Below are positions 1 through 64,000 of a stretch of DNA of 64,000 nucleotides, piece by piece. Both the position numbers and the translations under genes were made by a program. The stretch is taken from contig CAVRUH010000001.1 of assembly GCA_963724325.1 (NCBI GenBank), forward strand, positions 480,001-544,000. The letters are read 5' to 3'. Under the pieces are notes generated by a model. That model was not told the origin of the DNA. It was given only the letters and a program-made list of their open reading frames with translations, and searched no databases. Origin of the DNA: Waddliaceae bacterium. Its GTDB lineage: Bacteria; Chlamydiota; Chlamydiia; Chlamydiales; Waddliaceae. Position 1 is the first letter of the stretch. Every line of letters starts with the position of its first letter.

Positions 1-129
1 CAAAAGTGCCACGAAAAGTCGATTGATCATCTCCTTTTGTCCAACGATAACCCTGCTCATTTCATCCATGGCGGCGTGAAACTTCTGATTCGATTGATTG
101 ACTTTTGCTGTTATTTGTTCGATATTCAT
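1..129 (-). CDS. MoxR-family AAA+ ATPase, N-terminus only (runs off window)
   Basis: Manual translation from ATG at 129: MNIEQITAKVNQSNQKFHAAMDEMSRVIVGQKEMINRLFVALL; 'VIVGQ..MI..L..ALL' is the typical MoxR N-terminus. Confidence 0.7.
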   Translation of the reverse strand, partial: MNIEQITAKVNQSNQKFHAAMDEMSRVIVGQKEMINRLFVALL

Positions 130-184
130 ATAACAACTTATTCCAATTTCCCAATTAAATTGCAACAAGCTTATGCGAGAGGCA

Positions 185-333
185 CAAACTGCATTTCAAA
201 AAACTTTTTACAACGCAAAGGAGCAAAAGGCGCAAAGGAGGAGATAGATCATTCTCATAGTTGATATGGTTAAGTCACTTTTCAAACCTTTTTCTTCCTT
301 TGCGTTGTAAAAAGTTTTTGGAAATGCGGTTTG
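185..333. repeat. REP/MITE-like element with 38-bp imperfect terminal inverted repeats
   Basis: caaactgcatttcaaaaaactttttacaacgcaaagga (185-222) matches reverse complement of 296-333 with 2 mismatches; internal gcaaagg repeats. Confidence 0.8.
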
Positions 334-347
334 GTTTTTTTACTAGG

Positions 348-626
348 TCAATTGATTTCGAGCAGATAACGCCCATCTTTGTGTACTAACTTTCCTTCCA
401 GGGTCACAACTTTTGAGGTTGGTATAGAAGAGAATTCACCATCAATGACGAGTTTGGGGTGGCCTTGGCCTTCACAGCAGGATCGAGCATTCGGCAGGTT
501 GGATAATACCCATTCTCCATTAGGCAACTGTTGAGGAAATCCTCGGATCGTAACAATTGTATCGAGGTATTCCGGATCGGAAATGTCCTGTAATGCAAGA
601 ATCGATGCAAGGATAGTGTGGATCAT
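348..626 (-). CDS. Small exported hypothetical protein (possible DUF3299-like OB fold)
   Basis: 92 aa, hydrophobic N-terminus, 'VTIRGF' and 'SCC' motifs; co-oriented 8 bp after the response regulator. Confidence 0.55.
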   Translation of the reverse strand: MIHTILASILALQDISDPEYLDTIVTIRGFPQQLPNGEWVLSNLPNARSCCEGQGHPKLVIDGEFSSIPTSKVVTLEGKLVHKDGRYLLEIN

Positions 627-634
627 TTTAATTA

Positions 635-1324
635 TTATTCATCTTCTTTGAAACGGTAGCCCACACCGCGGACAGTCTCAATGCTCGTAAAGTTGGGACC
701 TAACTTTTTTCTTAAAGAAGCAATATGTACATCAATATTTCTATCAATGATAAAAGCTTCTTCATGTTGAATGTCATCAAGCAACTGATTTCTTGAAAGA
801 ACTTTACCTTTGTGGAGCAATAGTCTACGTAATATGCCGAATTCAGAAAGGGTCACTGGGATCAGCTTATCCTTCTTAAAGAGTTGATATCCCTCTGTAT
901 CCAGTGTGAAATAGCCAAATTTTACGATTTTTGGTCCTGCTTCAGGCTCCTTGCCCCTTCTTAAAACTGCCTTTATTCTGGAAAATAAGACTTTTGGAGA
1001 AAATGGCTTGGCCACATAATCGTCAGCACCAAGCTCAAGCCCAAGAACCTGATCTATTTCCTCCGTCTTGGCAGAAATCATGATCACAGGGATATCCTTA
1101 GTAGTAGAATTATGCTTCATCTTCCGGCAGACATCTAGCCCGCTCTGGCCAGGAAGCATGATATCTAGGACAACCAAATCGGGCTTTTCACGCTCTATAG
1201 CAATCAGCCCGTTTAGGCCATCGACTTCCACGTGAAGAGAATACCCCGAAATCTCAGCCTGCAATTTAATCAGCGCCGCTATATCTTCTTCATCTTCTAT
1301 CAAAAGTAACCGAGGTTTTTGCAT
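635..1324 (-). CDS. OmpR/PhoB-family DNA-binding response regulator
   Basis: Receiver domain (LLIEDE, LDIMLPG, KPF) plus winged helix (R..DVHI..LRKKL, TVRGVGY); ATG 1324 follows GGGAG. Confidence 0.93.
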   Translation of the reverse strand: MQKPRLLLIEDEEDIAALIKLQAEISGYSLHVEVDGLNGLIAIEREKPDLVVLDIMLPGQSGLDVCRKMKHNSTTKDIPVIMISAKTEEIDQVLGLELGADDYVAKPFSPKVLFSRIKAVLRRGKEPEAGPKIVKFGYFTLDTEGYQLFKKDKLIPVTLSEFGILRRLLLHKGKVLSRNQLLDDIQHEEAFIIDRNIDVHIASLRKKLGPNFTSIETVRGVGYRFKEDE

Positions 1325-1427
1325 ACCAATAACTCCCATTTCTGATTTCATTCTATACTTGTAAGAAATTAATTGCTAGTAATCCTCGAAAAGTGTATAA
1401 TACTGCCCAAAATAAGGGATAAATAGG

Positions 1428-1694
1428 ATGCTTCCACGAAAATTTATAATAGTAGCGCTTGTCGTATTAGGCATCGTCTATGGCTGGTACAATTTTTTTC
1501 CACAATCTGCTGAAAATGTCGTGGTTAAGAATGAAAAGTTACCGCCTAGTCGAAAAATAAATAATATTTTAATAGAGCCTAATGCCGAAGACGTATTCCC
1601 TTATATTCCTAATTTTAAAATGGATATAATCGATAAAAATCTCCTTTTCCAGCAATTGGAGAGCGACGAAGAAATCACCATGGAAGATGAATAA
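1428..1694 (+). CDS. Hypothetical membrane-anchored protein
   Basis: 88 aa, one N-terminal TM helix; stop overlaps next ATG. Confidence 0.6.
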   Translation: MLPRKFIIVALVVLGIVYGWYNFFPQSAENVVVKNEKLPPSRKINNILIEPNAEDVFPYIPNFKMDIIDKNLLFQQLESDEEITMEDE

Positions 1695-2623
1695 TGGCAA
1701 TGGTCTTTTTACTGTATGCTCTTTTTGCAAGTGTATTCACCGCCTCAAAAACGGGATTACAATATAGTTCGCCGGTATTTTTTGTCGGATCCAGAATGCT
1801 CCTTGCAGGACTTATACTGGTCGCATATCTTGCCATTTTTAAAAGGGACCAATTACGCATTCAACAGCGACATATTTGGAGTCTAATTTTATTGGCAGTT
1901 TTTAATATTTACCTTACCAATATTCTCGAATTTTGGGGACTGCAATACCTGACGTCATCCAAAACCTGCTTTATCTACAGTCTCTCACCTTTTCTTTCAG
2001 CTTTATTTTCATACTTTATGCTGACAGAAAAAATGAATTACAATAAATGGCTCGGGCTCATTGTTGGTTTTGCAGGATTTATTCCTATCCTTCTAAACCA
2101 ATCCGATTCTGAACAAAGTCTTAAACATTTTTTATTTCTATCATGGCCCGAAATCTCCGTCATGGGAGCGGCCGCATGCAGCGTCATTGGATGGATTTTA
2201 TTGAGAAAAATGGTCAAAGAAAACGGATATTCCACATTCCTTGCTAATGCAGGCAGCATGTGTATTGGCGGAATCATGGCGTTAACTCATTCTTATTTCA
2301 CAGAAAATTGGGATCCTATTCCTGTTACCGAAACCATGCCCTTTCTAGAATGTGCTCTATGGCTCATTGTGGTCTCTAACCTGATTTGCTATAACCTCTA
2401 TGGATGGCTTCTGACACGTTACACAGCCACATTTATATCTTTAGCAGGTTTCACAACTCCGCTTTTCACGGCTTTGTTCGGATGGTATTATCTTGGAGAA
2501 AATGTTACCTTTTCGTTCTATCTGTCGACAGCCATCGTCCTAATAGGACTAACCATCTTCAACAAGGAAGAGTTGAAGCAAGGATATACGAATAATTCAG
2601 TTGCTTCCTTAAGCTCTAATTGA
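1694..2623 (+). CDS. DMT/EamA-family transporter, similar to the chlamydial SAM/SAH transporter
   Basis: About 10 TM helices; 'GSRMLLAG', 'YLTNILEFWGLQ', 'CFIYSLSPF' recall the chlamydial SAM carrier. Confidence 0.8.
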   Translation: MAMVFLLYALFASVFTASKTGLQYSSPVFFVGSRMLLAGLILVAYLAIFKRDQLRIQQRHIWSLILLAVFNIYLTNILEFWGLQYLTSSKTCFIYSLSPFLSALFSYFMLTEKMNYNKWLGLIVGFAGFIPILLNQSDSEQSLKHFLFLSWPEISVMGAAACSVIGWILLRKMVKENGYSTFLANAGSMCIGGIMALTHSYFTENWDPIPVTETMPFLECALWLIVVSNLICYNLYGWLLTRYTATFISLAGFTTPLFTALFGWYYLGENVTFSFYLSTAIVLIGLTIFNKEELKQGYTNNSVASLSSN

Positions 2624-2646
2624 TTATTCTAGTGCCTGAGGTGGCA

Positions 2647-3655
2647 ATGACTTACACGAAAACAGAAAACGAAGTTTATTTTCAGTCTGATACCCTCTAT
2701 TATAATGATCAGATCAATAAAAGTATTCAGCAGGTTCTGCCCCGCTTCGATAAAATAGCCAAGTCTTACGTTTTATTTAATATGACTTATCTCGTTCTCG
2801 GAGTAATCGAAGCAACTTTATTTATTATATTTTTTTCTTCCCTCGTACAATCGGCCCTATTAGCTTTTTGCCTTGCACTTATCTTTTTGACCATTTTTTC
2901 TTATTTTTGTCCTCAGACTTTACCTACAAACACAAAAAGCAGAACAATTTAAAGAAATCCAGGATCGTTATTTAGATGCCTGCAAGCAACTAATTGGCTA
3001 CAAAGACGAACTTCCCGAGCACCATCTTATTTTGGCAAATGCATGTGTAAAATTCGCCACACAACTGAGTGGTCGTGAGTACAAATACTTTCGATTACCT
3101 GGATGGTTGGCTGTTTTGACCGCCGCTGCCGAACAGTGGAGTTACTGGTGGCATTGGCAGGATGTTTTGGCGATGAGAGAACTTTTGCTCAAAAAAGCCT
3201 CAGAAGAGCATATTAAATTAGTTAAAATAGAGCCGACCAGTCTAGAAGTTCACGTAGCTTTAGCTAATGTCTATGTGATGTTGACGGGGTTATATCTTGA
3301 CTTTCTCAATGCTGAAAAGCAATCAGGAGATAATTTAAAGCAAAAGTATCGCAAAATGGCTGAGAAGGCCATTGAAGAGTTTAAAATCTTGAATGATTAT
3401 GCTCCAGATGATCCCTGGGTGCATATGCAGCTTGCTTTCAGTTATCATGATTTAGGAATGCCTCAGGATGAAATTAAGGAATATGAAGCAATTCTCCAAT
3501 TGTGTCCGAATGATTACGATACCTTATTAAAATTAGGGCGTCTTTACTTTCAACAGGGCTACAATTCAAAGGGGCTTCAAGTTTATGAAGCTCTTCGGTG
3601 TCGAGACGGCCAAAAGGCTGAGCAGCTCATAGACTTTTATGGTGAGTGTGCATAG
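2647..3655 (+). CDS. Membrane-anchored TPR protein, split by a +1 frameshift at T5 2904-2908
   Basis: Removing one T joins ORFs 2620-2952 and 3032-3655 via YFVLRLYLQTQKAEQFKEIQDRYLDAC...LANAC; C-terminal TPR-like helices. Confidence 0.75.
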
Positions 3656-3657
3656 TC

Positions 3658-4212
3658 ATGAGAATTATTGCTGGAACTCTCAAGAACAAAGAAATTGCAG
3701 CCCCAAAGGGGGATGTCACTCGTCCAACTTCAGCCTTGCTCCGGGCGGCATTGTTTAATATTTGCCAGCAAGATATTGATCAATCAAACTTTCTGGATTT
3801 ATTTGCTGGTTCAGGTGTGATGGGGATCGAGGCCATCAGCCGCGGAGCAAAATTTGCCACTTTTGTCGATATCGATCGTGAATCTGTCCGCTCCATAAAA
3901 AAAAATATAGATAATGCTGCATTGCAAGATAATACTTTGGTGATTCAAGGAGATGTTCTACAAGTGTTAGACCGTCTGATCCGTCAAGAATGTCGTTATG
4001 ATATCATTTATGCCGATCCTCCCTATGAAGATCAATATAGCAATCTCGTTCTGAAGAAGATTGATCAATCGTCTTTGATTAAATCAGGCGGGATCCTCTT
4101 TTTTGAGGAAAGCAAACGAGCCAAGCTCGATTTTAATTCGCTCACATCTCTCAAATTAATCAGCCAACGTGCCTACGGCCGCTCAGCATTATTTGAATTG
4201 CAGAAAGTATAA
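3658..4212 (+). CDS. rsmD: 16S rRNA m2G966 methyltransferase
   Basis: MRIIAG, TRPT, LDLFAGSG..GIEAISRGA and DPPY motifs. Confidence 0.95.
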   Translation: MRIIAGTLKNKEIAAPKGDVTRPTSALLRAALFNICQQDIDQSNFLDLFAGSGVMGIEAISRGAKFATFVDIDRESVRSIKKNIDNAALQDNTLVIQGDVLQVLDRLIRQECRYDIIYADPPYEDQYSNLVLKKIDQSSLIKSGGILFFEESKRAKLDFNSLTSLKLISQRAYGRSALFELQKV

Positions 4213-4219
4213 GAATTAG

Positions 4220-4276
4220 TTAAAATAGTTCCGAATGACTTGCTATTCGATAGAGGTATAGAAGTGTGTCATTCAT
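4220..4276 (-). pseudogene. Remnant of YafQ-like mRNA interferase toxin (C-terminal 18 codons)
   Basis: MNDTLLYLYRIASHSELF*; resembles YafQ C-terminus 'L.L.R.GSHSELF'; overlaps antitoxin stop. Confidence 0.7.
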
Positions 4277-4535
4277 CAGGATTCATTCCCATCTGCTCCC
4301 AGAAATCATCTATGGAATCAAAGGAATGGCCTCCTCCCTCATCAAGCTCTTTCATAGCAGCAAGGGTGTCCTTATTTGGCTTATGTGGGAAATCTGACCT
4401 GAGATAAGAGAGAATCAATTCACTAAGGTTCATATGTGCCTTTGCGGCAAGCATTTTAATATAGGCCCTTTCATCGGGGGTGCATTCAATGGTCATTTTT
4501 ACTTTTTCGTGGTGTGCATGAGAGTATGTTCCCAT
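4269..4535 (-). CDS. DinJ/RelB-like antitoxin (RHH)
   Basis: 88 aa; C-terminal PNKDTLAAMKE...SFDSIDDF matches DinJ-type tail; GGAGG RBS. Confidence 0.75.
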   Translation of the reverse strand: MGTYSHAHHEKVKMTIECTPDERAYIKMLAAKAHMNLSELILSYLRSDFPHKPNKDTLAAMKELDEGGGHSFDSIDDFWEQMGMNPDE

Positions 4536-4598
4536 AATTTACCTCCTTAGTATGGCTTTATTATACCAATTTCCCAGGATTTATGTAAACACCCTTTT

Positions 4599-5366
4599 CT
4601 AGGGTTTCTCTGTTCCCCAGCGGCGGTGGAGAAAATTTTCGAGGGGGCAGAAGCAGATTTTGTCGATGATTACACCTATAAGAACAATAACGATCATAAT
4701 GCCGACAACAGCTTCCATAGCATGAAGTTCACGGGCATAGTGCAATAAGTGTCCAAGGCCAAATCCGGTAAGAATGGTTACATAAATCTCAGCAGCCATT
4801 AGTGAGCGCCAAGCGAATGCCCAGCCTTGCTTCATTCCACTTACAATAAATGGAAGTGCAGCCGGAATAACAACATATATCCACGTATGAAGCCCTTTAG
4901 ACCCCATGGTGCGGGCTGCACGTATGTAGATCGGCGGGACATGCCTGACGCCTGATTCAGCCGCCAAGGCAATCGACCATACAGATCCCATCACCACAAT
5001 GAAAAACATGGCATCCTCTGTCTGTCCAAACCAAAGCAAAGCCAATGGAGCCCAACAAATGCTGGGGAGCGCTTGAAGTCCGAGCGCTATCACACCAAGA
5101 GTATCTTGCAAAATCTCAAAACGGGCATTCAACAACCCCATTGGCAATCCTATCAAGAGGCCGACAAAATAGCCTTGAATGAGTCGAACCATGGTAACAT
5201 AGATGGCTTCAAGGAGCGATCCATCTGAAATGGAAATATAGTAGTAATTCAATACTGCCGATGGTGCAGGCAGAAGTATGTCAGGCCAGAGGTTCATACG
5301 TGCTAGAACCTCCCAAATAACAATAGAAACAATAAAGAATAGTGCGGAAATAATTGTCCTTCTCAT
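4599..5366 (-). CDS. Sulfonate/nitrate/taurine ABC transporter permease (SsuC/TauC-like)
   Basis: LLPAPS, 'AARTMGS' EAA loop, 'AWRSLMAAE'. Confidence 0.9.
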   Translation of the reverse strand: MRRTIISALFFIVSIVIWEVLARMNLWPDILLPAPSAVLNYYYISISDGSLLEAIYVTMVRLIQGYFVGLLIGLPMGLLNARFEILQDTLGVIALGLQALPSICWAPLALLWFGQTEDAMFFIVVMGSVWSIALAAESGVRHVPPIYIRAARTMGSKGLHTWIYVVIPAALPFIVSGMKQGWAFAWRSLMAAEIYVTILTGFGLGHLLHYARELHAMEAVVGIMIVIVLIGVIIDKICFCPLENFLHRRWGTEKP

Positions 5367-6145
5367 GTCATTCTCTCAGGTAAATTTGTGTGGTGTTGCC
5401 TGAGAAATAACGTAATATCCGATGCGTACATTGCCACCTCAAGGTCGCGGATATCTCTGGGTCGAGGCAGTATAATTTCAAATTGTTCCCGAATTTTTCC
5501 AGGATTGGGTGAAAATAAAACTACTCGACTCCCTAAGCAAACCGCTTCAGCAACGTTGTGAGTGATGAATATAATTGTTTTATTCTGTTCTATCCAGATC
5601 TCTTGAATGTCAAGATAGAGTTGTTCCCGCGTCATGGCGTCAAGGGATGCAAATGGTTCGTCCATTAAAAGTATCTGAGGATTAGGGGCTAAAGCTCTTG
5701 CCAGGGCTACGCGTTGTTTCATTCCCCCAGATAGCTCGTGAACATTGGAGTACATGAATTTTTCTAGTTTCACCATTTGCAAATAGAACACTGCGATTTC
5801 TTTTTTTTCACTTTCGCTTAAATTTGGCTTTAATTTTAGGCCGAACATCACATTATCGAAGACATTAAGCCAGGGAAAGAGAGCCGATTCTTGAAAGAGG
5901 ACGATGCGATCATTTCCGGGTCCCACTACGGGCTTTCCATCCATGTAAATTGTGCCTTGGTTGGGAAAATCTAAGCCTGCAATAAGATTTAATAATGTTG
6001 TTTTTCCACATCCGGAAGGGCCTAAAATGCATAAAAATTCGCCATCTGCAATTGTGAGAGATATATTTTCAAGGGCAGTCACATCATTTGTTGAGGTGGT
6101 GAATACCTTGTAGACCTTGTCGACTATCACTTTGGGTATATACAT
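5363..6145 (-). CDS. Sulfonate/nitrate/taurine ABC transporter ATPase (SsuB/TauB-like)
   Basis: Walker A GPSGCGKT, LFPWL, LSGGMKQR, LMDEPF. Confidence 0.93.
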   Translation of the reverse strand: MYIPKVIVDKVYKVFTTSTNDVTALENISLTIADGEFLCILGPSGCGKTTLLNLIAGLDFPNQGTIYMDGKPVVGPGNDRIVLFQESALFPWLNVFDNVMFGLKLKPNLSESEKKEIAVFYLQMVKLEKFMYSNVHELSGGMKQRVALARALAPNPQILLMDEPFASLDAMTREQLYLDIQEIWIEQNKTIIFITHNVAEAVCLGSRVVLFSPNPGKIREQFEIILPRPRDIRDLEVAMYASDITLFLRQHHTNLPERMT

Positions 6146-6146
6146 A

Positions 6147-7175
6147 TTATTCGATTGTTTGTTTACCGTTTTCTGTTAATAGTTCATTCAATAGTTTTAG
6201 TTCATAGATGCCATGTAAATCCATTTCATGGTTAATCAATCCTACCTTAAATGCCTCTTTTGCATACTTGTAAAGAGATGTTGAAATAGGGTCATATGTA
6301 AATTCAAGGTGTTGCCAGGACCTATCTAGAATTTCTTTTGGGAGTTCAAAACCTGTTTCTTCTTTGAATTCCTGATTAATCATTTTCTTTGCTTCTTCTT
6401 CATGGGTCTTGATCCATTCTGTAAGTTCGAGATGTGCAGCTATCCATTTTTTTATAATGTCCGGATGCTTCTGTAAAAATGCTTTGCTAGATGTTAGGTG
6501 GGTAGTTACATACTGGCCCTTAGTTTCTGGCCAGAGAGAACTTTCTTCAAAGTAAACTTTTCCATTTGCTTGTAATATTAGCCGACTGACCCATGGTTCA
6601 ATAGCCCATGACCCATCTAAGGAGCCATTTTTGAACAGTTCTAATTGATCAGTAGGCTCTGTTGGGATGACAAAGACATCCCCCCCTGTGATTGTAACTT
6701 TGAATCCTTGAGATTGCAACCAGGCCCGCGCAGCAATATCCTGCGTATTCCCGAATTGAGGCGTAGCAATTTTTTTTCCGCGAAAGTCTTTGGGTTCTTT
6801 GATGCGGCCATCAGGTTGCACGATAAGGGCAGCTCCGCCGCTGCAAGCGCCGCAAATGATGCGGACTTCCTCGCCTTTGGATCTTACGAAAGCATTGATT
6901 GTCGGGCTAGGACCGACATATGTCAAGTCAAGGGATCCAGCAAATATTCCTTCCATGGCGCTTGGGCCGGCGTCGTATACATACCATTGTACTTGAATAT
7001 CTTTTCCAAGTCGTTCTTCAAACCAACCTTTTCCGTGCCGAGTTAAGTGGTGACCGATAAGTCCTTGTGCATGAGTGATATTTGGAAAATGTCCGACGTG
7101 AATGATAAGTTTTTCTTCGGCAAATACCGTAGTAAAATAGGTGCACAAAATCAGGATTAAAGAATGAATTCTCAT
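6147..7175 (-). CDS. Aliphatic sulfonate-type ABC substrate-binding protein (SsuA-like)
   Basis: Signal peptide; 'GHFPNITHA', 'YVGPSP', 'ATPQFGNTQD'. Confidence 0.88.
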   Translation of the reverse strand: MRIHSLILILCTYFTTVFAEEKLIIHVGHFPNITHAQGLIGHHLTRHGKGWFEERLGKDIQVQWYVYDAGPSAMEGIFAGSLDLTYVGPSPTINAFVRSKGEEVRIICGACSGGAALIVQPDGRIKEPKDFRGKKIATPQFGNTQDIAARAWLQSQGFKVTITGGDVFVIPTEPTDQLELFKNGSLDGSWAIEPWVSRLILQANGKVYFEESSLWPETKGQYVTTHLTSSKAFLQKHPDIIKKWIAAHLELTEWIKTHEEEAKKMINQEFKEETGFELPKEILDRSWQHLEFTYDPISTSLYKYAKEAFKVGLINHEMDLHGIYELKLLNELLTENGKQTIE

Positions 7176-7216
7176 ATTGCAATTTCTAACATAAAGTTAT
7201 TTTTTTAGCAAATTTC

Positions 7217-7272
7217 CTGTGGCCAGCTCTCTCCGAGAGCTGGCGTCTGCTGTCAGAGACAGCAGACCACAG
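7217..7272. repeat. T-shaped double hairpin (REP-like)
   Basis: ctgtg-[gccagctctc tcc gagagctggc]-[gtctgctgtc aga gacagcagac]-cacag: two perfect 10-bp stems closed by a 5-bp stem. Confidence 0.85.
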
Positions 7273-7274
7273 TG

Positions 7275-7784
7275 TTAACAATATTTCTTTTCTAAATCGG
7301 GAAATATGGTTTTTAGATCCCATAGACATTCCTCGGGAAATGTCTTTTCCTCTAATCCTGTTTCTAATGAAGCCTTAAGTCGCGCTGAGAAGTAGGCATC
7401 GGCCACAATTTCTTTTAACTTTGGTTTCAAACTTGGGTTTTCTGCTAGAGTTTTATGTGCTTTATGCCTAGATTCTTTAATAGAAACGTCCCAGGATTTC
7501 GACTTTAAATTAGGCTGGTATTTTATTTTCAACATATGCATTAATAAAACTTCTAAGTAGCTAGTTAGAGTTCGTTTTTCTGATCTTCCCAAGCTTTCGA
7601 TCTCCTCTATCAAATGATCCATATCCAATTTTGAGAACTCCCTTTTCTTTAGGTGTTTGGCTTGATCATTCACCCACTTGTAAAAATCAGATTCGTACCC
7701 CTCCGATTTTTTTGTACGAGTAGGAACAGATAATCTAAGTTTTTTTGGCGATGCTTTGATTGTTTTTTTTACAACTTTTTCCAT
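7275..7784 (-). CDS. DUF29 family protein
   Basis: YESDFYKW..Q, LD..HLIEEIESLGRSE, LLMHMLK, NPSLK, ETGL...FPEEC. Confidence 0.9.
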   Translation of the reverse strand: MEKVVKKTIKASPKKLRLSVPTRTKKSEGYESDFYKWVNDQAKHLKKREFSKLDMDHLIEEIESLGRSEKRTLTSYLEVLLMHMLKIKYQPNLKSKSWDVSIKESRHKAHKTLAENPSLKPKLKEIVADAYFSARLKASLETGLEEKTFPEECLWDLKTIFPDLEKKYC

Positions 7785-7823
7785 GCTATTCTCTTTTCCA
7801 GGGGATGATATACTATTTTACGA

Positions 7824-8969
7824 TTATTGTAAATTAGTCACATCTTGCACGACAAAGTTCTGCTGTGCTTTAATTTCTCGGGTTGTTTTTTGAGTAAAGT
7901 CGATCTTTTTCAAGTCGACCATCTGAATTTGCAGGCTATTGTAAGTTCTAAAATAGGTTTTGAGATTGTTGCGATCGTGAACAACAACCCATTGTGTATA
8001 TTCGGAATCCTTAGATTCTTTTGCGGGGCCCTTAGCGATATGGCCTTGTAGTTCAGAAGAGACTGTAGGATGTGTTTCTGTGGCTTTTTCCCGAATAATG
8101 CCGAAAAAGATATCGAAAGTATTCAAAATATGAAATCCTAGCCGTGCAGTTTCCTCGCCTGTTGGAGGAGAGGTTGCCCATTGTGAAAACAGAGCAGCAC
8201 GAATAAAGCGAGAAGGAGGAGTATAATCTCCGGGAATTCCTAAAAGTCCGCTACCTTGTCCTATAGGTTTAACCTTATCATCGGAACTTTGCAGTTGAGC
8301 GACATTAATTGGGGATAAATTGACAAAATTTGATAAATTGATGAGGTGCCAATCAAACGAAGGTGAGTTAGTTAAAACACCTACTGGATTATCGTATACA
8401 ACTCTTTTTCCCTTTACATATTCCACAACAATAACTTTGCCCTGGTTGTCAGCTATGTAATAATGGAGAGGAAACGAGAAATTAACCTCTGGGACATTCT
8501 GTTGAGCAACAAGAACTTTTTCCAAAGCTCCTTTTACATCATCCAGATTTGCACATGTACCGAGCAAATATGATGCCAGTTCCCAAGCTCCTAGCGTTTG
8601 ATTTGTACGTGCATTGTCGGGCTTTTCATATTCTGTAAACCCAGGAAGATATAACACACCGATAACCAACCCTTTTTCATTCATGCCATCAGTTACTAGT
8701 GTCGGAGAAATCCACTGATTCATGCCAACAAAACCATATTTTGTTTTCCACTGGAGCCCAGTTTTGTTTTCAGGGGCAGTCCCTTTATAGTCAAATTCTC
8801 TTGGTACAACTAATAAATTCGATTTAAAATCGACTCCAAATTCCATAGAACGGCAATACACATGTGCTCCATCCTGAGATGTTAACTGGAAGGCTGTGCA
8901 AGCATCTAGCGACTGTGTGAAGTAAACTGCACAAAAGCAGATAAGTAGTTTAAGAATTCCTTTCATCAT
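7824..8969 (-). CDS. Secreted choloylglycine hydrolase / penicillin V acylase family Ntn-hydrolase
   Basis: Signal peptide then nucleophile C-T-A; RSMEF, DGMNEKGL, VLTNSP, GIPGDYTPPSRF. Confidence 0.92.
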   Translation of the reverse strand: MMKGILKLLICFCAVYFTQSLDACTAFQLTSQDGAHVYCRSMEFGVDFKSNLLVVPREFDYKGTAPENKTGLQWKTKYGFVGMNQWISPTLVTDGMNEKGLVIGVLYLPGFTEYEKPDNARTNQTLGAWELASYLLGTCANLDDVKGALEKVLVAQQNVPEVNFSFPLHYYIADNQGKVIVVEYVKGKRVVYDNPVGVLTNSPSFDWHLINLSNFVNLSPINVAQLQSSDDKVKPIGQGSGLLGIPGDYTPPSRFIRAALFSQWATSPPTGEETARLGFHILNTFDIFFGIIREKATETHPTVSSELQGHIAKGPAKESKDSEYTQWVVVHDRNNLKTYFRTYNSLQIQMVDLKKIDFTQKTTREIKAQQNFVVQDVTNLQ

Positions 8970-8976
8970 TTCTCCT

Positions 8977-10659
8977 TTATTGACCTTCATGTTGTTTTAA
9001 CATCTCTTCAATTTTAACTTTTATTGCAGACAGATTGAACGAAGCTGGAGCCTGCATCGGCGGATAATCAAGGGCCGTTAATGCAAGCTTTTCTACTTCT
9101 TTCTGAACTGTTACAAAACGCCAGAATTCACGTGCGTAGAAATCATTTAAGTATCCTCCACCCATGTTATTTGTGCTCTCACCGCGAGTAGCAGGTGTTC
9201 TTTCGAATGGGTCCTGACGCAGATTTACAATTGTAGGCATGTCAGTAGTAACTTTTTCTCCAGGCCACCCCCAGGGTTGTTGGAAAAACTGAAACTTGAA
9301 GTCATCAATACGGATAGCTCCAAGGTGAGGTCCAGCAAAGTAAAAAACTTCATGACGAGCCGAAGGGGCTTTACCCGTTAGCAGATCAATCTGATTGTAT
9401 CCATCTAAATGATTCTTGTATGTTCGATCTCCAAGCTGAGCGCCCTTAAGCAACTGGCTGATGATATTTGGATTCCCTGCAGCAGCGACAAGGGTTGGGA
9501 ACCAGTCAAGACCAGAGAATATGCCGTTTTCAACTGCTCCCGCCTTAATTTGACCTGGCCAACGAGCGATGCAGGGGACCCTGAAGCCGCCTTCAAAGAC
9601 CGTACCTTTTGTCGCCCGGAAAGGAGTCATCCCTCCATCGGGCCAAGTGAATACTTCAGCGCCATTGTCAGTTGTAAAAATGACAATGGTATTTTCAGCT
9701 TCACCGATATCTTCGAGGTGTTTTAGGAGCTTACCAACACAATCATCCAGTTCAGCCATGCCAGCTTCTTCAAGGCCATAGTTGCTCGATGGATTCATCA
9801 TAGCCTGATATTTAGGGGAAAGGTAGGTGAAAACATGCATGCGTGTAGTGTTATGCCATACAAAAAATGGCTTGTTATCTGTCTTTGCCTTGTCCATAAA
9901 TTTACAGGAACTATCGACAAGCACCCCATCAAAAGTCTGCATATCGTATTTTGCTGGACGGCTTACCTGCCAGTTTTGCATGTCCTTCATGTTTGGAAAT
10001 GGAGCCAAAGGACCTTCGTCTACGATCTTTTGTTTTCCAATCTTGCCCCAGCGTGGTTGAACAGTTTGATCGTCATTATCAGTGGCCCAGCAATGCACTA
10101 AATTACGTGGACCAGTTTTTTCAATCCAATCCTGCGGATAGTCAAACCAATAAGGGTCCGACATTGCATCTAGATGATATAGGTATCCAAAAAATTCATC
10201 AAACCCATGGACCGTTGGGAGGTATTTATTTAAGTCGCCGAGGTGATTTTTCCCAAACTGGCCTGTGGCATAACCGAGTTCCTTCAGTGCAGTAGCCAAT
10301 GTACATGCTTGCTCAGGAATGCCAACGTCTGCTCCTGCCTGTCCAACTGTGGTTAAACCTGTTCGTATTGGAAGTTCTCCGGTAATAAAGTTTGCTCTTC
10401 CCGCAGTACAGCTAGCTTCGGCGTAGTAGTCAGTAAACCGAACTCCTTCCTTGGCAAGTTTATCTATATTCGGTGTCTTGCCCGACATAATGCCTTGGTG
10501 GTAAGCGCCAATATTGAACCAGCCAACGTCATCACCCATAATGACGAGAATGTTCGGTTTCTTTTTATTCTTTTGCTTGGCTGAATCATCAGCACTGAAA
10601 AGCGGAATCGCGCCAATCAGCATAACCATAATGCATTGAAAGAATTTATCCCAAACCAT
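8977..10659 (-). CDS. Secreted arylsulfatase (Cys-type)
   Basis: Signal peptide; KPNILVIMGDDVG, SCTAGRA (CxAxR), GKNHLG, TDNG. Confidence 0.93.
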   Translation of the reverse strand: MVWDKFFQCIMVMLIGAIPLFSADDSAKQKNKKKPNILVIMGDDVGWFNIGAYHQGIMSGKTPNIDKLAKEGVRFTDYYAEASCTAGRANFITGELPIRTGLTTVGQAGADVGIPEQACTLATALKELGYATGQFGKNHLGDLNKYLPTVHGFDEFFGYLYHLDAMSDPYWFDYPQDWIEKTGPRNLVHCWATDNDDQTVQPRWGKIGKQKIVDEGPLAPFPNMKDMQNWQVSRPAKYDMQTFDGVLVDSSCKFMDKAKTDNKPFFVWHNTTRMHVFTYLSPKYQAMMNPSSNYGLEEAGMAELDDCVGKLLKHLEDIGEAENTIVIFTTDNGAEVFTWPDGGMTPFRATKGTVFEGGFRVPCIARWPGQIKAGAVENGIFSGLDWFPTLVAAAGNPNIISQLLKGAQLGDRTYKNHLDGYNQIDLLTGKAPSARHEVFYFAGPHLGAIRIDDFKFQFFQQPWGWPGEKVTTDMPTIVNLRQDPFERTPATRGESTNNMGGGYLNDFYAREFWRFVTVQKEVEKLALTALDYPPMQAPASFNLSAIKVKIEEMLKQHEGQ

Positions 10660-10743
10660 ACAGCACCATCCTCTTTAAAACATTTTTTCTATTTAATTCA
10701 GAGATATGATAAAGATATAATTATTGTCGAGAATTTTACTTGT

Positions 10744-11706
10744 ATGAATGAAAAAAACAAATTAGAAAGAAAACTATGTCTCCGTTTTGGGTCGTCAGCC
10801 TCTGAAGTGATGTTTGACTATCCATCCAAGTTTTTTCGAGTCCCAGGATGCACAGGCATAATAGCCTATCGCATTGAGTTCGCCTGTGCTATCGTCTTTG
10901 GAGATCCCATATGCCCACAGGATGAAATTCCCAAACTTACGGAGGCTTTTCATCGATTCTGCGATGAATCGAATTTGAATATCATTTACATCATAGTTTC
11001 GGAATCATTTACAAGATGGGCTATGAGTCACGGATACAGCATTTCAATGGAAGTCTGCGAGGAGCTTGTCTTCAACCCTTTACATGACTTGCACCAAGCT
11101 AATAATAAGCTCAAACATAGTTTAGATAAGGCTAAAAGGCATGGTTTGACCATTCACGAATATATTCCTCATAATGCACAAATTGAAAATTCTCTGATGG
11201 ATATAGGAAATAAATGGCAGCAGGCGATTGGGGGCCCTCACCTTTATTTAGGTGATCTTAAATTTTTTGAAAGTTATATAGGCAAACGGTGGATTTATGT
11301 TAAAGACAAAAAACAAATAACAGCAATGGCTATGTTGAGCAAGATAGAATCCCGTCATGGCTGGTTTTTAAAGTACTTTGTCTCATCGCCAGATGCCTAT
11401 TACGACACTTCAGTTTTTTTAATGGATTCTCTTTTAGAAATTCTCAAGAATGAACATTGCCGATTCTTAACGAAAGGAATGGCGCCAATAGACAACTTGG
11501 GAGAAATCAAGGGTTTTAATACAATAACCAAATGTGCTTCAAAAACTATCTACAAAATAATTAGTACAATTTTTAGATTCAAAAAACGCAAGCTATATTG
11601 GCTTAGGTATAATCCAAAAACAGAACCATCATACCTCATTTTGCGCCGCACTAACGTCGGCCTCAACGAAATAAGAGCGCTAATGAGAGTTTTTAAAGCT
11701 TCGTAA
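10744..11706 (+). CDS. DUF2156 / MprF C-terminal-like aminoacyl-transferase domain protein
   Basis: 'G.IAY....CAIVFGDPIC', 'GMAP', 'NPK.EPSYL'; no N-terminal membrane domain; start moved to ATG 10744 to avoid overlapping the sulfatase. Confidence 0.75.
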   Translation: MNEKNKLERKLCLRFGSSASEVMFDYPSKFFRVPGCTGIIAYRIEFACAIVFGDPICPQDEIPKLTEAFHRFCDESNLNIIYIIVSESFTRWAMSHGYSISMEVCEELVFNPLHDLHQANNKLKHSLDKAKRHGLTIHEYIPHNAQIENSLMDIGNKWQQAIGGPHLYLGDLKFFESYIGKRWIYVKDKKQITAMAMLSKIESRHGWFLKYFVSSPDAYYDTSVFLMDSLLEILKNEHCRFLTKGMAPIDNLGEIKGFNTITKCASKTIYKIISTIFRFKKRKLYWLRYNPKTEPSYLILRRTNVGLNEIRALMRVFKAS

Positions 11707-11715
11707 TTCCAAAAA

Positions 11716-13083
11716 TTATCCAAAAATCTCAGCCGCAGTAGCACGTAGGCCCTGTTTTATGATGTCGTTCATTTCAATCTTGGAGGGACAAACGAATGTT
11801 GGAAGGGCAAAATCTTCGCTGTCAACCTCTAATAAGCCAAGTTCTTGAGCACGATCATAATCTTCAGCCATGACAGCCTTCACTAAGGTCATTGTAGAAA
11901 TATTTAAGGGCATCACTTTGTCGTATAGAGAACCATCAATAAATGCTCTCTCCTCACCATGCAGACTCGTAGTGAAATCAAAAGAACGTCCTGCTGTGCT
12001 CAAATGCCCCGAAACATAGGCTCCACTCATTGAATACTTATCTGCTCCCAAACGAAAAAAATGGAGAAATTCCCGTTGATTATTTTCAGGTATGGCACAA
12101 AATGCATAGTGGCCATATCCCAGGAAATCGGTAGTTGAAACCTGCCTGCCCATCAGGGGGTCACCAGAGACAAGTCTTAGCGGCACATTTTTAAGCCTAT
12201 TTTTACAAATAATACTGATTGATAAACCGTCCCTAATCCTAAAATAGCCCGTTTGTTCGGGAAGGATTCCAGGACCGCCGATGCCAATCACTTTGTGAAT
12301 ATGTACCTTCCCGGTGGTGAGCAAGTTTCCAATGCAAACAACGTCGTGAGCTGTTAAAGTCCAAATAGTATCCTCAAAGTCAATTACAGGATCTATTTCT
12401 TGAATATGCAGAGAATAATTACTTACAGGATGGGGCCCTTCTACCGTGTGCCTTTCTACATTTTTTGCCTCTACGAAAGCACGGCACGCTGTCTCCTTAG
12501 AATAAACAAGATGGATCTTGCCCGAAGTGAGTTTAGACAATGCCGTCAGTCCAACCTGGAATTCCTTTTCGTGTCCAAGCACCTGAAATTCTGCCGGTGG
12601 AATAAACGGAGCAGACTCGACAGCTTTAATGAAAATATTTCGCGGGGGCTTATGGGGATCTGCCAACTTATTAAAGGGGCGTGAGCGTATTTTTGCAAAA
12701 ATTCCACCAGTTTTAAGTACTTCAATTATCTCTTCGGGCGATGCATGTTCAATATCTAGAGCTCGATGCGGATAATATTGCTCTGTTTGGTCGATTTTTA
12801 TGATCATGTCGAGGAGTCTCCTTTTAAGTCCTCGACGTATTTCTAAAATTGTGCCTGATGCTGGAGAAACAAAGCAACGTCCCAGACAATTTTTGTCCTC
12901 AGCAAGAGGTTGGCCTATTTTTACCTGACTTCCAACTTCCGTTTTAAGCTTGAAATGAATGTCATCGAAAGGTTCAAGATTGAGAGCTACATTTAAAACC
13001 TTTTTTTCAACAAAAGGTTGCGGATTACCGGTTGGGGAGCCGGATATGGGTATGTTGAGACCTTTTTTAATTTTGATGTGCAT
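11716..13083 (-). CDS. nqrA: Na+-translocating NADH:quinone reductase subunit A
   Basis: IKIKKGLNIPISG, GPHP, LGLLEVDSEDFALPTFVCPSK; stand-alone as in chlamydiae. Confidence 0.95.
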   Translation of the reverse strand: MHIKIKKGLNIPISGSPTGNPQPFVEKKVLNVALNLEPFDDIHFKLKTEVGSQVKIGQPLAEDKNCLGRCFVSPASGTILEIRRGLKRRLLDMIIKIDQTEQYYPHRALDIEHASPEEIIEVLKTGGIFAKIRSRPFNKLADPHKPPRNIFIKAVESAPFIPPAEFQVLGHEKEFQVGLTALSKLTSGKIHLVYSKETACRAFVEAKNVERHTVEGPHPVSNYSLHIQEIDPVIDFEDTIWTLTAHDVVCIGNLLTTGKVHIHKVIGIGGPGILPEQTGYFRIRDGLSISIICKNRLKNVPLRLVSGDPLMGRQVSTTDFLGYGHYAFCAIPENNQREFLHFFRLGADKYSMSGAYVSGHLSTAGRSFDFTTSLHGEERAFIDGSLYDKVMPLNISTMTLVKAVMAEDYDRAQELGLLEVDSEDFALPTFVCPSKIEMNDIIKQGLRATAAEIFG

Positions 13084-13087
13084 TGAG

Positions 13088-13123
13088 GCCCTCCTGAATA
13101 CTAAAAAGGTATTCGAAGAGGGC
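13088..13123 (-). promoter_or_regulatory. Hairpin occluding the nqrA Shine-Dalgarno
   Basis: Minus strand gcccucuu-c-gaauac...guauuc-aggagggc, 14 bp including AGGAGG. Confidence 0.5.
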
Positions 13124-13138
13124 TATTTATTGCAATAG

Positions 13139-13525
13139 TTACCCTTTGATCACATGAGTAAGTGCAGCTGCTACTGCAGCTCCAATGAATAAACCAGGTG
13201 CCAAAATAAAGAGGGCAACAAGTACTGATCCTAAGATCAAAGACTTTGGAATGCCCATTTCGTGAATGGTCTGATTTACATTTTTTGCAACTGCCACTAA
13301 CTCGGCACTGTAATAATAACCAGCTACGAGTCCGATAATTACTGCTCCATAGAAGCTATTAAAGAGGATAAGTACGATACCTAGGATTGCCAGAATGTAA
13401 GCAATGGTATCAACAGTGTTGGTTTTTGCATAGCTAACGAGGCTTTCGACTTTTTGATTTTTTTTGAGGGAATCAAGAGTCTCCCCGATCTTGCTTTTTT
13501 GTTCTTCAGGTTTTTGTGCGCTCAT
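13139..13525 (-). CDS. Hypothetical membrane protein (two hydrophobic hairpins)
   Basis: 128 aa, two long hydrophobic segments, GGAG RBS. Confidence 0.7.
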   Translation of the reverse strand: MSAQKPEEQKSKIGETLDSLKKNQKVESLVSYAKTNTVDTIAYILAILGIVLILFNSFYGAVIIGLVAGYYYSAELVAVAKNVNQTIHEMGIPKSLILGSVLVALFILAPGLFIGAAVAAALTHVIKG

Positions 13526-13651
13526 AATAATGCTCCATTAGTTGTTTCTTTTTCCTTATAGGACACTTTTGTCCAAATAAGCAAGAAAAAATTTTACCTA
13601 TATAAAAAATTGTGATACTTATATTATATTGTATCTCTTACTGGAGGAAAA

Positions 13652-13945
13652 ATGAAAAAAATCATATTAACTTTAATCGCATGTTGCTCATTACATGGGT
13701 CGGCATCTGCGGCATTGCCCCCATTATGGCAGAGTGTGGCCGAACTTAAAGCCATTCTCGAAGACAAAAAATTAGGCGAAACTTTGCAGTCTGGAGAATT
13801 TATCACAGAAATTCACCATGTGGAATCAAGTTGGCTCATTATAACAAATTATAACAAGCTACAGATTCAAGTAATCTATAATGAAGCAAAAATGCCCGGC
13901 CCTGCTCAGTTTTCACTAGAATTCGGCCAGGCAGAAAAACTATAG
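13652..13945 (+). CDS. Small secreted hypothetical protein
   Basis: Classic signal peptide (ASA/ALPP), GGAGG RBS. Confidence 0.7.
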   Translation: MKKIILTLIACCSLHGSASAALPPLWQSVAELKAILEDKKLGETLQSGEFITEIHHVESSWLIITNYNKLQIQVIYNEAKMPGPAQFSLEFGQAEKL

Positions 13946-15394
13946 AGAAAATCCAAATAAATCATCCATTGTGAGCTCGATATCGGCTGCGCCGAGTCCA
14001 GCTCCATTTTTTTTTATACCATAAGTTGTGATAAGGGTTAGGAATACACTCTTTTTGGATTTTGTTTTTTCTATAAAAATACTCTTCTTTGATCGCAACT
14101 GTGCAGCATAATCTTTATCGATGATGAATTCATCGTTTGAAAATTTAATTTCGCACAGGTTTATACAGTTGTCAGCTCGATCAATGACTAAATCGATTTG
14201 TGTACCTTTCTCATTTAGATTTAAGGGTCTGTAAATCCATTCAGATTCATTAGTCGTGACTCCGCTAATACCAAGCGCTTGTTTGATTTTTTGAATATGT
14301 TTTAGGCAAAGGCTTTCAAATGCATATCCTGACCAAGCACGGCCAGCAGGTGTGTTGCCTATTTTAAGCCAGAAATTCTCATCGACTCCACTTAGATCGA
14401 TGCTTTTTGCTTGGCTAATCCACTTTAAGTAGAAAAGAGAGTATTCGTCTACGAGTCTATAACGGATATCATACTTTTTTTTGCCATAACTGTTGAAAGG
14501 AGTAATAAATCCAGACTCTTCTAATTCATTTAAAATATTGGTCGTTCCACCTCCCGAAGAAAGACCCGTAGCTTCACATATTTGCTTGATTGTTAGTCCA
14601 CTTGATATTTCGGCTAAAGCCTTCACGACGGTAATGTGACGTGCATGGTGTTCAAATAGTGAGGAATAAAGGTCATCAAATTCTTTAAATAGGGGGCCAT
14701 TAAAGCATAGTTGATTAATAATTTGCAGCGAAGATTGCCCTTTTTCGATAAATGTGAGGTATTTTGCTACGCCTCCTATAGCCATGTATATATTGATGAG
14801 TTGTTTGCGATCTAACAAAACCCCACGATTGGAAAGAAATTTCTCTGTCTCTTGCAGGTCGAAGGGAAGGAGTCGGATTTTCGCTGTTAAACGTCCATGG
14901 AGTCCTCCTCTATCGCGAATTATTTTTTTTATCATCCAAGAAGCAGCAGAGCCGCATACAATGAGAATTACACGATTATCATCAGATATATACCTATTCC
15001 AGAAATGGTCCAGGGCCTGAATAAAGTTAGAGCGAGGCGTCGCAAGCCAAGGTAATTCATCAAAGAAAAAAATGATTCGTTGAGAACTGGTAAGTTGTTC
15101 GATGGCAACTCTGAGTTGATTAAATGCCTCTAACCAATTAGTAGGTGGATTTGTTGGTTGTTTGCCAAAGACACGAGCAAATTCTATAGAAAAATTACGC
15201 AGTTGTTGTCGGAGGGATCCATTTTTTATTCCCGTTAGCTCAAAATAAAGACCTTTTTTCTTAAAAAATTGACGTATTAAGAAAGTTTTACCAATGCGAC
15301 GCCGTCCATAGATAGCCAAAAATTCGGGATGATTCGATTGATAAATTTTACCTAGAATTTTAATCTCTTTTTCTCTAGCAAAAATATTTTCCAT
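13940..15394 (-). CDS. Archaeal-type AAA ATPase with wHTH and C-terminal PD-(D/E)xK-like domain
   Basis: GRRRIGKT, FFDELPW, CGS, QIDLVIDR...CEIK. Confidence 0.9.
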   Translation of the reverse strand: MENIFAREKEIKILGKIYQSNHPEFLAIYGRRRIGKTFLIRQFFKKKGLYFELTGIKNGSLRQQLRNFSIEFARVFGKQPTNPPTNWLEAFNQLRVAIEQLTSSQRIIFFFDELPWLATPRSNFIQALDHFWNRYISDDNRVILIVCGSAASWMIKKIIRDRGGLHGRLTAKIRLLPFDLQETEKFLSNRGVLLDRKQLINIYMAIGGVAKYLTFIEKGQSSLQIINQLCFNGPLFKEFDDLYSSLFEHHARHITVVKALAEISSGLTIKQICEATGLSSGGGTTNILNELEESGFITPFNSYGKKKYDIRYRLVDEYSLFYLKWISQAKSIDLSGVDENFWLKIGNTPAGRAWSGYAFESLCLKHIQKIKQALGISGVTTNESEWIYRPLNLNEKGTQIDLVIDRADNCINLCEIKFSNDEFIIDKDYAAQLRSKKSIFIEKTKSKKSVFLTLITTYGIKKNGAGLGAADIELTMDDLFGFSL

Positions 15395-15415
15395 GATGTG
15401 TCCTCTTTTGCGCTA

Positions 15416-15490
15416 AATATAGCATATATTCCGCGGAATTACAATAAAAATAACATAATTCAGCGAAATATAGGCTATATTTCGCGAAAT
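15416..15490 (-). promoter_or_regulatory. Sigma70-type promoter of the ATPase gene overlapped by three 12-bp palindromes
   Basis: TTGTAA-17-TATATT on minus strand; attccgcggaat (15428), attcagcgaaat (15458), atttcgcgaaat (15479). Confidence 0.6.
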
Positions 15491-15569
15491 TAATTCCATG
15501 GACGAGGAAGAATTCGAATTCTATTTTGCTATTGTTTTGTATATGCCAAATACGGCAATATTATAGTTT

Positions 15570-17015
15570 ATGAATAATATTAGACTGGATTGGATCAATT
15601 ACGCACTTTTCGGCATAATCATTTTTCTTGCCGCGCTTGCACTTCTCTTCACTTTTTTGCGACCATCGCATATTACTGTTGTGGAAAAAGTGTCTGAAAA
15701 AACGAAGCTGCCGCAAAATGCATTCGCTCAGTCCACAGAGAGGTATGAATCTATTGGCCCCCCATTTCTATCTCTTGATTTTTCTCCTATGGCATTGCAG
15801 GTGCCCGATCTAAAAAGATATTTAATCTATTATGGAAGAAATGACCGACCTGATGCAAGCGTAGAGAATATGAAGCTCAATTTCGGGCTCAATGGAGTCA
15901 AAGGTATAGTTTCTGCAAGCATTAAGGAACCAATTTATCTCGTCTATGACAAAAATGATCCAAAGACAAAATATAAATTTAGCCCTGGAAATGCTGTGAC
16001 GACTTTATGGTTTGATGCAACACCAGCAACGATGCCTGGGGATGTCGTGGTAAGTGCTGCGATGACGAATGAGGCAGGAGAAGTTGTGCGGCAGCCTGAG
16101 GCCAATGCCGAATTTAATTTAAAGGAAAAACCACAGCCCCGTGACAACTCTGAGGAGCGAAAAATTGGGGAATTCAGAGTTGATGGGACATTGCTTTCTC
16201 GTCAGGGTGCAAAGTGGTATGGAACTGACAAGTTCATGGAACGTCATGGTGGTGAAGAATATAAAGATTTCATAGGCAAACAGCGAATTGATTTCGGAAC
16301 AGGTGATTCTACTTATTCAGTATATGTAGGCCCAGAAGATGCTCTTGTATGGGTTAATGATCGATGGAAACAGGAGAAACCGAGCAAGGAAACGAGAAAA
16401 TATCCAATGATCGCTATTAATAAGATAGAAGACAGGATCATGAAATTAGACTTCTGGGATGTCGATGGCAGAGGAAAAATGGCATTAAATCTGATTAAGT
16501 CGCAGGAAGCATGGGTTCCACAGAGCATCCAGAAGGAATTTAATTTCATTGGCGCCAGAACGCGCTCTCAGTTTTTGTTTGAAATAAATAATGAAAGAAT
16601 GACACTGAGCCCTTCCGATTGGCTCATTCGTACAGATGAGGGTTGGAAGAAATTAACAACTTCGCAGGAAATTGATGATTATGTTGATAGGCGTATTGTG
16701 GGACCGCTTTTTGTATTCGATGGGGTGGAAAAAATTGATGGAAAGCAGGTGCTTGTCGGTACATTGTTTAACAAAACACGAACAGACATGAAAACAATTG
16801 AGGTTGTCTTGCAACAGGGCGGAGCGCCGATGATGGAAAATAGGGAACCCTCAGAAAAAAGATCTTTGAAACGTTATGAGGAACCAGAGGATTCCGAAGG
16901 TGATGATGAGGATGAGGCAACAATAAAGGAAAAGATTCAAGAAAAGTTAAAAGAAATGCGTGAAATGAGAAATATTAATAGTATACCACCCGAGCCAAGA
17001 GGTAAGAGAGAATGA
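15570..17015 (+). CDS. Chlamydial T2SS-associated membrane protein (first gene of gsp cluster)
   Basis: N-terminal TM helix, overlaps gspD start; position matches chlamydial gsp clusters. Confidence 0.75.
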   Translation: MNNIRLDWINYALFGIIIFLAALALLFTFLRPSHITVVEKVSEKTKLPQNAFAQSTERYESIGPPFLSLDFSPMALQVPDLKRYLIYYGRNDRPDASVENMKLNFGLNGVKGIVSASIKEPIYLVYDKNDPKTKYKFSPGNAVTTLWFDATPATMPGDVVVSAAMTNEAGEVVRQPEANAEFNLKEKPQPRDNSEERKIGEFRVDGTLLSRQGAKWYGTDKFMERHGGEEYKDFIGKQRIDFGTGDSTYSVYVGPEDALVWVNDRWKQEKPSKETRKYPMIAINKIEDRIMKLDFWDVDGRGKMALNLIKSQEAWVPQSIQKEFNFIGARTRSQFLFEINNERMTLSPSDWLIRTDEGWKKLTTSQEIDDYVDRRIVGPLFVFDGVEKIDGKQVLVGTLFNKTRTDMKTIEVVLQQGGAPMMENREPSEKRSLKRYEEPEDSEGDDEDEATIKEKIQEKLKEMREMRNINSIPPEPRGKRE

Positions 17016-19528
17016 AAAAAGTATTTGCTGCAATGTTGATATTGACGCTTGGATTCGTCCAGGGCCAGACCATCGCCCAGAAAAAAGCTGGATTGATGGG
17101 TACCGTTGGGGATCTTAATCCTGACATGCAAAAGTTTTTAAATGATCTCAATAACGAGCTTAGGGCTCGTCAAGAGGAACTTGTCAAACTTCAAAGTCAG
17201 GTGATGGAACTATATCTCAAGAATTCCCCTCCCGCGTCTTATCAGGAATTATTGCTTAAGATCAATGACATTAAAGAAAATATCCATATCCTTGAAGAAA
17301 GCTGGCGCGAAATGGTGACAAAACCAGGTGCAAGGGACGAAGGATATGCATTATGGCATCAACCAGATACAACTTTAGAACAAATTGTACTCGACTATGG
17401 TTCATCGGAATATGTATTTTTAATACCTTTGGAGATTGGTTCGATTCAGGTCAGTTTGAATTCAAATATACCAATTCCTAGGGCTGCATGGCCGCAGATG
17501 CTTGAGCAAATATTGCTGCAGAATGGCGTTGGAATGAAAGCGATAAATCCTTATTTAAAAGAACTCTATCGACTGAATGATGATTTCTCAGATTTGAAGT
17601 TAATTACCAATGATCCGACGGAGTTGGAAGTATTTCCAGGGAATACTCGAGTTAGCTTTCTATTGAGCCCTCCGCCCGAAGATGTGCGGCGCGTATGGTT
17701 CTTCCTGGAAAAATTTATTAATCCAAATGCTACCGTTATGGAACGCTTTGGAAGAGTAATTTTGGTTGTGGGAGAAGTTTCCGCAGTTAAGGACCTTTTG
17801 AAGATTTACGATTTTATTGCTGCGAATAAGCAGGAGCTAGAATTTAAAGCTGTCCCGCTGACACGTGTCGATCCTGAGGAGATGACAAAGATATTGACCT
17901 CCATTTTTCAGGAGTTGGATGAAGAGTACGAGCAAGAACGTACCAATGAAAAGAAAGGAAGGCCTCAGCCGCCTGCAGGAAGATTTGGCGGGCAGATGAA
18001 GCCCCTTCCTCAGGGAAGTCCATTTAAAAAGCAAAAAGTTTCAAATACATTAAGTGTTACAGCTCTTCCGGCAATGGCTCAAGCAGTATTTCTTGTGGGA
18101 ACAAAAGAAGAGATTGCGAAAGCCGAAAAAATAATTAAAGAAGTTGAAGGGCAGATAGGAGAAGCGCGCGATAAGGAAATTTTCTGGTATAAGTCTAAGC
18201 ATTCTGATCCTGAAGAGTTGGCTGTGATGATCGAAAAAATATATTACAACATGGTTGAAAATAGAATTGGATACCAGAAGGAGAAAGAAGAAAAGGAAGC
18301 CGGTCCGGGAAATGAGGGTGGCAGGTCAGTGTACATTGATAAGGAACGGGAAAGGGAAACTGTTGTACAGCAGCCTATACCTCTTGTACCCCAAGATAAC
18401 TTTTATCAGCAGGGTGGATACATCGTAAATCCGCGCCCAGCAGTTCCACAAATGACTGAAACACGTGAAGTTAATAAAAACAGAAGCAACTTCTTGGTGG
18501 ATCCAAAGTCGAGTTCCATTGTGATGGTTGTGGAGACTGATCTTGTACCAAAAATTCAAGAACTTCTCAGAAAACTTGATGTCCCTAAAAGAATGGTGCA
18601 AATTGAATGCCTGCTTTTCGAAAAGAGAAACATCAGAAACAGTGCTTTTGGGTTGAATCTTTTAAAGATGGGAAGTGCAGCATCGCAAACGCACGTTTCC
18701 TCATTATTATGGAACACACCTTTGCCTGAAAATGATGGAATTTTGCAATTGTTGTTAAGCCGTGCCAAATCACAAACGGGAATTCCTTCATTTGATATTT
18801 CGTATAAGTTCTTGATGTCGCAAGAGGGCATTCATATCAATGCAAGCCCTTCTGTAGTGACAGTCAACCAAGTTGCTGCAAATATTACGATCAATGAAGA
18901 AATTTCTCTTAAAACAGGGGTATATCAGGTACCCACTTCAGGGACCACAACCCTTCAAGATGCATATACGCGCGCTCAATATGGTATCAATATTTCTGTA
19001 ACACCGACAATTCACATTGTTGACGATGACGATTTTTTCTTGAATCCAGAAAACTACGTACATATGGTTGCAGATATTACCTTTGATACATTTACTCCGG
19101 CCGGGGACCAACAACCTAATGTTACACGCAGACATATTACGAACGAGGTGAATATCCCCGATGGTGAAACTGTGATAATTGGCGGCCTGCGCCGGAAAAA
19201 TGCTCGAGATCATCATGAATATGTTCCATTTATAGGTGAGATACCTGGCTTAGGCAAGCTTTTCAGCAAAAATGAAATGTCTGATGACGATACCGAGATG
19301 TTTATTTTCCTGACTCCAAAGATTATATCAGATCCTTTAGAGGATTTTGAAACCATCCGTATGACCGAGATGTGCAAACGTCCTGGCGATCTTCCATCAT
19401 TTCTGGCAAGCCTGAATGAGGCTCTAGAATGCGAGCAGCGGAGATTGATGCAAGGTAGTTTGACAATGTTGTTTGGTCGGCCGCGCCCAAGATACATCAT
19501 GGAAGAGGGCGAATACGATGGCCGGTGA
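17012..19528 (+). CDS. gspD: Type II secretion system secretin
   Basis: Signal peptide; LDVPKRMVQIE, PSVVTVN, DGETVIIGGL, VPFIGEIPGLGKLF, FIFLTPKII. Confidence 0.93.
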   Translation: MKKVFAAMLILTLGFVQGQTIAQKKAGLMGTVGDLNPDMQKFLNDLNNELRARQEELVKLQSQVMELYLKNSPPASYQELLLKINDIKENIHILEESWREMVTKPGARDEGYALWHQPDTTLEQIVLDYGSSEYVFLIPLEIGSIQVSLNSNIPIPRAAWPQMLEQILLQNGVGMKAINPYLKELYRLNDDFSDLKLITNDPTELEVFPGNTRVSFLLSPPPEDVRRVWFFLEKFINPNATVMERFGRVILVVGEVSAVKDLLKIYDFIAANKQELEFKAVPLTRVDPEEMTKILTSIFQELDEEYEQERTNEKKGRPQPPAGRFGGQMKPLPQGSPFKKQKVSNTLSVTALPAMAQAVFLVGTKEEIAKAEKIIKEVEGQIGEARDKEIFWYKSKHSDPEELAVMIEKIYYNMVENRIGYQKEKEEKEAGPGNEGGRSVYIDKERERETVVQQPIPLVPQDNFYQQGGYIVNPRPAVPQMTETREVNKNRSNFLVDPKSSSIVMVVETDLVPKIQELLRKLDVPKRMVQIECLLFEKRNIRNSAFGLNLLKMGSAASQTHVSSLLWNTPLPENDGILQLLLSRAKSQTGIPSFDISYKFLMSQEGIHINASPSVVTVNQVAANITINEEISLKTGVYQVPTSGTTTLQDAYTRAQYGINISVTPTIHIVDDDDFFLNPENYVHMVADITFDTFTPAGDQQPNVTRRHITNEVNIPDGETVIIGGLRRKNARDHHEYVPFIGEIPGLGKLFSKNEMSDDDTEMFIFLTPKIISDPLEDFETIRMTEMCKRPGDLPSFLASLNEALECEQRRLMQGSLTMLFGRPRPRYIMEEGEYDGR

Positions 19529-21134
19529 GAGCGAGGAATTTGTCAGACGTGGAATGTTAGGGGGGGAAGATGTCAATCGCGCCCTCGCTGAACAGTTTGG
19601 CATGCCTATCTACACCGATTTATCGAAATTTAATATCTCTAGCAAGCACCTGAAGAAGGTCTCTTATGGATTTGTGAAAAAATATTCAGCCCTTCCCATC
19701 CATGAAGAAGATGGGGTTATCTGGGTTGCTGTATCGGATCCTTTAAATGTGCAGCCATTGGAAGAACTTCGGCTAATCTTAGAATCGCCAGTAAAGGCAA
19801 TTTATTGTCCAAAAGAGGTCATCGAACTTGCTATGGGAATGTGGTACGACCAAAAAACTGGTGCCGCATCAGAGATGATTGAGACTCTGGACAAAGCAGG
19901 AAAAGGGCGCGAAGATGAAGATGAGGAAATATACGATCTATTAGATAATACCCGTGAACAATCTCCCATTGTCAAGCTCCTCAATTTAATCATCACAGAA
20001 GCAATTCAGCAAGGGGCTTCTGATATACACTTTGAGCCTCATGAAACAGGCTTGCGTGTGCGTTACAGAATTGATGGCGTCTTGCAAACAAGACACGCAC
20101 CTTCACCAGAATATCAGCAGCAGCTTCTCACTAGAATCAAAGTGATGTCCAAAATGGATATCGCCGAAAGACGCTTACCTCAAGATGGACGAATAAAGCT
20201 ACGCATGGGCCGTCGTGAGATCGACTTCCGGGTCAGTACTGTTCCTGTAGTCAATGGAGAAAGAATTGTTCTCCGTATTCTGGATAAAGGCAGCGTAGTG
20301 CTGGGGTTGGATAGATTAGGAATGCTGCAGAATGTTTTTGATGAATTCAAACGTCTCATTGCAATGCCAGAAGGGATTGTTTTAGTGACCGGTCCTACTG
20401 GTAGCGGTAAAACGACAACATTATATAGCGCGCTTTCGGAAGTTTATACCGATGAAACGAACATCATGACCATTGAAGATCCCGTGGAATATAACATCAA
20501 AGGCATCGCCCAAATTGGAGTTCGTCCCAAAATCGACCTGACTTTTGCAACAGGGCTTCGTCATATTTTAAGACAAGACCCCGATATCATTATGATCGGT
20601 GAAATTCGAGATATGGAAACCGCTGCCATTGCTACACAGGCATCACTTACAGGTCACCTTGTACTTAGCACCTTGCACACGAACGATGCACCATCAGCAA
20701 TCACTAGATTGGTCGATATGGGAATCGAACCGTATTTGCTATCCTCCACAATTTTGGGAGTAATGGCTCAGCGATTGGTTAGAACTATTTGTCCTGAATG
20801 CAAGGAAGCCTACAAACCAACCGATCTCGAGTTGCAAAATATTGGGCTGTCACGTGCCGAATTAATCGATGACCTTCTCTACAAGGGAGCCGGCTGCAAA
20901 TTATGCTTTGGATCAGGCTACAAAGGCCGTCATGGTATCTATGAACTCATGACAGTCAACAATGCTATCAAGAGACAAATAGTAAAAAGTCCCGATGCGG
21001 GCGTAATGAGACAGATAGCCCTTAAAGAAGGAATGACAAGTCTGATTACGCACGGAGCCTTTCTCGTGAAAAATGGAATGTCCACAGTTGCTGAAGTTCT
21101 CAGGGTCTGTCGCGGCGTAGACGAGCAGGAATGA
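19518..21134 (+). CDS. gspE: Type II secretion ATPase
   Basis: ASDIHFEP, GPTGSGKTT, TIEDPVE, LRQDPD, STLHTND, CxxC pairs. Confidence 0.96.
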   Translation: MAGESEEFVRRGMLGGEDVNRALAEQFGMPIYTDLSKFNISSKHLKKVSYGFVKKYSALPIHEEDGVIWVAVSDPLNVQPLEELRLILESPVKAIYCPKEVIELAMGMWYDQKTGAASEMIETLDKAGKGREDEDEEIYDLLDNTREQSPIVKLLNLIITEAIQQGASDIHFEPHETGLRVRYRIDGVLQTRHAPSPEYQQQLLTRIKVMSKMDIAERRLPQDGRIKLRMGRREIDFRVSTVPVVNGERIVLRILDKGSVVLGLDRLGMLQNVFDEFKRLIAMPEGIVLVTGPTGSGKTTTLYSALSEVYTDETNIMTIEDPVEYNIKGIAQIGVRPKIDLTFATGLRHILRQDPDIIMIGEIRDMETAAIATQASLTGHLVLSTLHTNDAPSAITRLVDMGIEPYLLSSTILGVMAQRLVRTICPECKEAYKPTDLELQNIGLSRAELIDDLLYKGAGCKLCFGSGYKGRHGIYELMTVNNAIKRQIVKSPDAGVMRQIALKEGMTSLITHGAFLVKNGMSTVAEVLRVCRGVDEQE

Positions 21135-21138
21135 TCCT

Positions 21139-22329
21139 ATGCCACTATACAACTATCAAGCCATAGATTCGCAAGGAAAGAAGAGAAAAGGGCTTGTTGA
21201 TGGCAACAACGAAACCGAAGCCAAGATGAAGCTGCGCGAACAAGGGATCATGGTCACTTCGTTAACTGTCAAGAGCAAGATGCTCGGCAAGGAAAATCTC
21301 AAAAGCGAACAACTTGTCCTGTTTACCATTCAACTTTCGCAACTCGTCGGTGCCGGCGTGCCTCTCTACGAAAGTCTCTCAGCCCTCGAAGAAATGTACC
21401 GCAAAGAGACCTTTCATTTAGTTCTCCTTAGCCTTTGCGAAAAAATTAAGGCCGGAGCCTCCCTTTCCGAGGCGATGGCGGATTATCCCGATTCATTCGA
21501 TCGTCTATATTGCTCCATGATTATGGCCGGAGAACAGTCTGGATCCCTCGAAATCGTCCTAGGTCGACTCAGCGAATATCTAATTAAGCAAGATAAACTC
21601 AAAAAAGAGATTCAAACGGCAATGATTTATCCAGCGATTCTCGGAGGCTTTGCTCTAGTTGTCATTGCCGTGATGCTTGGATTTGTGGTGCCCTCTATTC
21701 AATCAATTTTTTCGGATAGAAAACTCAACGGTTTCACAGAATTCGTCATGAATGTCAGCTACGTCTTCCGCTACTATTGGTGGGTGTATATTCCAGTAAT
21801 CCTTCTTGGAGGTACCTACGCGTATTATATGCTCCGTTCTGTCGCCGGCAAACTCTGGCTCGAAAGAACACTATTGAAACTTCCCGTTATCAAGACGCTC
21901 ATGATTGAAGCAGCCATGGCCCGCTTCTGCCGCACCATGGGCACCTTGCAAAAAGGAGGTCTGACAATCATTGACTCTATACATATCGCCAGAGAAGTAA
22001 TGCAAAACGCTACACTAGAGAACGAAATCAAGAATGCCGAGATCAAAATCGTTGAAGGCAGCTCGCTAAGTGCCGAACTGACCCGCTCCCGATGGATTCC
22101 TCCTCTCGTTTCACGCATGCTCGCCGTAGCCGAAGAATCCGGCACCTCCACCGAGATGATGAATAAAATCGCCGATATGTACGAAGAACATCTCGATCGC
22201 ACCCTAAGTAGAGTTTTAGCACTAGCGCAGCCAGTAATTTTAATTGGAATGGGAGCCATCATAGGGGGCATCCTCCTCTCAGTTCTCCTTCCATTAACAG
22301 ACATGAGTTCATTTTCAATAACAAGGTAG
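21139..22329 (+). CDS. gspF: Type II secretion inner membrane platform protein
   Basis: MPLYNYQA, G.SLSEAM, GEQSGSL, AMIYP; duplicated GspF domains. Confidence 0.95.
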   Translation: MPLYNYQAIDSQGKKRKGLVDGNNETEAKMKLREQGIMVTSLTVKSKMLGKENLKSEQLVLFTIQLSQLVGAGVPLYESLSALEEMYRKETFHLVLLSLCEKIKAGASLSEAMADYPDSFDRLYCSMIMAGEQSGSLEIVLGRLSEYLIKQDKLKKEIQTAMIYPAILGGFALVVIAVMLGFVVPSIQSIFSDRKLNGFTEFVMNVSYVFRYYWWVYIPVILLGGTYAYYMLRSVAGKLWLERTLLKLPVIKTLMIEAAMARFCRTMGTLQKGGLTIIDSIHIAREVMQNATLENEIKNAEIKIVEGSSLSAELTRSRWIPPLVSRMLAVAEESGTSTEMMNKIADMYEEHLDRTLSRVLALAQPVILIGMGAIIGGILLSVLLPLTDMSSFSITR

Positions 22330-22335
22330 AAAACT

Positions 22336-22725
22336 ATGAATCTATACAAAACAACAAAAAGACACGTCACACTCATCGAGATGATGATCGTTATGACTCT
22401 GATTATTTTAATTATCGGTGTCATCGGATACAACTATCGCGGTGCCTTGGATGAAGGAAAAGCCTTCAAAACAAAGGCAGGAATCGAAAAATTGGAAACC
22501 ATTTTAAGTCTCGCCGTCGCCGATAAGCCAGCCCTTCTCCAAGATATCCAAGGGAATTGGGAAGAAATTATTAAAACAAATCCACTAGTAAGAAACCCCG
22601 ATGATCTCATCTATGACGGCTGGGGCTACAAATACCGAGTAGATGTTGAAGACGGACGGATCGTAATCCACTCCGATAAATACGATGAATATGCAAAATC
22701 AAAGCAATCGCAATTTGGAAAATAA
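22336..22725 (+). CDS. Major pseudopilin-like protein (GspG-like)
   Basis: KRHVTLIEMMIVM N-terminal helix; DGWG..Y motif. Confidence 0.85.
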   Translation: MNLYKTTKRHVTLIEMMIVMTLIILIIGVIGYNYRGALDEGKAFKTKAGIEKLETILSLAVADKPALLQDIQGNWEEIIKTNPLVRNPDDLIYDGWGYKYRVDVEDGRIVIHSDKYDEYAKSKQSQFGK

Positions 22726-23371
22726 CATTTACAAATATCAAAAGCGATTTTTGACTCTTGTCGAGATGTTAATCGTTATCACGATTTTGGTGTTATTCAC
22801 CGGTGTGATAGGGATTAACATCGGAAGGGCTTTGCACGAACAGAAGTTCGATACAGAGGTAGATCTCATTGTTGAAAGGCTTCGACTTGCCCAAAGCCTG
22901 ATGCTCATCTCAAACAAAGATGTGAGCATTCGCATAAAACAAACGAAAGCAGGCATCGACCTGTCTATGGAAATCGAAGGAGATATTCCCAAAGGATGGC
23001 AGTTCATGGTAGACCGGTCCCACATAGAGCTGAAAACGATTCACACTTTTGATTTTGAGGACCAGTTGAATTATCCGATTGTGCAAGGGCAGCTCGATAT
23101 CCTATTTTTTTCAGGAGGCGCCGTCATGAGTCAAGGGGTGATTCGTCTTTCAACCCTCGAAAAGTACGATACCCCAGGTGCAATACGAGCTGCTATTCCA
23201 CTTTTTGGGTACCCGCATCCCATTAATAGAGTTTCAGAAGAGGGGAAATTAATAGAAGTTGAAAACAAAGATAAGCAGGCAGATGTGGCAATTACAAACA
23301 ACACAATGGAGGAAATAAAGCAATATGAAGAGCTTTCAAAAGCTTCAAAAGCGTCACGTTCTACTCCTTGA
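22685..23371 (+). CDS. Minor pseudopilin-like protein
   Basis: KRFLTLVEMLIVI pilin helix; start uncertain. Confidence 0.8.
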   Translation: MNMQNQSNRNLENNIYKYQKRFLTLVEMLIVITILVLFTGVIGINIGRALHEQKFDTEVDLIVERLRLAQSLMLISNKDVSIRIKQTKAGIDLSMEIEGDIPKGWQFMVDRSHIELKTIHTFDFEDQLNYPIVQGQLDILFFSGGAVMSQGVIRLSTLEKYDTPGAIRAAIPLFGYPHPINRVSEEGKLIEVENKDKQADVAITNNTMEEIKQYEELSKASKASRSTP

Positions 23372-23756
23372 AGTGCTTATCGCCTTCACGTTGATGGTCC
23401 TTTGTGTCCTCCCTCTGTTCTATCCGCTCACCTACCTCTTGCGTGAACAAAATGGATTCATCAATAAAATTGAATTAGATCACGAAGTAAATCTAGCCTA
23501 CGCCAATCTGATGACCCGATTGTATGCAAACGACATCTCATGGGATGAATTAAATGACAGCGGCCAACATGAAATCAAACTCGGCAAGGATCTCCCCTAC
23601 AAAGGATATTATGTCTTCGGAGAAATCAAGCACAAACCAGAAGAAGAGCAGTCCCGAATGGTGTTTTTGAAGACGCTGGACTTTATCTTTACATCAACCG
23701 ACAAAAAGGAATTTAAATACCATTATAACATATGCGTGGTTAGAGACATCAAATGA
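23325..23756 (+). CDS. Minor pseudopilin-like protein
   Basis: KRHVLLLEVLIAF pilin helix. Confidence 0.75.
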   Translation: MKSFQKLQKRHVLLLEVLIAFTLMVLCVLPLFYPLTYLLREQNGFINKIELDHEVNLAYANLMTRLYANDISWDELNDSGQHEIKLGKDLPYKGYYVFGEIKHKPEEEQSRMVFLKTLDFIFTSTDKKEFKYHYNICVVRDIK

Positions 23757-24385
23757 TAAATATAAAAAAACGCTACATCTCTCTCCTCGAACTCATGATA
23801 GCAATCAGCTTGACCCTGATCATATTGACAACTCTATCTTTCTTCTATGATCAGACCTTCAGAATCAATCGAAAAATGGATGCAGCCCAAAATGAAGCCT
23901 TCAAGCTATTATATGTCGAAACCAGACTGGCGAACGTGTTCCCAAAAATATTTGCTCCGTCAGAAAATAAGGATATAGAATTCATATTTTTCACCACCGA
24001 TGAAGCAGGAAAGGGTCAAAACCTAATTTTTTCCTTCGATAATAACGTCAAATTAGACAAAACCATGTCTTTCAATGTGATTGGAAGACTATACCTAGAT
24101 GAAAAAGGAAATTTGATCCTGGCAACTTGGCCCGCCCGCAAACGATGGAAAGAAGGGGAACTCCCAACAATGAAAAAGGAAATATTGGTCGAGAATATTG
24201 ACTCCCTGCAGTTCCAATTTTTTGATTTAGAAGATGAGCTAAAAGGATGGGTCTCTGTCTGGCCCAAAGATAAGGGAAAGAAACTTCCCCCCGTGTTAAA
24301 GGTCATACTAAAAAGAAAAGACGAAGAAATTGTGTATGCGTACCATATGCCCAATTGCGATAAAACCGTAACTTACAATAAATAA
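23753..24385 (+). CDS. Minor pseudopilin-like protein (GspJ-like)
   Basis: KRYISLLELMIAI; C-terminal W...LP..LKV. Confidence 0.8.
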   Translation: MINIKKRYISLLELMIAISLTLIILTTLSFFYDQTFRINRKMDAAQNEAFKLLYVETRLANVFPKIFAPSENKDIEFIFFTTDEAGKGQNLIFSFDNNVKLDKTMSFNVIGRLYLDEKGNLILATWPARKRWKEGELPTMKKEILVENIDSLQFQFFDLEDELKGWVSVWPKDKGKKLPPVLKVILKRKDEEIVYAYHMPNCDKTVTYNK

Positions 24386-24387
24386 CT

Positions 24388-25281
24388 ATGTATATTTTAA
24401 TGTATGTCTCAACAATGCTGATGCTCCTAGTCTTGATGACCTACGGTCGTCTGGATAGCTACAGCGGCTTTGGCTACGTTCAGTCCGAATTCAAAAACTA
24501 CATAGAAAAACAAGAAAGGGAATTCATCAACAACGCAGCAATTGAGTGCTATAACAATACCACCGCCACCTCAAAACCCGGTGCCGAGCAAACAGATCAT
24601 AGCAAAGCCCGCGCAAAGCTCCCTTTTAATTTCTTTGTAGATAAAAAACAACGTGCAGAAAACCCCCTCATATTCGACGAATACCGGCAGATTACAAAAA
24701 ACTTAATACATCATCTTTATGCCGATCAAAAGTTTTTCAAAGAAGCTGAAGCAACTCACAACAATCTCATCGACGACATATTAAATGCTTTAATCAGCAC
24801 CACAGATGCATATGATGAGAAAAAAAAACTCAAAAAAATTAAGGAAATTTCAACGGTCGAATTGAACAACCATACTCTGAATCAAGTTTTTAATAAGATG
24901 ATAAAGGGGTCAATTCAAAAGCCCGAACGAGTTGAAGACGCAGAATCAAATCCCGAAGGGGAAGAAGAGGAAAAAGGATATTACCCTCTCGTTCAATTTC
25001 TAACTCTTGACTACGGAAATTATACAATTCGAGTCTTTTTGGCCTCCCCAGAATTGCTTGCAGTGCTTTTTGACCCCGGGACAGTGTCAGATATCATCGC
25101 GGTGCGCAAACAACTTTACAATGAGGTCATGAAGGAAGCCATGACCACCGAAGAGGCCACAAAACAATTCCAAGCCCAATTCCAAAATCGCAGACTTCAA
25201 TACCTAAGTCCCGAAAGGCTCGACTTCGGCGTCTCCAAAATCGACCCAAATACATACGCCAGCAAGAATAAAAAAAAGTAG
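24388..25281 (+). CDS. T2SS-associated protein (GspK position)
   Basis: N-terminal hydrophobic helix; last gene of the gsp operon. Confidence 0.6.
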   Translation: MYILMYVSTMLMLLVLMTYGRLDSYSGFGYVQSEFKNYIEKQEREFINNAAIECYNNTTATSKPGAEQTDHSKARAKLPFNFFVDKKQRAENPLIFDEYRQITKNLIHHLYADQKFFKEAEATHNNLIDDILNALISTTDAYDEKKKLKKIKEISTVELNNHTLNQVFNKMIKGSIQKPERVEDAESNPEGEEEEKGYYPLVQFLTLDYGNYTIRVFLASPELLAVLFDPGTVSDIIAVRKQLYNEVMKEAMTTEEATKQFQAQFQNRRLQYLSPERLDFGVSKIDPNTYASKNKKK

Positions 25282-25348
25282 GTTAAAATACCGCCAATGG
25301 TGTATTAGCCAGGCCTAATATGTTTTTAGCAACGTTCGAATCCCTCTC

Positions 25349-26917
25349 TCAAATTCCCTTTTCAAGTGATTGACTACACCAATCATTGATGGAACGGGTG
25401 TTTGGATCAAAATTTACTCCAACTAAAACAACTTCATTAGGTACTTGCTTAAATTGATAATGATATCCTTTGTCTAAAATCTGCTGCATGGCAGTTTTTG
25501 CGTCTGAATCGATCTTAAATTCAAAAATAAAGATGCACTGATCCGTCTTGAGCACCATATCAATTCTACCTGTATTTGTAGAAACTTCAGATTGCACAGA
25601 AAATCCCAGAACTTTCAAAACAAGATAGATAAGCGAGTGATAATAAGCCTCTTTTTTCAGGTGAATCTGATGTGGAACGGAAGCTAAGAGGACATTAAAA
25701 GTCTCAAAAAAACTTACTAGATCTTTGTTTTTAAGATGATTTAAAAGTTTAAAAAGAACTGTATGCATCTCAGATGGACGCATTTCTGCAAATTCAAAAA
25801 GAAGTTGCTCTAGAAAAGAGCGACGAACTTCTTCATTAGGAAATTTTAAGAGGTAAGTCCAGCTGTTTTCGTCATAGCTATCGATCGTTAGATATCCCGT
25901 TTGAAATAAAAGAGTCGGCAGATCAATCATATCAACTTCATGATCAGTTTCAATTTCCTTTCCAACAATCGTTCCTTTCTCAAGATCAGGAATAGAATAT
26001 TTTTGTTTTTTAATAAGATCGATGGCGAATGTAGGAGTTGCTGTGGTGAACCAATAATTATCAAGTTTGGCATTTTGCAAAAATTGAAACACGGAAAGGG
26101 GATTATACACACGGGTTGAAGCCGTCGATTGGGAAAATAAATAACCATTATACCATTGTTTCATCTCTTTGAAGTTTACTTCTTCGTCTTTATTTCTGGA
26201 CTCAGAGACGCTACGCAACTCTTCATTAAGATCTCTACGCAATTCATCTTCAGTTAGGCCAAGCAAAGCGGCATAAGTTGGATTCAATGAAACATCTAAC
26301 AAATTATTCATTCCAGAGAAAAGAGATACCTTCGAAAACTTGCTTGCTCCTGTCACAAAAACAAATCGCAAATATTCATCAAGGGCTTTGATCATAGTAT
26401 AAAAATCACGAAGGATATCTCGATTTTTGGCAACGACATCCATATCTTCTAAATGATGAACCAATGGTTTGTCATATTCATCAATCAAAATTACTACAGG
26501 ACCTCTCTTTGAAAGTTCTGTAACCAACGCTGACAAACTAAGAGATGGGAATGCCCTTTCAATCCCTTTGACTCCATATTTATCAGCATTTTGCTTTATA
26601 ATCTCTTGAAGCGATGTCGACAACGCCTCAGGACTAGAAGAAACCGTTTTTGAAATATCTAATCGAATGACCGGGTATTCTTTCCAAGTATAATCAGAAG
26701 AATCAATCCATAGACCTGAAAAAAGTTCTCTTTTTCCAAGAAATATTGCTTCTAAAGTAGAAACCAATAATGATTTTCCAAATCGACGAGGGCGGGATAA
26801 AAAATAGGCGACTCCCTGTGTAATCATTTGATGAATAATCATGGTCTTGTCGATATATAGAAATCCTTCGCTTCTTATTCTCGAGAAATTTTGAATTCCT
26901 ATAGGAAATTTTTTCAT
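25349..26917 (-). CDS. AAA-ATPase-like protein with C-terminal PD-(D/E)xK nuclease domain
   Basis: PIGIQNF, YIDKT, RPRRFGKS, IDEYDKP, GRIDM...FEFK. Confidence 0.93.
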   Translation of the reverse strand: MKKFPIGIQNFSRIRSEGFLYIDKTMIIHQMITQGVAYFLSRPRRFGKSLLVSTLEAIFLGKRELFSGLWIDSSDYTWKEYPVIRLDISKTVSSSPEALSTSLQEIIKQNADKYGVKGIERAFPSLSLSALVTELSKRGPVVILIDEYDKPLVHHLEDMDVVAKNRDILRDFYTMIKALDEYLRFVFVTGASKFSKVSLFSGMNNLLDVSLNPTYAALLGLTEDELRRDLNEELRSVSESRNKDEEVNFKEMKQWYNGYLFSQSTASTRVYNPLSVFQFLQNAKLDNYWFTTATPTFAIDLIKKQKYSIPDLEKGTIVGKEIETDHEVDMIDLPTLLFQTGYLTIDSYDENSWTYLLKFPNEEVRRSFLEQLLFEFAEMRPSEMHTVLFKLLNHLKNKDLVSFFETFNVLLASVPHQIHLKKEAYYHSLIYLVLKVLGFSVQSEVSTNTGRIDMVLKTDQCIFIFEFKIDSDAKTAMQQILDKGYHYQFKQVPNEVVLVGVNFDPNTRSINDWCSQSLEKGI

Positions 26918-26966
26918 AAAAACCAATCACTTATCAAATTACCTCATTATATACAAAATAGGACGA

Positions 26967-27860
26967 TTAATCCATAAATACTTCATTAAGAATATTCGCC
27001 AACCGATAACCTGCCAAGGCAATTTGCTTTTGGGCAATCATTCGGGAAAGGCAGACATACTCAATCGTAGGTTCATAGCCCGGATAAATATCCTTGTAAG
27101 CAAACTCAATTGCTATTTTATGACTTTCATATACCCAATCATCAAAAATAGCCCCCATTCTTACTTCAAAAATGTGTTTTGGGAAATCCGATAAAATTTT
27201 TTCAAGTGTTAACTCCATTTCTACCATTTCCTCGTAGGTCTGATCGTGATTCCACTTCAAAGATCTCACATAATTGCCAGCCAAATTATCCCAAAGCTCT
27301 CGTAATGATTTTTCCTCCCTTCCACTAATTTGAAAAAACTGTCCGCCATTATCCCCATTTATAAAATCAGGACTATATAATGACGTACAGTGTAGTGGAT
27401 GATGAATATCTCCAACACAATGCAATAAAATGCGAAGCATGAAGTTTTTTTCCCAAGGACCAGAATTAGGGTCTTTCAGTGTTTTTACAGCTTCGGTTAA
27501 GGCAAAAGAAATAGAGTTTTTTTCAAGAGAAGCCAATAGGATATTTCTCTTTTCCTCTGTTAAAACGCCAGTAGGATCATAGGGAATAAGTTTTTCGTGC
27601 CAGGCATCCAATCCTTTCATTCCACATTTAGAAATATTATTCGCCCAACATGCTGCTTCCTCAAAATCAAAAGGTGGCGGAAATTCGCCATCAATATTCT
27701 CTGCCAAATTTAGAATTTTATTCATCACGCCTGGCTTTAAATTTTTCTTTGCAATTTGTGCAATAAAAATATGCGCTGTGTCATTCCAGCAATATGAAAG
27801 ACTAGGAATTAGCAAACTAATTGCAATAAAAATCGGAGTAAAAAAGCAGTTTACGTTCAT
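26967..27860 (-). CDS. Secreted S1/P1 nuclease family protein
   Basis: Signal peptide then W...H; HCVGDIHHPLH; QIALAGYRLA..LN. Confidence 0.88.
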   Translation of the reverse strand: MNVNCFFTPIFIAISLLIPSLSYCWNDTAHIFIAQIAKKNLKPGVMNKILNLAENIDGEFPPPFDFEEAACWANNISKCGMKGLDAWHEKLIPYDPTGVLTEEKRNILLASLEKNSISFALTEAVKTLKDPNSGPWEKNFMLRILLHCVGDIHHPLHCTSLYSPDFINGDNGGQFFQISGREEKSLRELWDNLAGNYVRSLKWNHDQTYEEMVEMELTLEKILSDFPKHIFEVRMGAIFDDWVYESHKIAIEFAYKDIYPGYEPTIEYVCLSRMIAQKQIALAGYRLANILNEVFMD

Positions 27861-28003
27861 TAAAGTCCTATAGTGTGAATTTTTGACGGTCTAAGCTAGG
27901 TAAATTCATATAAAAGATGATCAAGAAACGAGCGTCTGGCTTCTTATTAGGAAATATTGCCATAAATCACTCATCCTGAGAACTATCTTACTGCATTAGA
28001 ACT

Positions 28004-28069
28004 TTATTCTTCTACAAATATTTCATTCAAAAGTATAACAAGTCGATTTCCAGCGAGTGCAATTTGCCG
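28004..28069 (-). pseudogene. C-terminal remnant of a second S1/P1 nuclease
   Basis: RQIALAGNRLVILLNEIFVEE* versus neighbour KQIALAGYRLANILNEVFMD*. Confidence 0.7.
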
Positions 28070-28186
28070 ATATAAAACGTATCGCGGTCTCTCAGATATA
28101 GGTCCAGGCCCGTTATTTGGGAGGGATTGTGAAAAATGCTGAATTATGGCAGTATTATTAACTATTGTATGGCTTGGAGACACAAT

Positions 28187-29857
28187 ATGATCCCATCTCT
28201 TACAGACCCTACACAAGTTAAACGTGCTCGGTTGGAAACGGACACGCATATTCCTGATGAGGAGTTCGAACCTCAATTTCTGAATGAGCCTTATGTCTTC
28301 GAAGGAGAATGTGAATTTCGTCCAAATAATAGCTTTGTGTTTGACCGCTCAAAAGGTTCCGTTTTCTTTACTAAAATAGTTTGTGGAATTCAAAATTCAT
28401 ACTCTTACCGCGTTGAAATAGATTTGAACAAAAGCGTTTCAATTTCAAAGGAATGTCGAACATGGATAATCGATAATTCTTCAAGGCAATTAATGCCTTG
28501 GCCAATTAAAGATAATTATTGTCGCTATATAAGCCTTCAGGAAGCTGTAAATTTTGTACTTGAGGGAAGATCACCGGTTGGTGGTATTCAATATTACAGA
28601 GGAGTCATTGAAGGTCATAAACACCCCATATATGATATGAAATCCGGTTACGGTAATACTGTTGAAGGTCAAATTCTCTTGGAAGAGCCTGTCGGGACAT
28701 GTTTTTTAATAGGTAGACAGACTCAAAGCATCTGCAGAACTCTATTAGTAAATACTGGCGCTAGTGAAGATCAAATAAAAATCATGGATATATATGGTTC
28801 TCTAGACACAAAATCGGAAACCTTAATAGATTTAAATGGACATCGCGGAGTAATTAGCTTGTTGAAATTCTTTGAATGTGCTCACCTTGAAGGTCAATTG
28901 AAAATATGCCAGTCAGTTCTGGATACTACTTTTCTGGCTAACTGTTCTCGAAACCAATCTAAAAAAATTATTAATCAATGGTCCCTGGAATTTCTGAAAG
29001 GAATCAAACATATTACATATTATGATGATCATTGTTATGCCTTAATTGATTCTATATGGGCTTACATTGATCAGCTAGTCTATTTCGCAAAGATTGGTCG
29101 TACAGATATCAAGATCCACCTCCATCAAGAATTTTTACTCCGTGTTATTTCTATTAAAGACGACAGATCCAGAGAGATAATAGAATACATCCGACAAGAA
29201 CTTAAAGGAGAGCCTCTCCATTGGGCTTTAGATAATTATTTGCAGATGGTCCTTGGCAGAACCTGGATCAAAAAAGGAAAATTACTTCCCCCTATAGCTA
29301 TTTCCCATTTTCATGATTTGTATGACAATGAAGAAAGTGGATCCGATATACGATTGAAGTTTGCAAAATCAAAAAGAGTGATACGTGCTCATAAAGTCAT
29401 CCTATCAAGCATCTCTCCTATGTTGAAACACTGTTTCAATAATAATAATTGGAAGGTACTGAAAGAAGGTGAATATACTTTCAATCGATCTGCTGACATA
29501 GTAGAGCAATTTGCAAAAGTCGCTTATTGTATTCCGCCAGATTTTTCAAACTGTAATGCTGTCAAGATTATAGAGTTTGCAAATTACACCAAGTCCGATG
29601 TTTTTATGAATGAAGCCAATATAGAATTCAATAAAACAGCCCAATCTCTAGACTGCAAATCCTTAATAAAATTGATAAAATTGAGCCTCTGGAAAGAGCT
29701 TCCTGATAAAAGTATTTTCTTTCAGACATTGGGAAATCGATGGTTGGAAATTGCGTTGCAATTACCAGAAGAAGAAAGAGACTCTTTTAGGGAGAATTTT
29801 CTTAATGAATACAAAGACTATCTATCAGAGCAAGCAGGCCAAATAATGAAGGTTTAA
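28187..29857 (+). CDS. BTB/POZ domain protein, putative effector
   Basis: SDIRLKF....IRAHKVILSSISPMLKHCF BTB signature in C-terminal third; GGAG before ATG 28187. Confidence 0.8.
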   Translation: MIPSLTDPTQVKRARLETDTHIPDEEFEPQFLNEPYVFEGECEFRPNNSFVFDRSKGSVFFTKIVCGIQNSYSYRVEIDLNKSVSISKECRTWIIDNSSRQLMPWPIKDNYCRYISLQEAVNFVLEGRSPVGGIQYYRGVIEGHKHPIYDMKSGYGNTVEGQILLEEPVGTCFLIGRQTQSICRTLLVNTGASEDQIKIMDIYGSLDTKSETLIDLNGHRGVISLLKFFECAHLEGQLKICQSVLDTTFLANCSRNQSKKIINQWSLEFLKGIKHITYYDDHCYALIDSIWAYIDQLVYFAKIGRTDIKIHLHQEFLLRVISIKDDRSREIIEYIRQELKGEPLHWALDNYLQMVLGRTWIKKGKLLPPIAISHFHDLYDNEESGSDIRLKFAKSKRVIRAHKVILSSISPMLKHCFNNNNWKVLKEGEYTFNRSADIVEQFAKVAYCIPPDFSNCNAVKIIEFANYTKSDVFMNEANIEFNKTAQSLDCKSLIKLIKLSLWKELPDKSIFFQTLGNRWLEIALQLPEEERDSFRENFLNEYKDYLSEQAGQIMKV

Positions 29858-29919
29858 CAAAAACTATATTTTACTTTATCATTTTCAAACGCGCAGAAAA
29901 GAGCAATTAGATTGAAATA

Positions 29920-30584
29920 TTAAATCTTTTCTTTGGATTCTATATTTTTATAAAGTTCGATAATCCAGTCTTCATAGGCTTTCCTGTCGTGAATATTTCC
30001 TTGAAATCGATAGGTGGGTTGATAGGACTCGTTTGATCCTCTGGGACGATTGCGAAAGACCTTCATAGGTATAGTGAAAGAGCCATTTTTTGATGGAAGT
30101 TCCATCTCTCTAATTTCCAAATAAAACGTGTCACCAAATGTGGGTAAGCCTACGTGAATGACCTTGGGCATTTGAAGGAGTTCATCTGCAAAAGAAAGAC
30201 ATGAGCTTCCACAACTGTAATTCGTGATGAAAAACACTGTTCCATTAAATGAAGGGGGAGTATTTTGATTGTAATCTTCGGTAATTTCATTTTTAAATTC
30301 AGGTCGCACTAAACCATAATGATTCGATTCTATTCCTCTATCGAGAAAGTCTACCAATATTTTAACTTCTATCGCTATATTCGAATCCTTGCCAAACTGC
30401 CCTTCGACCTTATTTAAAACGGCTTGAAAATGTTTTAAATTTTCCTTTGATGCTCGATATATTGATGATAGACAGCATCCAGATCGGTACGTGCCATTTT
30501 TGACCATAGCTCATTTGCAGAAGTTGATTGCACCCAGAAAAATGAAAAAAACAGAAATAATGCATTCGTAAATCTATTTAACAT
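29920..30584 (-). pseudogene. S41-like peptidase with internal deletion
   Basis: Signal peptide and N-terminus (MLNRF...WSKMARTDLDAVY) joined out of frame to C-terminus with CGSSCLSFAD, IHVG.PT.GDT.Y, PMKVFRNRPR. Confidence 0.7.
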
Positions 30585-30755
30585 TAGTTATTACCATTCA
30601 TACCTCAGCTGTCGTGAAAATTGGCATTTCAACAAAAAATTATACTTTACCTTATCTATTATGTAACGCAGGAACCCAAAGATGTCAAGTGGATGCACTA
30701 AAATGACAAATGTATCTATTCTAACAATTGAATTAGCATTAATCATTTATTTTTA

Positions 30756-32315
30756 TCATAGTCCCCAGATATTTACATCTAAAGAATCAATTTTTTCTAT
30801 CTTGTGATATATTTTCTCTTCCCATGATTTTTTTGATTTATCAAAACAGATAAGATGTCCTTCGGTAGCGCCTTTCATATCCATGTATTTCGTTGTTTGT
30901 ACAAGACCTTCTTGAATTGATTTTGGAGAACGATAAATTTTTAGCTCTAAGACTATCTTTTGATTTTTGAACTCAACAAAAATGTCTACTCTTCCCATTC
31001 CTAACGCATATTCCCGATGTATACGCCCACCACCATTCACAATCCTTTGTAAATAGGCCATTAGCAGCAAATGTGGTCCAGACTCCTTGTATAGCATTTC
31101 TTCGGCAGTTATTTGAGAATTTTCACGATAAAATTGAGTAAATTCCGAAAGTAACTTCATCATATTGATCGTACCGTCAGAATTAAAGTATGAAGCTCTT
31201 TCTTGAGTAAAGCTCCGTTGTCTTGAGCTGGTTAGTTCACGTGGGATCACCTCTCGGTAGATTGGATTTGCAATTTGTAATACCCCATTCTGTTCGGTAA
31301 TTAATCCCAAATCTGTAGCATATTTAACATCTTCTGTAGGAAAAGGCATTGGACTACGTTTAGCAGCGAGAATCGCATCAATAATATTGGCAACACGCTC
31401 TTCTTTTAAACGATCTAATAGGACATCCAAATGAGTGTCGCGACGTAAAATCAAGGCATCGCGCGCGCGTTCCATTGCTTCTTTTGTAATAGGTTTTTCC
31501 CTATCGCATACCTCTTTCGATGTTACTTCTTCTGCAAGTGCATTTACTAGCCAGGGTTGGCCTTTAGTTTGTTCATATGCATAATCAATTGCATCATCTG
31601 TGAATATTTGATTTGTTTCGCTAGTGTGTTGAAGATACAGTGTTCTGACTTCCTCAGGTGAGAAGCTAGAAAGTATTATGCTCTCAGCCTTAATATTAAA
31701 GGCACTCCCTCCAATGACCATTGATTGTTGTTCTTCAGAGAAAATTCTATAATCTTTTACATCTCTCACACCAATAAGGCATACTGAAAGCGGGAACGCC
31801 TTGGGTTTTGTAGCATATCCCGCTCGAAGCTGTCTAAGAATAGAAATCAGCGTATCCCCTATTAAGGAATCAATTTCGTCTATAAATAGGACAATAGGCT
31901 TTTGAGTGCTTTGAGACCAATTGCGTAAAAACTCATAAAAAGCTGAGTATGGTTCATTATATGCGTGTTCAAAAAGAGATAAAGAAGGGTCTTCCGGACC
32001 GTATTGGTAGAGAATCTCAATTTTAAAAAGATTAAGAATGTTCTTCATCCCATCCTTTACATTTCCTCTAGCTGCTTGAGCAGGCTCAATGTTAACATAA
32101 AGAGGAATGTATTCATTTTCTTTATGCAAAATTTTTATAAATTCAAAAATTGCTGTGGTTTTTCCCGTTTGGCGAGGGGCATGCAGAACAAAATATTGTC
32201 CGCGGGCGATAAGTGCGTGTAATTTTCTTGAATCTAATCTAAATGGCAAATGATAATGTTCACCGGGAATAATGGGGCCGGTTGTGTTAAAAAATCTCTT
32301 TTTATTTTCGCTCAT
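30756..32315 (-). CDS. AAA ATPase with C-terminal PD-(D/E)xK-like domain
   Basis: FFNTTGP, APRQTGKTT, FIDEID, REYALG.GRVD...ELK. Confidence 0.92.
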   Translation of the reverse strand: MSENKKRFFNTTGPIIPGEHYHLPFRLDSRKLHALIARGQYFVLHAPRQTGKTTAIFEFIKILHKENEYIPLYVNIEPAQAARGNVKDGMKNILNLFKIEILYQYGPEDPSLSLFEHAYNEPYSAFYEFLRNWSQSTQKPIVLFIDEIDSLIGDTLISILRQLRAGYATKPKAFPLSVCLIGVRDVKDYRIFSEEQQSMVIGGSAFNIKAESIILSSFSPEEVRTLYLQHTSETNQIFTDDAIDYAYEQTKGQPWLVNALAEEVTSKEVCDREKPITKEAMERARDALILRRDTHLDVLLDRLKEERVANIIDAILAAKRSPMPFPTEDVKYATDLGLITEQNGVLQIANPIYREVIPRELTSSRQRSFTQERASYFNSDGTINMMKLLSEFTQFYRENSQITAEEMLYKESGPHLLLMAYLQRIVNGGGRIHREYALGMGRVDIFVEFKNQKIVLELKIYRSPKSIQEGLVQTTKYMDMKGATEGHLICFDKSKKSWEEKIYHKIEKIDSLDVNIWGL

Positions 32316-32529
32316 AATACCCGAATTATGGCAAATTTTTGAATAAAAGTCGATTGAATTATCCCATTCTGCAAAGAGGACCAGTTAATCAGAAAATTTT
32401 TGACAGTATAGCTTGGTCTTTTCTACGGAATCTATGAGATTGGGTGCAAATATCAGCACGTTCTTAAAGATGCGAGTGCATTCATCAGGTTTAAACATGT
32501 GGAGAATCGTATTGCATAATAGGCGAAGT

Positions 32530-33147
32530 TCAATGAATTTTTTTGCAGATGGGGCATTTGGCTGGGTCGTGGCAGCGGGCGGGGCAGTGTTCGCGGGCGA
32601 AGTAGATGATTTGAAGGTGAAGTTTATTCCAGGAAGCTCTTGGGAAGATTCGTTTTAAATCATTCTCAGTTTCTTCGACATTTTTAGCATTGCTGAGACC
32701 CCATCTTTTGGCACATCTGTGAATATGTGTGTCAACGGGGAAGGCGGGAATATTAAATGCCTGTGTCATCACAACCGAAGCAGTTTTGTGGCCGACTCCG
32801 GGGAGCTCTTCTAACCATTTAAAACTCTTGGGAACCTTCCCTTTGTGCTTTTCCAAAATGATTTTGGACAAATTCCATATCGCTTGAGATTTGCGTTTGG
32901 AAAGTCCGCAGGGTTTAATGATTTCCTGTATCTCATCAACACTTAACTCTATCATTTTTTGCGGTGTATTTGCCCTTCTAAATAGCTCTGGAGTCACTTG
33001 GTTGACTCGCACATCGGTGCATTGAGCCGACAATAATACAGCAATTAGCAATGTGTAGGGGTCGTCATGAACTAATGGAATGCCAGGATTTGGATAGAAC
33101 TCCTCGAGCTTCTCTTGTATAAACTTTGCTCTTTCCTTTTTGTTCAT
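32530..33147 (-). CDS. nth: Endonuclease III
   Basis: LLSAQCTD, HhH LPGVGHKTA, PVDTH, C-terminal Cys cluster. Confidence 0.96.
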   Translation of the reverse strand: MNKKERAKFIQEKLEEFYPNPGIPLVHDDPYTLLIAVLLSAQCTDVRVNQVTPELFRRANTPQKMIELSVDEIQEIIKPCGLSKRKSQAIWNLSKIILEKHKGKVPKSFKWLEELPGVGHKTASVVMTQAFNIPAFPVDTHIHRCAKRWGLSNAKNVEETENDLKRIFPRASWNKLHLQIIYFAREHCPARCHDPAKCPICKKIH

Positions 33148-33148
33148 G

Positions 33149-34525
33149 CTATTTTCCAATGCAAAATTTTGAGAAAATTGCTGTGAGGATATCCTCGCCA
33201 ATATTCATGCCAATCACCTGTCCCAAAGAAACCAAACTTTGTCTAAGATCAAAACTTATAAATTCAGGTGAAACTCCTGTTTTTAAACCATCAATGACTT
33301 TTTCACACGATTCTATAGTTTGATTTAATGCTTCCTTATGCCGAATATTAGTGATAACGACCTCTTCTTTTGAAGGGGGGCCATTTGTCCAAATAATTGA
33401 ATCAATAGCTTCGTGAAGTTGCTCAAGGCCTGTTTTTATTTTTGCAGATATAGGGACAACATGCTTAATCGACAACTTAGGAAGTGGATGGTGATTGAGA
33501 TCGGTCTTATTCCAAACGACGATTGTTTTTCCTTGCGGAACCTTTTGGATGAGTTCTTTATCAGCTTGGTCCATTCCTTTGTGTGCATCTAACACAAGAA
33601 GGACTAAATCGGCCTTATTCATCGCCTCATGCGATCTGCGGATCCCTTCTTGTTCAATGATTTCGGCTCCATCACGTATACCTGCGGTATCCATGAGACG
33701 GAAATTCAGTCCATTTAAACGTAGATTGTCCTCTAATACATCTCTAGTTGTCCCTGCAATGGGTGTTACGATGGCCCTTTCTTTATTCAGCAGGGCGTTC
33801 ATCAAAGATGATTTCCCCACATTCGGGCAGCCGATGAGGCATAAAGATATTCCATCGTGCAAAATTTTCCCATTGTGGAAGGTTCGAACTAGGTATTTCA
33901 TTTCGTCAATAATGCTTTGAAGTTCGGAACAGATTTCCTCCATGCTGGCAAATTCGAGGCCTTCGTCAGGAAAGTCAACCCATGCCTCCAAAATGGCGGC
34001 AATATTTGTGAGTTTTCCTTGAAAATCTGCCACCTTTAAGGATAAATTTCCTTGAAGTTGGTTTTCGGCTGCATCGAGCGCTCTTTCGTTTTTGGCTGCG
34101 ATGAGTTCTTGGACGGCTTCTGCTTGGGCTAGATCGATCTTTCTATTCATGAAGGCTTTAAAGGTGAATTCTCCAGGTCTAGCAGCACGGGCTCCAGCTT
34201 TCAATACCACTTCGAGGACTCTTCTTGTGATGAGACTGCCTCCGTGACAGTGAATTTCGACGGTGTCTTCTCCTGTGTAGGATTTTCTACCTAGCATCAC
34301 GAGGATGAGAACGTCATCTACTCGATTATTTTCTTTGTCTAAAATTTTACCATAGTGAGCCGTGTGGCTTTTATAGGAGTGAATAGGTCCTGAAAAAACA
34401 CGGGCAGCTACGTTGAGCGCTTCTTTACCAGAAATGCGAATAATTGCGACGCCGCCTTCGCCTGTTGGGGTAGCGATAGCAGCAATGGTTTCATCGGGTT
34501 GGTAGGGTTGGTGCACATATTCCAT
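33149..34525 (-). CDS. mnmE: tRNA modification GTPase
   Basis: TIAAIAT, EIHCHGG, GCPNVGKSS, GTTRD, DTAG, NKTD, FCIGK. Confidence 0.97.
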   Translation of the reverse strand: MEYVHQPYQPDETIAAIATPTGEGGVAIIRISGKEALNVAARVFSGPIHSYKSHTAHYGKILDKENNRVDDVLILVMLGRKSYTGEDTVEIHCHGGSLITRRVLEVVLKAGARAARPGEFTFKAFMNRKIDLAQAEAVQELIAAKNERALDAAENQLQGNLSLKVADFQGKLTNIAAILEAWVDFPDEGLEFASMEEICSELQSIIDEMKYLVRTFHNGKILHDGISLCLIGCPNVGKSSLMNALLNKERAIVTPIAGTTRDVLEDNLRLNGLNFRLMDTAGIRDGAEIIEQEGIRRSHEAMNKADLVLLVLDAHKGMDQADKELIQKVPQGKTIVVWNKTDLNHHPLPKLSIKHVVPISAKIKTGLEQLHEAIDSIIWTNGPPSKEEVVITNIRHKEALNQTIESCEKVIDGLKTGVSPEFISFDLRQSLVSLGQVIGMNIGEDILTAIFSKFCIGK

Positions 34526-34605
34526 AAGTCACTCATTCTACCATATTTACACAGTGATGGTCAAATTCTTCTTAATTCTATTTTTTTTTATCCTTCACAT
34601 CCTGC

Positions 34606-34677
34606 CGCTTGCGATCTTGCATATCCTGTTAACGACCTTAATGTGCGAATTTTACAGGATTTGCAGGATCGCAGGCG
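34606..34677. repeat. 24-bp imperfect inverted repeat built of ATCCTG-like units (REP-like)
   Basis: cgcttgcgatcttgcatatcctgt (34606-34629) versus acaggatttgcaggatcgcaggcg (34654-34677), 3 mismatches. Confidence 0.7.
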
Positions 34678-34701
34678 ATATCGGCCCGGTGGAATCCATG
34701 A

Positions 34702-35541
34702 TTAAGCTAGTGGAATCATAAGACAGATTCCACCGATCATGGCTAGGGATGCGAAAAACATCTGACGTCCCCATCTTTTATCATCTTTGGAGCTGAATCC
34801 TTTTAAGGCCAAACTCAGCCACAAGATTCCCACGAAAAGAGTGACGTATAAAAATGATTCGCCCGTGTATCCATAGATTGTCAGGAGCATCGTCGTTGGG
34901 ATGAAGCATAAAATGTATGTGATCATGTGAATTTTTGTTCGGAATATTCCCTTGCAAAGAGGGAGTACAGGGATGCCGGCTTTTGCGTAATCTTCGAGGT
35001 GGAATAGTGCAATGGAGAAAAAGTGGGGCATTTGCCAGAGGACCATCATAGAAAAGAGGATGGCGGCTCCGATATCAAATTGATTACTTGCTGCGCAGTA
35101 ACCAACAACAGGAGGAATTGCCCCCGCAACGCTGCCTATTGCTGTTCCGTAAACGGTCGAGCACTTCCAATAGCTATATAGGACTACGTATACAAAAAAA
35201 CCGATGCAGGCAAGTGCAAAAGTGAGAAAATTCGTGAATACCAACAAGATTAACCCTCCGATAACTCCCATTAGAGTGGCGAAAAGTAAAGCATTTCGTG
35301 TTGAAATCAGCCCTTGTACCAGTGCACGTTTTTTTGTGCGATTCATTTTTTTGTCGATATCGCGATCGATATAGTTATTAAAGACACATCCAGAGGCCAT
35401 AATAAATCCAAGGCCAAGGAATGTTGTTAAAAAAAGCCAAATATCGAATGTTCCGTTCGAACCGAGTACGAATCCAGCGGCTAGGGTGAATAAGTTCCCG
35501 AGAATAATTCCGGGTTTTGTGATTAAATAATAGTTAATCAT
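34702..35541 (-). CDS. cyoE: Heme O synthase (protoheme IX farnesyltransferase)
   Basis: TKPGII.GN, NNYIDRDID..M.RT..R, WQMPHF. Confidence 0.95.
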   Translation of the reverse strand: MINYYLITKPGIILGNLFTLAAGFVLGSNGTFDIWLFLTTFLGLGFIMASGCVFNNYIDRDIDKKMNRTKKRALVQGLISTRNALLFATLMGVIGGLILLVFTNFLTFALACIGFFVYVVLYSYWKCSTVYGTAIGSVAGAIPPVVGYCAASNQFDIGAAILFSMMVLWQMPHFFSIALFHLEDYAKAGIPVLPLCKGIFRTKIHMITYILCFIPTTMLLTIYGYTGESFLYVTLFVGILWLSLALKGFSSKDDKRWGRQMFFASLAMIGGICLMIPLA

Positions 35542-35542
35542 G

Positions 35543-35854
35543 TTACATTCCTTGCATCATCATGCGTCTGTTGAGATCAAACATAATCCATAGGGATCCT
35601 AAAACAATAATAAGAAGTATTAGGAAGATAAAGTAGAAGACGATTGTTTCCCAACGTGGTTTTGCTTCACTTCCCAAGTGCAAAAACAGAAATAATTGAC
35701 AAACAGCTTGCGTCAGGGCAAAGCCTGCAATCATCACTTTATCCCTGAGTGAAAATGAAATAATCGTCAATATAAGGGATACAGTAAATCCTATGAGGTA
35801 AGACTTTAGAGTGCCGTGCCACTCTTTTTTAATCTGTTTTAAGCTGAGATCCAT
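35543..35854 (-). CDS. cyoD: Cytochrome bo3 ubiquinol oxidase subunit IV
   Basis: HGTLKSYLIGF, FLHL, GSLWIM. Confidence 0.92.
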   Translation of the reverse strand: MDLSLKQIKKEWHGTLKSYLIGFTVSLILTIISFSLRDKVMIAGFALTQAVCQLFLFLHLGSEAKPRWETIVFYFIFLILLIIVLGSLWIMFDLNRRMMMQGM

Positions 35855-35855
35855 C

Positions 35856-36485
35856 TTAGATAACCCCCATGAGGTAAACAAATGAAAAAATAAAAATCCA
35901 AATGAGATCGAGAAAATGCCAAAAGAGACTGAAAAGAACTAATCTACGGAATGTATGGATTGTTATCCCTTTCCAAGCTAATTGCCCCATCATCACTAAC
36001 ATCCAAAGCAGCCCAAATGAAACATGAAGCCCATGAGTTCCTACAAGAGAAAAGAATGAGGTCAGAAATCCGCTGACTTTCCAACTATGTCCCTCTTGCA
36101 CTAAATGGGTAAATTCGGTGAGTTCAATTGCTATGAAGGAGGCGCCCAATAAGAAAGTGACTGCAAACCACAATATGGCCCAATTTTTTTTGTCCTTTAC
36201 TGTAGAAAGCATTCCGAAGCCACAGGTAACACTGCTTGAAAGAAGGATCATGGTCTCAGCAAAAGTCATTGGAAGGCTAAAAATTTCTTGAGATGTTGGT
36301 CCCCCAAAGGTATTATTTTTAAGTACTGCATAGGTTGCAAAGAGTGAGGCAAATATTAGGCAATCGGTCATTAGGTAGATCCAAAATCCTAAAACAGTCC
36401 TGGAAAAGGTGTCTTGGTGTGGGTCGGGAACTCCCTTGAATGGATGCGCCTCCGGTGTGTGGTGTACTGTGAATGAATTAATCAT
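35856..36485 (-). CDS. cyoC: Cytochrome bo3 ubiquinol oxidase subunit III
   Basis: GFWIYLMTDC, GTHGLHV, FWHFLD. Confidence 0.95.
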   Translation of the reverse strand: MINSFTVHHTPEAHPFKGVPDPHQDTFSRTVLGFWIYLMTDCLIFASLFATYAVLKNNTFGGPTSQEIFSLPMTFAETMILLSSSVTCGFGMLSTVKDKKNWAILWFAVTFLLGASFIAIELTEFTHLVQEGHSWKVSGFLTSFFSLVGTHGLHVSFGLLWMLVMMGQLAWKGITIHTFRRLVLFSLFWHFLDLIWIFIFSFVYLMGVI

Positions 36486-38420
36486 GTTTCCTGAGCTCCG
36501 CTGCAGTGATAAGTTCGTGTTCATCAGTCCCTGATAGGCGAATAATCGCGCAGGCAAGAATGCTGATAAAGCTGATAATTGCCAGCCAAAAAATGTGCCA
36601 GGTCATAGCGAAACCAAAGACGAGACTTAATGTTCCAATGTAAAATGCCATAGAGGTATTTACTGGCATGTGAATGTCTTCGTACTTTTCTGGATATAAG
36701 GGAACTTGACCTCTTTTGAAGGCCCACAGGGGGTCAATTTGATCAACGATAGGAATTCGAGCAAAATTGTAATGAGGCGGTGGTGATGATGTTGCCCATT
36801 CTAGCGTTCTGGCATTCCAAGGATCGCCGCCGGAATGGTCCCAATTTTTTTTCCGATGTTTTATACTCCAGAATAACCCAATAAATTGAATTGTTGTGCC
36901 TATTAAGATAATGAAAGCTCCAACGGCTACGACCAAAAATAGGGGCTGCCATCCTGTTGAAGCTTCATAGTGATCCAACCGTCTGGTGGCTCCCATAAAT
37001 CCAAGCATATACAGCGGCATAAAAGCAAGGAGAAAGCCGGCCATCCAGCACCAAAAAGCATATCTATTCCATTTTTCATCAAGAAAAAATCCCGTAAATT
37101 TTGGGAACCAATAGGTGAAGCCTGCGAAAAACCCAAAAAGCACACCCCCAATCACCATGCCATGAAAATGGGCAATTAGAAATAAGCTATTATGCACCTG
37201 AAAGTCGATTGGCGGCGCAGAGAGCAGGATTCCTGTCATGCCTCCAACACTGAAATTGAGTACAAAAGCAAAGAACCAGAGCATGGGTGAGGTAAAGTGC
37301 ACTTTTCCGCGAAATTTAGTAAACAGCCAATTAAATATTTTGACTCCGGTAGGCATAGCAATCAATACTGTCATAATGCCAAAAAAAGCATTCACATTAG
37401 GGCTTGCTCCCATCGTAAAGAAGTGATGCAGCCAAACAATAAACGATAGGACTGTAATCATGATCAGCGCCCAAACCATCGAAACGTAGCCAAAGAGCCG
37501 TTTTTCGGAAAAGGTGGGGACTACTTCGGAGAATATTCCAAATGCGGTAAGATGAGAATATAGACTTCAGGATGCCCCCAAGCCCAGATGAGGTTGACGT
37601 ACATCATGGGGTTTCCACCACCACCCGCTGTAAAGAAATGCATCCCTAAATAGCGATCCAATGTGAGCATAATAAGTGTAGCTGTCAAAATTGGGAAAGC
37701 AGCTATGACTAAAGCCATCGAGCAGAGAACGCTCCAGACAAATATCGGCATTTTCATCAACGTCATTCCTGGACAGCGCATTTTTAAAATGGTCACCATA
37801 AAATTGATGCCTGACAAGGTACTTCCAATGCCCGCAATCTGAACCATCCAAATCCAGTAATCGACCCCCTCATCTGGGCTATACTCTAATCCCGAAAGAG
37901 GTGGATAAGCAAGCCATCCTGAAATCGAAAATTGACCTATAGCAAGTGATAACAGTGTTAACATGGCTCCGGCAGTAAACAGCCAAAAGCTTAAAGCATT
38001 CAAGAATGGAAAGGCAACATCTCTAGCTCCAATCTGCAAGGGAATAATCAAATTCATCAAACCAAACATAACGCCCATGGCAACAAAAAAAATCATTGTT
38101 GTGCCGTGCGCAGAAAAAACCTCTTGAAAATGAGTCGTAGAAAGAAATCCATGAGCATCGCCGACAGAGAGCGACTGCTGTAATCGCATCATGACAGCAT
38201 CTGCAAATCCTTTTAAAAACATAATCAGAACAACAACAATATACATGACCCCGATTTTCTTCGGGTCAACTGTTGTAATCCACTCTTTCCAAAGCCATGT
38301 CCACCGTTTGAAGTAAAAAAGGAGAGCCATTATGACAAGTCCGGTGAACCCTCCTCCAATGACAGCTAAATTCTGAAATAAATCGTGTTCAAAAGCTTCT
38401 AAAGTTAATTTTCCAAACAT
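36478..38420 (-). CDS. cyoB: Cytochrome bo3 ubiquinol oxidase subunit I, split by a 1-nt deletion near 37546
   Basis: [12 protein letters not shown] then frame change; adding one base restores [13 protein letters not shown]...MVWA; WLHHFFT and AHFH in second part. Confidence 0.93.
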
Positions 38421-38423
38421 ATG

Positions 38424-39317
38424 TTACTCTTCGTGACCCATGGGTTCCATGTATTTCATTAAAATTGAGGAAAATAAATCTCCCTCGGCAAGCTGATATT
38501 GCTGCACAGGATGATCGATGCTAGGAGCTGTTAATTTTTGGTACTCTTTAAAATTTAGATTCGTCTGAGAAGCCTTGACCGAACCCACCCAATCAGCAAA
38601 TTCCTTTTCACTTGAGGCTTTCGTGATAAAATGCATTCCAGCAAAGCCTTCTCCACTAATGTTTGCTGAGCATCCACGGAATTCACCTTCCTGATTTGCA
38701 ACCAGATACAACTGTGTAGTCATGCCAGGCATGGCATAAATCTGCCCTGCCAGTGCTGGAATCCAGAACGAGTTCATGGGTGCGTCTGAAGTTATTTCGA
38801 AGTGTATTGGAATGTCTTTTGGAATTTGTAAAAAGTTTACTGTTGCTATTTTTTGTTCGGGATAAATAAACAGCCACTTCCACTGCAATGCAACGACTTG
38901 GATATCCAAGGCTTTTTTATCGGTCATAATGGGTTTATATGGGTCAAGTTCGTGAGTTTGATACCAAGTAAGTACAGATACAATGGCGACCATGATGATT
39001 GGCACACTCCACCAAATGATTTCAGCAAATGTATTGTCGACCAAATCTGGATCGTACGTTGCATTTTTGTTGTCTGCCCTGTATTTCCATGAGAAAATAA
39101 ATGTAAGAATATAAACCGGAATAATGACTAAGAGCATCAATCCCTGAATGAGAAACAGCAGATTCCGTTCTTTTAAAGCAATGATCCCTTTTGGGAATAG
39201 AAGGGCAATATTTTCTTGGAAAAAAAGAATCAGTAACGGCTGCAACGACAGAAAAAAGAAGAAAAGCACTGCTGTTACAATCAGCATAAATATTACAGGT
39301 TTTTTCGGTTTCGTCAT
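38424..39317 (-). CDS. cyoA: Cytochrome bo3 ubiquinol oxidase subunit II
   Basis: PKG.IA, WKWLFIYPEQ, MNSFWIP.L.GQIYAMPGM, SGEGFAGM. Confidence 0.95.
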   Translation of the reverse strand: MTKPKKPVIFMLIVTAVLFFFFLSLQPLLILFFQENIALLFPKGIIALKERNLLFLIQGLMLLVIIPVYILTFIFSWKYRADNKNATYDPDLVDNTFAEIIWWSVPIIMVAIVSVLTWYQTHELDPYKPIMTDKKALDIQVVALQWKWLFIYPEQKIATVNFLQIPKDIPIHFEITSDAPMNSFWIPALAGQIYAMPGMTTQLYLVANQEGEFRGCSANISGEGFAGMHFITKASSEKEFADWVGSVKASQTNLNFKEYQKLTAPSIDHPVQQYQLAEGDLFSSILMKYMEPMGHEE

Positions 39318-39437
39318 TCCCTTCCTACTTTCTTTCAAAAGGATTCACTATATATATTTGTTTTTGGAAGTCAAGAGAAAATCGTTTGAAACACTTGTAC
39401 TTAAAAATTAATACCTATAGAAGTAATGTAATATCAT

Positions 39438-40067
39438 ATGATACAGATGAGGTATATGAAGATAGCAAAAATCACCCACTTATTTGTGGATATTGGCGGG
39501 GTTTTACTCACTAATGGTTGGGATCATCTTGAACGAAAGCGAGCATCAACCCATTTTAAGCTAGAAAGTACAGAATTTGAGTATAGGCATCATTTGACAT
39601 TTGACACTTATGAAGAAGGGAAAATCACGCTGGTGGAATATTTAAACAGGGTCGTATTTTACAAGAAGCGGACGTTTACTATGGCTGAATTTCGTCGCTA
39701 CATGTTTTCCCAATCTAAACCTTATCCACAAATGATTGGGTTAATTAAAGATCTCAAGTTAAAATATGGATTAAAAGTTGTTGCTGTTAGTAACGAAGCA
39801 CGGGAATTAAATGACCATCGCATTCGAAAATTCAAATTGAATGATTTTGTAGACACTTTTATTTCATCCAGTTTCGTCCACATTCGTAAGCCAGATGAGG
39901 AAATTTTTCGACTTGCGTTTGATATCTCTCAGGCGCGTCCAGAGGAAGTTGTGTATATAGAAAACACCGAAATGTTTGTCCAGGTTGCAGAAGGTTTGGG
40001 GATTAAAAGCATTTATCACACAAATTATGAGTCAACGCGGGCAAAACTCGAATCACTTATGCCATAG
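39438..40067 (+). CDS. HAD-superfamily phosphatase
   Basis: FVDIGGVL, VSN, RKPD..IF. Confidence 0.88.
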   Translation: MIQMRYMKIAKITHLFVDIGGVLLTNGWDHLERKRASTHFKLESTEFEYRHHLTFDTYEEGKITLVEYLNRVVFYKKRTFTMAEFRRYMFSQSKPYPQMIGLIKDLKLKYGLKVVAVSNEARELNDHRIRKFKLNDFVDTFISSSFVHIRKPDEEIFRLAFDISQARPEEVVYIENTEMFVQVAEGLGIKSIYHTNYESTRAKLESLMP

Positions 40068-40565
40068 GATATGATTTGATTCGAGCGGAATGGCGACTCC
40101 TGAAAAGCGGGGTATAATTCGGGGAGTGAAATAGGATGCAGGGTGTGTTGAGGGAACATTTATTTTATAAATATATCCATTAGGTGTTTCTCCTTGATTT
40201 TCCATCTCGATTGTAAGGGCATTTGAATAAAGTTCTACTTTGACATCATGGGGGTTCAAATTGCCAAGGGAAACGTAGGTCTTAAAAAAATGTTGACCAT
40301 TATTAGTTTCAATTTGTAAGTCGTTAAATTTTAGTTTGTCCCAATTATCAGATAGAGCATGTTTCCAGTCGATAATTTGTTGTGCCAACTTGGCATGTGG
40401 ACCCCATTTGTGACAAATCCAATGGGAATTTCTTCTTCTGACCATCTTGGAAATAATTCTTGAAATAAATATTTACTTACAGTCATCTGTACTGTGGTTC
40501 CATGACGATCGTAGATTTAATGCAAGATCTTCTATGGATTCATATTCATTATTCTCTTTATTCAT
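40053..40565 (-). pseudogene. glgP: Glycogen/alpha-glucan phosphorylase reduced to three fragments
   Basis: N-term LALNLRSSWNH (40565-40482), middle LFPRW..EIPIGFVTNGVHMPSW (40480-40385), C-term VELY...TPRIIP...PLE..HILW (40388-40053), in different frames. Confidence 0.85.
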
Positions 40566-41316
40566 GGTTTATACCTCCCTTGTGGATCAATAAATCTATA
40601 TGCTAGCAGTTTAAAGCGGTCGCTTAATAGGGCCCACACGGTTGCATACCCCCACACAAAGACTGCCCAACCCCATCCAAGTGGTGGCATAAGGAATCCA
40701 TATACAGCGATGAGAGTTGCTATTATTTGCGTTCCGATAACGGCTATTAATAAAATAGGGGCGGGTCGTATGGACCAAAAAGGTCCGCGAGTGCGTGTTA
40801 AAAATATAGTCATGTGCCCAGCTACTGATAACTTTAAATACATCATAGACTGGAGATGTTTGTGGTCGAGATGAAGGACTTTATCTCCGAGAAAAAATAG
40901 TCCAAATAAAGTTATGAGGCCAATAACACCTAGAACAGTAGCGATTCCGAGTACCATACGCATGTTCCAAGCTTCCGGTTGATTTTTGTAGTGCACATTG
41001 TCATAAGCTATAGATAAAATAGCCCCGTCGTTAAGCAGCGCTAACATTACGATCATCACCGCCGTCAGAGGATAGAAGTTAAAAATCAGGATTGCAAGGG
41101 TCATAAATAATAATATGCGTAAAGTTTCTGCAATACGGTAAATTGCGTAGCTATTCATTCGTTGGAAAATTTTACGGTTTTCTTTTATTGCGTCAATAAT
41201 CACTGATAGACCCGGTGTGAGAAGGACGATGGAAGCAGCAGCGCGTGCTGCATCTGTCGCGCCTCTAGCCTTTGCATCAATGTTCCCATCGACATGGTCT
41301 GTAAATTATCTTTCAT
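40562..41316 (-). pseudogene. Plasma-membrane-type H+ P-type ATPase with internal deletion
   Basis: About 19 N-terminal codons joined out of frame to GATDAARAAASIVLL.PGLSVIIDAI..R.IFQRM..Y..YRIAET...LLNDG. Confidence 0.85.
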
Positions 41317-41317
41317 T

Positions 41318-42304
41318 TTAAAAGCCCTTAAATATAAATATTAAGAATATCAAAATGGCTAATAATATTATCCACAGGCTTATGGCGATAAAAGTTGCTG
41401 TAGTAGCCCTCCCTTTTTCCTTATTTGTGAATGGGTGTATGCCCTGTGCAAGAAATGTGGTTACTCCGGCAAGATTAATGCAAATTAAATTCATTACAAA
41501 CAGAGAAAGTGCATCCATTGCTAGAGCTGTTTGTCCGTTACCTAAAAGTAATCCAAATGTCACAAGCGGAGGGGACAAAGATACTGCAACCATCACTCCG
41601 ATTAATGCCGATGATATTGCTGTAGTGAAAGAGAGCGCACCTGCACAGCCGGAGGCTAATGCTACGGCGATGTTCCCAAGGTTTACTCGCATATGAAATG
41701 CTACTTCAGTCACAGCAGGGTCCACATTGATTAAGGCTCCAATAAGAATTGCTAAGAACATCCCCGTTGAAATTCCTGTAATGCTCGTTAACACGGCATG
41801 TCGCAATAAGGACAAATCGCCTAATGTTGTACCAAGTGCCAACGCCATGTTCGAGCCAAGCAGAGGAGCAATCACCATCGCCCCAATAATGATAGCAACA
41901 CTGCTATGTTGCAGGCCTACGGCAGCTACAATAGTGGATAATATTACCATCACTAAGTAGATTCGAGAACATCGAGCAGCATCTTTAATACTTTCGTACA
42001 ATTCTTCCCGACTAATCCTTTCAGGTGATTCTTTATGGAATGAGATTTTTGAAGAATCTTCTCGTGGTAAGGTTGCATTGACAGATAAAATAACAACTCG
42101 ATTATCTTTTTTACCAGCATATTGCTCTTCCAGTGAATCCAGAACGGTTTCGCTCTCTTCCGCATCTAATAAAATGCGTACCAATACTTCATCTTTGGCT
42201 AAATGAACTCTACGATGTTCAACAACTTTGTGTTTTTTGAGTATTTCGAATATTTCATCGCTCTCTTTTTCATGTACGATCATCTCTATGAGTCTAAGTG
42301 CCAT
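41318..42304 (-). CDS. TIGR00341 / DUF389 membrane protein
   Basis: RISREELY, IIGAMVIAPLLG, LIGVMVAV.L.PP, NLICINLAG. Confidence 0.88.
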   Translation of the reverse strand: MALRLIEMIVHEKESDEIFEILKKHKVVEHRRVHLAKDEVLVRILLDAEESETVLDSLEEQYAGKKDNRVVILSVNATLPREDSSKISFHKESPERISREELYESIKDAARCSRIYLVMVILSTIVAAVGLQHSSVAIIIGAMVIAPLLGSNMALALGTTLGDLSLLRHAVLTSITGISTGMFLAILIGALINVDPAVTEVAFHMRVNLGNIAVALASGCAGALSFTTAISSALIGVMVAVSLSPPLVTFGLLLGNGQTALAMDALSLFVMNLICINLAGVTTFLAQGIHPFTNKEKGRATTATFIAISLWIILLAILIFLIFIFKGF

Positions 42305-43839
42305 GATGTCCTTAGCTTCTTCTTTCCACGTTCATGCAATTCGGTGGGCAGGGGCCAACTGTGTCCCTCCGTGAGCAACCCTTGAACGATTTCTGGGCCC
42401 CAGGTGCCAGCAGCATAATTGGGAAAATCTCCCGGGGGAGCTTTCGCCCAAACTTCAAGCACAGGCATTAATAATCGCCAAGCAGCCTCAACTTGATCAG
42501 CCCGCATAAAAAGGGTTGCATCATTCTTCATGATATCCCAAAGCAATGTTTCATAGGCATTGGGCGAACGTACAGCAAATGCATCTTGGTAATTAAATTG
42601 CATTTCTACAGTGCGCAACTGCATTTTAGATCCTGGATGTTTTGCTTGGAAGCGGAGGACAATACCTTCATCAGGATGGATAGACATTATTAGTCGAGAA
42701 GTTTGCCAATCAAGCGAAGCTTCTGCGGGAAAAGATTGATGAGGCACTGCTCGAAACTGGATCATGATTTCTGAGGCTTGTTTTGTAAGCCTCTTTCCAG
42801 TGCGGAGGTAGAAGGGGACTCCTTGCCAGCGCCAGTTATCTATGAACAATTTGAGAGCGACAAATGTTTCTGTCTGAGAAGAGTCAGAGACCCCAGGTTC
42901 TTTGCGGTAACCCGGAACTTTCTTCCCATTTTCCCATCCTGGACCATATTGTCCTCTCACGACATACTGATGGACCTCATCATGGTAAATGGGGCGAATG
43001 GCATGAAGAACATCCACTTTCTTATTGCGAATTTCATCGGCCTCGAAAGAAACCATTGGTTCCATGCCAACGAGACAGAGCAATTGCATGAGATGATTCT
43101 GAACCATATCTCTGAGGGCACCAGCATGGTCGTAGTAGGCGCCTCGATGCTCAACGCCAACTGCTTCTGCAGCGGTGATGGTGACAAAATCGACATAACG
43201 GCGGTTCCAGATGGGCTCGAAGAGAGGATTGGCAAAGCGGAATGCCAAAATATTTTGCACCGTTTCCTTGCCGAGATAATGATCGATCCGGAAGACTTGA
43301 GACTCTTCGAAATTAGCTGCGAGAATGGAATTTAACTTTTTTGCAGATTCTAGAGAATAGCCGATCGGTTTTTCGATGACTATTCTGGCCCGTGTCCGTT
43401 CTTGCGATAATCCAGCCTTGCCGAGATAATTTGGAATTTCTCCAAACATGCTCGGTGGAGTGGCCATGTAAAAAATGCGATGAGCTTTTGCATTCCATTC
43501 CTTTTCTAATCTGTTACAATGTTCCCCCAAAGTTCGATAAGTTTGCAGTTTTTTGAAATCACCTTGTTGGTAGTGAATATGTTTTGAAAACTTGGTCCAT
43601 TCACTGGTTTTGGCTGTATTATAGCGCGCGAATTTCTTGACGCCATCATGGAGGCGGCGACGGAGTTGTTCATCACCGAAGTCAGCACGATCCACTACAA
43701 TAATTGAAAAATCGACGGGCATGTTCTGATCTTGTGAGAGGTCAAATAATGCCGGCACAAGCTTTCGCCAAGTCAGGTCTCCGGCTCCCCCAAAGATGAT
43801 CAATATTGTTGGTTCGAGTTTATCTATTGGGTTGATCAC
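42286..43839 (-). CDS. zwf: Glucose-6-phosphate 1-dehydrogenase
   Basis: G..GDL..RKL.P, EKP.G, RIDHYLGKE, RDMVQNH, RWQGVPFYLRTGK. Confidence 0.97.
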   Translation of the reverse strand: MINPIDKLEPTILIIFGGAGDLTWRKLVPALFDLSQDQNMPVDFSIIVVDRADFGDEQLRRRLHDGVKKFARYNTAKTSEWTKFSKHIHYQQGDFKKLQTYRTLGEHCNRLEKEWNAKAHRIFYMATPPSMFGEIPNYLGKAGLSQERTRARIVIEKPIGYSLESAKKLNSILAANFEESQVFRIDHYLGKETVQNILAFRFANPLFEPIWNRRYVDFVTITAAEAVGVEHRGAYYDHAGALRDMVQNHLMQLLCLVGMEPMVSFEADEIRNKKVDVLHAIRPIYHDEVHQYVVRGQYGPGWENGKKVPGYRKEPGVSDSSQTETFVALKLFIDNWRWQGVPFYLRTGKRLTKQASEIMIQFRAVPHQSFPAEASLDWQTSRLIMSIHPDEGIVLRFQAKHPGSKMQLRTVEMQFNYQDAFAVRSPNAYETLLWDIMKNDATLFMRADQVEAAWRLLMPVLEVWAKAPPGDFPNYAAGTWGPEIVQGLLTEGHSWPLPTELHERGKKKLRTSWHLDS

Positions 43840-45260
43840 TTCTCCTCCCATTGCATGTGAAAGGTTCCTTTGGCATCTATTCGTTCATAGGTGTGTGCGC
43901 CGAAATAGTCGCGCTGGGCTTGGATAAGATTTGCAGGTAGCCATTCGCTCCTGTAAGCATCGAGATACCCCAGTGAAACCATTAGACCTGGAATTGGAAG
44001 ACCTGCCTCGGCTCCTCGAGATACAACTTCTCGCAAACTTATATGGCGTTTTATTATCTTTTGCGAGATGTGGTGATCAAGCAATAAATTTGGCAAATCT
44101 CGATGCGTTCGAAATGCTGCGCAGATATCTTCTAATAATCTGGAACGTATAATGCAACCGCCTCTCCAAATTCGCGATAGGGCTTCAAAGTCGATATTAT
44201 ACTTATATTTCTTTGAGGCTGCACTCAAAACTGCAAACCCTTGGGCATAGGTGAGGATTATTGCACAATAGAGGGCATCATGCAGTTGCGTAAGGAATGT
44301 GTCTCGATTGACCTTAAAAAAAGGAATGGTCTGCTTATAAATTAGGTTGGCCTGTTCCCGTTCTTTTTCGAATACAGATAGATCTCGCATGGCGACAGCA
44401 AGATCAATCGTCGGAATGGGCACTTGAAGCTCCATGGCGCTTTGCGACGTCCACATTCCTGTCCCTTTTTGTTTGGCTACATCGAGGATTTCATCAATGA
44501 GCCTCTTGCCGGTTTTATCATCTATCTTGGAAAAAATTTTGGCAGAAATTTCCATGAGATATCCATTCAGTTCCTCTTGATTCCACCGGGCATAAATTTG
44601 ATGTATCTCTTCGTCGCTAAGATCAAAACCACGTTTCATCAGGTCATAAGTTTCAGCAATTAGCTGCATGATCCCATATTCGATGCCGTTGTGGACCATT
44701 TTCACAAAATGACCTGTTGACCCTGTTCCAAGCCAGGTTACGCATGGACTGTTATCCACTTTTGCGGCGACTGCTTCTAAAATGGGGCGAACACGTTCAT
44801 ATGCCTCTTTTGGTCCTCCGGGCATCATGCTTGGTCCATGGCGAGCACCTTCCTCGCCACCGGAAACACCCATTCCAATAAAATGGATCCCCTGCGCTGC
44901 TAATTGCCGGCCACGAACGTCGGTGTCTTTGAAATAGGAGTTCCCTCCGTCGATTATAAGATCTCCGGGCTCAAGGTGCGGTAAAAGGGCTTGAATTACA
45001 GAGTCAACGGGGGCTCCCGCCGGAACTAGCATCATAATGGCGCGTGGTTTGCGAAGTAAGCTGATAAATTCCGCAAGATCAGTTGTTCCACAGATACTTT
45101 TGTTTTCATTGACTTGAGGAAGCTCTTTGGCCTTTGTGGAGTCATTGTCATAGCCGATTACAGAAAATCCATTGTCAGCCATATTCATCATGAGATTTTG
45201 ACCCATGACGCCTAAACCAATCATCCCAATCTCAAAATGTCTGGATGGATTATTATTCAT
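43836..45260 (-). CDS. gnd: 6-phosphogluconate dehydrogenase (decarboxylating, NADP+)
   Basis: GLGVMG, DGGN, GVSGGEEGA, KMVHNGIEYG, QRDYFGAHTY. Confidence 0.97.
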   Translation of the reverse strand: MNNNPSRHFEIGMIGLGVMGQNLMMNMADNGFSVIGYDNDSTKAKELPQVNENKSICGTTDLAEFISLLRKPRAIMMLVPAGAPVDSVIQALLPHLEPGDLIIDGGNSYFKDTDVRGRQLAAQGIHFIGMGVSGGEEGARHGPSMMPGGPKEAYERVRPILEAVAAKVDNSPCVTWLGTGSTGHFVKMVHNGIEYGIMQLIAETYDLMKRGFDLSDEEIHQIYARWNQEELNGYLMEISAKIFSKIDDKTGKRLIDEILDVAKQKGTGMWTSQSAMELQVPIPTIDLAVAMRDLSVFEKEREQANLIYKQTIPFFKVNRDTFLTQLHDALYCAIILTYAQGFAVLSAASKKYKYNIDFEALSRIWRGGCIIRSRLLEDICAAFRTHRDLPNLLLDHHISQKIIKRHISLREVVSRGAEAGLPIPGLMVSLGYLDAYRSEWLPANLIQAQRDYFGAHTYERIDAKGTFHMQWEEK

Positions 45261-45459
45261 GGTCCAACTCCCCGCTTGGCTTTTCAAATAATCTATCTAT
45301 AACATATTTGAATTTTAAATCATTATTTATTGTATTTAAGAGCTTTTTTCGTCACATACAATGATGAAAAAGATGAGATCCTTTTCTATTGATTTAAAAT
45401 TATAAATACTATATCGTGAAATTAGGGCGTGTTAGTGTAAACATGCTTAAGGAGGAGTT

Positions 45460-45702
45460 ATGTTAGATGCAAAAAGATTAGGGCTTTCAGGTGGTGTATT
45501 GTGGTCCTTATCCATCTTTATCCTGACAATTCTTGCCATTTACACTGGATATTCAACACAATTTTTAAATTTGATAGGAAGTGTTTATCTTGGATATTCC
45601 ATTTCTTGGCCAGGAGCATTTATTGGTTTGGTTTATGGCTTCTTTGATGGTTTTATCGGGCTATACCTCCTTGCTTGGCTGTACAATCAGTTGGAAGTAT
45701 AG
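45460..45702 (+). CDS. Small membrane protein (family often labelled 'bacteriophage holin')
   Basis: 80 aa hydrophobic; GYSISW.GA.IG..YGF.DG...AWLYN; AAGGAGG RBS. Confidence 0.65.
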   Translation: MLDAKRLGLSGGVLWSLSIFILTILAIYTGYSTQFLNLIGSVYLGYSISWPGAFIGLVYGFFDGFIGLYLLAWLYNQLEV

Positions 45703-45771
45703 ACATGTTGCGAATTATAAAGATATTCGCTATAAATCAAAAAAAGATTTGATTAATGGTGAAAGTCTTAC

Positions 45772-48700
45772 ATGTGGATTGTTCAGTTAGCCCTTAGGCG
45801 ACCTTATACCTTTGTCATGATGGCATTACTTATATTGGTGATGGGTGCGTGGTTTATTATCCAAACCCCTAAGGATATATTTCCCAGTGTTGATATCCCA
45901 GTAGTGAATGTCATTTGGAGTTATAAGGGACTTCCAGCTGAAGAATTTGAACAGAGAATCACTACTTTTAGTGAGTTTTCTCTTTCTAAAAATATTAATG
46001 ATATCGAACGAATAGAGTCGCAAACACTCGATGGAATTGCTATTATACGTTTGTTTTTTCATCCGAATGTAAATTTGGAATCAGCTATATCGCAGGTCAC
46101 TGCATCCTCACAGTCTGTTCTAAGACATATGCCGAAGGGAGTGGAACCGCCGATTATTGTTAAATACACGGCAAGTAGTGTGCCGATCTTGCAAATTCTT
46201 CTCTCTAGCGACACACTAAATGAATCAGAATTGTATGATTATGGGATTTATCGCATCAGGCAATCGATTGCGGCAATACAGGGAGTGACCATCCCAAGCC
46301 CTTATGGAGGAACGGCACGTCAGTTGATGATCGATCTTGATCCTGAGGCCCTTCAGGCAAGAGGGATTTCTCCCGGAGAAATAAATAATGCGATTAATGA
46401 TCAAAATTTGATTTCGCCTACCGGAGACAGTCGCATCGGCACACTGGATTATCGAGTAAACATGAATAATACCCCTATATTGGCGAACGATTTCAATGAT
46501 ATCCCCATTAAGGTTGTGAATGACGTTGTAATTTACTTGAGGGATGTAGGATTTGCTCATGATGGATTTATTCCTCAAACAAGTATTGTTCGAAATAACG
46601 GTAAGCGTGCCGTTTTATTGATGATTTTAAAAACTGGATCAGCATCCACCCTTGAAGTAGTAAATAGTATTAAAAAAATATTGCCAACATTGCGGGCAGC
46701 CGCGCCTAAGGGAATGAATATCGATCTACTATTTGATCAATCTGTGTTTGTGAGGTCGTCAATAAAAAGCGTGATGGTAGAAGGGGTGTTGGCATCGGTG
46801 TTGACAGGTGCGATTATTTTGATATTTTTGGCTAGTTGGCGCAGTACGTTGATTGTGTTTGTATCCATCCCCTTATCGGTTCTTTCATCAATTATTATGT
46901 TATCCCTGATTGGAGAAACGTTAAATGTGATGACATTGGGGGGATTGGCTTTGGCCATCGGAATCTTGGTCGACGATGCCACTGTGACTCTCGAAAATAT
47001 TCATAGAAATATTCAGATGGAAAAAACGGTTCGACAGGGTATTCTAGATGGTTCAGCACAGATTATCTTTCCAGCACTTGTAACTATGTTATCTATTTGC
47101 ATCGTATTTCTTCCAGTTGTCATGTTGGTCGGTCCAGCCAAATTTTTATTCACTCCTTTGGCACTAGCCGTGGTTTTCGCCATCGCTACATCGTTCTTTA
47201 TTTCTAGAACATTGGTTCCAACAATGATCGATTATCTTATTCAGGATGCAGCCCACACTACTGTAGGACATTATCAAGAAAATTTTGATAAAAAATTTCA
47301 TCGTTTTCGATCATATTATACTCATTTGCTACATTGGATTTTGACAAATCGGGCAACAGGATTAATTCTTTTTGGCCTTGTGTTTGTCAGCGCCATTGTT
47401 GTTTTTCCGTTTGTTGGAAAAGACTTTTTCCCTGTTTCGGATGCTGGACAGTTGCGCCTGCACGTACAGGCAGCTACAGGAACAAGAATCGAGGTAACGG
47501 AAGAAATATTTGGCGAAGTTGAAGAGGCGATCAAAAAAATCATTCCGCATAATGAAATAGCATTTTTAATTGACAACATCGGATTGGTGAGTGAACCATA
47601 CAATTATGCCTTTGGAGATAATGCAACGTTGGGGACCTATGACGGGGAAATATTGATTTCATTCAATAATGATAGGAAGATGTCAACAACGGAATATATG
47701 GCGATTTTAAGAAATGAGCTAAAGAAACAGTTTCCCCATCTCCGCTTTTTCTTTCAACCCGCTGATATGACCAGTCAAATTCTCCACTTTGGCCTCCCTG
47801 CTCCAATAGATGTTCGAGTGGTCGGACACGATACAAAAAATAATCTCAACATCGCAAACGAGCTTGTCGAAAGTATTTCACATATTCCAGGATCTGTGGA
47901 TGTTCATTTACACCAAGTCAATGATTTTCCTGAGTTGTTTTTGAATGTTGATAGGACCCTGTTAGCTCGTGCAGGCCTTACTCAGAAGAAAATTTCCGAT
48001 GACGTCTTAATTTCATATAGCTCCAGCAGCGAGGTTTCGCCAAACTTTTGGCTGGATCGCGAAACAGGAATTCCATACCTAATATCCATACAAACGCCAA
48101 AGTATAAAATTAATACTGCCGATGCCTTAATGCGCATGCCAGTTTCAACACCTCAAATAGAGTCTGGGCAACTTTTAAGCAATTTAGCTCAACTTGAACA
48201 TCGTGAAACAATAGGTGTGGCTAATCATTTTAACGTTCAGCCTGTTTATGATATATATGCGAACGTTCAGGGGAGAGATTTGGGAGGTGTTGCTTCGGAT
48301 ATCTACAGGATCATTGATGAAAAAAAAGGTAAATTAGCCCCCGGAAACGAGATTGCCGTCCGTGGCATTGTAAAAGACATGAATGAGGCTTTTATACGGT
48401 TGGCTCTAGGATTTATTTTTGCTTTCATTTTGGTCTATTCCTTATTGGTGGTTAATTTTCAGTCATGGACTGATCCATTTATCATTATTATGGCTCTTCC
48501 TGGAGCAATTGTAGGTATAGCTTGGATGTTATACCTAACAAATACCACTTTTAATGTTCCGTCGTTAATGGGAATGATCATGTCTGTGGGCCTAGCTACA
48601 GCAAATAGCATATTGCTTGTAAGTTTTGCTAATACGTTGTTAATCGAAGGGAAAAACAGTCTTGATGCCATTTTAGAGGCTGCTAGCATTCGGTTGCGTC

Positions 48701-48972
48701 CCATATTAATGACTGCGATGGCAATGATTGTGGGGATGACTCCAATGGCATTGGGATTTGGTGAAGGCGGCGAACAGAATGCACCCCTTGGAAGAGCTGT
48801 CATAGGTGGTCTTTGCTTTGCAACAGTGACAACCCTATTTTTTGTGCCAATTATCTTTACATTTTTGCGTCAAAAACCAAATCTGTATCTAGTTGGCCCA
48901 AAAAAAGAAGGGCAGATTTACGTACATAAAATACATCACATCTGGAGAAAAAATAATGGAACCAATAAGTGA
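45772..48972 (+). CDS. RND efflux transporter permease
   Basis: ALRRP, DIFP.VDIPVV, GILVDDA, RLRPILMT, APLGRAVIGG. Confidence 0.96.
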   Translation: MWIVQLALRRPYTFVMMALLILVMGAWFIIQTPKDIFPSVDIPVVNVIWSYKGLPAEEFEQRITTFSEFSLSKNINDIERIESQTLDGIAIIRLFFHPNVNLESAISQVTASSQSVLRHMPKGVEPPIIVKYTASSVPILQILLSSDTLNESELYDYGIYRIRQSIAAIQGVTIPSPYGGTARQLMIDLDPEALQARGISPGEINNAINDQNLISPTGDSRIGTLDYRVNMNNTPILANDFNDIPIKVVNDVVIYLRDVGFAHDGFIPQTSIVRNNGKRAVLLMILKTGSASTLEVVNSIKKILPTLRAAAPKGMNIDLLFDQSVFVRSSIKSVMVEGVLASVLTGAIILIFLASWRSTLIVFVSIPLSVLSSIIMLSLIGETLNVMTLGGLALAIGILVDDATVTLENIHRNIQMEKTVRQGILDGSAQIIFPALVTMLSICIVFLPVVMLVGPAKFLFTPLALAVVFAIATSFFISRTLVPTMIDYLIQDAAHTTVGHYQENFDKKFHRFRSYYTHLLHWILTNRATGLILFGLVFVSAIVVFPFVGKDFFPVSDAGQLRLHVQAATGTRIEVTEEIFGEVEEAIKKIIPHNEIAFLIDNIGLVSEPYNYAFGDNATLGTYDGEILISFNNDRKMSTTEYMAILRNELKKQFPHLRFFFQPADMTSQILHFGLPAPIDVRVVGHDTKNNLNIANELVESISHIPGSVDVHLHQVNDFPELFLNVDRTLLARAGLTQKKISDDVLISYSSSSEVSPNFWLDRETGIPYLISIQTPKYKINTADALMRMPVSTPQIESGQLLSNLAQLEHRETIGVANHFNVQPVYDIYANVQGRDLGGVASDIYRIIDEKKGKLAPGNEIAVRGIVKDMNEAFIRLALGFIFAFILVYSLLVVNFQSWTDPFIIIMALPGAIVGIAWMLYLTNTTFNVPSLMGMIMSVGLATANSILLVSFANTLLIEGKNSLDAILEAASIRLRPILMTAMAMIVGMTPMALGFGEGGEQNAPLGRAVIGGLCFATVTTLFFVPIIFTFLRQKPNLYLVGPKKEGQIYVHKIHHIWRKNNGTNK

Positions 48973-50098
48973 ATCTAAAAAAAAATCCATTTTATTGATT
49001 ACTGTTGTGGTGGTTATTTTAATCTCGTTGTTTTTAATCGGCTATTTTCCCCGACTTATGCACTGGCATGAACTGGAAAAAGCGGCCAGTTTGACTACTC
49101 CGATTTCAGCAAGAATCATGATATTAGAGCGCAGCAAAACACCCATAGAACTTGTTTTGCCTAGCTCCACTCAAGCTTTGAGAATCACTCCCATTTGGTC
49201 AAGAATTGATGGCTATATCAAAAACTTTTATGTGGATATTGGTGATCATGTTACAGAAGGTCAGTTGATGCTAGAAATCGAAACTCCCGAAGTAGAACAT
49301 CAACTCTCACAAGCAAAGGCAGACCACTCCACAGCTATAGCTAAGCTTGATATAGCAAAAATAAGCGCATCCAGATGGCAAGATCTATATGGACTGAATC
49401 CAGAAGCTGTGTCGTCACAAGAGGTGGATGAAAAAAACATAGGTTTTCAGGCCGTCAAGTCCGAAGTTCAATCTTCAGAAGCAAATGTAAAGCGTCTCGA
49501 GATGATATATGGTTTCAATAGATTATATGCTCCATTTCATGGAATTATCACCGAACGAAATATCGATATAGGATCTCTGGTTTCAGCAGGAAGCCAGCAA
49601 AGCTTTCAGCAACTATTTCAAATTGCTCAAACAGACATCATTCGTGTCTTTGTAAACGTCCCTCAACCCTATTTTCGATTGATTAAAGATGGCGGCGAAG
49701 CCGATATTCTCATTCAAGAATTTCTAGGAAGGATCTTCAAAGGGACTATTGCCAGAACATCTAAATCATTGGATCCAATAGCTCGCACGTTGTTAACGGA
49801 AATACATGTTGATAATAAAGATGGAGACCTTATCATCGGGCTATATGCTGAAGTGCGCTTCCATCTAATTCCCGATACCCCTTACTTTATTATTCCTACA
49901 ACTTCTCTAATCATTCGCGAGGGAGCGCCCCAAGTCGCCGTGGTCGATGATCACAGAAAAGTTACCTTGCATTTGGTCAAGATTGGAAGGGATTTTGGAA
50001 AGTCCATTGAAATTACATCTGGCTTAGAGGCCGGAGAAAAGATTATCACAAATCCAACCGAGAGAATTCATGAGGGTATAGTAGTAAATGAACAGTAA
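48956..50098 (+). CDS. RND periplasmic adaptor (membrane fusion protein)
   Basis: N-terminal TM, lipoyl-like halves (GYI...VDIGD; APF.GII..RN.D.G). Confidence 0.93.
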   Translation: MEPISESKKKSILLITVVVVILISLFLIGYFPRLMHWHELEKAASLTTPISARIMILERSKTPIELVLPSSTQALRITPIWSRIDGYIKNFYVDIGDHVTEGQLMLEIETPEVEHQLSQAKADHSTAIAKLDIAKISASRWQDLYGLNPEAVSSQEVDEKNIGFQAVKSEVQSSEANVKRLEMIYGFNRLYAPFHGIITERNIDIGSLVSAGSQQSFQQLFQIAQTDIIRVFVNVPQPYFRLIKDGGEADILIQEFLGRIFKGTIARTSKSLDPIARTLLTEIHVDNKDGDLIIGLYAEVRFHLIPDTPYFIIPTTSLIIREGAPQVAVVDDHRKVTLHLVKIGRDFGKSIEITSGLEAGEKIITNPTERIHEGIVVNEQ

Positions 50099-51509
50099 AA
50101 TATCCATCTTATCATGCCTCGCTCTGTTTTCTGCCTGTAATATGGCTCCACCCTATAAAGAGCCAGTCACTTGGGTACCAGAAAATTGGAAATATGCCGA
50201 ATCGACTCAAGAAACATCTCAAGAATTCAACAATTGGTGGGAAGTTTTCGATGATGAAAATCTCAACGCATTAGAGGCTCAAGCTCTATCTAACAATAAA
50301 GACGTTTATGCCGCCTTTGAAAGAATCGTTCAGGCCAGAGCCCTTGCATGCATTGCAAGATCCGAAACCTTTCCACAGCTAAACCTCGAACCGGCCTATA
50401 CAAACGAAGGCATCCTTTATATGTTGTATGATCCGGTGCGGGTTCTCCGAGAACACCGGCGCACCAATCGTCTCCCATTCGTCTTAAATTATGAACTCGA
50501 CCTCTGGGGAAAACTCAAAAATGCCTACAAATCGGCCTACTTAAGCGCTGAGGCCGAGAAAGAGGCCTTCCGAACATCGATACTCATTCTCACGACAGAT
50601 CTTGCTCTCAATTATTTTCAAATCAGGACATATGACGCCAATATAAGTCTTCTGGAAAAAACAACAAACGCAAATAAAAAGCAATATGAGCTCCTTAAAT
50701 TGCGCTACGAAGGGAAAATTATTGACTACGCCGATGTCTCCCGTGCTGAACTAGAATATAAAAATACCGAGGCTCAATATTTTCAAGCTCAAAAACTTCG
50801 CAGTTTAGAAGAAAATAAAATGGCCGTATTGCTCGGAATTCCAGCATCCGAATTCAATATTGAACCAAAACCCCTGCAAGATGCGCCCCCCGAAATCCCC
50901 CCAGGCGTCCCTTCAGATATTCTGCTGCAAAGACCCGATATTGCTCAAATTGAACGCATCAGAGCTTCAAATAATGCAAAAATTGGCGTCGCCAGAGCCT
51001 CATTTTTTCCATCGATTTCACTGACAGGGATACTTGGCTATTCAAGCCCTGAGCTGACAGATTTTTTGCGGCCAAGAAGCCATCTTTGGGGCATCGGAGC
51101 AGATGCCCTCATGCCAATCTATGATGCCGGTCGCTTAGGGTGCAATTTGGAATATGCAATGTCTCAATTTAGAGAGGCCGATGCTGAGTACCAACAACAA
51201 GTTCTAAAAGCTTTTCAGGAAGTCGAAGATGCCTTGGCAAATTTAGATGGCCTAAAGAACGAATATGAAAGCATATTTCAGTCGGTCCGCGCTGCTAAAA
51301 ATTCTTATAATATTGCTGCAGATAGATACTTCAAAGGCGTCACTTTCTACCTAGATGTTGTCGATACCGAACGTCAAGCACTGGATGCCGAACGCAACAT
51401 GATCGAACTGCTAGGCCAGCAATATACCGCAACTGTCCAACTCATCAAAGCCCTAGGCGGCTCTTGGCAAACTCATACGGAGAATCAGTTGACCTGTTCT
51501 GACATTTAA
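50088..51509 (+). CDS. NodT/OprM-family outer membrane efflux lipoprotein
   Basis: Lipobox FSAC, YELDLWG, PSDILLQRPDI, LIKALGGSW. Confidence 0.95.
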   Translation: MNSKISILSCLALFSACNMAPPYKEPVTWVPENWKYAESTQETSQEFNNWWEVFDDENLNALEAQALSNNKDVYAAFERIVQARALACIARSETFPQLNLEPAYTNEGILYMLYDPVRVLREHRRTNRLPFVLNYELDLWGKLKNAYKSAYLSAEAEKEAFRTSILILTTDLALNYFQIRTYDANISLLEKTTNANKKQYELLKLRYEGKIIDYADVSRAELEYKNTEAQYFQAQKLRSLEENKMAVLLGIPASEFNIEPKPLQDAPPEIPPGVPSDILLQRPDIAQIERIRASNNAKIGVARASFFPSISLTGILGYSSPELTDFLRPRSHLWGIGADALMPIYDAGRLGCNLEYAMSQFREADAEYQQQVLKAFQEVEDALANLDGLKNEYESIFQSVRAAKNSYNIAADRYFKGVTFYLDVVDTERQALDAERNMIELLGQQYTATVQLIKALGGSWQTHTENQLTCSDI

Positions 51510-51522
51510 ACTGCCTAAGTTG

Positions 51523-51604
51523 CAAAAAGAACCCCTTCTTTTTAATAGTTACCCACAAAAAGAACCCCTTCTTTTTGACAATAATCCTGTATTTTTGCTA
51601 TATA
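51523..51604 (+). promoter_or_regulatory. Two identical 21-bp palindromic direct repeats abutting a TTGACA promoter
   Basis: caaaaagaaccccttcttttt at 51523 and 51556; TTGACA 51575-51580; TGcTATATA at 51596-51604. Confidence 0.7.
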
Positions 51605-51635
51605 TAGATTTAGCATAGGGATTTTAGGAGTAATA

Positions 51636-53000
51636 ATGAAGCGTGAACGACTGGCATTTTTGCAAGATTGGTATCAGCATCCTAACCGTAAACCACTGGT
51701 TATACGAGGTGCACGCCAGGTGGGTAAAACATGGTTGGTAAGACACTTTGCCGAAATGCAAAAACTACAACTAATAGAACTTAATTTTGAAAAAAATCCG
51801 GCCTATGCCACATTATTTTCTTCAAACGAACCCACCGAAATCCTAACACTTTTAGGTGCCTCCCTAAACACAACGATCTATCCTCAAAATACCCTTCTCT
51901 TTTTAGATGAAATCCAGGCCTACCCCCAATTGCTCAGTAAATTACGTTGGTTCGCCGAAGAAATACCTCAACTTGGAGTTATTGCAACTGGTTCATTATT
52001 GGAGTTTATTTTGGAAGAACACTCCTTCAGCATGCCAGTGGGAAGGATCAGCTACATGCATTTAGAGCCTCTATCCTTTAAGGAGTTTTTAATTGCCCAA
52101 AACCAAGTTTCCCTGGTTGATTTCTTAAAAGAATTTGTTGTTGAAAGGCAAATTCCCCAAATAATTCATGATAAACTAATGACTTTTGTTAAAGAGTACA
52201 TCATAATTGGTGGAATGCCAGCAGCTGTTTTATCGTGGATTGATACCCATTCTTTGCAAGAGGTAAATCGTACTCATTTTGATCTTCTAGCAACATACCG
52301 CGATGATTTTAGTAAATACCGCGGAAGGGTTCCAATAGCGCTATTAGATAGTGTTCTGAAAGCTATTCCACAACAACTAGGCGAACGCTTTATGTATAGC
52401 AAAGTGGATCCTCATGAAAATTCCAATCCAATAAAAAAGGCCTTTGAGTTGCTTGTCAAGGCAAGAGTATGCCATAGAGTCGTTAGCACTGCAGCTAATG
52501 GAGTCCCCTTAGGCGCTGAGATAAATGATAAGTTTTTTAAGGGAATATTTTTGGATATAGGATTATCTTCAGCGGCTCTGGGGTTGTCCCTGCATCATTT
52601 ACAAGGTATTGAGGAAGTTGTATTGGTGAATAATGGGGCTTTAGCTGAACAGATCGTTGGACAACTTTTGAGGACATTATTTCCCGCATATATTGAGCCG
52701 GAATTATATTATTGGCAACGAGAAAAAAAGGGATCAAATGCTGAGGTTGATTACATTATCCAGCATGAAGCTAAGCTCATTCCAATTGAAGTCAAAGCCG
52801 GTACAACTGGTGGGATGAAATCACTGCATCTCTTTATGGGCGCGAAAAAGTACTCACTAGCCGTTCGCATCAATTCGGGAATGCCCAGTGTCACTGAGAT
52901 AGAAGTTATGGATTCAATGGGCACTCCCGTTGAGTATAGGCTTCTATCTATACCTTTTTACCTAGTATCGGAACTTCATCGACTGTTGAGATCTCGGTAG
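51636..53000 (+). CDS. AAA_14 ATPase with DUF4143 / PD-(D/E)xK-like C-terminus
   Basis: GARQVGKT, FLDEIQ, TGS, GGMP, YYWQR...EVDY...IPIEVKAG. Confidence 0.93.
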   Translation: MKRERLAFLQDWYQHPNRKPLVIRGARQVGKTWLVRHFAEMQKLQLIELNFEKNPAYATLFSSNEPTEILTLLGASLNTTIYPQNTLLFLDEIQAYPQLLSKLRWFAEEIPQLGVIATGSLLEFILEEHSFSMPVGRISYMHLEPLSFKEFLIAQNQVSLVDFLKEFVVERQIPQIIHDKLMTFVKEYIIIGGMPAAVLSWIDTHSLQEVNRTHFDLLATYRDDFSKYRGRVPIALLDSVLKAIPQQLGERFMYSKVDPHENSNPIKKAFELLVKARVCHRVVSTAANGVPLGAEINDKFFKGIFLDIGLSSAALGLSLHHLQGIEEVVLVNNGALAEQIVGQLLRTLFPAYIEPELYYWQREKKGSNAEVDYIIQHEAKLIPIEVKAGTTGGMKSLHLFMGAKKYSLAVRINSGMPSVTEIEVMDSMGTPVEYRLLSIPFYLVSELHRLLRSR

Positions 53001-53177
53001 TGGACCACGATGATGCTAGCGCTCTGTAAGATTTTTATTAATTAACTTTTATGTTGTATTTAATTTATGTTTAGAGTACAGTTATTGTTTTAATTTAGCA
53101 AATATTATAAAGTGGAGTGGCATGGGAATCTTAACCTCTCTGAATCAAAATAAATTAAACATTAAGGAGTTTTTTTA

Positions 53178-53753
53178 ATGGATCCATATAGAAGTAATTC
53201 GAATTTTAATCCAGTTGTAGATGCAGGTTTTGCTGCTAATTTAAAGAAATTGGATGCTGCCCATCAATTTGCTGAACTGGATGATATGATTAAAGAATAT
53301 AATAAGGCCAATTCAGAAGATGTAAAAATGCACGTTTATGCAGTATTGAACAAAGCTGATCTTGAACCTGGAAAATTAGCGGGATTATATAATTACGTGA
53401 AAGAAAAAACGAGTGAATTTACCAATGCTACGCTCGATGGAGGGTATGCGAATAAGAAATTTTCTCCAGAATCTACAACAGTTAGATCGATAAGCACATA
53501 TATTCGCGAAAAGATGCAACCTAATCAAGTGACTGTTCAACCAAAGCAATCCCAATATCACGCATGGGAAGATCAAACTTTAAATAGTGCCGATGAGTAT
53601 CGGGGGCCTTTGCCAGATGGGATGCCTATACCTCCGATTATGTTAAAATCTACAGCAAGTGGCGGAACTTATCGCGAACAGACATATCATACTGTACAGA
53701 AAGTACGTGAATTCCACCAAGAAATGAAAAGTGGGATTTGCCGAAATTATTAA
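53178..53753 (+). CDS. Hypothetical protein (possible secreted effector)
   Basis: 191-aa ORF with AAGGAG RBS and downstream terminator; no recognisable motif. Confidence 0.7.
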   Translation: MDPYRSNSNFNPVVDAGFAANLKKLDAAHQFAELDDMIKEYNKANSEDVKMHVYAVLNKADLEPGKLAGLYNYVKEKTSEFTNATLDGGYANKKFSPESTTVRSISTYIREKMQPNQVTVQPKQSQYHAWEDQTLNSADEYRGPLPDGMPIPPIMLKSTASGGTYREQTYHTVQKVREFHQEMKSGICRNY

Positions 53754-53755
53754 TC

Positions 53756-53795
53756 AAAAGGAAGTTGCAAACCTGAGTTTTGCAACTTCCTTTTT
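53756..53795. terminator. Bidirectional intrinsic terminator
   Basis: aaaaggaagttgcaaa-cctgagt-tttgcaacttcctttt between convergent genes. Confidence 0.85.
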
Positions 53796-53848
53796 AAAAA
53801 TACGGGAAATTTAGGTGTTGGTTTTATTCCAGTAAGTTTAAAAAATTT

Positions 53849-54895
53849 TTATTTCAATTGATCAAACAATCTTAAATTTACCATGCAGTTTTTAGGGTCA
53901 AACTCCATTACAGTATAGGAAATATTCACTCCAACTAGGTGATTATCCTCAAAACTCAGAAGCGGTGGCAACGTAGCATTTTGAGGAAACCCAAAACATT
54001 CTAGAAATGTTTTGTTGGAGTGTTCTACGCAATAAGTGTGCATAAATTTATCCATGAATATATTTAGACGGTTTAGATCCCAGGATTCCTCCGTTGTTGT
54101 ATCGCAAAGAGTTTGATGATTTATCATTGACTGGTAAAATCTAAAGCGTGGTTGATCAGCACAGTAAAATTGTTCAAGAATAAAAATATGTTCATAAATA
54201 CAATTGGCCATTTTCACTTTAGTATCAATTGGCGATCCTACCGTTATGTAATAAAAAAATGAAGTTTCTTCTGCTAATTGAGAAGAGTTCATTTCAATTT
54301 CTTTCCTTAGATTAACGATGACAGCTTTATTAAAAGGGTAATCTAAGCTATTAAAAAAAACGATGGCTTTCTCATTTAATTGTTTGGCTGTTTTAACTTT
54401 CATGTCATCAACAAGTAATTGTATATGATGTTCAAAATCATTGATTCCTCCTCGTGCCTGACATATTAATTGAGTTCGCTGCTCATCTTGAAGTTTAAAA
54501 AAAGCTTCTCGTTCTGCAAACTGCGAGGGTAATATACCATTAAAAAGATTTGTCACTTTGTAAGAAAATTGCATTCCTTTTTTTTTAAATGACATCATAC
54601 AAGTGATGGCGATTTTATTTTGATCAATGACTTTTTTTGCATTTTCGACACCTAAAACAATCACTGATAGGGCAATAGCACTATTAACACATGAGGTCTC
54701 AAATTCTCTTTCATTATTAACATTTAGGGATATTATGTCCAATAACCCGATTGCTTTCGCAATAAACCCATTCAAATTTTTATTGCATAAATATTTAATG
54801 ACCCTGACAGGTATCATTGATCTCTCTAGTGATAATTCTAAAGGATAGATTACTTCAATAAATGAAGTCCCTTTAGTGTTCTGTATTAAATTCAT
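53849..54895 (-). CDS. Hypothetical protein with candidate Cys-His-Gln papain-like triad
   Basis: TSCVNSA ... EHIFILEQ ... FRFYQS; GAGG before ATG 54895. Confidence 0.6.
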   Translation of the reverse strand: MNLIQNTKGTSFIEVIYPLELSLERSMIPVRVIKYLCNKNLNGFIAKAIGLLDIISLNVNNEREFETSCVNSAIALSVIVLGVENAKKVIDQNKIAITCMMSFKKKGMQFSYKVTNLFNGILPSQFAEREAFFKLQDEQRTQLICQARGGINDFEHHIQLLVDDMKVKTAKQLNEKAIVFFNSLDYPFNKAVIVNLRKEIEMNSSQLAEETSFFYYITVGSPIDTKVKMANCIYEHIFILEQFYCADQPRFRFYQSMINHQTLCDTTTEESWDLNRLNIFMDKFMHTYCVEHSNKTFLECFGFPQNATLPPLLSFEDNHLVGVNISYTVMEFDPKNCMVNLRLFDQLK

Positions 54896-55051
54896 TATAA
54901 AAATCCTCAAAATCTTGATAACATAATATAATAAATCATAATAAAATGCCATTAAGATTTTATGTGGTGCCAAATCCTCCGATATAGAAAAAGATTGATT
55001 AAAAATCTGAAAGAGGCTAAAAAATGTATTTTAACCAATTTTAAGAGCTAA

Positions 55052-56107
<1,056 letters not shown>

Positions 56108-56589
56108 TTAAGGGCATTTATAGATTTGTTTACCTACCCGATCGATATGGTTTTGAGGTCGGGATTGTCAATTGTGTGGTAATCTAGAATGTCGCATACA
56201 TAGGGAAGAGGGGATTCGTCATTTAGAATCCCTGATACCTCTGAAGCAACTGATTCAATATGGGTGCCTTTTAGGGCGATATCGATGTCGGATCCTTTCT
56301 TATATCTATCGAGTGCGCGTGAGCCAAAGAGGATTGCTTCCTGGATATTGGGATATTTTTTTAGGACGGATTGTTTAATTATTTCTCGAGGGTATTGAAC
56401 CGCTAATCCCTGCTCTTGAAGGTAATCTTTCAGTGTTTTCCAAGCCAATTCAAAGGTAAATTCGAATGACTGAACGAGACCGGCGCCTTGCAATTCATCA
56501 TAGGCGCCAAGTTCCTTGCCTTTTTTTAAAAATAAAAAAACTTTTTCAAAATTTTGAAACCGTTGTTTCCAGCGAATCTCTTTTTCCAT
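56108..56589 (-). pseudogene. Fused remnant of HEPN (HI0074-type) and nucleotidyltransferase (MNT) genes
   Basis: RWKQRFQNF...FEFTFELAWKTLKDYL...PREIIK joined in frame to LFGSRA...GSDIDIAL; adding one base at 56151-56154 restores HIDRVGKQIY. Confidence 0.8.
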
Positions 56590-56601
56590 ATATTCTTTCT
56601 T

Positions 56602-58602
56602 TCAATAGAGCTCAATCTGTTCGTATTTGCGCATTAGGTCTCGGAAGTTTGCGGCATCTTCAAAGCGCATCTCTTTTGCCGCTCTTTTCATTTCAGAGTC
56701 ATAGAATTTGATTTTTTTGTCAACCTCGGCTTGGGTGAGGTACTCATGATGTGTTTCAGCTGCCATACGAAGGGGTACTTCCGGAGTCGTATATTCAATT
56801 TCTTCCACCTCAGGGAGCACAAGCGCAATAATCTCCCTCTTCACTGTGGTTGGTGTGATGCCATGTTTTTCATTGTACTCTTCCTGAAGGGATCGACGTT
56901 CCTGGGTGATATTAATGGTATTTTTAATCGCCTCGGTCATGTGATCGCAATACATGATGACTCGGCCTTCCGAATTGCGCGAAGCGCGTCCACAGGTTTG
57001 TATGAGGGCTGTTTGACTGCGGAGAAATCCTTGCTTGTCAGCGTCTAGAATGCAAACAAGAGAAACTTCGGGTATATCGAGGCCTTCTCGTAGAAGATTG
57101 ATTCCAACAAGAACATCAAAGGTGCCAGAACGGAGATCTTGAATGATTTGCGATCTTTCAATCGTGTCAATATCAGAATGGAGGTATTTTGCTTTTACAT
57201 TGAGTTCTGTGAGATACTTAGAAAGCTCTTCGGAAAGTCTTTTAGTTAATGTCGTGACAAGAATTCTTCCGCCGCGTGAAACATGTTCTCGAATTTCGGC
57301 AAGTACATCATCCACCTGATTTGCAGCAGGCCTAGTTTCTATTATCGGATCAAGCAATCCCGTTGGACGAATCACTTGCTCTACAATTTCTTCTCCAGCT
57401 TCATGAATCTCCCAAGGGGCAGGTGTTGCAGAAACGTAGATTACTTGATTCATTCTAGCATAGGTCTCTTCAAATTTTAAAGGTCGGTTGTCATAAGCTG
57501 AGGGAAGACGGAAGCCAAAATCGACCAACGCCTGCTTCCTAGCACGGTCTCCATTGAACATCGCATGAAGCTGGGGGATCGTTTGATGAGATTCATCAAT
57601 AATAAAAAGGTAATCCTTAGGAAAATAGTCAATTAAACATGAGGGAGGATCTCCTTCATTACGCATGGCGAAATGCCTTGAGTAGTTTTCGATTCCCTTG
57701 CAGAAGCCCACTTCCTTAATCATTTCAAGATCATGCATGGTCCTTTCATGGATTCGCTGTTTTTCAATGAATTTATTTTCTTTCTCAAAAAAATCGACCC
57801 GATCTTTTAATTCCAATTTTATATTTTCCATAGCCTGAAGACGAACTTCTTCAGGGGTGACGTGGTGAGAACTTGGATAAATGTTCATTTCATCTATAAG
57901 ACTGCGTGTTTTTCCTGTTAGTGGATCGATAACTGAGAGTCTTTCGATATCATCTCCAAACATTTCGACTCGAATAGCCAGGTCTTCTTCATAAGCAGGA
58001 AATATGTCAATGATATCGCCGCGAACACGGAATGTTGCACGGCTGAAATCGAAGTCATTTCTTTTGTATTGCATCTCAACCAAATGGAGAAGCAAATCAT
58101 CGCGTCGGCGCTTTTCCCCAGTTTTGAGCTTTAAATTCATGCCGCGGTAGTATTCGGGAGATCCCAATCCGTAAATGCACGAAACAGAAGCAACAATCAG
58201 AACGTCATCACGCTCCAGAAGCGATCTGGTAGCGCTCAGGCGCATTTTATCGATCCTGTCGTTGATTGCCATGTCTTTTTCGATATAGGTGTCTGTACGG
58301 GCAATGTAGGCCTCTGGCTGGTAGTAGTCGTAATAAGAAACAAAATATTCAATAGCATTATTTGGAAAGAAGTTTTTAAATTCCTGATACAGCTGCGCTG
58401 CAAGAGTCTTATTGTGGGCCATTACTAAAGTAGGTTTTTGAATGCGCTCTACCACATTTGCCATGGTAAAGGTCTTGCCTGAACCTGTGATTCCCAAGAG
58501 AACCTGTGACTTCTTTCCTCGTTTAAGCCCGTCCACAAGCTTTTCAACTGCCTGCGGCTGATCTCCTTTCAATTTAAAGTCACTTCTAATCTGAAATTTC
58601 AT
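56602..58602 (-). CDS. uvrB: Excinuclease ABC subunit B
   Basis: GDQP.A, GITGSGKT, YYDYYQPEAY, DESH, GINLLREGLD. Confidence 0.98.
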   Translation of the reverse strand: MKFQIRSDFKLKGDQPQAVEKLVDGLKRGKKSQVLLGITGSGKTFTMANVVERIQKPTLVMAHNKTLAAQLYQEFKNFFPNNAIEYFVSYYDYYQPEAYIARTDTYIEKDMAINDRIDKMRLSATRSLLERDDVLIVASVSCIYGLGSPEYYRGMNLKLKTGEKRRRDDLLLHLVEMQYKRNDFDFSRATFRVRGDIIDIFPAYEEDLAIRVEMFGDDIERLSVIDPLTGKTRSLIDEMNIYPSSHHVTPEEVRLQAMENIKLELKDRVDFFEKENKFIEKQRIHERTMHDLEMIKEVGFCKGIENYSRHFAMRNEGDPPSCLIDYFPKDYLFIIDESHQTIPQLHAMFNGDRARKQALVDFGFRLPSAYDNRPLKFEETYARMNQVIYVSATPAPWEIHEAGEEIVEQVIRPTGLLDPIIETRPAANQVDDVLAEIREHVSRGGRILVTTLTKRLSEELSKYLTELNVKAKYLHSDIDTIERSQIIQDLRSGTFDVLVGINLLREGLDIPEVSLVCILDADKQGFLRSQTALIQTCGRASRNSEGRVIMYCDHMTEAIKNTINITQERRSLQEEYNEKHGITPTTVKREIIALVLPEVEEIEYTTPEVPLRMAAETHHEYLTQAEVDKKIKFYDSEMKRAAKEMRFEDAANFRDLMRKYEQIELY

Positions 58603-59843
58603 GATCGAAAATATGGGTCGAAGTGAAAGCCCAAATGCTGGTCTTCAACTGAGTCTGCGATGTGTTTTTTTGGATGACGCGAATGATCAAATTCACGATG
58701 AGGATTCATAAATAGTTCTAAGATCTCATCTGTAATTTGAACACGAGCCTCCTGGTGCTCACGCAATACTCCCCAAACTACCTCTATTGTTTTCTTTTTA
58801 ACCTCTGAGGTCATCATCCTTCCTGCCTGATATTCCTTGGCAATTCTTTTTAGTTCTATGTCGTCATCAAGGAAATAAAGCAAGTAATGATACGCCACAT
58901 CTACAGCCAAATTCGCCCCTTTTTCAATATGTTCCTGTTTAGTCATTCCCCCGCCGGAAAAGGCCTTTTCCCTAATTTTTTTGGAGACCATTTCCTCTGT
59001 ATCATTCATGAAAATCACTTCTTTTTGACCGGTAGAACTTGCTTTGTCATGTGCATGTTCCAGGCTAGGTAAAAAACGGGATTGGATAGTTGCAGGTTTC
59101 TTAAAGCCTATTTTGCGAGCAATTTCCCGCGCCATCTTGAAATATGGATATTGATCAATTGCCATAGGCACAAGGCAATACAACTGCTGATCTTTGAATA
59201 TATTCTCAAATGAGGTGCTAAATGCCGGAGCCGCCTGAAAACAAGGCCAACTTAATTGACCAACGCTATTATTCAAATCCAATCCATAAATACCATGAAT
59301 CATATTCCCCGAGGTGTGCTTCATAATCATGACAATATTGCGATAATAAGATCCACCAACGGTTTCCAAATTTGAAAAAATCCACGTTTTCTGCGGGTTA
59401 AAACCACAGGCGATAATATCTTTGGCATTAAAACGCACCAAGCGGTTAGCCTCTTCTAAAGGAAGATTATCTTTAAAATAATATTTTTCGTCATCAGTCA
59501 TCATCACTACAACAATGGCATCAAAGGCATCCTGAAGATATTTAGTAAACATAAAAGGTACCATATGACCAAGATGTAAAGATTCCGAACTTGGTCCTCT
59601 CCCAGTATATAAATAAATTTCTTCCCCTCGCTCATAAGCATCGAGCACTAGATTAAGATCTTTGTGAGAAAAGAAAATCCCTCTTCGCAACCAAGGATGA
59701 GCCTTCATTTTTGTGACACGCTCAAAACGACTTATCAGAGAACTATCAATAGGCTGACAAGCAAATTGTTCAATCAATTTCAAATAATCAATTCCAGTTG
59801 TGGAGGTCACTTCCCAAGGGGTTATCTTAGCTTCTTCTTCCAT
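58599..59843 (-). CDS. trpS: Tryptophan--tRNA ligase, eukaryotic/archaeal type
   Basis: PW.V....IDY.KLI..F, LRRGIFFSH, YLYTGRGPSS..LHLGH, AIDQ.PYF, AFSGG. Confidence 0.93.
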   Translation of the reverse strand: MEEEAKITPWEVTSTTGIDYLKLIEQFACQPIDSSLISRFERVTKMKAHPWLRRGIFFSHKDLNLVLDAYERGEEIYLYTGRGPSSESLHLGHMVPFMFTKYLQDAFDAIVVVMMTDDEKYYFKDNLPLEEANRLVRFNAKDIIACGFNPQKTWIFSNLETVGGSYYRNIVMIMKHTSGNMIHGIYGLDLNNSVGQLSWPCFQAAPAFSTSFENIFKDQQLYCLVPMAIDQYPYFKMAREIARKIGFKKPATIQSRFLPSLEHAHDKASSTGQKEVIFMNDTEEMVSKKIREKAFSGGGMTKQEHIEKGANLAVDVAYHYLLYFLDDDIELKRIAKEYQAGRMMTSEVKKKTIEVVWGVLREHQEARVQITDEILELFMNPHREFDHSRHPKKHIADSVEDQHLGFHFDPYFRS

Positions 59844-59847
59844 ATAA

Positions 59848-60990
59848 TTATGACTCCTTTATTATTTCTAATATTATTACAGAAATAGCAAATAGAATCA
59901 CTAAAGAAAGCGTCCATTTTCCTCCAGGAACGAATCGAACTGGCCCCTTCCAAGCCATTAAAGCTGGTAGAATTCCAAATAATATTACCGCTCCATAAGC
60001 TCCAGCACAAGATAACGCCACCAAAAAAACTTTAGGATAAACCAAACCAAATAAAAATGGGGGAAGGAGGCATAAAGCAATCAAAATTATTTTACCGAAG
60101 GGGGTCTTTTTGATTCGCAAACCGTCCGAAAGGAAGTCAACAAAACTCAAAGCAACACTCAATAAAGAAGTTACAATCGCAAAAAAGGCAAATAAATCAG
60201 CTATATCAACAATCCATCCCGAACCAATAGTATGCCTTAAAGAGCGGGTTGCCATTTCTCCCCCGTCAACTGCCTGACGGAGCCCATCTAGCGGTATCAA
60301 ACCAAGAATCACAAATTCCCATACGAGATAAACCAGCAGGGGGATGCCGCTTCCAATTAAGATCATCGTTCTTAGCTGTTTAACATTTCCCTCCATGTAG
60401 GTCCTTAGAGTCGGAATGAGGTTGTGATATCCAAAAGAAATCACCATGGCAGGGACCACAAACGCAGCCGCAGTCCAGTCAGTCTGTTTGAGATAATCCA
60501 TATGTACATAAGGCACACCAAAAAAGACCAGCAACACATAAGTGATGAATACTCCGACCATAAGAAATCTGTTGAAATGGTCCACGCTTGCTGTCCCCAA
60601 ATAAAGAAAAATAGCAAAAACAAGCAACATCAAGAAGCTGGCAACCGATTCATGAAGATTTGTAAAATCCGAAATCAACTGGCCCGTCCCGATTATATAC
60701 GCAACCATAAGCGAATAGAAAAGGAAGGTAAACAAAAGCCACGTTAGATATTTACCAATGGGTCCCAACGAACCTTCCGCCATCGACAGAAGATTTGTTC
60801 CATTCGGAAATCGTAAGTTAACCTCAAGTACAATCAACCCCGTAACAGCCATGAAGAGCCACGAGACAAAAAATAATAGTACAGACGGCTGAAACCCGGC
60901 TACTCCGGTTAATACAGGCAATCCTAACATTCCCGCGCCTATGCAGCATCCGGCAATAAGAAGAATTCCACCCCACATTTTACTTATCAT
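59848..60990 (-). CDS. Aromatic amino acid permease (TyrP/Mtr, HAAAP family)
   Basis: GGILLIAG..IGAGMLGLP, SFGYHNLIP, GS.IPL..YLVW. Confidence 0.9.
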   Translation of the reverse strand: MISKMWGGILLIAGCCIGAGMLGLPVLTGVAGFQPSVLLFFVSWLFMAVTGLIVLEVNLRFPNGTNLLSMAEGSLGPIGKYLTWLLFTFLFYSLMVAYIIGTGQLISDFTNLHESVASFLMLLVFAIFLYLGTASVDHFNRFLMVGVFITYVLLVFFGVPYVHMDYLKQTDWTAAAFVVPAMVISFGYHNLIPTLRTYMEGNVKQLRTMILIGSGIPLLVYLVWEFVILGLIPLDGLRQAVDGGEMATRSLRHTIGSGWIVDIADLFAFFAIVTSLLSVALSFVDFLSDGLRIKKTPFGKIILIALCLLPPFLFGLVYPKVFLVALSCAGAYGAVILFGILPALMAWKGPVRFVPGGKWTLSLVILFAISVIILEIIKES

Positions 60991-62624
60991 TTTTTATCCA
61001 ACATTTTGTTTTTCAGCTTTTTTTGTTCTTGAGACATCCGTCCTAATTCGTACCCCTCGTAGTCGACAAATTTAAAAAATCGTTCAAATTGCGGGATGGC
61101 ATTTATCGTCTGTCTTGCCAATTCTTGGGCCACTTTTCTATAAGCAGGATGGCCAGCAGGGGAAGAACGAAGTTCGCACAACCATTGGAGGGAGCGCAAG
61201 TTCACATGGAAGTACCAGCGGATATTATAGGCCATCGGAACAACGTACTGTGCCTCTTCCGGAAGCTCAGTGGCAATCGTATCAAAGGCCTCTTTGGCTT
61301 TCTCCATCACTTTGTGATATTCCGCCTCAATTTCCATTCCTTCGATCTCTGGAGGAGTAAAATAGCCGTAATCGCAACACAGTTGTTGACGCTCCTGCGT
61401 CAACATCCGGTGGCGGTGAAGGTCCCGATAAGCACCAAAATCCGTCAACATCTCAAAAGTAAAATTAGCATGCTCAAGGGCTCTAGGAGATTTATTGCGT
61501 CTGTTTTCTCGAGCACCGCATGCGGCATCGAGAATTCTCTCAACCTCATCTTTTGGAAGCTCTTTACAGTATTTCCAAAGGTCAGAGAATCCTTTATCTG
61601 AATTACCATACATGAGAGCAGCAGCTACTTTTGTGACAGCGTCTTGATCAAATGAGATTAGTGAGACGCCATTTTCCATGCTTCGCTGAGGAAAGGTCGC
61701 ATTCTGTGCGGTTACTAGGGCAATCTCTGCACTGCTTGCTTCGTGATACTGCGCATAATTTTTATGAGTGTGATGTGCGGGGTCTGAACGACGAATAAAA
61801 GATGGAATGACCTTCGACAGTTCCTCATGGGCTCGTTTTGCCATCTCTTGCATTTCCGCAAGATTGCTGCAATGCAATCTATGCAGCAAACTTTCGTAGA
61901 ATCGACCATTGGCGAAAATTCCCATATTAGTCAGGGTGCCAGAAGGGAGAAGACCTCTTAGACAGTCAAGAACTTTGGCCCTGAGAGCTGCCGAATAAGC
62001 CACTTTTGAAGTTTTTGGGTCGTGAGGCATCAATTTTTCGATTTTTTCGGTCAAGATTGGAATCATTTTACTGTACGTATCAAATAGCATATTGCAAGTC
62101 TCAATATAGAGATCCCTGTAAGCAGAAGTCATTAAGATTGGTTCGCGGTAAAAGAGGTATTCTCCCTTCACTTTTTGGTCAAAATAAATGTAGCGTGTAG
62201 ATTTCTCAAGAGGAGATCCTCCAATGCGACAATCTTCGATTATTTTGGCTGCTAACATTGAAATATTTTCAATTGCCAAGTGGGCTCCTCCCAGTTCGCC
62301 GATCGAGTCATCGCCATAACCATCGAGAATACGGTCATAAAAAGCTTGCGCCTTTTTTATAGCGAGCGATTGATCAGCACTTTGGGCTGAAGGGTTGACC
62401 CCAACGATTTCGGAGAATGCGCTCTCGTCAGTATTGCTAATAAACTCCTTTAATAAAAGAGTTCGGAGGCCCAAATTCGATCTGGAGTAGCGAGAAAAGA
62501 GCGCCCCCTTGATCACTTCAGGCAAGTTGCGTAGGACGAAAATGTGGCTAGAAGTGCTCGTCACATAGGTTTTCAAAATATTTATTTGACTTTCTGAGAA
62601 CTCTTCATAATTCTCTTCGAACAT
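60987..62624 (-). CDS. thyX: FAD-dependent thymidylate synthase, chlamydial two-domain form
   Basis: LFSRYSRS, GYGDDS, EKSTRY, RDLHRHR, ELRS. Confidence 0.93.
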   Translation of the reverse strand: MFEENYEEFSESQINILKTYVTSTSSHIFVLRNLPEVIKGALFSRYSRSNLGLRTLLLKEFISNTDESAFSEIVGVNPSAQSADQSLAIKKAQAFYDRILDGYGDDSIGELGGAHLAIENISMLAAKIIEDCRIGGSPLEKSTRYIYFDQKVKGEYLFYREPILMTSAYRDLYIETCNMLFDTYSKMIPILTEKIEKLMPHDPKTSKVAYSAALRAKVLDCLRGLLPSGTLTNMGIFANGRFYESLLHRLHCSNLAEMQEMAKRAHEELSKVIPSFIRRSDPAHHTHKNYAQYHEASSAEIALVTAQNATFPQRSMENGVSLISFDQDAVTKVAAALMYGNSDKGFSDLWKYCKELPKDEVERILDAACGARENRRNKSPRALEHANFTFEMLTDFGAYRDLHRHRMLTQERQQLCCDYGYFTPPEIEGMEIEAEYHKVMEKAKEAFDTIATELPEEAQYVVPMAYNIRWYFHVNLRSLQWLCELRSSPAGHPAYRKVAQELARQTINAIPQFERFFKFVDYEGYELGRMSQEQKKLKNKMLDKK

Positions 62625-62703
62625 ACATTTACCTCTGGGTCTGGTTATTTCGTGGTATTTAGCGTGCCAGATAATCGAACAAGTTTCAAGTAAAATTTAT
62701 TTT

Positions 62704-63267
62704 TCATGAACTATAGCGGTGATGTTTTCTGAATTTATACAGACGTTCGGTGAAGCCACCCTCGTTTTTGAATGCTTCGGTCTGTGCTTGTATTTGTTTG
62801 TTTAACAGTGAGCAAGTAACTTGTATTAAGACCAATACGGTATTGGCCGCTATTTGGGGGACAGGTTCATTATCTCGAATATGGACTCCTTTTACCCATG
62901 CAGCAACCTGGTTAGCAGAAGAAAAGCGCGCAGACACAATTTCCATTCGACGCTTGTCCTTTCTCCTCCAAACAGCATAATTTCCCTATCGAATAAAATC
63001 TTCGTAATCGAGAAGTAACTCTTCTAGACTCGCCCTGGCCACGTTAGTTAATTTAAGTTCTGTTTTCTTTGAGGTACCCGAGGCCTGGCTTCCTTCAGCA
63101 ATATTCTGAACCCCCGAGCGGGCAGCCTGCACCATCTGATCATGTGTGCGACTGTATTTTCTAAGAAATTTATCGCAAAAACGCAGGGTAACATCATAAA
63201 CAAGCCTGGCGATCTGAAAGCTTTTCAGATTCCGATATCCCCCATGTGTTGGAATTAAATTGTCCAT
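62704..63267 (-). pseudogene. Four-helix-bundle protein with suffix domain, interrupted by in-frame TAG
   Basis: HGGYRNL, DQMVQAARSG.QNIAEG, ARASLEELL.DYEDF; TAG at 62986-62988 then the same frame continues to AAN...EGGFTERLY. Confidence 0.85.
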
Positions 63268-63316
63268 AATCGAAAAATCCTACATCATCAAACACTATTT
63301 TCTCAAGATTTTAATC

Positions 63317-63350
63317 GTCCATAAAGTCCATTTCGTCCATAATTGTCCAT
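63317..63350. repeat. Short tandem repeat of GTCCAT, period 9-10
   Basis: GTCCAT at 63317, 63326, 63335, 63345. Confidence 0.8.
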
Positions 63351-64000
63351 ATGAACAACGATATTTTACAATGGAACCGCGAGGGACTTATTCCTGGTCC
63401 AAACGAGTCCGAAGAAACATACCGGCAAAGAGTTGCTTATTGCCTAAATTTGGATAAAGAAACTTTGCCTCTAAAGGAAGAGGAAAAAGCTGACAAAAGT
63501 TTTTTATCTTCGGCCCTCTCTCAAACAAAAGAATTATTCGATATTGTCCCAGAATGGATCCCCCTCTTTTTCAGCAATTATAAACTGGCTCCTTGGCATG
63601 GAGGGTGCGCCTGGATCTTCCAAGTGACAGAAAATTCCCCAACTGGAGCCATTTTTCAACTCAGACGATCATTCTGGAAATCAACAAAATACCTTGGCAT
63701 GTATGACCGGGACGAACTCATCGCCCACGAGCTCGCTCATGTGGGCAGAATGGTCTTTGAAGAACCCATCTTCGAAGAATTCCACGCCTATCGCACATCA
63801 AAGTCCAGTTTTAGAAGATGGTTAGGACCCATCATTCAATCTCCTAGAGAAAGCATTTTATTCATTTTACTGTTTCCCCTCATTTTTTTTGCACTGATAA
63901 GGCTCATCCGACGTCAGTTCCAATTTAAAAAATGCCTGAACAACCTCAGTTTTTTTTCAAATCCCAATGCCGTTATATATCGATTAACCGACAAGGAAAT
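63351..64000 (+). CDS. Hypothetical protein with HExxH motif (runs off window)
   Basis: Manual translation open to the end: MNNDILQWNREGLIPGPNE...PWHGGCAW...AHELAHVGR..FEE. Confidence 0.75.
   Translation, partial: MNNDILQWNREGLIPGPNESEETYRQRVAYCLNLDKETLPLKEEEKADKSFLSSALSQTKELFDIVPEWIPLFFSNYKLAPWHGGCAWIFQVTENSPTGAIFQLRRSFWKSTKYLGMYDRDELIAHELAHVGRMVFEEPIFEEFHAYRTSKSSFRRWLGPIIQSPRESILFILLFPLIFFALIRLIRRQFQFKKCLNNLSFFSNPNAVIYRLTDKE

Follow-up and report, generated by a model that had tools for sequence, protein, structure and literature searches.

In the classical cases of xenologous displacement of aminoacyl-tRNA synthetases (aaRSs), an essential aaRS was swapped for a cross-domain homologue by horizontal gene transfer and the native gene was lost. 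Well-known examples are the eukaryote-like IleRS with mupirocin resistance and the class I LysRS in spirochaetes. Eukaryotic tryptophanyl-tRNA synthetases (TrpRSs) charge a tRNATrp with G73 poorly, the human enzyme being 91-fold lower on B. subtilis tRNA (available parts of PMC1538984 and PMC12135181). Bacterial TrpRSs read G73 via conserved Gln/Glu residues that are lacking in eukaryotic-type enzymes, according to the available part of PMC12135181, and in that of PMC11304981 the viral TrpRS clades I and II fall into the class 'Other Euk&V'.

I analysed a eukaryote/giant-virus-type TrpRS gene of a Waddliaceae bacterium (genome G000), which lies in a stretch of 64,000 nucleotides, hereafter the window. 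With a probability of about 0.8, this gene encodes the sole working TrpRS of the cell and belongs to a chlamydial clade of giant-virus/eukaryote-type origin, which has spread laterally and replaced the native gene in place. This case would differ from the classical displacements in that the exchange occurred repeatedly, ORF for ORF, in the native slot and at two different slots, in that the donor lineage is common to giant viruses, and in that A73, the known major identity element for the foreign enzyme, conflicts with the recipient tRNA. Cross-domain replacement of an aaRS is already known, while a swap at the native slot against an unchanged G73 tRNA is unusual. A literature search, including the available parts of PMC11580382 and PMC11304981, brought up no account of a eukaryote-type TrpRS from Chlamydiae.

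A eukaryote-type TrpRS gene in the window

The TrpRS ORF (58599..59843, minus strand) starts with ATG and encodes 414 amino acid residues. The first-pass annotation had called the product a eukaryote-type TrpRS from its motifs, and every quoted one is present in the translation: ITPWEV...GIDYLKLIEQF, HPWLRRGIFFSH, YLYTGRGPSS, AIDQYPYF, AFSGG, and DKASST at the KMSKS position. In a phmmer search of the PDB, the best solved relative is the human cytosolic TrpRS 2quh_A (E 1.8e-124, residues 3-392) and the top 20 matches are all TrpRS chains, from human and others, while 2a4m_A and 1yi8_B, which I take to be bacterial-type TrpRS chains, match at only about 3e-6. The product scores 245.3 bits against TIGR00233, the NCBIfam model of trpS for all domains (cut-off 176.75), and 344 and 321 bits against the subtype models NF008927 and NF008924, under their cut-offs of 478 and 644. 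The cytoplasmic Trp--tRNA ligase clusters in the protein atlas are 63-98% Eukaryota. The sequence is not of the bacterial type: its identity to the native trpS products of its relatives (G195, G039, G044, and f4/g8) is about 24%, and it has the N-terminal domain that they lack.

The human and other eukaryotic cytosolic enzymes (2quh, 2azx, 2ake/2dr2, and 1r6t) share with it the N-terminal beta-hairpin, helix alpha1', HxGH, AIDQ, and Tyr159, and the human alpha11 insertion aligns without gaps. The G000 enzyme differs from human TrpRS in having no WHEP domain or extended N-terminus and in having an extra C-terminal FDxYF tail. At the residue level, KMSAS is changed to KASST, D314 to Tyr, and G345 to Gln/His, and in G000 alone Q194 is changed to Met. 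HLGH (residues 90-93, 59565..59576, minus strand) is the class I HIGH-type signature aligned with human HVGH, and H90, G92, and H93 are invariant across alignment A1. The class I signature AIDQ is at residues 228-231. The KMSKS-equivalent loop, KASST (residues 267-271, 59031..59045, minus strand), is deviant but recognisable as the KMSAS type, with the Lys and Ser retained; Ala replaces the loop Met in 100% of 90 chlamydial clade members, while the two comparison sets have Met in 94% and 92% of their members.

The TPWEV...GIDYLKLIEQF region is aligned with human residues 86-107, which form the N-terminal beta-hairpin and helix alpha1'. GIDYLKLIEQF (residues 17-27, 59763..59795, minus strand) is the equivalent of the helix reading the discriminator A73; the roles of the human residues are taken from the available part of PMC1538984. 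D19 and K22 (human D99 and K102) are retained, while Q26 stands in place of R106, and the clade profile at the three sites is D 97%, K 89%, and Q 69%. Tyr232 (59148..59150, minus strand) occupies the position of human Asp314 (AIDQ-Y-PYF) and is fixed in the clade, being found in 100% of 90 chlamydial sequences, while Asp is found in 55% of the tail-type and 85% of the other sequences. In the available part of PMC1538984, the human Asp314 site is described as a species specificity switch for tRNATrp, with B. subtilis K149/E153 corresponding to human D314/R318. Tyr79, the equivalent of human Tyr159 for indole recognition, is present. Met114 (ATG codon at 59502..59504, minus strand) corresponds to human Gln194, the residue that forms a hydrogen bond to the indole nitrogen; Q194A is 155-fold down and Q194L is inactive (PMC1538984, available part). 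This Met is private to G000, as 89 of the 90 clade members have Gln; of 92 other representatives, 6 have a natural Met here. Among sites with a conservation of 97% or more in the clade, G000 has one private change; the clade median is also 1, and this speaks for normal purifying selection. The C-terminal tail (residues 385-414, 58602..58691, minus strand) has no human TrpRS counterpart; its motif GFHFDPYF (residues 405-412) fits the tail-type ending G-x-x-F-D-x-Y/T-F.

Searches of G000 with PF00579 and TIGR00233 found this gene and a second PF00579 locus on contig C7. As a trpS candidate, the locus on C7 was rejected, with 19.9 bits for trpS. Thus, no second TrpRS was found by these two models, and the bacterial trpS that the first-pass annotation had proposed to look for is absent from the assembly, which comprises 11 contigs and is estimated to be 84.6% complete by marker count; unassembled DNA could, strictly, still hold one. 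Since the gene is a sole copy in the native slot under normal constraint, and since the native gene is decayed in another carrier (G109), the ORF would have the housekeeping role of the cell's working and only TrpRS.

Replacement of trpS at its native slot

The tight coupling of the gene to its neighbours, claimed in the first-pass annotation, was found as described. Downstream, the native uvrB (56602..58602, minus strand; NF003673, 1027 bits) shares 4 nt (ATGA) with the TrpRS gene at its stop codon. Upstream, a 4-nt gap separates TrpRS from a native Trp/Tyr-family aromatic amino-acid permease gene (59848..60990, minus strand; PF03222, E 2.9e-93), and AGGAG lies 10 nt ahead of the TrpRS ATG. 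The conserved thyX-permease-trpS-uvrB block begins with a long ThyX-like gene (545 aa; 60987..62624, minus strand; PF02511, E 3.9e-46, in two stretches), whose product is 74% identical to that of the syntenic gene in G039 and G044 and 62% in G033.

A bacterial trpS (309-314 bits) is found in all five other genomes of family f1, and in four of the five its immediate downstream neighbour on the contig is uvrB. The gene order of G039 and G044, orf216 and then thyX-permease-permease-trpS-uvrB, is colinear with the window, and the same-genus genome G195 has bacterial trpS-uvrB. The pairing also occurs in f3 (G253 and G056), f11 (G033), and f4 (3/3); the adjacency of trpS and uvrB that the first-pass annotation gave for Chlamydia holds true in the three genomes tested, of the small-genome family f4/g8. 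The permease of G000 is 58% and 54% identical to the thyX-proximal permease of G039 and G044, which have a second permease copy that is missing in G000. DNA homology to the f1 relatives ends in the permease gene and restarts 32-36 nt into uvrB. As these relatives have bacterial trpS-uvrB at the matching slot, the change in G000 is a true ORF-for-ORF replacement, and the in-place xenologous replacement proposed from the sequence alone is borne out by synteny. The native enzyme of G195, G039, G044, and f4/g8 has this slot and its operon partners in common with the G000 TrpRS, and presumably the cellular role and tRNA substrate as well.

In overlapping 60-residue windows of UvrB, G000 is closest to G195 in 19 of 21, with G039/G044 slightly above G195 in two central ones, and its similarity to G195 is above that to the carrier G105 in all 21, the N-terminus included. 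By this comparison, the uvrB gene of G000 is not mosaic but G195-like along its length. The GC content of the TrpRS gene is 0.39 (genome 0.40), and GC and GC3 of each eukaryote-type copy follow the host locus, with GC3 ranging from 0.34 to 0.60.

A second slot was found in six Rhabdochlamydiaceae-like (f10) genomes, in which the eukaryote-type TrpRS gene is divergent to pknD. The native trpS is at the pknD slot in 13 of 18 bacterial-type loci from f7, f9, f10, f23, and f30. The native intergenic motif is kept at the f10 slot, and DNA homology between the carrier G356 and the bacterial-type G181 stops within 3 nt of the start codon. Judging from these sequences, f10 shows the same kind of in-place swap, but at the pknD slot instead of the uvrB slot. 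Relics of both genes remain elsewhere: G109 has a decayed bacterial trpS upstream of uvrB, without HIGH and KMSKS, and G304 has an intact bacterial trpS with two fragments of the C-terminus of the foreign TrpRS.

Distribution and origin of the chlamydial clade

The eukaryote-type TrpRS was found in 11 of 400 scored Chlamydiota genomes, in five families (one each in f1, f3, and f11, two in f6, and six in f10), at 73-100% identity. An intact bacterial trpS is missing in all 11 carriers (81-96% complete; TIGR00233 check), and none of the 400 genomes was seen to have both intact types. Among protein clusters, a chlamydia-only clade of about 90 members has 70-85% identity to the G000 TrpRS. Sequences of this clade are already public under generic names.

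The 11 copies form one clade with a support of 100 in three trees. Between families, TrpRS identity is 78-84% (f1, f3, and f10), or 69-73% in pairs with G109/f11, while UvrB identity is 64-69%. Within genus g40, TrpRS (82-91%) and UvrB (82-93%) are equally divergent, and f1 is likewise. When UvrB serves as a single-gene proxy for the species tree, a tree of 20 genomes requires at least six switches of TrpRS type, with G000 sister to the bacterial-type G195 (100/98) and G356 sister to the bacterial-type G181 (98/96). Families are mixed inside the TrpRS clade, f6 occurring twice and f1 standing beside f10. Since the TrpRS clade conflicts with the UvrB tree, the immediate donor of the G000 gene was probably another chlamydia. 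The first-pass annotation had proposed in-place acquisition from a eukaryotic host or giant virus. The in-place part and the eukaryote/giant-virus ultimate source stand, while direct uptake does not fit a chlamydia-only clade in 11 of 400 genomes. Broad carriage by related chlamydiae, named there as a counter-argument, applies weakly, as the distribution is patchy and the same-genus G195 is of the bacterial type.

In the TrpRS phylogeny that had been suggested as a check, the chlamydial clade falls among TrpRSs of giant viruses and some WHEP-bearing, presumably eukaryotic ones. The next-best matches after the chlamydial clade are TrpRSs of Catovirus CTV1 and viral metagenomes (54-59% identity); the nearest labelled relatives are those of giant viruses (55-56% identity), Catovirus TrpRS being at 55%. 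In the reciprocal search from Catovirus, the chlamydial clade comes directly after Catovirus's own relatives. TrpRS relatives are encoded by 18 IMG/VR giant-virus contigs, and the C-terminal tail is present on L094, L095, L098, L099, L100, and L106; its FDxYF motif occurs in Catovirus, in five further IMG/VR giant-virus contigs, and in the WHEP-bearing P0288 and P0290. The chlamydial clade is nested in a 48-row tail-type group, which includes seven labelled giant-virus rows, with SH-aLRT values of 98 (LG+G4) and 82 (LG+C20 PMSF), so that the support for this placement is moderate under the mixture model; in a 156-row set, a 64-row tail group has a support of 90 (FastTree). The giant-virus enzymes (Catovirus CTV1 and other Imitervirales/GVMAG contigs) match over the full length including the C-terminal tail, have a KMSS(T/S)-type loop, nest with the chlamydial clade, and are its reciprocal best non-self group. 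The chlamydial genes differ from them in residing on bacterial chromosomes with native bacterial promoters and a G73 tRNA. The stem of the clade is long (0.34-0.39 substitutions per site), and its fixed derived residues are A268 (of KASST), Y232, R256, and H319; KASST, Tyr232, and His319 are absent from the viral relatives. These comparisons support a eukaryote/giant-virus TrpRS lineage as the ultimate source. As nearly all tail-type relatives are metagenome proteins without labels, two of which have a WHEP domain, the donor may equally have been a virus or an unsampled protist.

An unchanged tRNATrp

G000 has one tRNATrp gene, with the acceptor stem GGGUGUG/CGCACUC, G73, G1:C72, and G5:C68. 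It is 100% identical to the genes of G044, G253, G199, G304, and G285, all of which use a bacterial TrpRS, and G73 is present in 29 of 29 genomes with a tRNATrp found (30 searched). The cognate tRNA thus has G73, not the A73 of the human system, and a eukaryotic-type cognate (A73, G1:C72, U5:G68) was not found in G000, this G73, G5:C68 gene being its only tRNATrp. The 29 chlamydial genomes agree with G000 in this, which is a trait of the partner tRNA and not of the protein. The adaptation of tRNATrp that had been anticipated was not seen: G73 is kept and the gene is that of the bacterial-TrpRS relatives. As the tRNA is unchanged, the enzyme must have adapted, and it would charge a bacterial-style tRNATrp (G73, G1:C72, G5:C68), although A73 is favoured by the eukaryotic TrpRSs that have been characterised. 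The A73-contacting D99 and K102 are kept, so that the sequence alone does not explain the acceptance of G73. Candidate adaptive changes (human numbering) are D314Y, G345Q/H, M350A, K264H, and K338R.

Discussion

Could the two TrpRS types have coexisted in an early chlamydial ancestor and been lost differentially, with no lateral movement? The monophyly of the foreign clade, the compositional amelioration of each copy to its host, and the relics of both genes, which show that loss occurs, would suit such ancient vertical inheritance. It is nevertheless improbable, because no scored genome has both intact types, TrpRS identity between families exceeds that of UvrB (though the two are equal within g40 and f1), families are mixed in the clade, two of the type switches on the UvrB tree fall between close sisters, and dozens of parallel losses would be required. 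Direct acquisition by the G000 lineage from a eukaryotic host or a co-infecting giant virus is highly improbable: the type is clearly eukaryotic and Catovirus is among the nearest non-chlamydial relatives, but the closest 90 or so clusters and ten further genomes are chlamydial, no viral or eukaryotic relative exceeds 59%, KASST, Tyr232, and His319 are fixed in the clade but not present in the viral relatives, and a single entry with spread within the phylum is far more economical.

The incompleteness of the assembly and the replacement of Gln194, a residue critical in the human enzyme, by Met could point to an auxiliary or moonlighting paralogue, with a housekeeping bacterial trpS in unassembled sequence. 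I consider this very unlikely, as the native slot itself is taken by the eukaryote-type gene, none of the 11 carriers has an intact bacterial trpS, the native gene is decaying beside uvrB in G109, and the number of private changes in G000 is that of a typical clade member. As the genomes are metagenome-style assemblies and public runs hold at most 0.20 of the sampled words of the stretch, a chimera of assembly or binning, joining a eukaryotic or viral fragment to chlamydial DNA, was also considered. It is hardly credible for a gene inside a 1.11-Mb contig that is joined this closely to native genes on both sides and matches the genome in GC content. In the independent G105, a single unbroken DNA alignment of 2.9 kb contains the same TrpRS-uvrB joint, and soil-metagenome contigs cross both joints with zero mismatches (X1 record 5, 58476-58631; X2 record 15, 59814-59964), although the TrpRS side of these contigs is only about 30 nt long and they may stem from the source sample.

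The favoured reading, lateral spread with in-place replacement, would have the following history. The chlamydial clade would descend from a TrpRS lineage of giant viruses (Imitervirales, e.g. Catovirus) and WHEP-bearing, presumably eukaryotic organisms, with one entry into Chlamydiota and then lateral moves between chlamydial lineages. On the long stem of the clade, tolerance of G73 may have been gained via acceptor-end-proximal and KMSKS-loop changes. After the split from G195, the G000 lineage would have exchanged its bacterial trpS ORF for ORF inside the ancestral thyX-permease-trpS-uvrB block, losing one of the two tandem permease genes along with it, and the foreign gene would have taken over the native expression context, with the AGGAG and the uvrB overlap. 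The driver is speculative and may have been escape from inhibitors that hit bacterial TrpRS specifically, or a more efficient use of tryptophan when it is scarce. A more far-reaching and tentative idea is a roving replacement cassette: a TrpRS from the giant-virus/protist pool, with recognition relaxed or switched from A73 to G73, may have repeatedly ousted the native trpS at its promoter under selection specific to bacterial TrpRS. An agent in amoebae or soil might exert this selection, for example tryptophan starvation, an indolmycin-like inhibitor, or an anti-TrpRS factor of host or viral origin, and the contest may still be two-way, since G109 retains a relic of the native gene and G304 relics of the foreign one.

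Since the foreign enzyme class discriminates against the G73 of the unchanged tRNA, the clade may serve as a natural experiment in which tRNA identity rules were rewritten on the protein side, with a short list of candidates: D314Y, the remodelled KMSKS loop, and the helix alpha6 changes. In no fewer than two different native contexts, the uvrB and pknD slots, the swap took place ORF for ORF behind the native promoter, with both outcomes of the contest preserved as relics. The donor lineage linked with giant viruses points to gene flow into intracellular bacteria from a pool of virus and protist genes, amoebae being the hosts in common. An altered indolmycin sensitivity of the carriers is plausible from the literature (PMC12135181, available part). 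Carriers should respond differently from other chlamydiae to inhibitors of bacterial TrpRS, which matters for TrpRS as an anti-chlamydial target and for the tryptophan-related physiology of the phylum.

A eukaryotic-type TrpRS gene joined to uvrB

The 414-residue ORF at 58599..59843 (minus strand) encodes a tryptophanyl-tRNA synthetase (TrpRS) of the type found in eukaryotes and giant viruses, here called the foreign TrpRS. Every motif cited in the first-pass annotation was found in its translation. In a search of solved structures, the top match was the human cytosolic TrpRS (2quh_A, E 1.8e-124, residues 3-392), followed by 19 more TrpRS chains, while the bacterial-type chains listed came only at about 3e-6. 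Because the sequence matches solved structures, the fold is uncontroversial. The protein scores 245 bits against TIGR00233, above the cut-off of 176.75, and its KMSKS-equivalent loop reads KASST. It has all the tested protein features of the eukaryotic-type TrpRS family save the loop Met and, in the genome of the window (G000), Gln194. The A73 of this family is missing from the partner tRNA.

The gene is packed tightly between its neighbors. The stop codon of a Trp/Tyr-family permease gene (59848..60990, minus strand; 380 aa; PF03222, E 2.9e-93) is followed after 4 nt by the ATG of the TrpRS ORF, and AGGAG lies 10 nt upstream of this ATG. On the other side, ATGA is common to the TrpRS stop codon and the start codon of uvrB (56602..58602, minus strand; 666 aa; NF003673, 1027 bits). 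The next gene upstream of the permease gene encodes a long ThyX-like protein (60987..62624, minus strand; 545 aa; Pfam/NCBIfam). This protein has two Thy1 stretches (the best at residues 326-511) and is about double the usual ThyX length, and its gene is the conserved first gene of a thyX-permease-trpS-uvrB block in families f1 (that of G000) and f11. A 351-residue protein encoded at 55052-56107 (plus strand) has an N-terminal hydrophobic segment, a long collagen-like run of Gly-Pro-Thr and other Gly-X-Y triplets, and a non-repetitive C-terminal domain. A scan of 55900-63500 gave 16 promoter-like and 5 terminator-like sites, not above shuffled sequence.

The G000 assembly has 2.37 Mb in 11 contigs with an estimated completeness of 84.6%, and the window is G000:C1:480001-544000. 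Only two PF00579 loci were found, the foreign TrpRS gene and one on contig C7; the latter scores 287 bits for the Trp/Tyr family and only 19.9 bits for trpS, and is presumably tyrS. Thus, the search proposed in the first-pass annotation for a second, bacterial-type trpS found none in this 84.6% complete assembly by PF00579 and trpS scores. As for a chimeric assembly, the foreign gene is situated in a 1.11-Mb contig, its composition is in line with the host genome, and another carrier (G105, family f3) has the same TrpRS-uvrB joint. Zero-mismatch soil-metagenome contigs, which may derive from the source sample, reach across both joints (58476-58631 and 59814-59964), but the bridging is marginal, as no more than about 30 nt are covered on the TrpRS side. 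At most 0.20 of the sampled words of the stretch occurred in public runs, and no RNA run was listed for it. The contigs from these runs are short, and much of the matching came from other organisms through a conserved segment of uvrB.

In-place replacement of the native trpS

Is this the slot of the native, bacterial-type trpS? All five other f1 genomes have a bacterial-type trpS (309-314 bits). It lies directly upstream of uvrB on one contig in four of them (G195, a congener of G000, and G039, G044, and G285), while G199 is too fragmented. In G039 and G044, the order is a divergent orf216 homologue, thyX, permease, second permease, bacterial trpS, and uvrB, and the window is colinear with it gene for gene except for its single permease gene and the foreign TrpRS. 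DNA homology between G000 and its f1 relatives covers thyX and part of the permease gene, and resumes 32-36 nt inside uvrB. The trpS-uvrB pairing was also found in f3 (G253 and G056, dusB-permease-...-trpS-uvrB), in f11 (G033, thyX-permease-...-trpS-uvrB), and in three of three genomes of the small-genome family f4 (genus g8). The first-pass annotation was therefore right to propose an in-place xenologous replacement for G000, since colinear relatives keep a bacterial trpS in the same slot. The UvrB proteins of G000 and G195 are 83% identical and are sisters in the UvrB tree (100/98); the replacement in G000 is younger than the split from G195.

It was considered whether a TrpRS gene and a 5′ uvrB tract came together from a G105-like donor, leaving a mosaic uvrB. 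This was rejected, because the G000 UvrB is closest to that of G195 in 19 of 21 overlapping windows of 60 residues, and the other two, both central, are slightly higher for G039/G044, which also belong to f1. G195 exceeds G105 in all 21 windows (80% versus 63% in the first). Since the windows, including the first, are G195-like, uvrB was not co-transferred. The tight spacing to uvrB was likewise discarded as a mark of a shared foreign junction, because the native trpS also abuts uvrB (G039, G044, and G253).

Distribution, a second native slot, and relics

The foreign TrpRS was used as a query against 401 Chlamydiota genomes, 400 of which were scored. I found the foreign type in 11 of the 400 (E 3e-203 or better, 73-100% identity): G000 (f1), G105 (f3), G239 and G162 (f6), G109 (f11), and G160, G169, G350, G356, G381, and G384 (f10). 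In 157 other genomes, the query matched nothing but the genome's own bacterial trpS, and that weakly (24-31% identity); the last 232 were without a match to this query, which is distant from bacterial trpS. By TIGR00233, no second intact TrpRS was found in the ten other carriers. Some 90 more clusters of the protein database (P0002-P0090 and P0092) have 70-85% identity to the query; below them, identity falls to 59% or less. Five public MAG contigs with the gene are titled Parachlamydiales, Chlamydiae (two), Rhabdochlamydiaceae, and "Verrucomicrobia".

In all six carriers of f10, the foreign gene and pknD are divergent. The native trpS is at pknD in 13 of 18 bacterial-type loci (f7, f9, f10, f23, and f30), as it is in the same-genus G077 and G220, and a short pknD-trpS intergenic motif is common to bacterial-type and foreign-type genomes. 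The DNA homology between G356 (foreign type) and G181 (bacterial type) stops no more than 3 nt from the start codon. The foreign gene of G105 is also in place, in the uvrB slot as it is built in f3. Since G000, G105, and the six f10 carriers have it in place, the gene occupies a native position in 8 of 11 carriers, in two native contexts. In the other three carriers, it lies elsewhere: flanked by a thioesterase gene and alaS in G109, close to recQ and an NlpC/P60 gene in G239, and flanked by two dehydrogenase genes in G162. Across families, the flanks of 10 foreign copies (110 nt upstream, 70 nt downstream) have nothing in common, and no mobile-element gene was found among 36 proteins neighboring the foreign copies. 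The place of the permease gene of f3 relatives is taken in G105 by about 840 nt between dusB and the foreign TrpRS gene (L041:6817-7652), with no more than two short ORFs of 90 and 97 aa; this stretch may be what decay has left of the displaced segment.

Relics of both types were found. In G109, the bacterial trpS immediately before uvrB (L119:845-1504, contig C8) has decayed to an open frame of about 213 residues, from which the HIGH region, the KMSKS region, and the central domain are deleted. The native relic thus occupies the ancestral slot while the foreign TrpRS lies elsewhere, and the foreign type is predicted to be the working TrpRS of G109. The reverse is seen in G304 (f41): its bacterial trpS is intact (C1:2229148-2230137, 306 bits), and it also has two fragments, at L017:1465-1701 (G304:C1:1465794-1465976) and G304:C1:1753725-1753922, resembling the last 56-67 or so residues of the foreign enzyme, including the FDPY tail. 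A stop codon interrupts one of them. For the fragment examined, identity is 45% over the last 56 residues, tail included; in the Chlamydiota genome search the two gave 41% and 38%. They seem to be what remains of a foreign copy since lost.

A probable single entry and lateral spread

The chlamydial foreign TrpRSs form one clade with a support of 100 in three trees: FastTree with 156 rows, IQ-TREE LG+G4 with 84 rows, and IQ-TREE LG+C20 PMSF with the same 84 rows. The 84 rows comprise 12 of 15 chlamydial sequences, 24 of 42 unnamed proteins of the tail-type group described below, 14 of 15 ORFs from IMG/VR loci, and 34 of 99 representatives; the loci L109 (in-frame stops), L097, L110, and L111 were left out. 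Families are mixed inside the clade, with f6 appearing twice and f1 lying beside f10. Between families (f1, f3, and f10), the foreign TrpRSs are 78-84% identical and the UvrBs 67-69%; pairs with G109 (f11) have 69-73% and 64-66%, respectively. Within genus g40, the values are 82-91% for the foreign TrpRS and 82-93% for UvrB, and within f1, native TrpRS and UvrB both have 75-81%. The UvrB tree of 20 genomes, which left out G239 (no uvrB found) and G162, G199, and G285 (partial uvrB), requires at least six changes of TrpRS type, and in it G356 is sister to G181 (98/96). These results argue for a single entry into Chlamydiota followed by lateral spread, the identities agreeing with the mixed branching. 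In GC and GC3, each copy matches its host locus (GC3 0.34-0.60); therefore, no transfer was very recent.

Origin of the foreign TrpRS

Outside the chlamydial clade, the top database matches have 54-59% identity over the full length and include the TrpRS of Catovirus CTV1 and a "viral metagenome" protein. In the reverse search, with the Catovirus TrpRS as the query, its own relatives came first, with the chlamydial clade next. Relatives are also encoded on 18 IMG/VR contigs, which measure between 6 kb and 2.5 Mb and include many GVMAGs. The chlamydial proteins have a C-terminal tail of about 30 residues ending in G-x-x-F-D-x-Y-F, unlike canonical KMSAS-type eukaryotic TrpRSs, which are without it. 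This tail and a KMSS(T/S)-like loop are common to the chlamydial proteins, Catovirus, five more IMG/VR contigs, and many unnamed proteins. The chlamydial clade is nested in this tail-type group (SH-aLRT 98 with LG+G4 and 82 with LG+C20 PMSF), which lies inside a 58-row clade with a support of 99.

Was the donor a virus or a eukaryote? A cluster look-up of ten unnamed relatives yielded an organism for none of them, and a protein atlas describes such relatives only as "Eukaryota, cytoplasmic TrpRS". WHEP-TRS is known as a eukaryote-specific appendage, and two metagenomic tail-type TrpRSs (P0288 and P0290) have an N-terminal WHEP-TRS domain (PF00458), which suggests that cellular eukaryotes, and not giant viruses alone, carry the source lineage. 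Because of these two proteins, the source lineage is probably common to giant viruses and some unsampled eukaryotes, so that a virus or a eukaryote could equally have been the donor. Viral TrpRS clades have been classed as "Other Euk&V" (PMC11304981); the word Chlamydiae has no occurrence in that paper.

The unadapted tRNA-Trp and candidate adaptations of the enzyme

G000 has a single tRNA-Trp(CCA) gene (G000:C11:87726-87798) with G1:C72, G2:U71, G5:C68, and G73, and no encoded CCA. Its sequence is 100% identical to those of G044, G199, G285, G253, and G304, all with a bacterial TrpRS. The gene was found in 29 of 30 genomes (9 foreign-type and 20 bacterial-type; not in G381), and the acceptor stem and G73 are alike for both types. 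Since they are independent of TrpRS type, the tRNA adaptation considered possible in the first-pass annotation is absent. According to PMC1538984, eukaryotic and archaeal tRNA-Trp have A73, G1:C72, and U5:G68, bacterial ones have G73, A1:U72, and G5:C68, and Asp99, Lys102, and Arg106 of human TrpRS read A73. The efficiency of human TrpRS is reported to be 91-fold lower on a B. subtilis tRNA (PMC12135181). All chlamydial tRNA-Trp genes examined (G000 and loci L064-L092) have G1:C72, versus the A1:U72 described as conserved in bacteria (PMC1538984). Chlamydial tRNA-Trp thus appears to have been half eukaryote-like beforehand at this minor identity element, which may have lowered the barrier to the swap.

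Does the enzyme carry compensating changes? The acceptor end is bordered by helix alpha6 and the KMSAS loop. In a comparison of 90 chlamydial, 51 tail-type, and 92 other sequences, with human numbering hand-mapped from an alignment with the solved human TrpRS, seven positions have residues that the clade has fixed or almost fixed and that other sequences rarely show. Tyr232 (human D314), Ala268 (M350), Arg256 (K338), and His319 (Q at human position 401) are present in 100% of the clade, Trp154 (F233) in 92%, His183 (K264) in 82%, and residue 263 (G345) is Gln in 57% and His in 39%. The D314 position is the equivalent of a B. subtilis residue that switches tRNA-Trp specificity (PMC1538984). The equivalents of Asp99 and Lys102 are retained. 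The clade-specific residues are leads, not proof, as candidate adaptations to the tRNA.

The Gln194 position (59502-59504, minus strand) is Met in G000 and Gln in 89 of 90 clade members; this is the sole private change of G000 at sites at least 97% conserved in the clade. Met occurs there in 6 of the 92 other natural sequences. Human Gln194 is described as binding the indole nitrogen, and Q194L as inactive in the human enzyme. A change from a Gln codon to ATG needs at least two base changes.

Significance

The literature searched held no paper on a eukaryote-type TrpRS in Chlamydiae; supplements of the cited papers could hold relevant trees. The phenomenon is xenologous displacement of an aminoacyl-tRNA synthetase, already known in kind, and the eukaryote-type TrpRS in the native chlamydial slot is a real feature. 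What is new is that the foreign TrpRS and the recipient tRNA conflict over an identity element, that giant viruses share the source lineage, that promoter-precise swaps recurred in two native slots, and that there are reciprocal relics of the native and foreign genes.
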